A model generated the notes under the pieces. It saw only the letters and a program-made list of their open reading frames with translations. It was not told where the DNA came from and ran no database searches. Shown piece by piece: positions 1 through 64,000 of a stretch of 64,000 bases of DNA. Numbering within the stretch: the first letter of the stretch is position 1; every line of letters starts with the position of its first letter. The stretch spans positions 117,771-181,770 of the forward strand of contig NC_057754.1 in the NCBI RefSeq assembly GCF_004010195.1, in the 5' to 3' direction. The position numbers were made by a program, and so were the translations under genes. This stretch comes from Chiloscyllium plagiosum (Eukaryota).

Positions 1-581
1 AACCCCTTCACTCATTGTCAAATCAACCTCTGGACCAGGAGGGGCCCTGGAGGGAGCGACCGAGGGAACAGAGAGGACCCTGGAGGGAGCGACCGAGGGA
101 CCAGCAAAGGCGCCAGAGGGAGTTGCCACAGGAGCAGTGAGGGCCCAGGAGGGAGCAGGTGAGGGAGCAGCCAAGGCTTCAGATTCCATGTCACCATCTT
201 CAGTGGAATTGACTGGAGTCCAACAACCAGCCATGAGGCAGGAAGTCACCAAACCCAGCCCTTCAGGAAGGAGGGACACACAGAATGATCTAAGAGCCAA
301 AGATGGACAGAGCTTATTAGGGTCTGGTGACAGAGCCCAGCCCCAGTTAACCACAACTCCCCAGGCACTGAGCAAACTAACCCCCCAGCAAAACCCTGCC
401 ATCAAGAAAACGGGAATAGTCAAAGGCACAGCCCTTTGTCTGGCCCAGCCCCTCGTGGACATGGCCCCTCCCAGTGATTCCAAAGTGAGACCAGAGCTGA
501 AACCACAAACTGTCTTGGAGCCTGTGCAGATGGAAAGGCCTGTTGGTGGGGCAGCTTCTGATAGGCTGAGTAAAATGGCAG
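1..581 (+). CDS. RTN3: Reticulon-3-like gene: 3' end of the large N-terminal (long isoform) exon; 5' part lies outside the window
   Basis: Frame 2 is open from the window start (TPSLIVKSTSG...SKMA), P/S/E/Q-rich; donor GCAG|gtaaaag at 581/582 is phase 1 and joins in frame to the exon at 8260 (G+TG = V of VKDLIYWRD). Confidence 0.75.
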
Positions 582-1789
582 GTAAAAGCTTTGCTCTCTG
601 TACCTTCCTCATTTGATTAACTGCACCCATTGTCTTTTAACCCATTTGTCATCACCTTCATAAATCTGACCTACGTGCACTGAGCTGTCTGTCTGCTGAA
701 GTCTGTCTGTGTGAATCCCCATCAACAGCCTCAAGGTGTGTGAGATCCTGTTAGTTTATTTGTTTAGATTCTCACCCCATGTTCAAATCCCTCTGCGGCC
801 CTGACCCTCCCTATCTCTCTCACTTACTACAATACCCCACACTCCTCCCTATCTCTATGACCTCCGCCAGCCCCTATATATTCTCCCTATCTCTGTGTCC
901 TCCTCCAGCCCCTACAACCCCTTCCGATCTCTGTCACTACCTCCGGTTCTTGCCTCTCCAGCATCCCCCAGTTCCCATTGCTCCACCATTGGAGGTTGTG
1001 TCTTCAGGCACCTGGAGCCCAAACTTGGGAATTCCCTCCCTAAACCTCTCTGCATCTCTCCCTCCCCCTCCTGGTCTCCTGGAGATTAGAAGGCTGAGAG
1101 GTTCTCGTTCTCCCTACTCCCAGTCCTCGCTTTTGATGATGGCATAACTCGTGGTGAGTTGGTGGTGGGAAGGTCATTTGGTTGTGGGTGGTAACACTCC
1201 TAGATATTAAAAACAAGAATGAGAGGTGATCTCATTAAAAGGTAAAAGAGGCTGGAGGGTTTGGACAGGCTGAATATCTAGAGGATAGGCTGGAACTGAT
1301 AGGAGGGGTGATGGGCTGGAGGAGGTTACAGAGATAGGGAGGAGTGTGGAGGCCAGAGGAAGTTTGAGGGAAAGGACACTCTCATTGAGGACAGATGTGG
1401 ACAAATGTCCTGTGTCAGAGGGTGATTAGTGTTCTGCAGGAGGTAGTGGTGACTGGGTCATTGGATTTATCTGGAGTTGAGTTAGATTTTGGATGGGAAA
1501 TGTTTGTAAACCGGTTGACCATTCCTGTTCTGAGTGACTGATGGAGCAGAATACACTTTGGTTCTGCTATTGGCCAGTTCTAGTTTCGTTGATTTTACCT
1601 CCCTCATTCAGTGCCCTCTGCACCATTTATTTAATTCAATCTCCAACATCCGCAATGGCAGGATTCAAACCCAAGTCTCTGGGATATTGCCCGACACTCT
1701 GGGTTAATAGCTTAGTTATAAAACCACCTAGGTCATTGCTTCCCCTTATTGTTTATGTTGCTGCAAAGTAGAGGCTCACTAGATGGGTG

Positions 1790-2107
1790 CATCTCTGGCT
1801 AGGCCAGCATTTAATGCCCATCCCTAATTGTCCAGTGGGTAATTATGTCACCCACGTTGTTGTGGATCTGGAGTCACATATAGGCCAGACCAGGTAAGAA
1901 TGGCAGATTCCTTTCACTGAAGGATATTAGTGACCCAGATGGTTATTCTGACAATCAACAATAGTTTCCGTGGTCATCAGTAGACTCTTAATTCTCGATT
2001 CTTTATTCAGTTCAAATCCCAGCATCTGCCATAATGGGATTTGAATCCAGGTTCCAAATGCATTAACTGAGTTTCTGGATTAATGATATCACTAAACCAT
2101 TGCCTCC
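1790..2107 (-). mobile_element. Second SINE-like family (another copy at 5540-5883; fragments elsewhere)
   Basis: Two ~320-bp diverged copies sharing gcccatccctaattg...ggagtcacat...ggtaag.atggcag...attagtga.ccagatgg. Confidence 0.7.
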
Positions 2108-4269
2108 GAAGTAGTGCACAGCAAGATCCCAGACACAGCATACGAGACTGGTCAGATCATCAATTTGAGTGATGTTGAGTGAGGATTAAATATTAACTCC
2201 AACCAGAACTGTCCTGCTCTTCTGTCAATAACACTTTGGACTCTGAATGGCAGTGTCTCTGTAGCCAGCGTAGCACTGCCACAGCACTGCGCTGGGAGTG
2301 TTAGCCTGGAAGATGCAGTCAAGTTTTTTGGTGAGACTGGGATCGACCTGCTCCCATGTCAGGTGAGAGGATCTTTTGCAAGTTGTGGGGAAAGGAGAGG
2401 TGTTGAAGGGGTTATGTTCCCCCGTTCCTCAAACAAGATCCTCAAAATATGTTTCTTCTACAGTAGAACTGAAGAAGAGTCAGACCAGAATCGAAATCTG
2501 AACTATTTCTCTCTCCATTGATGAAGTCAGACCTGCCGAGTTTCTCCAACATTCTGTTTGTTTCTGCTACCGCCCACACTCCTCTGCACTTTGCAGTCAC
2601 CCCTATTGCTTCACCCCGGCCCTCAAATTTGTTATAGAATGGGGGCAAGGGGCTAATTTTTAAAATGTTCTTTAGTAAGTTTTCTGCATGTTGTTCACAG
2701 ACATTCCATGAATAGAAGAGCTCTTTATTCCTTGTCTGCGATGCCTGAGACTTACTCAACTTTGCTGCCTGCTGGCTATAGACTTCCGCTACCCCGTGAC
2801 AGGGAATGGTTTACATGCTTCTATTTTGAATGTTTATATTGGCAGATCGAATGCTTAAACATTCAGAAAGTGTTACTGAGGATTATGACAGTGGGACATG
2901 CAGAATAATCAGTGTCCCATGTGGTGAGTTGTTGAGGCCAAATTTAAACACAATCCTTGTCATCATAGAATCTCTGCAGCGTGGAAACAGGCCCTTTGGC
3001 CCAACAAGTCCACACTGAGCCTCTGAAGAGAAACCCACTCAGACCCATTCCCCTACCCTATATTTACCCCTGACTAATGCACCTAACCTACACATCTATG
3101 AACACTTAGGGAAATTTAGCATGGTCAATTCACCTAACCTGCACGTCTTTGGATTGTGGGAAGAAATTGGAGCACCCGGAGGAAACACGCAGACACCGGG
3201 AGAATGTGCAAACTCCACACAGAGTCGCTTGAGGCTGGAATCAAACCGGGTCCATGGCACTGTGTGGCAGCAGTGCTAACCAGTGTGCTGCCCACACTGA
3301 GTTGCAATGAGAGAGTGGAGGAAAACTGGACCAGGAACTGGGGATGTTATTAACTCCAGACTTGATCCTGAGTTTTAAACGAGTAGGTTCAATGTTCACA
3401 TTAGTAGCAGAAACGTCCTCCTGTAAACATGTTATGTTGTAATTACATCTCCTCCCTTATTGGTTGTTCAATGGTTGTTCTCCCACCCCACTCCCAAACT
3501 GGAATACAAAAAATAAAGACCAGGAGTAGGCCATTCTGCCCCTTAGGCCTGTTCTATCATTCAACCAGATCATGAATAACCTTCCACCTCAACACCATAT
3601 TTCTGTCCTACCCCATTTGCTTTGGTGTCTTTGTCATTTAGAAATCTGTGAATTCGTGAACCTGCCCAGTGATAGAGTATCCAAAGCCTCTGGGGTATAG
3701 AAATCCACAAAGATTCACCATCCTCTGAGTGAAGGGATTCCTCCTTATCTCTGTCCTGAATGGTCTGCCCTTTCCCTGAAATCGTCCCAGCTTCTAGCTG
3801 CTGCTCCCTCCTCCCAGGCTGGGGAAAACAGATGTTTGGAGGGTAGACTCAATGAGCCGCATGGCCTTTTTCTGTACTGTAGGGATTCCAAGGTCCTGTC
3901 TACTTCCAATTTGTTGAGCCCTTTAAGAGTTGTGCATGTTACAATGAGATTACCTCTCGTTCTTCGAAACTCTGGAGAATCCAGACCTAGTCTCCTCGTG
4001 GGATAGTCTCGTCAGGTAGGGATTGAGTCATTACAGTGTGTCTGTTGACAGTTGTTATAAATGAACAGGCAGGAATTTATAATGGAGGTGGGGTGTATTG
4101 TATATGTGCAGTATACTGTAAAACTAACTGCTTGATGAAAGATGAGGTCATGAGGGTGTCTCTGTTCTTTGTGACTGTATCATGCTATGGGTTTAGTGGT
4201 TAATTTCAGAGTGGAATTTTCATGCAGTGATTTATCCTAGTGAATCAAGATGAATGAAGAATGTTTACT

Positions 4270-6900
4270 CAGTGGAATTTAGAAGAATGGAGAGTGGGGT
4301 GTTGGAAATCTTATAGAAACATATAAAATTATGAAGGGAATAGATAAGCAGGGAGGTTGTTCCCACTGGTGGGTGAAACTAGAACTAGGGGGCATAGCCT
4401 CAAAATACAGGGGAACAGATTTCTGACTGAGTTGAGGAGGAACCTCTTCACCCAAAGTGTTGTGAATCTATGGAATTCCCTGCCCAGTGAAGCAGTTGAG
4501 GCTACCTCATTTAAATGTTTTTAAAGCAAAGTTAGATTTTTGAACAGTAAAGGAATGAAGAGTTATGGTAAGAGGGCAGGTAAGTGGAGCTGAGTCCACA
4601 AAGAAATCAGCCATGATCTTATTGAATGGCGGAGCAGGCTCGACGGGCCATATCGCCTACTCCTGCTCCGAGTTCTTGTGTTGTCCTTACCCTAGCTTAT
4701 TCCCAAGCCTGGACTTTGCATATGCATTGTGGATTCCTCTGGGGCATTCTCCCCTGTGCACCCCCATAAATATCCCATAATTGCTGTCGTTAATCTGACG
4801 ACCCCACCCACCCCCTTCTCACACCCCACACACACACAGTACTATCACTGCTGGGGGAAAGTGACTGAATGGTGCTAAAGACTGAGAAATCCACCCCCCC
4901 CCCCCCCCCCCCCCCAGACCTGTTTGGATGCAGCCCAGCATATTAAAGAATACTAAAACCTTTTTATTCTAAAAGATGAAAGAGACAGCCGAAGTAACTT
5001 GCTCATTACCTTAACTTCTGTCATTGGGAAAACATTAGACTGTATTCTAAAGGAGGTAATAGTGCACAGTGTTCCTACAAACTTTATTTTCTTTTGTGAC
5101 AATCTCTGAGATCTGACTCAGATACCAATGCTGCGAATGGTGTCAACACAACAAGGTAAAAACAATGACTGCAGATGCTGGAAACCAGATTCTGGATTAG
5201 AGTGGTGCTGGAAGAGCACAGCAGTTCAGGCAGCATCCGAGGAGCAGTAAAACCGACATTTCAGGCAAAAGCCCTTCATCAGGAAAAGCCCTTCTTCAAC
5301 ACAACAATCCCTGGGCATGGAAGGTCAGAGTCAGGGTCTAGAAAGAATGTTCACAGCAGAGCATTTGGAAATGGGTAATGTGATAGAGCAAAGACAGCAT
5401 GACTTCATGAGGGGGAAACCATGTCTGACAAGTTTGCTATCTGTTCAAAGAACTGTAATAATCAGGATAGATAAAGGGGAAGCAGTAAATGAAATATGTT
5501 GGACTTCCAAAAGGCATCTGATAAGGATTTAGTTTTAATTCATTCATGGGATGTGGATGTCACTGGCAGACCAGCGTTTATTGTCCATCCCTAATTGCCC
5601 AGAGGGCAGTTAAGAGTTAAACACATTGCTGTGTGTTTGGAGTGACATGTAGACCAGATCGGGTAAGGATGGCAGTTTCCTTCCCTAAATGACATTAGTG
5701 AACCAGATGGGGTTTTTTCAATACTGGATCCATGGCCACCTTTAGATCCTAATTCCAGATATTTTTATTGAATTCAAATTCCACCATCTGCCTTGGCAGG
5801 ATTCAAACCCGGGTCTCCAGTACATGACCTGGGTCTCTGGATTAACAGTCCAGCGATAATGCCATTAGTCCATCACCTCCCCCTGAGGTACTGCACATAC
5901 AGCGATCTAATAAGACAAGAGCCCATGAGGGTAGTGTTTAGCATGGATAGAGGATTAGCTAATGAAGACTAAGTGTTGGAATGTGGCATCCATTTTCAGG
6001 ATTTCAACCTGTAACTAGTAGAGCTGAGGCCGTAATTATTGACAATATCTGTTGATGACTTTGAAGAAACGGAATATGCTGTAATTGAGCTTGTGGATGA
6101 CAAAAATAGATGGGAAGTCAAGTGCTGAGGATGACACCAAGTCTGCAGAGGGATACAGACTGGTTGAGTGAGTGGTAAAACTTGACAGATGGAATATAAT
6201 GTGGGAAGCTGTGAGGTTCTGCACTTTGGCAGGAAGAATACAAAAGCTGAGTATTATTTAAATGGAAAAAAACTGCAGCAAGCAGCAGAACAGAGGGATG
6301 TGGGGAGTCTTCATTCATGAATCACAAAAAGTGAGCATCCAAGTTCATTGGGTAATAGAGAAGGCAAATGTTGGCATTTATTTCAAATGGAACGTAAAAT
6401 TAGGGAGTTTTTGCTTAAACTATACAAGGCACTAGTCAGGTCTCAGCTGGAATATTGTGAACAGTTTTCATCCCCTTATAATAAGAAAGATACGCTAGTA
6501 TTGGAGACAGTCCACAGAAGGTTCACTTGGCTGATCCCGGGTGTGGAAGGAGACTGAATGGTTTGTGTGTACTCACTGAAGTTATAAGAATTAAAGATAT
6601 TCAGGATTCTTAGAAGACTTGATAATGTAGCTGCAAAGAGGTTGTTTCCCCTTTTGGATGGGTTTACAATCTGAGTAAGAGGTCACCCTTTTAAGACCAA
6701 GCTTCTTTGAGGCTAGCAATCTGTGGAATTGTTCACTGCAGAGGGCTGCCGTGTAAGTATATCAGGGTTGAGAGAGACAGATTTTTAATTAGTAAGGGAA
6801 TGAAGGGTTATGGGGAAAAGGCAGGAAAGTGGCATTGAGGATTATCAGATCACATTCAGTGGGGGAGCGGACTTGATGGGCTGAATGGTCTACAGTTTGC
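4270..6900 (+). mobile_element. Cluster of decayed CR1-type LINE fragments interrupted by a SINE-like element (5540-5883) and a Penelope end
   Basis: QHDFMRGKPCLTSL, LYKALVRSQLEYCEQF and CR1-like 3' tails. Confidence 0.75.
5155..5295 (-). mobile_element. Short Penelope-end insertion with 12-bp TSD
   Basis: Similar to 46976-47105; tcaacacaacaa at 5143-5154 and 5296-5307. Confidence 0.7.
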
Positions 6901-7479
6901 CCTTGAGGCATGGTTTCTTATTTTCACTGGCTCTGATTTGAAGAAGGTTATGTTGGGGACTGATTTGGATTGTGTCAGTAATCTTGTTTGTACAATCTGT
7001 GTGAATGAGTTGTTTGTGTACAAAGAGTAGATTAGGTCATTGCTCTGTAATCCAGTCAGCTGCTTCACTCTCTCAGCTCTGAATCAGTAACAGCTTTGAT
7101 GCATTCTGACGACTCTCCTTATTTTCCCTCTGTCTCCTGCTCCTCTATTCCCCAGGTGTGACTGTGGCAGTATGGGATATGATGTTAATGCCTTCAATAA
7201 ATAAGTATTCATTTTTACAGGGATTACCAGAGAGGGGAAGGATGGATGATATTGGCTGCGTGGCTGAACAGCTCATGGGGACTCCCTAGGCTGCTGGTCA
7301 TTTGTATGTGTGTGTGTCTCTCGCTCTTTTTTTTCTCATCCTCTATTTCTCAACCTCTCTTTCTGTTTGCCCCGCTCTCTCTCACCCCACACCTTCGCCC
7401 TCTCCTTCCGCCCCCCTTGCCCTCTCCTTTTTCCCCCCCCCCCTCCTTTTTTTTTCTCTTTCTCTTGGACCTCTCCGCC

Positions 7480-7700
7480 CCCACCCCAGTCTGACCTATC
7501 ACCCTCACCTTGACCTCGCTCCACCTATCGCAATTCCAACGCCCCTCCCCGAAGTCCCTCCTCCCTACCTTTTATCTTAGCCTGCTGGACAAACTTTCCT
7601 CATTCCTGAAGAAGGGCTTATGCCCGAAACGTCGATTCTCCTGTTCCCTGGATGCTGCCTGACCTGCTGCGCTTTTCTAGCAACACATTTCCAGCTCTGA
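7480..7700 (+). mobile_element. Penelope-like element 3' end in an RTN3 intron
   Basis: Near identical to 25785-25965 and 60450-60650. Confidence 0.8.
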
Positions 7701-8259
7701 CACACAACTCATTGTGTTTATTGCCTATCTGTCCACGTGCTGGTGATGACAGTACTGCTGCTTGCAGCCTCACTTAGTGTTCACACCGAATGTAGCTCCC
7801 ACATGTTATCTATGGCCCCTGGAGACTCACTGTTCTACCTGCACCAGCATATTCCCATTGAGAGAGGTCACCTCATCCCAATGATCACTGGGGTGGGGAC
7901 AGGGCCGTCACTTGAGTACCTGGCTTCAGCGTCAGGTTGGTTCAGTCCTTTATCAGGGGGTGTCCCAAGCTTAATGGTGTGTGGATGGATGAGACTGTGG
8001 GGTGTCTCCCACTTTGATTTGGGCGAGTAAATGCTTCATAGGGAGGTGCGTAGGGCTAGGCAGGGTGTGAGTGGGGCAAGAGACTGAGTGCTTTTAGATT
8101 AATTGACACATCCAAGGTTGTTCATTTCACACCCATGCACCACCTTCCACTCCTTCCACAGCAGCTCTAGGTGTGCCTTGGGGAGAGACCAAGGGTGCAC
8201 TAGGAATGTACCTGCCATGGTTCCTGATGAATATAGTTTTTCTCTCTCTCCCTCTACAG

Positions 8260-8467
8260 TGAAGGATTTGATCTACTGGCGTGATCCTAAGAAGACAGGG
8301 GTTGTGTTTGGATCCATTCTGACCTTGTTGGTCTCGCTGGCAGTGTTTAGTGTGGTCAGTGTGTTGGCCTATCTTGTGCTGGCTTTGTTGTCCGTCACCA
8401 TCAGTTTCCGCATCTACAAGTCCGTGGTACAGGCTGTGCAGAAAACCAACGATGGAAATCCCTTCAA
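8260..8467 (+). CDS. RTN3: Reticulon homology domain exon 1 (208 bp)
   Basis: ctacag| acceptor, AA|gtaag donor; [70 protein letters not shown] is the canonical start of the reticulon domain. Confidence 0.95.
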
Positions 8468-8893
8468 GTAAGATTGCTGAAATGGTTTTTGGAGCGTGAA
8501 TGTCTATTTGATCATTTCCACTGCCTATCCCCCTCCAGTTCCTCCCCTGAGGTTGGGGTTGCGGTTGAGGGTGGGGTGGGGAATAGCATGTGTGGAAGAT
8601 TCACAAATATTTCATAGTCTTTGGGCAGTGTGTGGTTCCATCCAGAGACATCGTCTTGCAGATTGTATGGAGGACTCAGAGAGGCATCCCTGTCTTGTTT
8701 GATGGTTCAGGGTGCTGGAGCCGGATTACATTGATTTTCTTCCCCCCCCCCCACCGTGCCCCCGCAACTGGCCTGCTCTTCAGAACAGCCAGTGATTAAA
8801 CGGAACTGTCTGAATTGGATGGGGAACAGCAGGTCGAATTTGTCTTGAAACTGAGGCTGTGCCAGTGACAGGATCTGTCTTCATTCTGTTCAG

Positions 8894-9032
8894 GCCTTAT
8901 CTGGAACAGGATATCACCTTGTCTTCGGAAACATTCCATAAATACTGCACCATTGGCTTCACCCACTTGAACAGAGTGCTGAAATATCTGCTGCAGCTCT
9001 TCCTGGTCCAGGATCTAGTGGATTCACTGAAG
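8894..9032 (+). CDS. RTN3: Reticulon homology domain exon 2 (139 bp)
   Basis: ttcag| acceptor, AAG|gttggt donor; PYLEQDITLSSETFHKY...LFLVQDLVDSLK. Confidence 0.95.
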
Positions 9033-9182
9033 GTTGGTGACTGAACTGTAATGTTTGGGCTCTGATTTTAATTACAGGCCATGATGAATTTGCAATAAAA
9101 CCTGGCTTCTCCCTCTTTCTCTTCCCCTCTCCCTCCAACCTGCTCCCTTTTCTCCCCCCCCCCCCACTTTATTCTCTCTGCC

Positions 9183-9223
<41 letters not shown>

Positions 9224-9365
9224 CTCTCTCGCTCTGTCTCCCCTGTCAATCCCTCTTGCCCCTTCCCTGGTGTGGGTGCAGGTTTTCTGGGGTTGGGACT
9301 GAGCTGGGTCTAGGAAGCTTGCACTCCATCATCTTATGCCTGACATTTGCCTGTTCTGTCCGCAG

Positions 9366-9435
9366 CTTGCAGTTCTCATGTGGCTGATGACCTACGTTGG
9401 AGCTGTCTTCAATGGGTTGACTCTCCTGATTCTGG
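9366..9435 (+). CDS. RTN3: Reticulon homology domain exon 3 (70 bp)
   Basis: cgcag| acceptor, G|gtatg donor; LAVLMWLMTYVGAVFNGLTLLIL. Confidence 0.95.
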
Positions 9436-9884
9436 GTATGTTATAGCCTCAGGCTGTTTGATTGTTGTGAATCTGAACAAAGTCATTTCCTGTGGAAGAG
9501 AAACCCGGGGCTGGAGAATTGTTGTGGAGGAGGGGTGAGACCGTGTGCAGGGATTGGGGGTGATTTGGGGTGGGCCATGTTCTGGATATGGGTGGGGTGG
9601 AACATTGGGTAGGTGAGGTTTGGGTAAGGGGGTGCATATTCAGGATGTGGATTGGGAGAGAGCCAGTTTGGGTGGGTAGGGGAGGGAGATCTCATGGTGG
9701 CAGGAGGAGCTTAGACCCTTTGTGTGGGTGGGGGAAGACTTGGTGTTTGCCTGGGGCTGGGTGGGATCTGGTATGGGATGAGATGGGAGAGACTGGAACT
9801 GGTGCATTGCGTCGGATAGCTGTCAGCATTGTGTATTTGTAGCTTGTTCTAACTGTGGTTATTTCTCTCCTTTGCTCTGTCTAG

Positions 9885-9931
9885 CTGTACTGTTGACCTT
9901 CAGCGTCCCGATCATCTATCAAGCTTACCAG
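9885..9931 (+). CDS. RTN3: Reticulon homology domain exon 4 (47 bp)
   Basis: ctag| acceptor, CAG|gtagg donor; AVLLTFSVPIIYQAYQ. Confidence 0.93.
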
Positions 9932-10454
9932 GTAGGTTCTTGATGGGCGGAGGCGGGGTGCTGCTGTAGGCAGTGTGTGCGCCCTGGGGTTATTCCCTCG
10001 CACACTGTTGTGTGTGTCCTGTTGAATAGCGGGACAGGTGGGGAATCAGTTAGCTCTGTTGGCTGGATGGCTGGCAATACAGGGAAATGCCAAAAGCTTG
10101 GGTTCAATTCCTGCCCCCACCAGCTCAAATGACCATTAAGGAACAACCACCTGAAACCCACTCACCATCTCTGTCTGATGAAAGAGCAGCCTTGTGGTGT
10201 AGTAGCACTATGGCAATTTTACCTGTAATGGGACAAGGTGGGCTGAATCTTTCAGGGTCTCAATCAGGATCTCAAGGTGCATGTGACTTGGGGGCTGAGT
10301 GAGTGCGAGGATTCTGTTGTGTTTGGGTTGCTGGCTTCAGACTGTGGGGCTCACTAGGATCTGTCTGTGGTCACTGCCCCTGAGATCAGCAGAGATGTGA
10401 TTTGGAAAGTTATTTCAGGAGGAACTGTAACTCCTTTGTTTTTTTTTAATACAG

Positions 10455-10513
10455 ACACAGATTGATCATTACATTGAACTAGTTCAGAAGCAGGCAACCT
10501 GTGCTTTTGGGAA
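10455..10513 (+). CDS. RTN3: Reticulon homology domain exon 5 (59 bp)
   Basis: T-tract then acag| acceptor, AA|gtaagt donor; TQIDHYIELVQKQATCAFGK. Confidence 0.93.
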
Positions 10514-10933
10514 GTAAGTATTTTTTAAATTCTCTGAAATGCTTCTTATGGGGGGACTTGTTCAAGCTGGGGATATAGGAAAGTACCAGCAGTGGGTGGA
10601 GATGAATGATTACTCCTCCACTCCGTCCCTAGAATCTGACTTATGGGGAGGACTGAGGGGACAAAGCCAAATGTGTTCCTAGTCAAGCCTGACTCTCTGG
10701 TATCTGGTTCTGTTCAATATGTGGGATCACTGTGCGTGGCTGTATTAGAGTGAAGTCCAGGCAAAGAATCTGAATCCCTTCTCTAACAACTACAGCTCTC
10801 TTCCCTTGAAGAGATGTCACTGTCTCAGTTTTGAGGCTGTGGTCTCTGCCTTCACCCCAACTCTTGGCACAGAATATTCAGCATTTCTCTTTTTTTTAAA
10901 TTGAAAGCCCTCACCCAATCTGTCGCTATATCT

Positions 10934-11245
10934 CAGTGGCACAGCGGTTGGCACTGAGAGATCCGGGTTTGATTCCACCCTCGGGTGACTATCTCTGTGG
11001 AGTTTGCATATTCTCTCTTGTGAATGTATGGGTTTCTACCAGATGCTCCGGGTTCCTCCCACAGTCCAAAGTTTTGCAGGTTAGATTGGATTTGCCAGCT
11101 AAATTGTCCATAGTGTGGGTTAGCTATGGGAAATGCAGGGTTACAGGGATAGCGTAAGGGGGTGGGTCTGAGTGGGATGCTATTTGGAGGTTCGGTGTGA
11201 ACTCGCTGGGCCAAATGGCCTGCTTCCACACTGTAGGGATTCTGT
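10934..11245 (+). mobile_element. tRNA-derived SINE (shark HE1/V-SINE-like); further copies near 2961-3290 (-), 33000-33145, 43610-44075, 46275-46590, 59205-59495 (-)
   Basis: A/B-box-like head, shared core tgtggagtttgca...ttctc...gggtttc...gctccggtttcctcccacagtccaaaga, and a CR1-like tail ...ccacactgtagggattct. Family name is an inference. Confidence 0.8.
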
Positions 11246-11432
11246 GATATGCACATTATTCCAAAGAACAAATCTGTTCTTGCAAAATCAGCCCTCCGCT
11301 TTGTATGTTGTTCATTCAGATAATTTTGTGTTTTCAGTCCCCAGATAGTGCATTTGTGCTTTTGGTTCTGACGAATTTTCCAGATAATGCTAACCTGTGA
11401 ATGTGTGTGTCTCTCTCTTTCTCTATACTCAG

Positions 11433-11475
11433 GATCCAAGAGAAGCTTCCAGGCGCAAAACGAAAGAGCGAGTAA
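11433..11475 (+). CDS. RTN3: Reticulon terminal coding exon
   Basis: ctcag| acceptor; IQEKLPGAKRKSE-TAA, a typical reticulon C-terminus with a basic ER-retention-like tail. RTN3 preferred over RTN1/RTN4 from LAVLMWLMTYVG, KLPG and tail-to-tail linkage with ZFTA. Confidence 0.92.
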
Positions 11476-12532
11476 CAGCAGGGGAGACCCTGCTCAGCAC
11501 CCTCCATTGCCACTCCTCCCTTTGTCCTCGCTACTAAACTAAAACTCTGTATTGGAACTAAATGCTTGCTGTCTGTCTGCTTGGGCCTGTGTGCCACCAT
11601 TCCTGCTGTTGTGGACTGCTTCCAGGAATTTGCTACTTGTTCTTGCCTCCCCCACACCCTCACCCTCTACCCCCAGGTCGATCTCAGCCAGCAAGGGGGT
11701 CACTAGTATGTTGTGTGTGTCTGTTGATCACTGGCTTAAGACACATTCCTTTCTGCTGCTTCTGTTTCAATGAGATTATAAATATATATATTTTCTGTTT
11801 TGCCCTTCTCTGAAAGACACTGTCTGTAAACTGCTGTAGAAATTACTGAGCAACAACAGGGTGGAGATCAAGAGAGAATCAATCTCCTTCCCCCAATTGT
11901 GTATATAATTGAGGGTGCATGTGAAAATATTTGTCATTGTAACTGAACAGTCTTTGAGAAACTGGGGGAGGAGTAGGAAATAGGCAAGTGACGGATGAAT
12001 TTCTGAATTGTAAGTGATGTATGTCTGTAGTTAGTGTGTGTGTGTATATACGCCAATCTGCCCCATTCCCCCTACCAGGTTTCAGTACTGGCTTTGCAAA
12101 AGTAACTGTCCTTCCCCCTCCCACCCCCTGACCTTGAGTCCTGTTTGAAAAGGACACTACGCTCTGTGGTGCTGTTCTCATTTCAATCCCCCACTTGCCT
12201 GCTTGGTCCATTGTGTGAGATAACCACAGATTGACATTCATTAAGAGATATTCCTGCAGCAAACTTCATCAAGGGATGGCATGGCAATCTCAACAAAATG
12301 GTTAACCTCAAGGTACACTAGCTATTGATCAGAAGGACGGGTGGGTGTTTAGGGGAGGAGCTATGATCTTTGGAATATGCCCCATTAGGAGGGCAGGGCA
12401 GATAACAGCAGGACTAAGCCCATGTCCTCCTCTTTCTGACTCTGTGTACTCGCACAGTTGTAACTCTGTATAGAACACTGGAGGGCGAAGTGGTGTGGGA
12501 CTGCATGGTGTGCGATTGTCCTCTCCCTACCT

Positions 12533-13318
12533 AATAAAGGCCTGCCCTATATTGGGGGCTTGCGTGGACATAGTAGAACCTGCAACCTTTTTAAAAAAAA
12601 AACAGAATTCCTATTGCTTTGATTGTACTTAAACAAGCTCCTAGACATTGAACTGGTTGTTTTTAATTTTAATTGCTTAACTTTGTAGTTTATGATTCAC
12701 TTCCCTCCCTTACTGTGCTGCACCAAGAGCGCACATCACAAAGGCATAACACCTTCATTGTTGGCCCAAAACTCTGAATTAATCCACTTCCATGTCAGGA
12801 TTCAGCTTTTGACCAAGTGAAAAGTTGAAATTGGCTTCTGAGGTATGTAAATCATGAGTCGAGGGGTTTGGCCACTGTGTTGGCAAACCTATAGCCCATT
12901 ATTGAGAGCTATAGCACTCTTCACTGAGCTTAGGTTTATCCATACAAATACTTAAGGGTGAGGTTAGCCACCCCATCTGTTGGCTAAAGCCCTTCATGAA
13001 TTCATGTCAGGACATTGCTGTAGCTACACACAGCCTGAGATAACATTATAACTGCAGTTATACCTTCCCTCTGTCTTTCCATTCTCTAACTTCCCACCCA
13101 CCGCAGGACTGTTTGGGCAGTTGAAACCTGATGTTTTAATGTTTGTCTAGTGTTACCATAAGGTCGGGTTTTTTAGAGCCAATTGTGTTTTTGAGGGAGC
13201 GAATTGAACAGGGGAAGTATAACTGAGTGCTCGGAAATCTGTGTATGTTAGGATTAGATGGAACTGTTGAGAATCAGACAATTCCTGCAAAAATGTTATT
13301 GTGAAGTTGATAATTAAA
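12533..13318 (+). promoter_or_regulatory. Candidate RTN3 polyadenylation signals (AATAAA 12533-12538; ATTAAA 13313-13318)
   Basis: Hexamers lie in a transposon-poor stretch after the stop codon; the distal one is followed by GT-rich sequence. Confidence 0.45.
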
Positions 13319-13734
13319 TTACATCCTTATTGTTTACATGGTCTCCTGTCTATGTGTAAAAGATTTCTTTTGAATTTTACTTAGTGATTTCTGACAAATC
13401 GAGGTATATTCCTCTAAGTGCAAATGCTGCAGTCTCTCAGCCGGGGGTGGCGCAGATAGTTCCAGCAGGGGTTTCTGAATTGTCTTGGCAAGTCATATTG
13501 TAAGTAGTAACCAAACTAACTGGATGTTAAGTAGACGCTGGACCAATCCCACTCTGTATAACTCCACTCCAGTTTGCTTATGCACCTTCTGCTGCTCCTT
13601 ATTTATATGCTGTTCCTACCATGTTCACCCCTTAATTCTAATCCGGAACCATTGTGGCCAAACCAGCCCCCACACACCATCACTATCATTCAATCTGCAC
13701 CTTCCAAATCCGCAACCACTACCATCTAGTGAGC

Positions 13735-14950
13735 TGCCTTCTTGAAATGCTGTGGTTCATTTAGAGGTAGATCCACAAAGCTCTGAGGGAGTTCTAGCAT
13801 TTTGACCCATTGACACTGAGAAAATGCTAATGTATTTCCACATAAGGATGGTATGGGGCTCTAAGAGAAACTTGCAGGGGTGGTGTTCCTCTGCTGCCTT
13901 TGTCCTTCAAGAAAGTAGCACTCCTGGGTTTGGAAAGTGCTGTCTCAGGAGCCTCTTTGGTGCGCCTTGTGGGTAGGACACACTGCCATTACCGGAGATT
14001 TGGATGGAGTGAACATTGAAAGTGGTAGATTGGGTGCCAAAATGGGGATTGCTTTGATCTGGATGGTATTAAGCTTTTTGAGTGTTGTCAATGCTGTACC
14101 CATCTAGGCACATGGAGCGTATTTCATCACCATTCCTGACTTGTGCCCTGTAGATGGTAGACAGTTCAGTCTCAGGTCAATGGTAAGCCCCAAGATGTTG
14201 GCAGTGGGGAATTCGGTGATCATGTCATTGAATGTAAAGGGATGATGTTTAGATTATCCTATTGCAGTTAGTCATTGTCTGGTAGTAGTGTGGTGCAAAT
14301 GTAACTTGCCACTTGTCAACTCAAACATGGATATTGTCCAGGTCTTGTTGCATTTAGATATGGACTCCTCAATATCTGAGGAGTTGTAAATGGTGCTGAA
14401 TGTTGTGCAATCATAGGGAAATATCCAACTTCTGACCTGATGATGGAGGGAAGGTCATTGATGAAGCATCTGAAGTTGGTTGAGCAGAGGGCACTACCCT
14501 GAGATGGCTGAATTCCACCAACCACAATCGCCTTCCTTTTGTGTCAGGTATGGTTCTAACAAATGGAGAACCTTTCCCCAGATTCCCCTTTAACTCCAGT
14601 GTTGTTAGGTCTCCTTGATGCCATACTTGTTCAAGTGTGGCATTACTGTAAAGGGCTGACATTCTCATCTCACCTCAAGAATTCAGTTCTTTTATCCATT
14701 TTTGAACCAAAGCTGTAATGAAATCAGGAACTAACTGACCCTGGTGGAACCCAAACTGGGCATCACTAAGCAGGTTATTATTGAGCAAGTGCTGCTTGAT
14801 CGCACTGTTGATGACACCTTCCAACACTGATGATCAAGAGTAGACTGGTCGAGTTGGATTTGTCTTGCTTTGTGTGTACAGGATATACTTAGGCAATTTT
14901 CCATGTGGGATAAATGCTAGCGTTGTACCTGTACAGGAACAGCTTGGCCA
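13735..14950 (-). mobile_element. Decayed LINE reverse-transcriptase fragment (clade not resolved)
   Basis: SQGSAL...FRCFINDLPSIIRSEVG remnant of RT motifs with frameshifts. Confidence 0.7.
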
Positions 14951-15184
14951 AAAGTGCATTGCAAAACCTTTTATAGCAAGTGAAACATGGAAGCCACAGG
15001 AAAAATCCTGCCCAACAAAAGAATTCCCACAAACTCCAATTCAACTTCTGAGGTTTGCCTTAATGGCAATGAAACTCTGATTGAACTGTCCATCATTGTT
15101 TCCTGTTCAAATTGGCTCTCATTATGTCAATAGTTAGGCTTTATGGTCAGGGAGAGTGATCCTGTCAGTTCATGAATTCCGTTC

Positions 15185-15720
15185 AATCCTGCACTGTCCT
15201 TGTCATGGGGACTTGTCTGGAGGGAGCTTTGATCCGTATCTAACTCCAAATTGTCCTGGCCCTAGGAGTTTTTGATGGGGACGCTGTAGAGGGAGCTTTA
15301 CTTTCAGTTTAAAAGATCTTTTGGTTTTAAGTACAGAGCTTTACTCTGTACTTAACCCTGTGTTATCCCTGTCCTGGGAATATTTGATAGGGTCAGTGTC
15401 TAGAAAGCCTTACTTTGTTTACTTTTAGATCAATAGAGACACCACTGCCCCTATCCTGGGAACGTTTGGGGACAGTATGGAAGTAGCTTGACTTTAAGTT
15501 TAAAGGAGTAGAGAGAGCTTTACTCTGTTTCTAACCCTGTGCTGTACTTGTTCTGTGTGTATTTGATGGGGGTGAAGGGCTTATGCCAGAAACATCGATT
15601 CTCCTGCTCCTTGGATGCTGCCTGACCTGCTGCGCTTTTCCAGCAACACATTTTTCAGCTCTGATCTCCAGCATCTGCAGTCCTCACTTTCTCCTCCATA
15701 TTTGATGGGGACAGTGTAGG
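15185..15720 (-). repeat. Dispersed ~65-70 bp tandem repeat family, interrupted by a Penelope-end insertion
   Basis: Reverse complement of the ccccatcaaacactcccaggacagg...gggttagatacagagtaaagctccctcta unit also seen at 39975-40250 and 54550-54785. Confidence 0.75.
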
Positions 15721-16499
15721 AATCATAATGTTGTGATGAACAAGAAGGATGTTTTAACATTTTAATTTTGAGATTTGTTTGAATAATAAATTTACAGTAT
15801 AGAGAGAGGCCACTGGTCAATTGACTCTACAGCTGAAATTCGAGCTACCCAGGGTAATCCCACTTCCCAACATTTGGTCCGTAGAGCTGCAGGGAATATT
15901 TAATGTTCAGGTCCTCATACTTTCTCAATAAGTCAATGGTTTCTGTCTTTACTCTCCCTTCCAGACTGGGTATTCCAGACCCTTACTGCCATCTGGGTGG
16001 AAAAAAATCTTTCCTTGTCTCCACTCCACTCCTTCAACACATTGCTTTAAATATGGGTCACTGCCGCTTCACTTTCGATGTATACAAGTCATAAAGGAGT
16101 GGAAATGTATGGTTCACTGCAGTCAGGCAGAATCCTAAGTCACAGGCAGGAACGTTCAGACCCCATTGGGTGTTCTGAAGGGCTGATTGCCTTCTTGTTG
16201 GGTGAGAGTCAACCGAGGGTCCATTTCTGTTGGGTGTGTGATCTCCTTGGGTTGGGGATCATGACATAAGACCACATCTCCGCTCTGTACTGCACCCACA
16301 GCAACAAAGTGAGCTATTCAACTGACGTGAGATTCACAGGTGTGCTGTATCCTAGCCAAGCCCAAGAACTTTGCAGCAAAATGTTGCAGGGTTTGGTTGG
16401 GGAATAGGTGTTGGTAGTATGAGGACAAGACTGGATCCAGATGTGACTGCTAGTGTTTAACCATTTCCTACCCCATTCTAGAGTCTTAAAAATAAAATT

Positions 16500-17080
16500 G
16501 AGAGGCATGGATAGTGAGGAGAATTTTTTTCTCAAGGCAGCAATGTCAATTACTAGGAAGATAGGTTTAAGGTAAAAGGGGTTAACTTTAAAGGGGATGG
16601 GAAAGGCAAGTTTTATTTTTACACATATGGTGGTAACTACCTGGAAAGTGCTGCCACAGCAGGAGGTGAAGGCGTGTACAACAGCAATGTTTAAGTGGTA
16701 TCTTGACAGATATATGAATAGGCAGGGAATAGAGGGATATGGATAGCATAGAGACAAAAGTTAGTTTAAAAGGTCATCAAGGGTTGGCATAGTCTTGGTG
16801 GGCTGAAGGGTCCGTTCCTTTTAGAGTCATGGAGTCATAGAGATGTACAGCATGGAAACAGACTTTTCGGTCCAACCCATCCAAGCCAACCGGATAGCTA
16901 ATCCAATCTAGTCCCACCTGCAAGCACCCGCCCCATATCCCTCCAAACCCTTCCTTTTCTTATACCCATCAAATGCCTCTTAAATGTTGCAATTGTACCA
17001 GCCTCCACCACTTCCTCTGGCAGCTTATTCTATACCTGTACCACCCTCTGTGTGGAAAAGTTGCCCCTTAGGTCTCTTAT
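16500..17080. mobile_element. Two CR1 3' tails in opposite orientation
   Basis: 16500-16820 (+) and 16820-17080 (-) match the other CR1 3' ends in the window. Confidence 0.75.
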
Positions 17081-17672
17081 ATTTTGTTGTACTTTTCTCT
17101 GAATTAGCTCCATGCTGACTCGACTGAGTAACATCATCCACGCCAGAGACTCAAAAGTAGTTGCACACCAACTTGTTTTACTCTTCAATCCAAGGGTGGC
17201 ACCATGAAGTGATATACATATTTGCTCCTGGTTATTTTTTTGGCCCTTTGACCCATGTCCCAGTCACTCCCTGAGAAATCAGTTTCTCAAATCTTTTGAC
17301 TCTCTGCCGTCCGTTAAGGGAAGGGGGTGTCGCAGCCCAGACAGTCCCAGCTCCCTGCCCCAATCCCTCCCACAGCTCACCTTAGTCTACCTGCAGCAGG
17401 TGGGCAGGAGTGGCTGAAACTTTCTCCTTGGAGCACAGAGGCTACCTTCAGCCACTCTTGACCTCAGAATTGGTGCAAAATAGGGTGGTCCTGGGGTGTT
17501 TCCTGATGGATACCTCCTGCCCCACTCCTGCTAGTTGTGGGTGTGAGCATTTAACTGAAAACAGCTTTTGGGAGGGGTGATACTGTCAGGCATTAAAGCC
17601 AATGTTAACTGCCTCCTCCCCCAGTCCTGTATTTGCACAGACCCTACAGGATGTGTGCATGGGTGTCAAAAA

Positions 17673-18133
17673 TTAATGCTGGGCACAGATCATTCCTCCT
17701 GGTTTCCTGGGAGGACTCCTGTTCCTACTGGTGGACAGTTGCCAGAAGTCCATCTTAGCAACAGTGGCGATTTTCTTGTTCCACTCATCCACAACCATCA
17801 CCTTCTCGGCCAGTGTGTAATCCATGGTGTCCTGGTGTTTCTGTAGAATGTGCCTCTTGATGGTACTGAGCTTGAGGGTGGCCAGGGCACTGCCACACAC
17901 CATGCAGACCAGGCCATGTCGCCACTGGTCATAGTCCATCAGGTACTCGAGTCGCCAGCGCTCCTGATAGTTCCTCCAATGGTCCCTCCCTCGGCCTCGG
18001 CCCCGGCCCCTGACTGTCTGTGCCGGTAAGCTCAGATCTGGCTCCTCCACGCACACTTCAATTTCCACAGGGCTCGTTTCCCCACCCCAACCTGGGGACA
18101 CGTCCTTTGCAAACTCCACGACTGGATTTTCCT
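17673..18133 (-). CDS. ZFTA: ZFTA-like terminal coding exon, zinc finger 5
   Basis: attgtag| acceptor, phase 1; RGRGRGRGRDHWRNYQERWRLEYLMDYD...[27 protein letters not shown] at 17673-17675. Confidence 0.88.
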
Positions 18134-18199
18134 CTACAATGCAAAAACAGGACAGTAACAATTTGCATTTTAATACCACCTACAGCACACTAAAACATC

Positions 18200-19355
18200 C
18201 ATAAGACGTAGGAGCAGAAATTAGACCATTCAACCTATCGAGTCTGCTCTGCCATTCATTCATGGCTGATAAGGTTCTCAACCCCATTCCCCTGCTTTTT
18301 CCCCATAACCCTTGATCCCCTTGACACGCAAGAGCCTATCTATTGCAGTCTTAAATATAATGAAAGATCTGGCCTCCATGCCTTCTGTGGCAATGAATTA
18401 CATAGATTCACCAATCTCTGGCTGAAGAAGTTTCTCCTTCTATCCGTTCTGAAAGGTCTTCCCTTTACTCTAAGGCTGTATGCTTGGGTCCTAATCTCTC
18501 TTGCCAATGGAAACATTTTCCCAATATCTACTCTGTCCAGGATATTCAGTATTCTATAAGTTTCAATTAGATGGTGTGCGTTGCCAGATAACCCCGAGAA
18601 ATGTTCGGATAACCGGCACTCAGAAATTACTGTTTGTCTATGATCAGGTTGTTTATCGGAATGATCAATTATCTGAAAAAAATGGTCCCCGTCCATCTCG
18701 TTGGGATAGTCAAGGTTTTACTGTACTCCAAATGTGGTCTGACCAGAGCCTCAAGTACATCCCTGCTTTTATCTTCAAGTCCTCCCAAAATAAATGTCAT
18801 AATTGCATTTGCCGCCTTAACTACTGACTCAACCTACAAGTTTACCTTGAGAGACTCCAAGACTAGAACTCCCAAGTCTCATTGCACTTCAGACTTCTGA
18901 ATTTCTGCCCATTTAGAAAATAGTCCATGCCTCTATTCTTCCTACCAAAGTGCATGACCTCACACTTTCCCACACTGTACCCATCTGCCACTTGCCCAGT
19001 CTTCCAACCTGTCCAAATCCTTCTGCAGCCTTCCTGCCTCCTCAATGCTCCCTGTCCCTCTACCTATCTTTGTATCATCTGCAAACGTAACCAGAATGCT
19101 CTCAGTGCCTTCATCTAGATCGTTAATGTATAAAGTGAAAAGTTGTAGTCCCAACACTGACCCTTGTGGAACACCACTTGTCACCAGCTGCCATTCTGAG
19201 AAGGACCCTTTTATTCCCACTCTGCTCTCTGCCAGAGAGCCAAGCTTCTATCCATGCTAGCGCCTTGCCTCTAACACCATGGATCCTTATCTTACTCAGT
19301 AGCCTCCTGTGTGTACCTTGTCAAAGGTCTTTAAGTCCTGGTAGATAATATCCAT
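18200..19355 (-). mobile_element. CR1-type LINE fragment(s) in ZFTA intron 4
   Basis: VTSGVPQGSVLGLQLFTLYINDLD...FADDTKIG on the minus strand. Confidence 0.88.
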
Positions 19356-20361
19356 CAACGTGGATCTAACATCCATCCATCACAGAACACTTCACAGAAG
19401 TGTTATTCAGGTTGCATTTGAAGAGTAGCCATGTAAGAAAGAAACAGGGACTTGCAACGAAATGAGGTCAGAGCAATCTGTTTTAAGGAGCGTTTCACAG
19501 GATGAAGACATCAGTTATAGAGTGGATTCCAGAGCTTAGGACCACAGACATCCAATGACACACTGCCAGGGATGGAGCAATGGGATTTGCGGTAAACTCA
19601 AAAGATCAGAATTGGAGGATGTTAGACAGGAAGAGTTGTAGGCACTGGAGGTGACAGCTGGGGGAGGGGTGTGAAGGTCACAAAGGGATTGAAATCAATG
19701 AAGAGAGTTTAGAAGTGGAACCATTGATGGATCAGGTTCTGAGAACACAGAATAATGGGTAAACTAGGATTTCCCCATGATTGCCATCTGTGATGTGTCA
19801 TCAAATCACACACACCAACATTCACTCATGGCTCTGATACTGCTCTGGATATACTTGGGAACCTGAACCCAGAACATTAATGCATGTCAATCAGGCTCTG
19901 GGTCATGTCTTGCCCTGTACTCGCTCCCCTCTAATGCACCTCTCCTTTGAGACTCAACATCCAATTGAGCTCAGTGCTGACTCTCAACACCAGCCCCTTC
20001 TTGGTATAATTTACCAAGTTGTTACAGTAGGTAACCGACGATTTCTCTATCAGGCCCAAGCCTGTTCTTGCGCTATTCTGGATATGAGACATGTTGGATC
20101 AGCCATGAGTCTATTGAATGGCGGAGCAGGCTTGAGGGGCCGAACAGCCTGCTCCTGTTCCAAGTTCTTATAGTTTTATGGAAGTTGCATGATGATGGGT
20201 CTACACAGCTACAAGATGTAGGAAGCTGTAATGACAGCGTGACATTTTGATATGGTCAGTTTTCCTTGGAGAAACTTCTTGTGGATAACTGCCTCAGAAT
20301 TATAGATTGGAGGTGTGTGAACTCTTTTGATAGTCAAGAGATCTGATAGCAATGACTTTAC

Positions 20362-21084
20362 CTGTAACTGCAGACTGTATCCTAAGGGCTGACAATTCCT
20401 CTTCCCGCGATTCGATCACTGCACTCTCCTGCAGAGATATAGTTTTCTTCCAGACATCCAGAACGTTCTTCCTCTCGGCCTGGTTGAAGTTAAGGGAGTG
20501 CGGGTGGTTCTGAAGGATGTGCCGTTTGATGGTGCAGAGGGCTACAGTAGCCAACGATTTTCCACACACCATGCAGACGAGGGTGTGCCACCACTGGTCA
20601 TAGTCCATCAGGTACTCGAACCGCCAGTGCTCTTGGTAGTGACAGCGTGGCTTCTTACCGGCTGACCAGTTAGAACCTGTCCCGGGCATCACCAGTTGCA
20701 CCGCTGTGCAGTCGCGCTGCAAAGCCCTCTCATTCCAGGCTTCCAGAATGTTCTCCTTCTCGGCCTGGTTGAAGTGCAGCGAGTGCGGATGGTTTTGGAG
20801 GATGTGTCGTTTGATGGTGCTGAGGGTGAGAGTAGCCAGGGATTTGCCACACACCATGCAGACTAGGCCATGCCGCCACCAGTCATAGTCCATCAGGTGT
20901 TCAAACCTCCAGCGTTCCTGGTAGTAACGACGGATACCTTTACTGGGCAACGGAGCCAGGGGGTTGTGCTGTGGCACCACCCGGTTATTATCAACAGGGA
21001 GTTGTGATTGATCCAGCAACACAGGAAAACCCACCACCTCGACAACTGAGCCAACATGAAGAGGATCCAAACGGACTTCGGTCC
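20362..21084 (-). CDS. ZFTA: ZFTA-like exon, zinc fingers 3 and 4
   Basis: ttcctgaag| acceptor, CAG|gtaaag donor, phase 1-1; two copies of YQExWRFExLMDYD...LVCMVCGKSLAT...[14 protein letters not shown]. Confidence 0.88.
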
Positions 21085-21210
21085 CTTCAGGAACAAGGGA
21101 AAACGTAACAAATTCACCAGCAGATAGTGACACACTCGCTCCTCCTCACCCACACGTTGGCTCCGCAGCCCCCACCAATGCATTACCCATGTGGCTGGGA
21201 GAGGGGAAAA

Positions 21211-23085
21211 GGAGTTGGCCTCAGGACCAGGCGGTTGGGTGCACGCGGAGGGAGTTGGCCTCAGGACCAGGCGGTTGGGTGAGACCGGAGGCAGTTGGCC
21301 TCAGGACCAGGCGGTTGGGTGCGCGCGGAGGGAGTTGGCCTCAGGACCTGGCAGTTGGGTGCGCGAGGAGGGAGTTGGCCTCAGGACCTGGCGGTTGGGT
21401 GCGCGCGGAGGGAGTTGGCCTCAGGACCAGGCGGTTGGGTGAGACCGGAGGGAGTTGGCCTCAGGACCAGGCGGAGGGAGTTGGCCTCAGGACCAGGCGG
21501 TTGGGTGCGCGCGGAGGGAGTTGGCCTCAGGACCAGGCGGAGGGAGTTGGCCTCAGGACCAGGCAGTTGGGTGCGCGCGGAGGGAGTTGGCCTCAGGACC
21601 TGGCGGTTGGGTGCCCGCGGAGGGAGTTGGCCTCAGGACCTGGCGGTTGGGTGCGCGCGGTGGGAGTTGGCCTCAGGACCAGGCGGTTGGGTGCGCGCAG
21701 AGGGAGTTGGCCTCAGGACCAGGTGGTTGGGTGCGCGCGGAGGGAGTTGGCCTCAGGACCTGGCGGTTGGGTGCGCGCGGAGGGAGTTGGCCTCAGGACC
21801 TGGCGGTTGGGTACGCGCGGAGGTGGTTAGCCTCAGGACCTGGCGGTTGGGTGCGCGCGGAGGTGGTTGGCCTCAGGACCTGGCGGTTGGGTGCGCGCGG
21901 AGGGAGTTGGCCTCAGGACCAGGCGGAGGGAGTTGGCCTCAGGACCAGGCGGTTGGGTGCGCGCGGAGGTGGTTGGCCTCAGGACCTGGCGGTTGGGTGC
22001 GCGCGGAGGTGGTTGGCCTCAGGACCTGGCGGTTGGGTACGCGCGGAGGTGGTTAGCCTCAGGACCTGGCGGTTGGGTGCGCGCGGAGGTGGTTGGCCTC
22101 AGGACCTGGCGGTTGGGTGCGCGCGGAGGGAGTTGGCCTCAGGACCTGGCGGTTGGGTGCGCGCGAAGGGAGTTGGCCTCAGGACCTGGCGTTGGGTGAG
22201 CGCGGAGGGAGTTGGCCTCAGGACCAGGCGGTTGGGTGCGCGCGAAGGGAGTTGGCCTCAGGACCTGGCGTTGGGTGAGCGCGGAGGGAGTTGGCCTCAG
22301 GACCAGGCGGAGGGAGTTGGCCTCAGGACCTGGCGGTTGGGTGCGCGCGGAGGGAGTTGGCCTCAGGACCGCGCGGATGGAGTTGGCCTCAGGACCAGGC
22401 GGTTGGGTGCGCGCGGAGGGAGTTGGCCTCAGGACCAGGCGGTTGGGTGAGCGCGGAGGGAGTTGGCCTCAGGACCAGGCAGAGGGAGTTGACCTCAGGA
22501 CCAGGCGGTTGGGTGCGCGCGGAGGGAGTTGGCCTCCGGACCAGGCGGTTGGGTGCGCGCGGAGGGAGTTGGCCTCAGGACCAGGCGGTTGGGTGCGCGC
22601 GGAGGGAGTTGGCCTCAGGACCTGGCGGAGGGAGTTGGCCTCAGGACCAGGTGGTTGGGTGCGCGCGGAGGGGGTTGGCCTCAGGACCAGGCGGAGGGAG
22701 TTGGCCTCAGGACCAGGCGGTTGGGTACGCGCGGAGGGAGTTGGCCTCAGGACCAGGCGGTTGGGTACGCGCGGAGGTGGTTGGCCTCAGGACCTGGCGG
22801 TTGGGTGCGCGCGGAGTGGTTTGGCCTCAGGACCAGGCGGAGGGAGTTGGCCTCAGGACCAGGTGGTTGGGTGCGCACGGAGGGAGTTGGCCTCAGGACC
22901 AGGCGGTTGGGTGCGCGCGGAGGGAGTTGGCCTCAGGACCAGGCGGTTGGGTGCGCGCGGAGGGAGTTGGCCTCAGGACCAGGCAGAGGGAGTTGGCCTC
23001 AGGACCAGGCGGTTGGGTGCGCGCGGAGGGAGTTGGCCTCAGGACCAGGTGGTTGGGTGCGCGCGGAGGGAGTTGGCCTCAGGAC
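21211..23085. repeat. GC/CpG-rich minisatellite (40-bp unit with 26- and 39-bp variants), roughly 50 units, in ZFTA intron 3
   Basis: Tandem ggagttggcctcaggaccaggcggttgggtgcgcgcggag and the shorter ggagttggcctcaggaccaggcggag. Confidence 0.97.
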
Positions 23086-23105
23086 TTGGTTGAGCTGCTC
23101 TGTAC

Positions 23106-23822
23106 CTGTCAGTGTCTCTGGCTCCACCCCTGGCTGCCGGTCACTGGTCTCTGATTGGTGACGCTCGTGCCGCCCCTCCCCTATACAGCAGTCCGAATGG
23201 AATCGATGTGACACATTTCCTGGCACCTGTCGCACTTGGTCGACGCTCGATTGGTCAACGACGCTGTCCATCATAGAGGTTGGCCTCCCTGGAACTGATT
23301 GGTCTTGCAGCATAGTACCCTCCCCTGGCACCTGCGGTAACTGACCGTCGCCGTGGGATAGAGCGGGAAACCGGGTCCCGTGCAATTCGAGGCCCGATTG
23401 GTGGGAAACGGCGGGAGCCGTGTTATCGACCGCTGATTGGTCTGTGTGAGGGAGGAGGCGGTGCCTTAGGTGTCCCGCTTCTGTTAAGGGGGGCTGTGTT
23501 TGGTGCAGGAGCCGATCCATCCAAGTGGCCATTACGACGCGTCGCTGACGGGCAGTCAGACTGAGTGAGGCCTGGTGCCTTTGGAGGATGTGCCGCTTTA
23601 TGGTGCTCAGCTTGAGAGTGGCCAGGCCGCTGCCGCACACCATACACACCAGGCCATGTCGCACGCCATCGTAATCCATCAGGTACTCCGTCCGCCAGCG
23701 CTCCTGGTAGTACCGCCTCACAGGCCGCCGGCTCAGCGCCCCCTTTGCCGGGTCCGGCCTTGGCGGAGACATCCTACCCGGAGCGGCCTCAGCCGACCTT
23801 TGATCCGCGGCCGGAGGTATCC
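23106..23822 (-). CDS. ZFTA: ZFTA-like exon, zinc finger 2
   Basis: cccacag| acceptor at 23822; [48 protein letters not shown]. The donor CAG|gtacag at 23106 is the best phase-1 candidate before the minisatellite but is less certain. Confidence 0.8.
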
Positions 23823-24820
23823 CTGTGGGAGGGGAAAAAAATGGCACATCCGTTGGACGTCTCTTGATTTTTTTTCCCCAAAATTCAATCTGGCTCCACC
23901 CCCATAGGAAGCCATTCTGCCCCTCGAGCCTGTTATCCCATTCCTCATGTCCACTTTCCTCGATTCCCTGACTGATCAGAATCTATTTATTGAAACCTTA
24001 CAAGGACTTTGCCCCCACAGCGCTCTGTGGCAAAGGGTTTCAAAGATTCACAACACTCTTGAGAGAAAATAAATTCCTCATTTACCTCAGTTTTCAGTTG
24101 GTGCTCATTTATTCCTTGACTCTTCCATGAGGGGAAACATCTGCTCAGCATTTACTCTGTCGAGATCCTTAGGAATCCCAGATGTCTCTATAAGATCACC
24201 TTTCATTCTTCTCAACTCCAGTGAGTAGAGTCGTAAAGATCTCAGCATGAAAACAGGCCCTTCGGTCCATGTGGACTAGGTATCCTAAATTAATCCAGTC
24301 ACATTTGCCAGCATTTGGCCCATTTATATACCCATGGGTATATAAATAGGCCCTTCCTATTTATATACCCATCCAGATGCCTTTTAAATGTTGCAATTGT
24401 ACCAGCTTCCATCATTTCCTCTGGCAGCTCATTCCATACACGCATCACCTTCTACATGAAAACATTGCCCCTTAGGTTTAGACTCTCCTAAGCTGGGGAA
24501 AAAGACTTTGGCTATTCACTCCATCCATACCCTTCATGATTTTATAAACCTCAACCTCCAATGCTCCAGGTTAAATGGTAGAGTCCCAACAGGTTAACCT
24601 TTGTTCATAACACAATTCCTCCATATTGGGGATCAGTCTAGCGAACCTTCTCTGTACAGCCTCCAATGAAATTATATGTTTCCTTAAATAAGAAAATAAA
24701 TACTGCTGTCAGTACTCCAGATGTGGTCTCACCAGCACCTTGGACAGTTGTGGTGAGACTTCCTACTCTTACACTCCAATCTCCTTGAAATAACATTAGC
24801 CTTCCTGATTACCTCAAGAT

Positions 24821-25965
24821 TATTGTATCGGCGCTGCCTCGTGCTCCCACGAGGAGTTTGAACAGTTCATCCACTTTACCAACACCTTCCGCCCCGACCT
24901 CAAATTCACCTGGACCATCTCAGACTCCTCCCTCCCCTTCCTAGACCTTTCCATTTCTATCTCGGGTGACCGAATCGACACGGACATCTACTATAAACCG
25001 ACCGACTCCCACAGCTACCTAGACTACACCTCCTCCCACCCTGCCCCCTGTAAAAACGCCATCCCATATTCCCAATTCCTTCGTCTCCACCGCATCTGCT
25101 CCCAGGAGGACCAGTTCCAAAACCGTACAACCCAGATGGCCTCCTTCTTCAAGGACCGCAACTTCTCCCCAGACGTGGTCGACGATGCTCTCCACCGCAT
25201 CTCTTCCANNNNNNNNNNNNNNNNNNNNNNNNNNNNNNNNNNNNNNNNNNNNNNNNNNNNNNNNNNNNNNNNNNNNNNNNNNNNNNNNNNNNNNNNNNNN
25301 NNNNNNNNNNNNNNNNNNNNNNNNNNNNNNNNNNNNNNNNNNNNNNNNNNNNNNNNNNNNNNNNNNNNNNNNNNNNNNNNNNNNNNNNNNNNNNNNNNNN
25401 NNNNNNNNNNNNNNNNNNNNNNNNNNNNNNNNNNNNNNNNNNNNNNNNNNNNNNNNNNNNNNNNNNNNNNNNNNNNNNNNNNNNNNNNNNNNNNNNNNNN
25501 NNNNNNNNNNNNNNNNNNNNNNNNNNNNNNNNNNNNNNNNNNNNNNNNNNNNNNNNNNNNNNNNNNNNNNNNNNNNNNNNNNNNNNNNNNNNNNNNNNNN
25601 NNNNNNNNNNNNNNNNNNNNNNNNNNNNNNNNNNNNNNNNNNNNNNNNNNNNNNNNNNNNNNNNNNNNNNNNNNNNNNNNNNNNNNNNNNNNNNNNNNNN
25701 NNNNNNNNNNNNNNNNNNNNNNNNNNNNNNNNNNNNNNNNNNNNNNNNNNNNNNNNNNNNNNNNNNNNNNNNNNNNNNNNNNNNTCGCTCCACCTATCGC
25801 AATTCCAACGCCCCTCCCCCAAGTCCCTCCTCCCTACCTTTTATCTTAGCCTGCTGGACACACTTTCCTCATGCCTGAAGAAGGGCTTATGCCCGAAACA
25901 TCGATTCTCCTGTTCCTTGGATGCTGTCTGACCTGCTGCGCTTTTCCAGCAACACATTTTCAGCT
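24821..25965 (+). mobile_element. Penelope-like retroelement fragment (RT C-terminal part, gap, 3' end) with 16-bp TSD
   Basis: Translates FLDLSISISGDRIDTDIYYKPTDSHSYLDYTSSHPAPCKNAIPYSQFLRLHRICS, typical of PLE reverse transcriptase; ctgattacctcaagat at 24805-24820 and 25966-25981. Confidence 0.85.
25209..25784. other. Assembly gap (N run) inside a Penelope-like element
   Basis: Run of N. Confidence 1.
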
Positions 25966-27449
25966 CTGATTACCTCAAGATCCTATATGCTGCAGTTTCT
26001 CTCCATTTAAATAATAATGTTCTTTTGTTCTCCCATTTCAAAAGAAACAACACATCTTTGCACACATCCTATACTCCAGTTGCCAACTTTGTGTCCAATA
26101 TATAGTAAACATTTGCAATCCCAGCACTGATCCCTGTGGAACCCCACTGGTTACAGATTGCAAATCTTAAAAAGAACCTCTTTTCCTCACTCACTGTTTC
26201 TTGTCCACTTGTGTTGCTAGTGGTTTAAAACTCTCGAGGGCAATAAATTCTCGTTTGCTCTGTGATCAAAGTAGTAATGTGCTGCAATGCTGAACAGCCA
26301 CACTCAAATGGGAAACCGATTACTTTCAAAGCCAGAGGAAAGATAGAAAGATCCCGCAAGGAACAAATGCAGGGAAATGACCAGGTGATCTTGTTTTTAT
26401 TCATTTCTGTCTATTGCAGCTAGGTCAGAATTATCTGCCTATCTCTGTGCCATTCAGAAGATGGTGCGCTGCCTTCCTGAACTGCCCTCATTTCCCCCAT
26501 GTGTTATAGGGACATCTCATACAGTGCTGTATTTAAAAGGTTGGTCTGCCTTGTAGATAGAGTTAATGGTAGTTGTCTTTTCCCTAGGATGGGCGATTTC
26601 AAGAATAGGAGGCACATTTTTAAGATGGGAGGAGAGAGATTTAAAAAAGACATGAAGGGCAATTGTTCCAAACAGGGTGCTTCATGTGTGGAATAAACGT
26701 CCTGAGGAAGTGGTGATGTGGTTACAATTACAACATTTAAAAGATACTTGGGTAAGTATACGAATAGGAAAGGTTTGGAGGGATATGGGCCAGGAGCAGG
26801 TAGGTGGGACTAGTTTAGTTTGGTATTATAGTTGGCATGTACTGGTTGGACCAAAGGGTCTGTTTCCGTGTTGTATGACTCTATGATTAGCCAATTCTTT
26901 ATCCACAATAATATACTATGTCCAACACCAATGGCTTTTATTTTATGACTTGACCTTTTGAGGTACTTTGAATTTTTTCCAGAAGTTCAAAAACAACACA
27001 TCTGGTTCTCCACTCTGAGACTTCCTTGAAAATAAATTAATCATGTGATTTTCGTTTCATGAGGCAACAGCTCGTAACCTTCACGTAAAGCTTGGAAAGA
27101 GACCCTTCAGCCCATTATGTCTCACTGGCTTCCGAAATGAGCATTGTTTGTTTTTTACAGAATCTGTTACGACGCAGGAGGAAGTTATTGGCCCAGCCTG
27201 AAATACAGTTTATCATACACAACAGAGAAATGCCCAATACTCTCAACATCAACCATGGGATGAATGTATGGATACTCAAGTCCCACTATTCCACTAATTA
27301 TACATTAGTATAAAAACGTGTAGTATCAATTAACAAAATGTCCAATTGTTTCTCTTTAGTACAACTAAAGAAAATGAAAGAAACAAACATGAGACTTCTT
27401 TAATAACTTTAAATCATCTGTTCATTATGAACAAACCTTATTAAAACCA

Positions 27450-28525
27450 GAACTGGCTTGAAGGTAGAAGACAGAGGGTGGTGAAGAGTTGCCTTTCAGA
27501 CTGGAAGCCTGTGACCAGTGGAGTGCCTCAAGGATTGGTGCTGGGTCTATTATATTTCGTCATTTATATAAATTATTTGGATGTTAACATAGTTGGTATA
27601 GTTAGTACGTTTGCAGATGACACCAAAATTGGAGGTGTAGTGGATAGCAAAGAAGGTTACCTCAGAGTACAACAGGATCTTGATCAGACAGGTCAATGGG
27701 CTGAGGAGTAGCAGATGGAGTTTAATTTAGATAAATGTGAGGTGCTGCATTTTGGAAAAGCAAATCTTAGCCAGACTTATGCACTTAATGGTAAGTTCCT
27801 AGGGAGTGTTGCTGAACAAAGAGAGCTTAGAGTGCAGGTTCATAGTTCCATGAAACTGGTCACAGGTAGTTAAGATTATGAATAAGGCACTTGGTATGCT
27901 CTTCTTTATTGGTCAGAGTATTGAGTATAGGTGTTAGGAGGTCATGTTGCAGCTGTACGGGACACTGGTTGGGCCACTTTTGGACTGTAGCATGCAATTC
28001 TGGCTCCCTTCTATTGGGAGGATGTTGTGAAACTTGAAAGGATTCAGAAAAGATTTACAAGGATGTTGCCAGGATTGTAGGATTTGAGCTATAGGGAGAG
28101 GCTGAATAGGCTGGGGCTATTTTCACTGGACCGTCAGAGGCTGAGGAGTGATCTTATATAGGTTTATGAAATCATGAGGGCCATGAATATGATAAACAGA
28201 CAAAGTATTTTCCCTGGGGTGGAGGAGTGCAGACTAGAGGGCATAGGATTAGGGTGAGAGGAGAAAGATATAAAAGGGACCTAAGGAGCAACTTTTTCTC
28301 TCAGAGGATGGTGCGTATATGGAATGAGCTGCCAGAGCAAGTGGTGGAGGCTGGTATAATGACAACATTTAAAAGGCATTTAATCTGGATGAGTATATGA
28401 ATAGGAAAGGTTAGAGGGATATGGGCCAAATGTTGGCAAACAGGACTAGATTAGGAAAGGATATCTGGTTCGCATGTTCGACTTGGACCGAGAGGTCTGT
28501 TTCCATGCTGTACATCTATGACTCT
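27450..28525 (+). mobile_element. CR1-type LINE 3' fragment
   Basis: VTSGVPQG...FADDTKIGG RT motifs and the same 3' tail as 35135-35635. Confidence 0.9.
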
Positions 28526-29009
28526 CAGTGGGAAAAACAAATTAACATCTAAGCTACAATCTGAATTAAAGCTGTGGATCCTCAATGCCACATACAGATA
28601 TACACAACAGAAAAAGACAAGTCTCTTCAGAGGTAATGGTTTTAAAAAGAAACAGAAGGGGATAGACCATGCCAGGGGAGTACAGTCTGGAAGGAAAAGA
28701 GTAAAATATAATGATTTTTTACATCCACTAAATTTCTTATCAATGAAGCTGAATTATTAACAGCTGTAAATTGATGGTAGATTCACAGTTCTACAAACAT
28801 AAAAACTTCAAAATCAGTATCAGAAGTAGGTTGTTCCATTCTTCCAGCCTGCCCAGTCATTTAATAAGATCATGGCTGATCTGTTGGTATTTTGAACTCT
28901 GTTTCGAGTTAACTTGGACTCAAGTTGCAAGAAAATGATCAGGGACCACTCGTTCGGGTTTTACCAGGTATACAAAAGTACTGGTATTTGCATACTACCA
29001 ACAGGTTCC

Positions 29010-29890
29010 TAGAAACATCTCCTCCCCTCTCCTCTCTTGTCTGCCTTCTGCAGGGACTGTTCCCTGTTCACTCCCAGCAACCACAGCCCCACGGCACCTA
29101 CCCCTGCAACTGCCAAAGGTGTAACACCTGCCCATTTACCTTTTCCCTCCTCAGTATTCAAGGGCCCAAACATACCTTCCAGGTGAAGCAGCACTTTACC
29201 CGCATTTCTCACAATCTAGTCTATTGCATTCGCTGTTCACAATGTGGTTTCCTCTACACTGGGGAAACGAAGCATAGACTGGGTGACTGCTTCACAGAAT
29301 ATCTACGTTCTTTCTGCAAAAAAGACCCTGAGCTCCTAGTTGCTTGCCTCTTTACCACATGACCCTTCTCCCTGGCTAACATCTGTCTCAGGCTTGTTGT
29401 AGTGCTCCAGCAAAGCTTAGTGCAGGCTGGAAGAACAACAGCTTATCTTCCACTTGGGAACCCTGCAGCCCTCCAGACTCAATTTGGAGTTCAATAATTT
29501 TAGGGCCTGAACTTCCCCATGTCCTAGCCCCCTACCACATATACCAGCCCTTGTCTGCCATTACATCCTACCTATTGTTAGCCACGAACAGTCTCCATTA
29601 ACAGCTATTTACCGTACCAGTCAGATCATTATCAATTATTTTGTCTGTCCAACTGTTCTCCTCTCTCTTTGGGCTATATCCCTATCATTTACTCTTTATG
29701 TGCTCCCCCCACCCTATCGTCTGCATATAAACCAATCATATTTTCCTAGATACCATCAGTTCTGAGGAAAGGTCACCGTTCCTGAAACATTAACTTTGAT
29801 TTCTCTTCACAGATGCCGAAAGACCTAAGCTCTTTCAGCAACTTCTGTTTTTATTTCTGATTTACAACATTTGCAATTCTTCCGGTTTTT
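29010..29890 (+). mobile_element. Decayed Penelope-like element, GIY-YIG endonuclease region and 3' end
   Basis: PCNCQRCNTCP...NLVYCIRCSQCGFLYTGETKHRLGDCFTEYLR matches the PLE Cys-linker/GIY-YIG pattern. Confidence 0.8.
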
Positions 29891-30228
29891 TTCCCAGAAA
29901 CTTTTACTGAAAATAGGATTTCAGGAGAGAGTTGGACAGCTTCAGTGGTGTCTTCTTTACATTGATTCAGTGACTTGCAGAGCAGAACCTGAAGACCAGC
30001 ATAGGTTGTTCAGTAACTCTTAGCATATAGGTCCCCAATTCTCTCAAAGCAAGTTTTTTTTTAAGTAATGAAAGCAGTAACTCCCCATCTCTTATCTGCT
30101 TGGAAGCTTTGCTCAGCTGTTTCTCCAAAGTCATTTTATGGTAAAAAGTAGGCAGCTTTTGGAAACAAACTGGAAAAGTTGAAGTTTGGGCTGCTTGCCG
30201 CAGAGAATGAACTGGGTTTTTAAACATA

Positions 30229-30449
30229 CAGGTGTCCCCCCTGTATCTGTGGGTGATACGTTCCAAGACCTACCACAGATGCCTGAAACCACAAATGGTA
30301 GCAAACCCTATCATTTAAATGGGAAACCTACTTCCCCAGAAGCCCCCTGGAATTTTTTCTGGAATGTGCCATGTAATATTTTCAGGCCACGGTGTACTGC
30401 GGATAACTGAAACCCAGAAACCAAATCTGCAGATACGGGGGTTCTACTG
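30229..30449. mobile_element. Tc1/mariner (Tigger-like) MITE
   Basis: TA-CAG...CTG-TA termini with imperfect TIRs caggtgtccccc.ctgtatctg / cagatacgggggttctactg; 221 bp, non-coding. Confidence 0.7.
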
Positions 30450-33274
30450 TATAACTCAAAGGAAAGTTGAACAATGTAATCACTTATTGACTGACTGTTA
30501 GGTGACAGATCCCCCCCCACTTCCTCGTTTTCTTTTCCCTCCTGAATCACTGAACTATTTACCTTTTTTTTTTAAATTGCCTTTTCTCTTATACAGAAGT
30601 GACCTGCACAAGAGGGTTGGGTTATACATGAACTGGAGAGGGACCAATATCCTGATGGGGAGATTTGCTTGTGCTATTTGGGAGGCTTTAAACTAATATA
30701 GAAAGAGAGTGGGGTATTCTAAATGTCTTTAAATATATTATCCAGACATCCAATAAAAATGATAAAGATACCAAAGTCCACCTCTGATTAGAGAGAACTG
30801 ACTGGTGGTGGTTTATCCGGAGGGTCACTGCACCTTGGGCGAGGAGAGAAGCTAAGGTAGTCTTTGTGGTAACCTCAGCAGGTGTAGGAATTGAACCCTC
30901 ACTATTGGCATCATTCTGTATCATAAGCCAGCAGTCCAGCCATCCACCACTCTCAGAACTCATAAATGAAACAAGCTTCTTCCACCATAGCCTACACTAA
31001 TATAGAAATACAAACCGAACAAAGCTATACATGAATTTTTTAAAAACATAAAAGTAGAAACTCAACAGGTCTGGCAACATCTATAGAAAGAGTTAACATT
31101 TCAAGTACAGTATGATATTGAATTTGAATGGTTAACTCTGTTTCTATATCTACAGAGCCTGTCAGATCTCATGAGTTTCGCTAGCACTTTGTTTTTATTT
31201 CAGATTTCAGGCATCCACAGAACTTTACTTTTAATACGGCTATACATGGCTGTGTCCATTTGAGAATCCAAAATTCCAAATAACAATGATAAAATATTTT
31301 GAACCTTCATCATAGATGTAGAATCCCTCCAGAAAGAGGGGGCCATTTGTCCCATCTAGTCTACACTGACCTTTCAAAGGGTTCAAAGCTCTTCAAAGGC
31401 TATTCTCTGAATAGAAACCTCCATAGCTGATACACCTGCCCTGCAACTCCCTTGGATACTTTGGGGCAATTTATCATGGTCAATCCACCAACTTAAAAAG
31501 GGGGGAGAATGTATAAGGAGTTGGTTGCAGCTTCACATAACTGGGACAGCAATGGTTAGCACTGCTGCCTCACAGCACCAATGACCCAGGATCAATCCCA
31601 GCTTTAGGTGGGATGCTGTTTGGAGAGTGGTGCAGATGAGATGGACTAAATGGTCTCATTCCACAGAGTAGGGATTCCATGAAGTGTTATGTTGTAAGCA
31701 GCAGCCATTTGGCACATTGTATCCACACTGGCTTAAGAAAAAAATAAGAAGTGAAGCTGACAAATGCATGAGAGATAATTTTCTTTTTTGTGGACATTAA
31801 AGCCAGATAAATGGGCACTATTTGTTGTGGGTTCAGAAGAATTCAGTATAAACCAACTCAGATTGGTCAGATCTCAATTCAACACAAATCCTATGAAGGG
31901 AGTGAAATAGAGAAGCAAAAAGACCTCTAGAAGTTAGCTGCATAAATTTATGCAACACGGATCTTGTAAATTTACCTACATAAATCTATCCCCTTTCTCC
32001 TTAAAGTTGCTCTCTCTAATTTTCTGTTAAAAGAAGAGAAACTACATTTGGAGATGCTGAAAAAATGTTCTAAAACCTGAAAACAAGAAGAAACACCCTG
32101 AGTCCAACCAAGCAACCAGTGAACTTGAGACTAATCATCATTGTGCAGATAACATCAGGACATCATCAAAGAAAGGAAAAGGATTGTGAAACCAACTATT
32201 TGGTTTTGTGACTTGGACTGGTGATAGAGAACTATGTTCTACTGACTACTATTTTTTCCTGTGTGCTCATGTGAATTTTTAAAAGGGCTAAAATTTAAGG
32301 TATATAAATTAGAATACTTTCACTGTTCTTGTTAAAGTTAAGAAAATTGCAATCAGTGGAAGTTTTATTGCTGAGAAAACCTGGTTTGGTTTGCTTTGAT
32401 CATGGGCAGCAGTCATTCAAGCAAACGAAGATTTTTGGTACTTTCATTAAATCTTAACATTTGTAGCGACTCTGGGTTAATGAGACTAAAGGGAGACAGT
32501 GAGACACATGAAGAGAAAGTAAAAGACATGTACACACAAAGACAGTGTGAAACCCACTTGGAAAGAAGGAATGAGACACAAAGAAAGAGATATTTGTGTG
32601 GAGAGAAAAAATACAAACAGATGAGAGAAACATACACAGAGGCAGATACAGAGACTTAAGTAGATGGAAGGAGACACGAACGCAGAGAGAGACACACACA
32701 CTTAGATAGACCCAATTGCAGATACAGACATACACATATAGAGATGCAAATGTCATAGATAATGAGACAGACACAAATAGAAAAGCATACAGATTAAAAA
32801 AAAATACAGTGAGGCTGTACTGTAACGATAATGTCACTGGACTAGTATCCAAAACCCCAGGTTAAGGTCTTGGGGACACAGGTTCATATCCAATCATACC
32901 AGATGGTGAAATTTGAATCCAATATAAAAAAAAATGGTGACCATGTAACCATTGATGATTGGTGTAATATAAAGATCTGGATGACTAGATCTGCCTCTGG
33001 GTGGCACAGCGGTTCAGTGGTTAATACTGCTCCTCACAGAACCAGGGACCTGGGTTAGATTCCACCCTCGGGCAACTGTCTGTGTGGAGTTTACAGGTTC
33101 TTCCCATGTCTGTGTGGGTTTCCTCCCACGGTCCAAAGATGTGCAAGTCACATGGATTATGGTGCTGGAAAGGCACAGCAGGTGAGGCAGCATCTGAGAA
33201 GCAGGAAAATCAACGTTTTGAGCAAAAGCCCTTCATCAACAAACTTGTAAGGAGATCTCAGCTATCTGTAAGAA

Positions 33275-35635
33275 TAATAGGGTAGTTATGGTAGGGGATT
33301 TTAACTTTCCAAGCATTGACTGAGATTGCCATTGTGTTAAAGGTTTAGATGGAGAGGAATTTCTTAAGTGTGTGCAAGACAATTTTCTGATTCAGTATGT
33401 GGATGTACCTACTAGAGAAGGTGCAAAACTTGACCTACTCTTGGGAAATAAGGCAGGGCAGGTGACTGAGGTGTCAGTGGGGGAGCACTTTGGGGCCAGC
33501 GACCATAATTCTATTTGTTTTAAAATAGTGATGGAAAAGGATAGACCAGGTCTAAAAGTTGAAGTTCTAAATTGGAGAAAGGCCAATTTTGACAGTATTA
33601 GGCAAGAACTTTCGAAAGCTGATTGGAGGCAGATGTTTGCAGGTAAAAGGACGGCTGGAAAGTGGGAAGCCTTCAGAAATGAGATAACGAGAGCCCAGCG
33701 AAAGTATATTCCTGTCAGGGTGAAAGGGAAGGCTGGTAGGTATAGGGAATGCTGGATGACTAAAGAAATTGAGAGTTTGGTTAAGAAAAAGAAGGAAGCA
33801 TATGTCAGGTACAGACAGGATAGATCGAGTGAATCCTTAGAAGACTACAAAGAAAGTAGGAGTATACTTAAGAGGGAAATCAGGAGGGCAAAAAGGGGAC
33901 AAGAGATAGCTTTGGCAAATAGAATTACGGAAAATCCAAAGGGTTTATACAAATATATTAAGGACAAAAAGGTAACTAGGGAGAGAATAGGGCACCACAA
34001 AGATCAGCAAGGCAGCCTTTGTGTGGAGCTACAGAAAATGGGGGAGATACTAAATTAATACTTTGCATCAGTATTTACTGTGGAAAAGGATATGGAAGAT
34101 ATAGACTGTAGGGAAATAGATGGTGACATCTTGCAAAATGTCCAGATTACAGAGGAGGAAGTGCTGGATGTCTTGAAACGGTTAAAAGTAGATAAATCCC
34201 CAGGACCTAATCAAGTGTACCCGAGAACTCTGTGGGAAGCTAGAGAAGTGATTGCTGGGCCTCTTGCTGAGATATTTGTATCATCGATAGTCACAGGTGA
34301 GGTGCCGGAAGACTGGAAGTTGGCAAACGTGGTGCCACTGTTTAAGAAGGGCGGTAAAAACAAGCCAGGGAACTGTAGACCGATGAGCCTGACCTCGGTG
34401 GTGGGCAAGTTGTTGGAGGGAATCCTGAGAGACAGGATGTACATGTATTTGGAAAAGCAAGGACTGCTTAGGGATAATCAACATGATTTTGTGCGTGGGA
34501 AATCATGTCTCACAAACTTGANNNNNNNNNNNNNNNNNNNNNNNNNNNNNNNNNNNNNNNNNNNNNNNNNNNNNNNNNNNNNNNNNNNNNNNNNNNNNNN
34601 NNNNNNNNNNNNNNNNNNNNNNNNNNNNNNNNNNNNNNNNNNNNNNNNNNNNNNNNNNNNNNNNNNNNNNNNNNNNNNNNNNNNNNNNNNNNNNNNNNNN
34701 NNNNNNNNNNNNNNNNNNNNNNNNNNNNNNNNNNNNNNNNNNNNNNNNNNNNNNNNNNNNNNNNNNNNNNNNNNNNNNNNNNNNNNNNNNNNNNNNNNNN
34801 NNNNNNNNNNNNNNNNNNNNNNNNNNNNNNNNNNNNNNNNNNNNNNNNNNNNNNNNNNNNNNNNNNNNNNNNNNNNNNNNNNNNNNNNNNNNNNNNNNNN
34901 NNNNNNNNNNNNNNNNNNNNNNNNNNNNNNNNNNNNNNNNNNNNNNNNNNNNNNNNNNNNNNNNNNNNNNNNNNNNNNNNNNNNNNNNNNNNNNNNNNNN
35001 NNNNNNNNNNNNNNNNNNNNNNNNNNNNNNNNNNNNNNNNNNNNNNNNNNNNNNNNNNNNNNNNNNNNNNNNNNNNNNNNNNNNNNNNNNNNNNNNNNNT
35101 GCAATTCTGGTCTCCTTCCTAACGGAAAGATGTTGTGAAACTTGAAAGGGTTCAGAAAAGATTTACAAGGATGTTGCCAGGGTTGGAGGATCTAAGCTAC
35201 AGGGAGAGGCTGAACAGGCTGGGGCTGTTTTCCCTGGAGCGTCAGAGGCTGAGGGGTGACCTTATAGAGGTTTACAAAATTATGAGGAGCATGGATAGGA
35301 TAAATGGACAAAGCCGTTTCCTTAGAGTCGGGGAGTCCATAACTAGAGGGCATAGGTTTAGGGTGAGAGGGGAAATATATAAAATTGTCCTAAGTGGCAA
35401 CTTTTTCACGCAGAGGATGGTATGTGTATGGAATGAGCTGCCAGAGGATGTGGTGGAGGCTGGTACAATTGCAACATTTAAGAGGCATTTGGATAGGTAT
35501 ATGAATAGGAAGGGTTTGGAGCGATATGGGGCGGGTGCTGGCAGGTGGGACTAGATTGGGTTGGGATATCTGGTCGGCATGGACGGGTTGGATCAAAGGG
35601 TCTGTTTCCATGCTGTCCATCTCTATGACTCTATC
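33275..35635 (+). mobile_element. CR1-type LINE ORF2 (endonuclease C-terminus, RT start, gap, 3' end)
   Basis: PTREGAKLDLLL...SDHN; KSPGP...WKLANVVPLFKKG...SLTSVVGKLLE...KSCLTNL; LERVQKRFTRMLPGL...RLRGDLIEVYKIM; ctctatgactcta tail. Confidence 0.92.
34522..35099. other. Assembly gap (N run) inside a CR1 LINE
   Basis: Run of N. Confidence 1.
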
Positions 35636-38208
35636 AGGCTTTTGCCTGCAACATTGCTTTTGCCGCGCCACATATGCTGCCTGACCTGTTGTGCCTTTCC
35701 AGCATCTGCAGAACTCATTTTCACCAAGTTACATGGATTGGTCATGCAAACCCCTAGACACTATGGGTAATTTAGCATGCTAGGTGAATTAACCACTAGA
35801 AGTGTGGGGTTACAGGGTTCTTCGGAAGATCGGCGCAGACTTGATGGACCGAACGACCTGTTCCCACACTATAGGGATTCTATTTTAAAAATTAAGTCCT
35901 TTAAGGAAGGAATTTTCTTATTCCTTATTCAGTTTGGTTGACTCTTAACTGCCCTCTGGGTAATTAGGGATGGGCAATAAATGCTGGCCTGGGCACCATC
36001 ATCACATCCTATAAACAAAAAAAACGCAGTAAATGAGACAGGCACAGAGTCAAACTCACAAAAGAGAGAGACCCTAGTGCACGTAGAATCCCTACAATGT
36101 GGAAGCCAGCCATTTGGCCCATCAAGAGCTTGACACCCCTGAGATATAGACAGGCAGATAGAGAATGAGAAATATACATGGTAAGAGATATGCACAGATA
36201 AAAATATTATAGAGAACAAGAAACTCAGCAACCAAATACACACAGGCAGCGGTAATGTAAGACACACAAAAGAAACAGCCTCACAGAGGGGGATTTAGAC
36301 CCACAGAGATGAACAAGAAAGACACTAGACAGGTGGAGAAAGAGACATGGATAGTTTCATGACTCAACGATAATAGTGCACTGAAAATCAAGTCCCACTA
36401 TTCCAAGAGTTGTCAAAATGAATGAAGCTACTGAATTGTCCAATTCAGGTTGAAATAATATATACACCAAAATTTTCTTTCCTCCCTTTGACTAGTAAAT
36501 AACTTCACTGCAAATAAATTGTTTTTAACCAATGGCAAAAAAGAAATAAACTGTTAAGTATAACTTGCTCTGTACCCCTTCTTAAAATTTCCATGTACAG
36601 ACCGATACATAGGGACGAGACACAGGTATTATGGGTAGGAAAGGAAAGTTAGTGGAGCACATTTTTGGCACCAGTATAGATCATGGAGATCAATGAGTTG
36701 TTCCTTTCAGATCCTTTTGATTCCTGCTGACTCTTTTCTGATGACTCAAGATTGAGGATACACTGCTTCTCAGTCTTCCATTCACTGTTTGAGGATTTGT
36801 CTTTTCCATAAGGTGTAGTAGCAGAACTCGGTCATTTGGCATTCAATAAAACCATAGGTGATCTGAAATTCCTCAACTCCACTTTTCTGCCTTCTATCTA
36901 ACCTTTGATTCCCTCACTGATAAAAAGAAATATATCTTAGCCTTGAACCCCAAGGTGACAGCAGAGAAGGACAGTCCTGCCGGAGCTCCTCAGTTTTTCT
37001 TCTCTCCATTTAGCACTGGAGGTAAATAGTGCCAGCAGCAAGTCCACAGAGCAGCGTGCCCTGTTACAGCATGTGGATTGCAAGCCCCAGAAGAGCGCAC
37101 AGGCACGTGTCTTGGATGGAGATTGGTGTGTGGGGAGGCAGTGCTGGCACTTACCTTGGAGCAGTTCAGCGCTGCACTGAGCAGACGAGCTTGGAGCAGA
37201 GGGGGGATGGCTGCTAGATTGGGATCTGGCGGTCAGACCACATGCAGAGGTCCTGCACAGAGCTGCTACACTAATGTGTATTTGAAATTTCCTACCTTTC
37301 TGCAATGTCAACCCTTTAATGATGTTATATTTTAAAATTTATTTTCAACTCTGTAAACAATGCAATTACTTTTATTCCTGTGTTGTATCCAAGAATTGTA
37401 CCTAAGTGGTTGTCATAAGAAAGCAGACATTGTAAGCACTTTTCCCTGTACTCCTACAATGGAGTACATGTGACAATAAAGGGATATTCCATATTCTGTA
37501 CTTAAGGACCCAAGTACTACAGTCCTCTGCAGTAATAAGATTCCAGATTCACTATCCTCATTCTTCCTTACCTCTGTCTTAAATGGCTATGCTTTACTCT
37601 GAGATTAAGCCTTCTGGTCCTAGACTCCTCTACATGGGGAAGCAACCTCTCTGCATCTACTCTGTCAAGACCCAAAGAATATTCGAGAAATTCAACATTT
37701 CTTGCAGCATCTGTGGAGCATTGACTTCAGTTAACCTTCTTCAGAATGGTTCTGAAGGGTCACTGGACTTAAAACATTAACTATGCTTTCCCTCCACATA
37801 TAGTGGCAGATCTGTTGAGTTTGTCCAGCAGTTTCTGATTTTGTTTCAGATCTTCTTCATTTGCAGTTCATTGTTTTATTTTATTCCTCTAGGAATCTTA
37901 TATGTTTCAATAAGGTCACTTCTCATTCCTCTGAACTCAGATTAATATAGTCTCAACCTATCATCTAAGAAATTGTATGAAATTGTAAAACACAGTATTT
38001 ATAGCAAAAATTTACAGTGTGATATTACTGTAAACTTTTGCTATAAATTCTGAGTCTCACAATCTTATATTCCACAACCACCTGATGAAGGAGCAGCAGC
38101 ACTCTGAAAGCTAGTACTTCCAATTAAACCTGCTGGACTATAACCTGGTGTGTGTGATTTTAAACTTTATACACCCGAGTCCAACACCAGCATCTCCAAA
38201 TCATTGGC

Positions 38209-38784
38209 TGTCAAGTAACTGAATATCAAGAGAAGCTAGTCAGGTCAGGAGAGAAATCAGCAGGTCTGCAGCAGCCAAAAAACTCAGTTCCCTGCATTAA
38301 GCCACTATAAATCTGAAACAAAAGCTGCTCTTTCCCTTCAGCAAATGCTGCAAATTGTGATTTTGAATCAGAATTCAGAGAAACAGCCACTCTGTACCTC
38401 TGGCGAATAAATGGAAGTACTTGGAATAAATGGAAGCATTGAAGAGAAACCTTCAGATCAGCAAGAACCAACTCAACATTTTGATCAGTTTCCCTCTGCT
38501 TGTGATTTTTTTTGTGTGTGTGACTATCTGTGTTTGTGAGAAAGACAGGGTGACTGGGGGGGGGGGGGTGGAGTTTGTAAATGATTCCGTTTCAATTTGT
38601 AAAAAGGTTGTTGGATTTAGTTTAATTGTTTACCTCCAGCTCAAATCTAATTATTTCTAATAAATAATCTTATTAAATACAGGAACCTGATCTCTGCTTT
38701 CTATCAACCTAGGTCTGAAAATCAGGTGGTTTGGGGATTTTGCATATTTACTTACAAAATTTTAATTTACCCAGAGTTGTGACA
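38209..38784 (+). mobile_element. Possible solo LTR
   Basis: Begins TGTCA, ends TGACA, internal TATAAA (~38306) and AATAAA (~38659); no clear TSD. Confidence 0.35.
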
Positions 38785-39229
38785 AGACCTTTATGTTGTT
38801 AATAGATGGGACAGGGTCAACATGGAGAAGAGATTTCTCTTAGTACAGAAGACCAGAACTAGGGGCCATCAAGAGAAGACAGTCATTAATAAATCCAATC
38901 GAAGGAATAAAAGGATCAGGTGAGGGGAGATGAAGAGGAGGCTTGAGTGGAGTAGAAACACAAGCTAATGGGCCGTTTGTATAATTTCAAAATTCATTCA
39001 TGGAATGTGGGCATCAACGGATGTACCAGCATTTACTGCCCATCCTGAAGTGCCCTGGTAAAGAGGTGGCATTCTTGAATTGCTTCAGTCCTTGGGATGT
39101 AAGGCACCCATACTGCATCTGTAACAAATACATGGTGACCATATAAGTGGTGGGAGATTGTGAAGAAGAAACTGATTAGGCACTGTTGAATTGAAAAGAA
39201 GCAACCCGAGGGTTTAAATGGCCATCTCA

Positions 39230-39778
<549 letters not shown>

Positions 39779-39974
39779 TCATCATTTGCAATCTGAACAG
39801 GGCCCTCAGCATTCTCCCGTCAAACAGAATGCTGGACATCTGCAGCAGCTCTGTTGGCGTGTGTGAGAAGACACCTATTTCCACTCAAACCCGTGACCTT
39901 GTATCAATATTCTATTGGTACTGTACCCTCAAACTTTCCCCCTTCCTTCTCCCTCAAGCACTTCCTCTGTAGTG

Positions 39975-40250
39975 TCAGCACTCCCAGGACATAGACAGCA
40001 CAGGGTTAGATACAGAATAAAGTTCCCTCTATACTGTCCCCATCAAACATTGCCAGGGCAAGAACAGCACAGGGTTTATTTACAGAATGAAGCTCCCTCT
40101 GCACTGTTCCCACCAAACACTCCCAGGACAGGGTAGGCACAGGGTTTATTTACACAATAAAGTTGCCCCTGCACTGTGCCCATTAAACACTCCTAGGACA
40201 AGGACAGCATGGAGTTAGAGCCAGAGAAAAGCTCCTATACACTGTCCCCA
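39975..40250 (+). repeat. Dispersed ~65-70 bp tandem repeat family (about 4 units)
   Basis: Same unit as 54550-54785. Confidence 0.8.
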
Positions 40251-40713
40251 TCCAGTTAATGAGACATTGCTAGTCTCTGTATAATTGAGAGGGTGAATGT
40301 GCATTGATCACAGGCCTCATCTGGTTCAAGCTGTGGAGTTAGCAGCTCATATTTCAGGAGGAAAGGCGAGGGACAGAGAGAGAGACACGGGTTGTCGTGA
40401 CGGTGGGCAGGGATTGGGAATAACTAATGGGGATGTGGCTCTTGGTGGTACAGGCCTGTATTGGCAGGCACTGTGTGTATGAGAGAGAGTCAGAGCGTTC
40501 CTGTCCCTCTGTATCCTGCTGGCTAGGGCCATCCTTGACCAGTTCTGGTCAAATCCGTCAGATGGAGCTGTGTGCCGCAATCTCCGACCTCTCTCATACG
40601 ACAACTGGCCTTTGTCTGGGTTCTGGAGCGGGGAGGGGAATCCTAGAGGGAAACCCCCTCCGCTTCTCTGTCTGCGATCGCTCAGGACTGAGCTTCCCCT
40701 TCCCCAGTCTTAC

Positions 40714-52964: not shown

Positions 52965-54000
52965 TGTGCGGCTGTACAGGACATTGGTTAGGCCACTGTT
53001 GGAATATTGTGTGCAATTCTGGTCTCCTTCCTATCGGAAAGATGTTGTGAAACTTGAAAGGGTTCAGATAAGATTTACAAGGATGTTGCCAGGCTGGGGC
53101 TGTTTTCTCTGGAGCATCGGAGGCTGAGGGGTGACCTTATAGAGGTTTACAAAATTATGAGGGGGATGGATAGGATAAATAGACAAAGACTTTTCCCTGG
53201 GGTTGGGGAGTCCAGAACTAGAGGGCATAGGTTTAGGGTGAGAGGGGAAAGATATAAAAGAGACCTAAGGGGCAATTTTTTCACTCAGAGGGTGGTATGT
53301 GTATGGAATGAGCTGCCCGAGGAAGTGGTGGAGGCTGGTACAATTGCAACATTTAAAAGGCATTTGGATGGGTATATGAATAGGAAGATTTGGAGTGATA
53401 TGGGGTGGGTGTTGGCAGGTGGGACTAGATTGGGTTGGGATATCTGGTCGGCATGGACGGGTTGGACCAATGGGTCTGTACATCTCTATGACTCTAAGTC
53501 TGCTCTGCCATTCAATCATAGCTGATATGTGTTTCAACCCAATCTCCTGCTTTCTCCCTGTAACCTTTGAAACCCTTGAAACTCAAGAACCTATCTATCT
53601 CTGACTTAAACATACTGAATGATCTGACCTCTGCAGCCTTCTGTGTCATTGAATTCCATAGATTCACCACTTGCTGGCTGAAGACGTTTCTCTTCATCTC
53701 CAATGTAAAGGGGCTTCCTTTTACTCTAAGGCTGTGCCGTTAGGTCCTAGTCTTTCCTACCAATGGAAACATTTTCTTAACGTCCACTCTGTCAAGGCTA
53801 TTCAGCATTCTGTATGTTTCAATTAGATCCCTGCTCATCCTTCTAAATTTCAGGGAGTATAGAGCCAGAATCTTCAAATGTTCCTCATATGTTTTGCTTT
53901 TCATTCCTGGGACCGTTCTCGTGAACCTCCTCTGGACCCACTCCAGGGCCAGTATATCCTTCCTGAGGTATGGGGCCCAAAACTGTTCACAATACTCTAA
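52965..54000. mobile_element. CR1 3' fragment (+, 52965-53495) abutting a second CR1 fragment (-, 53495-54000)
   Basis: Similarity to 35100-35635 and 18200-18570. Confidence 0.85.
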
Positions 54001-54119
54001 ATATTATCAATATTTAACACTGTTACTTCCCCTTGCGCTCCCCCACCCCCACCTTGAGCATTAGGAAATGGGAGGTCCAGAAAAAGGCAAATTCCCGAAC
54101 GAGTGTTTAAAAATGGAAT

Positions 54120-54176
54120 TTTAATAAATCAGCAAGATGGAGACTTCACACCAAAACTGTACAAATAAATAAATAC
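54120..54176 (-). promoter_or_regulatory. Probable 3' end of the DUSP10-like mRNA: AU-rich element and ATTAAA poly(A) signal
   Basis: Minus strand reads TGTATTTATTTATTTGTACAG (about 54157-54177) followed by ATTAAA (54120-54125). Confidence 0.55.
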
Positions 54177-54549
54177 ATAGGACAACAGATTAACACAGAG
54201 ACAGATACACGACCTACAGGCGAAGGTCATGGTTTCACCTTTGACCTCCAGTGTGAGGTAAATGATTGGGAGCAGCTTCACTTTGTGACTTGATGCCTAA
54301 GTGGGGAAGAGGAGGTAGATCATGGCATTGGTGGGCGGTGTCACTCAGACCCGGGCTCCATGACATTGTGCTCACTCAGCCTGGGTCACACATCATCTGA
54401 GTTAAATTCACTCAATGACAAGCATCCCACTCGACACTAGCAGCTCAGACCCATGACGGAGTTACAATAACTGCATTTGTGATGAACCCCAGCAGTCTGG
54501 TTCCACTCAGTCAGAAGAATAATGGCAACTAGTGCAAAGTACTGCCTCA

Positions 54550-54785
54550 AAAACTCCCAGGACAGGGAGTTCACAGGATTAGATACAGTGTAAAGCTCCC
54601 TCTACAATATCCCGCATCAAACACTCCCAGGACAGGGACAGCATGGGGTTAGATACAGAGTAAAGCTCTCTCTACACTGTTCCCCCCGCCCCACCATCAA
54701 ACACTCCCAGGACAGGGACAGCATGGGGTTGGATACAGAGTGAAGCTCCCTCTACACTGTCCCCCATCACGCACTCCCAGGAGAA
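54550..54785 (+). repeat. Dispersed ~65-70 bp tandem repeat family (about 3.5 units)
   Basis: cactcccaggacagggacagcatggggttagatacagagtaaagct repeated. Confidence 0.85.
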
Positions 54786-55379
54786 ACAGACCCTTGATCT
54801 TGATAGAATCTGTGTATTGGCTGAAAATGAAATGTACTGTAGAAATTTCAACTAAAGAGAATCCACTTGCCAACCAATCAGTTTCCTACATTTCATACAG
54901 TATAAATCATTGTTCCGGTTGACATTTGGCATTCTTGCAATTGTGTCCTGATGATTGCAAGATAAAATGCTTCAACAGCTTGTCTGTTTTTACTATGTCT
55001 CCTGGAACAGGAATCATCCGGAGATGTCTGCAATGATTCCTTGTACCCAATGGTAATGGTTGAGGTGCTGTTTGTGCTGACAGACAGCCCTGGGTCTGAG
55101 GATGGAGTGAGAGCCAGGTAATCTGTCTGTTCACAGGAAGCTCAGTGTGAAAAAGAAATGAACAGAATCTCACGAGGATATTACTGTTACTGCAATATAC
55201 ACAACATATAAGGCCAAACCCCTGCTATGTCTCAGTCCTGAATCACTGCATAGTGATGTGGGGTGACAGAGAACATCAGACAGAAGCTGAGGGCAGAGAT
55301 GCTCAGGACTACTGGCTGTGGCAATTTGATTCCCCCCCCCACAACTCACCCTCCACTACATTGTCCTGAGCATGGGAGG

Positions 55380-55685
55380 CTTCCAATTCCTCACTGGTGA
55401 GGGTCCCAGTGCACCACTGGTGACAGACCCACTCCCCCAGTGGTCACATTTCCATTCCCCCATTGTCAGGGTCTCAGTTCCACCAATGGTAAGGGTCCCT
55501 CTCTCCCCGTTGTCAGGGTCCCACTTCCCCACTAGTGAGGGCCCCTCTCCCCCATTGTCAGGGTCTCAGTTTCCCCATTGTCAAGGTCCCAGATCCACCA
55601 CTGATCATGATCCCACTCCCCCAGTGTCAGGGTCCAATTCCCCAATTGTGAGGGTCCCACTCCCACACTGATAGGGGTCCAAGTC
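55380..55685. repeat. Degenerate ~22-bp tandem repeat in the DUSP10-like 3' UTR
   Basis: Recurrent ttgtcagggtcc / gtgagggtccc cores. Confidence 0.7.
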
Positions 55686-56364
55686 ACATTAGTCCACAGT
55701 GAGGTTTACTGCTTGCTGATATGGGGGTCTTGTTAGGGCATGTGTATTGGAGCTTCAGAAAAATATTATTTGGAGAGAGCCTAGCACCAGGGCAGCGGTC
55801 GAGGGAGTAACTTCAGGGATGAGTAGGGGCACCAGTGGCACATCACCCTGGGGAAGACAAAGGAAGGCAGTGCAGGTTACAGACATCTGGTTGCAATGCC
55901 ACTGTATCCTATCCAGCAGGCAATGTCCACACATACAGGCGCACCTCTGGGGAAGACATTGGATCAGTTTGATCAGTTTCACAGTAATTGTCTCAATAGA
56001 AAGATCCCATTCCAAACCCTCACCTTCCCACCCATAACTCCAACCAAACCCCATCCCACAGTCAAGTCCAAAGGAACCCCATATGAAATAAAATGACTCT
56101 TTCACTCAACCAGCTCCCAATTAATCAAATCCAGCCAGGAGTTCTCCCTTGACCAGCTGGAGCTCAGATGATTAATTCTCAGATTCTGATCGCAGTGTCG
56201 CGGCTGGAACAGGAGACGGAGAAGGAGTTTCCTTTGAAATGGGAGGTGGTTGGTTATCCATGTTGGAGAGAGAGTGAGGGAGAGACAGTTTTGCCTCCAG
56301 TTAAGATTCATTGCTCAGCCCCGGAATTTGTTGGGGTCTACGGTGGGGATGTTGTGGGGGATAC

Positions 56365-56630
56365 CTACACCTCGGTCTCGAGTCCACTAAGTTTTGGCGT
56401 GAGAATCCGGGGCGTGAGACCCTTGTTCAGGTCCATTTCAAACTCCAGCAGTTGCCCCATGAAGTTGAGGTTGGGAGAGATGATGGGTCGTTTGCCCTTT
56501 ACATATTTGTAGGCATCTGTCATGGTCATCAGCGTGTGCTTCATCAGGTAGGCAATGACCAGAGTGGCAGAACGGGAGACTCCTGCCTGGCAGTGGATTA
56601 GAACCCCCTTGCCACATTGGTGGGCTTCCT
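56365..56630 (-). CDS. DUSP10-like terminal coding exon with active site
   Basis: tttttag| acceptor; [32 protein letters not shown]...[15 protein letters not shown]...TPRILTPKL; HCx5R intact; TAG at 56365-56367. Confidence 0.95.
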
Positions 56631-56744
56631 CTAAAAACAAAAAAAAACACAGCAACAGGCCCAATCACAACCAGCTTGAGAAATATCACAATGCAACCCT
56701 CAGCCAATAAAGGACCTTATCTAGACTGTACAAAATGTGGAGGC

Positions 56745-57445
56745 CAGTGGGACAGTGTGCAGCGAGACAGTGTGCAGTGTGACAGAGCGCAGCGGGACTG
56801 TGCGATGGGGCAGTGTGCAGTGTGACAGAGCACACTGAGACAGTGTGTGGTGGGACAGTGTGCAGTGAGACAGAGCACAGTGAGACAGAGCACAGTGAGA
56901 CAGAGTGCATCAGGACTGTGTGATGGGTCAGTGTGCAATGTGGCAGGGTGCAGTAAGACTGTGTGCAGTATGGCAGAATGCAGTAGGACTGTGTGATGGG
57001 ACAGTGTGCAGTGTGATAGAGCACAGTGAGACAGTGAGCGATGGGACAGTGTGTCATGTGACAGAGCACAGTGAGACAGTGTGCAGTGTGACAGAGCACA
57101 GTGAGACAGAGCACAGTGGGACAATGTGCAATGAGACCATGTGCAGTGGGACAGAGCACAGTGAGACAGAGCGCAGTGGGACAGAGCGCAGTGGGACAGA
57201 GCGCAGTGGGACAGAGCGCAGTGGGACAGAGCGCAGTGGGACACTGAGCGGAGTGACAGTGTGCAGTGTGACAGATCGCAGTGAGACATAGCGCAGTGGG
57301 ACAGTGAGCGAAGGGACAGTGAGCGATGGGACAGTGTGTCATGTGACAGAGCACTGTGAGACAGTGTGCAGTGGGTGGCAGAGCGCAGTGGGACAGAGCG
57401 CAGTGGGACAGAGCGCAGTGGGACAGAGCGCAGTGGGACAGAGAG
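56745..57445. repeat. Degenerate 15-bp tandem repeat in the last intron of the DUSP10-like gene
   Basis: Repeated gagcgcagtgggaca / gagcacagtgagaca. Confidence 0.92.
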
Positions 57446-57469
57446 CTGTGTATTGCCTTCTGCACTCAC

Positions 57470-57829
57470 CGATGAATTCGAAAGCCTCCTCGAAGTACTG
57501 GCGGAGGTTCTGTTTGCTGTTGTCAGTTGCTGGCAGCCTCTTGTAGTGTACACTGCCAGTCTGTGCATGGTACAGGGGAAGATGGGTGGTGACATTGATG
57601 ACATATCCCACATTTAACTGGCGCAGCCTGACCAGGTCCTGGGCATCACGCTCATTCCCTAGGTACAGGAACGGCAGGATGGGGCTCAGCTCGGCATTTT
57701 CAATGTCAGGGGTCAAGGGGAGTGTGCCTTCACATTCTCCATATGACCTTTCGAACACCTCCTTCCCTTCATCCCGTGGCCTCATTGATGCAGAGCTGGG
57801 CGCTGTAACCTCCTTCTCATACCCAGGTT
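57470..57829 (-). CDS. DUSP10-like exon, N-terminal part of the catalytic domain (360 bp)
   Basis: ttttccag| acceptor, G|gtgagt donor, phase 1-1; [26 protein letters not shown]...[25 protein letters not shown]. Confidence 0.93.
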
Positions 57830-58239
57830 CTGGAAAAGCAGAGTAGAGAGAAGATCACAATGCATATCCCTCATAATCAAAATCTCTCATCACTTACCCT
57901 CAGAATCTTTTCCTGATCATCCTCAATCTGTGTCCACTGGGTTACAGATCCCTCTGCTGCTAAAAACAGAAGGAAGAATGGACGACTGTTTATTGAGTAG
58001 TGGTACCACCTAGATATTGTAGAGTGCTTCTCATGAAATTCCAAAGTCAGAAGATGAAGGAATATGGAAAACGCTGGCATTAATAACCAGGTATTTTATT
58101 TGTTCAGAACTTCATAAAGATTTGGTCCTTTCTGTAAACCCTGTGGTAGGAAATCACTCAGCATGTAATTAAATCAGCTCCTTTGAGAGCCAAACCAGTT
58201 TTGAGTGAGCATTCAGTCAGCTGTGAGTACATAGAACAT

Positions 58240-58940
58240 AAAGTCATAGAGATGTACAGCATGGAAACAGACCCTTCAGTCCAACCCGCCCATACCGACC
58301 AGATATCCAAATCTAATCTAGTCCCACCTGCCAGCACCCGGCCCATATTCTTCCAAACCCTTCCTATTCATATACCCATCCAAATGCCCATCTTAAATGT
58401 TGCAATTGTACCAGCCTCCACCACTTCCTCTGGCAGCTCATTCCATACACGTACCAACCTCTGCGTGAAAAAGTTGCCCCTTAGGTCTCTTTTATATCTT
58501 TCCCCTCTCACCCTAAACCTATGCCCTCTAGTTCTGGACTCCCTGACCCCAGGGAAAAGACTTTGCCTTTTACCCTATCTATGCCCCTCATAATTTTGTA
58601 AACCTCTATAAGATCACCCCTCAGCCTCCAACCCTTCAGGGAAAACAGCCTGTTCAGCCTCTCCCTATAGCTCAAATCCTCCAACCCTGGCAACATCCTT
58701 GTAAATCTTTTCTGAACCCTTTCAAGTTTCACAACATCTTTCCGATAGGAAGGAGACCAGAATTGCATGCAATATTCCAACAGTGGCCTAACCAATGTCC
58801 TGTACAGCCGCAACATGACCTCCCAACTCCTGTACTCAATACTCTGACCAATAAAGGAAAGCATACCAAACACCTTCTTCACTATCCTATCTACCTGCGA
58901 CTCCACTTTCAAGGAGCTATGAACCTGCACTCCAAGGTCT
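58240..58940 (-). mobile_element. CR1-type LINE 3' fragment in a DUSP10-like intron
   Basis: LYRTLVRPLLEYCMQFWSP...LERVQKRFTRMLPGL. Confidence 0.9.
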
Positions 58941-59984
58941 CAATACACCGCAGAATAGGCCCTTCAGCTCTTGATGTTGTGCCGACCTGTGAAATAATCA
59001 AACCCATCTAATCTAATCTCTCTCACCCTACACTATCCAATCATCACCCATGTGCTTATCCAAGGACTGTTTAAATGCCCTAATGTGGCTGTGTTAACTA
59101 CATTGGAAGGCAAGGCATTCCACGCCCTTACCACTCTCTGAGTAAAGAACCTGCCTCTGACATCTGTCTTAAATCTATCACCCCTCAATTCGCAATAATT
59201 AGTTTAGATTCCCTACAGTGTAGAAATAGGCCATTTGGCCCAACTAGCCCACATTGACCTTCCGAAGCGTAACCCACCCAGACCCATTTCCTTCTGACAA
59301 ATGCACCTAACACTATGGGCAATTTAGAATGGCCAATTCACCTGACCTGCAGGTCTTTGGACTGAGGGAGGAAACCGGAGCACCCAGAGGAAACTCACGC
59401 AGACACAGGGAGAATGTGCAAATTCCAAACAGACAGTTGTCCGAGGCTGAAATCGAACCTGGGACCCTGGTGCTGTGGGGCAGCAGTGCTAACCAATTTG
59501 ATGTTCCCAACCTACATGAAGATTAAGTGCTGCCTTTGTTACAGGCCCTCATTATTTCCTGATTTATTCTCTCGTCTGCAGCATAGCTACTTTCAGGGGG
59601 ATTACAGACTACGCCCATGAGGGTTTTCTTCCCCTCTTTATTTCTTACCTCAACCATTATTGATTTTACATTTCTGATTCAAGATAATTTCTTGCTAATG
59701 TACTGATTCCATCTTATATTAACAAACCAGTCCACTACCCTTCCCTTCCTGCCTGTTTTTCTGAAAAATCCAAAAGCATGGGGGAGGATGGGATAGTAGA
59801 TAGTGGAGGGCAGTCTCAGGAGGGCTCAGGAATGGTTGAGGAGGGGAAAGGTGTCCTCAATATGGTTCTGGCATCGGTCTCACATATTTACAACATTCAG
59901 AATTGAGAAGGAGGCTGGATTTGGAGCATAGGCCCACCAGGGATGGCAATTTCTCTTATCCTGATGTTGGGAATGGATGGTCCC

Positions 59985-60650
59985 CCCTTACTTCCCTCCA
60001 AGGGACCCTTCCATATCCGCCATAAATTCACCTGCACCTCCACACACATCAATTACTGCATCCGCTGCACCTGATGTGGCCTCCTCTATATTGGGGAGAT
60101 AGGCTGCCTACTTGCGGAACGTTTCAGAGAACACCTCTGGGACATCCGGACCAACCAACTCAACCACCCCGTGGCTCAACACTTCAACTCCCCCTCCCCC
60201 TCCCACTCCACCAAGGACATGCAGGTCCTTGGACTCCTCCATCGCCAGACCATAGCAACACGACGGCTGGAGGAAAAGTGTCTCATCTTTCGCCTCGGAA
60301 CCCTCCAACCACAAGGGATGAACTCAGGCTTCTCCAGTTTCCTCATTTCCCCTCCCCCCACCTTGTCTCAGTCCCAATCCTCAAACTCAGCACCACCTTC
60401 CTAACCTGCAATCTTCTTCCTGACCTCTCCACCCCTACCCCCACTCCGGCCTATCACCCTCACCTTAATCTCCTTCCACCTATCGCATTTCCAACGCCCC
60501 TCCCCCAAGTCCCTCCTCCCTACCTTTTATCTTAGCCTGCTTGGCACACTTTCCTCATGCCTGAAGAAGGGCTCATGCCCGAAACATCGATTCTCCTGTT
60601 CCCTGGATGCTGCCTGACCTGCTGCGCTTTTCCAGCAACACATTTTCAGC
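59985..60650 (+). mobile_element. Penelope-like element 3' fragment (GIY-YIG region and 3' end)
   Basis: YCIRCT*CGLLYIGE...RFREHL...VAQHFNSPS...RRLEEKCLIFRLGTLQPQGMN; 3' end nearly identical to 7490-7700 and 25785-25965. Confidence 0.85.
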
Positions 60651-60819
60651 TCTTATGAAATAAGAACCAAGTACGAGGTCTGCTAATCCCTGATGTGTTC
60701 TTTAATCACCCACCGGGGAGAAAGGGATGATGGATTCATGTCCTTGTTGTCTGGGATGGGCAGTTGGAGTGGACTGCAATCTGTCCTGAGCTGTAGCAGA
60801 GCCCTGCCACCCCATACAC

Positions 60820-61080
60820 AGTATCTCTCTCTCTCTCACACACATATACATACACACACTCTTACAAACGCATACACATACACACACATTCACACATGTA
60901 AACACACATGCACAAACACACGCACAAACACTCATCAAGCACACGCTCTCTCTCACACACACATATGCATACATACATACATACACACATACAATCTAAC
61001 ACAATATACATTCACACATACATAGTTACATACGCACATACATAGATAGTCATAGACACACACACACAGTTAAATACACA
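60820..61080. repeat. Imperfect (CA)n microsatellite
   Basis: Direct inspection. Confidence 0.85.
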
Positions 61081-61214
61081 AAAACATAAAAAATAGCAGC
61101 AGGGTTAGGCCATTTGGCCATTAGCCAACTCCACCATTCAATAAGATCATGGCTGATCTTCGTGTGGACTCAGGTCTCCACTTACCCACCCCTCACCACA
61201 ACCCTTAATTCCTT

Positions 61215-62620
61215 TAGAGTCATAGACATATACAGAACAGAAACAGACCCTTCGGTCCAACTCATCCATGTTGACCAGATATCCTATCTAAATCTAGTCC
61301 CATTTGCCAGCATTTGGCTCATATCCCTCTAAATCCTTCCTGTTCGTGATACCATCTGGATACCTTTTAAATGTTGTTATCACACCAGCCTCCACCTCTT
61401 CCTCTGTCAGCATATTCCATACATGCACCACCCTCTGCGTGAAAAAGTTGCCCCTTTGGTCCTTTTTAAATCTTTCCCCTCTCACATTAAACCTATGCCC
61501 TTTAGTTTTGGACTCTCCCATCCAGGGGAAAAGATCTTGCCTATTTACCTTATCCATGGCCCTCATGGTTTTATAAACCTCTGTAAGGTCACACCTCAGC
61601 CTCTGACTCCAGGGAAAATAGACCTAGCCTATTCAGCCTTTCCCTATACCTCAAACCTTCCAGTCCTGGCAACATCCTTGTAAATCTTTTCTGAACCCTC
61701 TCAGGTTTCACAACATCCTTCCTTTCGGAGGGAGACAAGAATTGCATGCAACATTCCAAACGTGGCCAAACCAATGTCCTGTACATGACCTCCCAACTCC
61801 TATACTCAATGCACTAACCAATAAAGGTAAGCATACCAAATGCCTTCTTCACTATCACCTGCAACCCCACTTTCAAGGAACTATGAACCTGCACCCAACG
61901 GTCTCTGTTCAGCACCACTCCCCAGGACCTTACCATTAAGTGTATAAGTACTGCTCTGATTTCCTTTTCAAAATGCCGCACCTCACATTCATCTAAACTA
62001 AACTCCATCTGCCACTCCTTGGCCCATTGGCCCATCTGATCAAGATCGTGTTGTACTCTGAGGTTACCTTCTTGGCTGTCCACTACACCTCCAATTTTTC
62101 AATTTACTGTTCAAAAATCTATTTCACTTGAAAAACATTCAACGAGGTAGCCTCTACTGCTTCACTGGAATTCCATAGATTCATAACCCTTTGGATGAAG
62201 ACGTTCCTCATTAATTCAATTTGAAATCTGCTCTGCTTTATTTTGAGGCTATGCCCCTAGGTCTAGTTCACCTGCCAGTAGAAACAACCTCCCTGCTTCT
62301 ATCGTATCTATTCCCTTCATAATTTTATATGTTTCTATAAGATCCCCCCCCCGCATTCTTCTAAGTTCCAATAAGTATAGTCCCAGTCTACTTAATCTGT
62401 CCTCATAAGCCAACCCTTACAATTCCAGAATTAATCTAGCAACCCTCCTCCAGTCCCAGTACTGTACATCCTTTCTCAAGTAAGGAGACTGAAACTGTAC
62501 ACAGTACTCCAGGTGTGGCCTCACCCCCAGCACCCTACACAGCTGCAACATAACTTTCCTGTTTTTAAACTTCATCCCTCTAGCAATGAAGGACACTATT
62601 CTATTTGCCTTCTTAATAAC
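61215..62620 (-). mobile_element. Nested CR1-type LINE fragments
   Basis: 61215-62095 matches 27630-28525 in reverse; 62100-62620 encodes VRPHLEYCVQFQSPYLRKD. Confidence 0.85.
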
Positions 62621-62767
62621 ATGAAGGCGTACGTGTACGTGTACATACACACACACACACTCTCACACACACACACACTTCCCCTCCATCCAACAAGGCA
62701 GTGCAGAACATTTCATAAACATACACAAGAACTCCGTAGAAATTAAGACTGACTGGACAATCCTTAC

Positions 62768-63860
62768 CTCGCCCGTCCCGGTCCTCCCTGTGGATTGAAT
62801 CCAGGATCAAGTGGAGAGACTGTGGAGTGAGGGTTCTGCTGGGATTCCGGACTCTTGGCTTGGAGCTGCTGGCCTGCTGGTGCCAGGCTGTTCCACACGG
62901 CGGCTTGGCCTCTTGGTTCTTGGAGAGGAGATCAAAAACGGTCAGCCCCCCATGGTCGGGCACACCCCTCCCTGGGCCCTCTGACCAGCCGATCCTCATG
63001 GCACCCTGCAGTTGGCTCTTCGTGAATTCCACCAGATTGCGACAGTCCAGGATAACAGCTGATTGCTGCTGGACTTTGGTGCTGCCCATCTTCTTGGCCA
63101 GCTCCTCTGGCCAGATGGTGTGGGCATTGTAGTCATCCTCCTCCTTCTTGTCATCTGCCTCCTCCACCTTGCTGGCCTTGGAGCCCCGGGGGTTGAAGGT
63201 CACTATGGGGTCACTGCTGCAGAAACTGCAAGAGGAGCTGACAGACCTTAGGGAGGGGTCGCAGGTGAGGCAGCTGATGGCCCGCAGGCTTGGCAAGCAG
63301 CCCACTCTCCGGAGAGCCGGCCCACAGCCCAGGGTCCTGAGGCCAGCTCTGCATGACAGGCAGGAGCTGGAGACCGGCTCATCACGGCTCACCAACTTCC
63401 AGCAGCCCCAGCAGCTGCCCCTCAGAGGCTTCATGGCACTGAGGCAGGACGGCATGGGGCTAGGCAGGCAGGCACCCCCACGCGCTTGGGATGCCCCGTG
63501 CCTCTCCTCCAAAGGACTGTCCCTCTCCCTGAGGCCGGGCTGCTGACCAACCAAGGAAGCCTTCCTCAGGGACCTGAAGGAGAGCTGCAAGCTGTCCACG
63601 TCTTGTGGGGGCAGGCCTACGGAGACCCTAATATCCAGTGGCGGGCTATCCACTGACTTTGGGCTGAACTGCCTGCTGCTCTCAGCCTGTGCCTGTGCCT
63701 TCTCCAGCCCCAGAACCTGGTCTGTAATCTCAGGGCTGTCCAGGCTGGGGGACAGATGGGTCCTCCCCACACGTGCTGTCTTGTTGAGATGCAGTGCTAG
63801 TGTCCGGGGCCTTTGCAGTACCTGAACCACCAGCCGTTCATCAAAGAGAGAAGGAGGCAT
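62768..63860 (-). CDS. DUSP10/MKP5-like phosphatase, first coding exon (N-terminal extension and divergent rhodanese domain)
   Basis: MPPSLFDERLVV resembles the DUSP10 start MPPSPLDDRVVV; IWPEELAKKM...VILDCRNLVEFTKSQLQGA...LTVFDLLS...QSLHLILDSI resembles the DUSP10 rhodanese domain; donor GAG|gtaagg, phase 1. Confidence 0.88.
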
Positions 63861-64000
63861 TGGAGATTGCAGAGAGAGAGAGAGACAGAGGGAGGGAGGG
63901 AGGAGGAGTAAGGGTTGCGGGGGGCTGGGGGTGGGGGAGCAGAGCCAGGCGGCAGGATGAATGCACAATGAAGACTGACTGATGCAGACACACAGCAATC

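Follow-up and report, generated by a model that had tools for sequence, protein, structure and literature searches.

One of the closest known relatives of the gene examined here is human MKP5 (DUSP10), in which p38 is bound by the rhodanese domain and JNK by a JIP1-type motif (PMC4670726). That motif, at residues 18-24, gave positive results by dot blot and at the cell level, and motifs of its class prefer Ser or Thr ahead of the first hydrophobic residue (PMC4670726). Removing the docking domain from human MKP5 raises the Km for p38α 280-fold and barely changes the kinetics with JNK1, which binds the catalytic domain only; the published model buries Leu449 in a JNK1 pocket (PMC4802042). MKP7 (DUSP16; 4yr8) is a distant relative of our gene (E 2e-31) that keeps a folded docking domain and makes more hydrophobic contacts with JNK, and by analogy it would share the same FXF-type, docking-independent recognition of JNK1 by the catalytic domain; without its docking domain MKP7 still dephosphorylates p38 well (PMC4802042). 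The fly counterpart of DUSP10, Drosophila Puckered, is a negative regulator of JNK, and overexpression of mosquito MKP5 lowers the phosphorylation of ERK, JNK and p38 alike (PMC6264519). Puckered is a single-copy invertebrate ortholog and not a duplicate.

We describe a gene from the bamboo shark Chiloscyllium plagiosum that departs from these systems in its docking region. Sequence comparison places it as a separate jawed-vertebrate paralog of DUSP10 that coexists with an intact DUSP10, the latter being shown for Chiloscyllium in the congener C. punctatum. We propose that it encodes a JNK-biased MAPK phosphatase, with p38 probably left to the intact DUSP10 of the same sharks, and assign this reading, drawn by analogy with human MKP5, a probability of roughly 0.6.

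The reading frame and its support

The gene lies on the minus strand of the window, the stretch of 64,000 nucleotides that was analysed, and has the following features.

62768-63860 (-), coding exon 1: ATG at 63860, residues 1-364, GT donor at 62767; contains the JNK D-motif, the cysteine-rich segment and the rhodanese remnant
63792-63812 (-), putative JIP1-type JNK docking motif RPRTLAL, residues 17-23: a sequence pattern that matches the human DUSP10 motif
63198-63425 (-), cysteine-rich segment, residues about 146-221, from consensus and cysteine counts
62768-63119 (-), degenerate rhodanese-like kinase-binding domain, from Pfam and the canonical-domain HMM
62961-62969 (-), docking (KIM) position R298-G299-V300, facing RRR 202-204; bases confirmed by X3 record 22
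62859-62873 (-), ASSSK (330-334) where the core strand IIVYD stood, from alignment; coordinates counted from the ATG
57830-62767 (-), intron 1: 4938 nt, GT..AG, phase 1, mostly dispersed repeats
57470-57829 (-), coding exon 2: linker plus the N-terminal half of the catalytic domain; PATD general-acid loop at 57522-57533
56365-56630 (-), coding exon 3: HCQAGVSRS at 56569-56595, Tyr525 at 56509-56511, LNFM at 56458-56469, stop

Intron 2 is 839 nt long and likewise GT..AG. Joined, the three exons encode 572 amino acids identical to the last 572 residues of database model P0388, with a start that agrees with both the MPPS start of C. punctatum P0002 and the canonical DUSP10 start; identity to the C. 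punctatum protein is 98%. Model P0388 has 190 extra N-terminal residues, derived in part from beyond the window and absent in the congener's model, and its residues 1-190 are probably translated 5' UTR. The segments quoted in an earlier note on this DNA were found in their places on the minus strand, with PATD and HCQAGVSRS intact, so that its readings of the letters were accurate.

An assembly error at the docking site is very unlikely, because the site is identical in C. punctatum and nearly identical in Stegostoma and is matched by X3 record 22, a contig of an independent public run that covers 62794-63167 with one difference, a synonymous one. The junction of exons 1 and 2 is defined by splice signals and database gene models; no joint between them appeared in the reads and contigs of four public runs among the rows listed, in a table swamped by repeats. 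Sampling about 2 in 100 reads of the single-cell polyA run X9 gave 0 reads on the exons, and runs X1 and X2, whose RNA origin is a guess, gave short contigs confined to exons; none of the three is evidence on expression. One further contig (X3 record 17, 1919 letters, window 57470-58262) begins within intron 1, spans exon 2 and ends its match exactly at the intron 2 donor, with 1126 more letters beyond the compared stretch. It could represent RNA that keeps intron 1 or starts inside it, and such RNA would encode little beyond the catalytic domain.

Two other readings of the frame were tried and rejected. A frameshift across the docking region finds no DUSP10-like sequence in the other frames, and the alignment stays in register. 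Read-through of the exon 1 donor meets an LDGG word after 25 residues, followed by a stop in a CA repeat; we regard the word as a chance occurrence, with no catalytic domain attached. The three sense frames of intron 1 hold no RRR[LF] and no IIVYD-type word, and the five LxGG words found there are isolated. No added exon can supply the docking cluster, since the docking position sits within exon 1 and in register.

A second DUSP10 lineage in jawed vertebrates

A search with the exon 1 region picked out 55 of 274 candidate proteins; they come from sharks, rays, lungfish, amphibians, turtles, squamates and ray-finned fishes. A search with the lungfish member added, within the best 120 of 195 matches, coelacanth, sturgeon, gar and many teleosts, and frog members (P0063) were found by profile search alone. 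We count 129 paralogs, 12 elasmobranch (including C. plagiosum and its congener) and 117 bony. No bird, crocodilian, mammal or chimaera member was among the matches listed, and the same searches also overlooked the frogs. Databases name these proteins 'DUSP10-like', 'DUSP10' or si:dkey-175m17.7, or leave them unnamed; the frog sequences P0063, P0389, P0390 and P0391, which retain RPRSLPL, are called 'uncharacterized protein'. Because some members carry the plain label 'DUSP10' (Pogona P0025, Polypterus P0038), expression studies in fish and reptiles may mix two genes.

The best 120 of 172 matches to the canonical domain include an intact DUSP10 in C. punctatum (P0209), with RRR, IIVYD and LKGG all present, and in at least 8 other cartilaginous fishes. 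The earlier note had presented the C. plagiosum gene as a DUSP10-like phosphatase with lost or rewired docking; a distinct paralog is the better description, the congener having canonical P0209 as well. In a maximum-likelihood tree of docking and catalytic domains (45 chosen sequences, 311 columns), the paralog clade has a support of 100 and the canonical clade 99, and the two are joined at 100, with amphioxus, acorn worm, brachiopod and molluscs as outgroups. When only the catalytic domain is used (172 columns), support for the canonical clade is again 99, and this clade nests inside the paralogs at supports of 36-65. Support for the joint clade is 100 in both trees; the paralog forms one clade only in the 311-column alignment, which includes the shared decay. 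In both trees P0209 falls within the canonical clade and the C. plagiosum paralog outside it. The latter also shares the diagnostic paralog residues S323, N378, V404 and Y437 and the CSFCSS word, and on these grounds it is classed as a member of the DUSP10/MKP5 subfamily in the broad sense and not as an ortholog of DUSP10. Both clades contain cartilaginous and bony members, and the sequences thereby show the duplication to be older than the split between sharks and bony fishes. Paralog branches are longer than those of canonical DUSP10.

Docking domain, catalytic domain and JNK motifs

The C. plagiosum paralog aligns with the kinase-binding domain of human DUSP10 (3tg1_B and 2ouc_A, E 5e-14 and 6e-14) without a gap through the docking site, where RGV faces the RRR of positions 202-204, numbered after the mammal-type protein P0222. 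The first arginine is retained and the second and third are gone, which narrows the earlier statement that the RRR cluster is missing: two of its three residues are lost, one is kept, and no conserved basic cluster was found at the KIM position. The neighbouring residues L205 and Q206 are replaced by P and D; together with R204, now V, they show little or no variation across 30 canonical and invertebrate proteins. The reported absence of LKGG holds, since the alignment offers no counterpart after the last helix present, and the IIVYD strand and the last helix of the canonical domain have disappeared too. Pfam Rhodanese matches over profile positions 2-39 of 102 only, under the cut-off, and the canonical-domain HMM (142 positions) gives 52 bits compared with 251-269 for three held-out canonical proteins. 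Judged by its sequence, the protein is without two hallmarks of classical MKPs: a complete rhodanese-like domain, with DCR box, core strand and LxGG box, and a basic docking cluster, of which one of three arginines is left.

Parts of the domain persist. All 11 of the 11 elasmobranch rows agree in T280, K281, L284, G286 and VFDLL, and the length of the docking segment is exactly constant across the carpet, mackerel, cat and cow sharks; in sawshark and rays it is exchanged for Gly/Pro/Ala runs of variable length. AlphaFold2 models of the shark and lungfish paralogs, built from 54-row alignments with no canonical control, fold the catalytic domain alone (mean pLDDT 50 and 51) and predict two isolated helices of low confidence in the N-domain. 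Foldseek with the predicted structure gave catalytic-domain matches only, among the matches listed. The predicted helix 274-285 probably corresponds to the α2 helix, which also touches p38 (PMC4802042).

Across the family, we propose that the loss went in steps. The IIVYD-type strand is present in 120 of 121 canonical proteins and in 0 of 129 paralogs, and [VI]LKG[GE] in 89 of 121 and 0 of 129, most of the canonical misses being gene models broken at that exon border. RRR[LFI] has a different distribution: it occurs in 121/121 canonical proteins, in 110/117 bony paralogs and in 0/12 elasmobranch paralogs. Counted by register, three basic residues stand at 202-204 in 121/121 canonical proteins, in 102 of the 107 bony paralogs that could be anchored (9/116 could not) and in 0/12 elasmobranchs, where two basic residues remain in 5/12, one in 3/12 and none in 4/12. 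Four frog sequences have lost the whole stretch from the second helix to the docking site. The sequences thus indicate that strand and LKGG disappeared family-wide, and RRR only in elasmobranchs and, separately, in frogs; the earlier note had listed the RRR and LKGG losses together, and their ages differ.

Scores on the canonical-domain HMM grade this decay. Coelacanth has 140 bits, lungfish 115 and salamander 104; the range is 80-91 for caecilian, turtle, skink, bichir and sturgeon (85-91 for turtle and skink) and 81-87 for three other sharks. C. plagiosum scores 52 bits, zebra shark 48, and gar and pike 45-47; sawshark and rays drop to 8-28 and frogs to 10. Two invertebrates reach 133 and 162 bits, and bee DUSP10 (P0075, 161 bits) has the full docking domain; Puckered is not known to have a rhodanese domain. 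The ancestor would have possessed the whole domain, since part of the last helix survives in the coelacanth paralog. Coelacanth P0320 and bichir P0038, both slow-evolving, carry remnants of the LKGG box and last helix just past the exon border.

The catalytic domain has been conserved. It is identical to that of P0222 at 124 of 148 positions (84%), and its best matches among solved structures are all DUSP10 (E 2e-92), with the next family at E 1e-40. DSPc is above the Pfam cut-off, at 42.6 and 96.9 bits for the exon pieces and 143 bits for the spliced C. punctatum ortholog; the HCxxGxxRS loop and general-acid Asp are both present, which assigns the protein to DSPc on its sequence. The active-site residues Cys498, Asp467 and Arg504 are kept, and the description of the gene as related to MKP5 and intact at its catalytic site is borne out at the level of these residues. 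Equivalents of C408, R414 and Y435 (MKP5 numbering) occur in all 185 complete-domain rows of 253 proteins, the conservation of D377 and C408 being partly by construction because the row filter demanded HC and PxxD words. Tyr525 corresponds to Y435, the allosteric tyrosine of MKP5 (PMC9676401).

LNFM corresponds to the JNK-binding site at MKP5 449-452 and is kept in the C. plagiosum paralog, as are M431 and T432. L449-N450-F451-M452 is conserved in 8/8 elasmobranch, 4/4 frog and 89/90 other bony paralogs. The differences in the C. plagiosum domain include R428 to L and N379 to S, the latter at a residue named as JNK-facing (PMC4802042).

At the N-terminus, RPxxLx[LIM] falls in the first 45 residues of 6/6 elasmobranch, 4/4 frog, 85/94 other bony and 116/116 canonical sequences, counting sequences with an MPP start only (33 of 253 without one were left unscored); outside that zone it matches 11 times in 134,456 residues. 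In C. plagiosum the JIP1-class D-motif of the DUSP10 subfamily is thus present as a pattern alone, and the Thr of RPRT-L fits the preference for Ser or Thr before the first hydrophobic residue. Its retention at residues 17-23 qualifies the earlier suggestion of lost or rewired docking, a putative JNK D-motif being still in place.

Between this motif and the rhodanese remnant lies a cysteine-rich segment (GCW...CxxC...CSFCSSDPIV) that is found throughout the paralogs and exceeds in length the corresponding cysteine cluster of canonical DUSP10. The median number of cysteines in the 130 residues preceding the first helix is 12 in elasmobranchs (n=8), 9 in other bony vertebrates (n=115), 7 in frogs (n=4) and 6 in canonical proteins (n=80). 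Several cysteines are at least 90% conserved over 54 paralog rows, and the CS[FY]CSS word occurs in 124/129 paralogs and 0/121 canonical proteins. The segment has no match in Pfam, by predicted fold or in the ESM Atlas.

Compared with human DUSP10/MKP5 (3tg1, 2ouc, 1zzw, 2oud), then, the paralog has the same active site, allosteric tyrosine, LNF site, C-terminal tail and JIP1-type motif, and its first coding intron likewise falls where the docking domain ends, as judged from gene models breaking at VLK/G. It differs in its separate clade, in RGV, in having no IIVYD, LKGG or last helix, in its cysteine-rich expansion and in reading NS for SN after the general acid. The bony-vertebrate 'DUSP10-like'/si:dkey-175m17.7 proteins share its clade, cysteine-rich segment, IIVYD and LKGG loss and type of N-terminal motif; they mostly carry RRR (110/117), unlike the elasmobranch paralogs.

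Proposed JNK bias, alternatives and genomic setting

Three exons encode a 572-residue protein with all catalytic residues, a member of a DUSP10 lineage already present in cartilaginous and bony vertebrates, in which the p38-docking surface appears damaged and the RPxxLxL motif and the catalytic-domain LNF site are retained. By comparison with human MKP5, RPRTLAL would tether JNK via the D-groove of the kinase, LNF would position JNK via its F-site, and Cys498, Asp467 and Arg504 would then dephosphorylate it; p38 would be a poor substrate for an enzyme with no docking helix. Because the p38-docking arginines have decayed and the active site and both JNK motifs are intact, we propose that the enzyme likely switches off JNK rather than p38. 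The idea that it relies on catalytic-domain recognition of JNK, already raised in the earlier note, is probable by analogy with human MKP5 (PMC4802042). Duplication would have been followed by a stepwise division of labour, taken furthest in rays, carpet sharks and frogs. Since most bony paralogs retain RRR, the bias cannot be claimed for the whole family, and the behaviour of overexpressed mosquito MKP5 advises caution in deducing specificity from motifs. The invariant domain remnants, among them the possible p38-touching helix, the retention of R298 and the change of N379 to S may also count against it.

These remnants are the substance of a different account, which we consider unlikely, in which docking is rewired: the first helix, the DCR box and next helix, W292, R298, TVFDLL and the LHLIL helix would bind p38, ERK or a new partner, and the enzyme would stay active on several MAPKs. 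Their motifs are invariant or nearly so in 11 elasmobranch rows, including W292 in place of a cysteine, and the segment does not change in length among carpet, mackerel, cat and cow sharks. Moreover, as MKP7 acts on p38 without its docking domain, docking loss need not abolish p38 activity (PMC4802042). Rewiring is harder to reconcile with the variable Gly/Pro/Ala runs that replace the segment in sawshark and rays, with the exchange of the otherwise (near-)invariant R204, L205 and Q206 for V, P and D, and with the missing core strand motif in 129 of 129 paralogs. Still less probable, in our view, is that the cysteine-rich segment, through metal binding or lipidation, targets the enzyme to a compartment or a non-MAPK substrate and makes MAPK docking secondary. 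The raised cysteine medians, the cysteines conserved at 90% or more and the near-exclusive CS[FY]CSS word speak for such a role, whereas Pfam, predicted structure and the ESM Atlas give no family, fold or look-alike for the segment, and the strong retention of the JNK motif and LNF argues for JNK as substrate. Targeting of this kind can coexist with a JNK-biased enzyme.

We give little credence to the view that the gene is a redundant duplicate under relaxed selection, its N-terminal decay functionally meaningless and the gene itself on its way out. Long branches and the lack of bird, crocodilian, mammal or chimaera members among the matches listed would suit that view; the open frame and the near-invariance of the catalytic domain and of the JNK and cysteine motifs from sharks to reptiles would not. 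That a misassembly or an overlooked exon conceals a normal docking domain is hardly credible: no spliced read crosses intron 1 among the rows listed, but the docking position lies in register inside exon 1, where an extra exon cannot restore it, two other carpet sharks and an independent contig have the same sequence, the other frames do not restore the motif, and intron 1 is devoid of RRR[LF] and IIVYD-type words, its LxGG words being isolated.

MKP5 reads p38 and JNK by separate surfaces, and the paralogs form a natural series, running from coelacanth through lungfish, reptiles, sharks and rays to frogs, that dismantles one surface stepwise and keeps the other. The series opens to testing whether the docking helix of an MKP requires the rhodanese fold and what role a JNK-only MKP5 plays in a vertebrate. 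More tentatively, and with the odds somewhat against it, the paralogs may constitute an unrecognised eleventh MAPK-phosphatase lineage of jawed vertebrates, apparently absent from mammals, in which the rhodanese fold dissolved, RRR persisted in most bony vertebrates as a free-standing linear docking motif, and two independent losses, in elasmobranchs and frogs, then left a dedicated JNK phosphatase steered by the JIP1-type motif and a new cysteine-rich module. If true, docking in a JNK-dedicated lineage would have passed from a folded domain to a linear motif that was later lost on two occasions. Public gene models already contain the proteins, and their catalytic chemistry is ordinary. Our literature search returned no paper describing the paralog; it mostly did not cover subscription papers, such as phosphatase genomics surveys, which may list it. 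The accessible portion of a catfish DUSP survey mentions one dusp10 (PMC11598348). On which arginines contact p38, the search for R203/R204 returned nothing relevant.

The window also contains the following neighbours.

8103-8468 and about 9400 (+), reticulon-domain exons (PF02453), E 3e-15
17676-18179, 20303-21145 (two), 23002-23982 and 39230-39778 (-), five Spin-doc zinc-finger units (PF18658), E 1e-26 or better per ORF

We take the Spin-doc units to belong, probably, to ZFTA-like and/or SPINDOC-like genes, and the reticulon, by synteny, to be RTN3-like; a low-complexity long ORF at 2-613 may be its large N-terminal exon. In the human genome RTN3, ZFTA, SPINDOC and MARK2 are grouped at 11q13, and DUSP10 is close to MARK1 at 1q41, an arrangement by which the paralog would be a whole-genome-duplication copy of DUSP10; our look-ups gave no confirmation of it. 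The assembly has gaps at 25209-25784 and 34522-35099. A G-rich tandem array lies between zinc-finger exons at about 21100-23150, and intron 2 of the paralog contains a long tandem repeat with a 15-bp unit (56745-57443); these two repeats yield several open frames of 250-330 codons.
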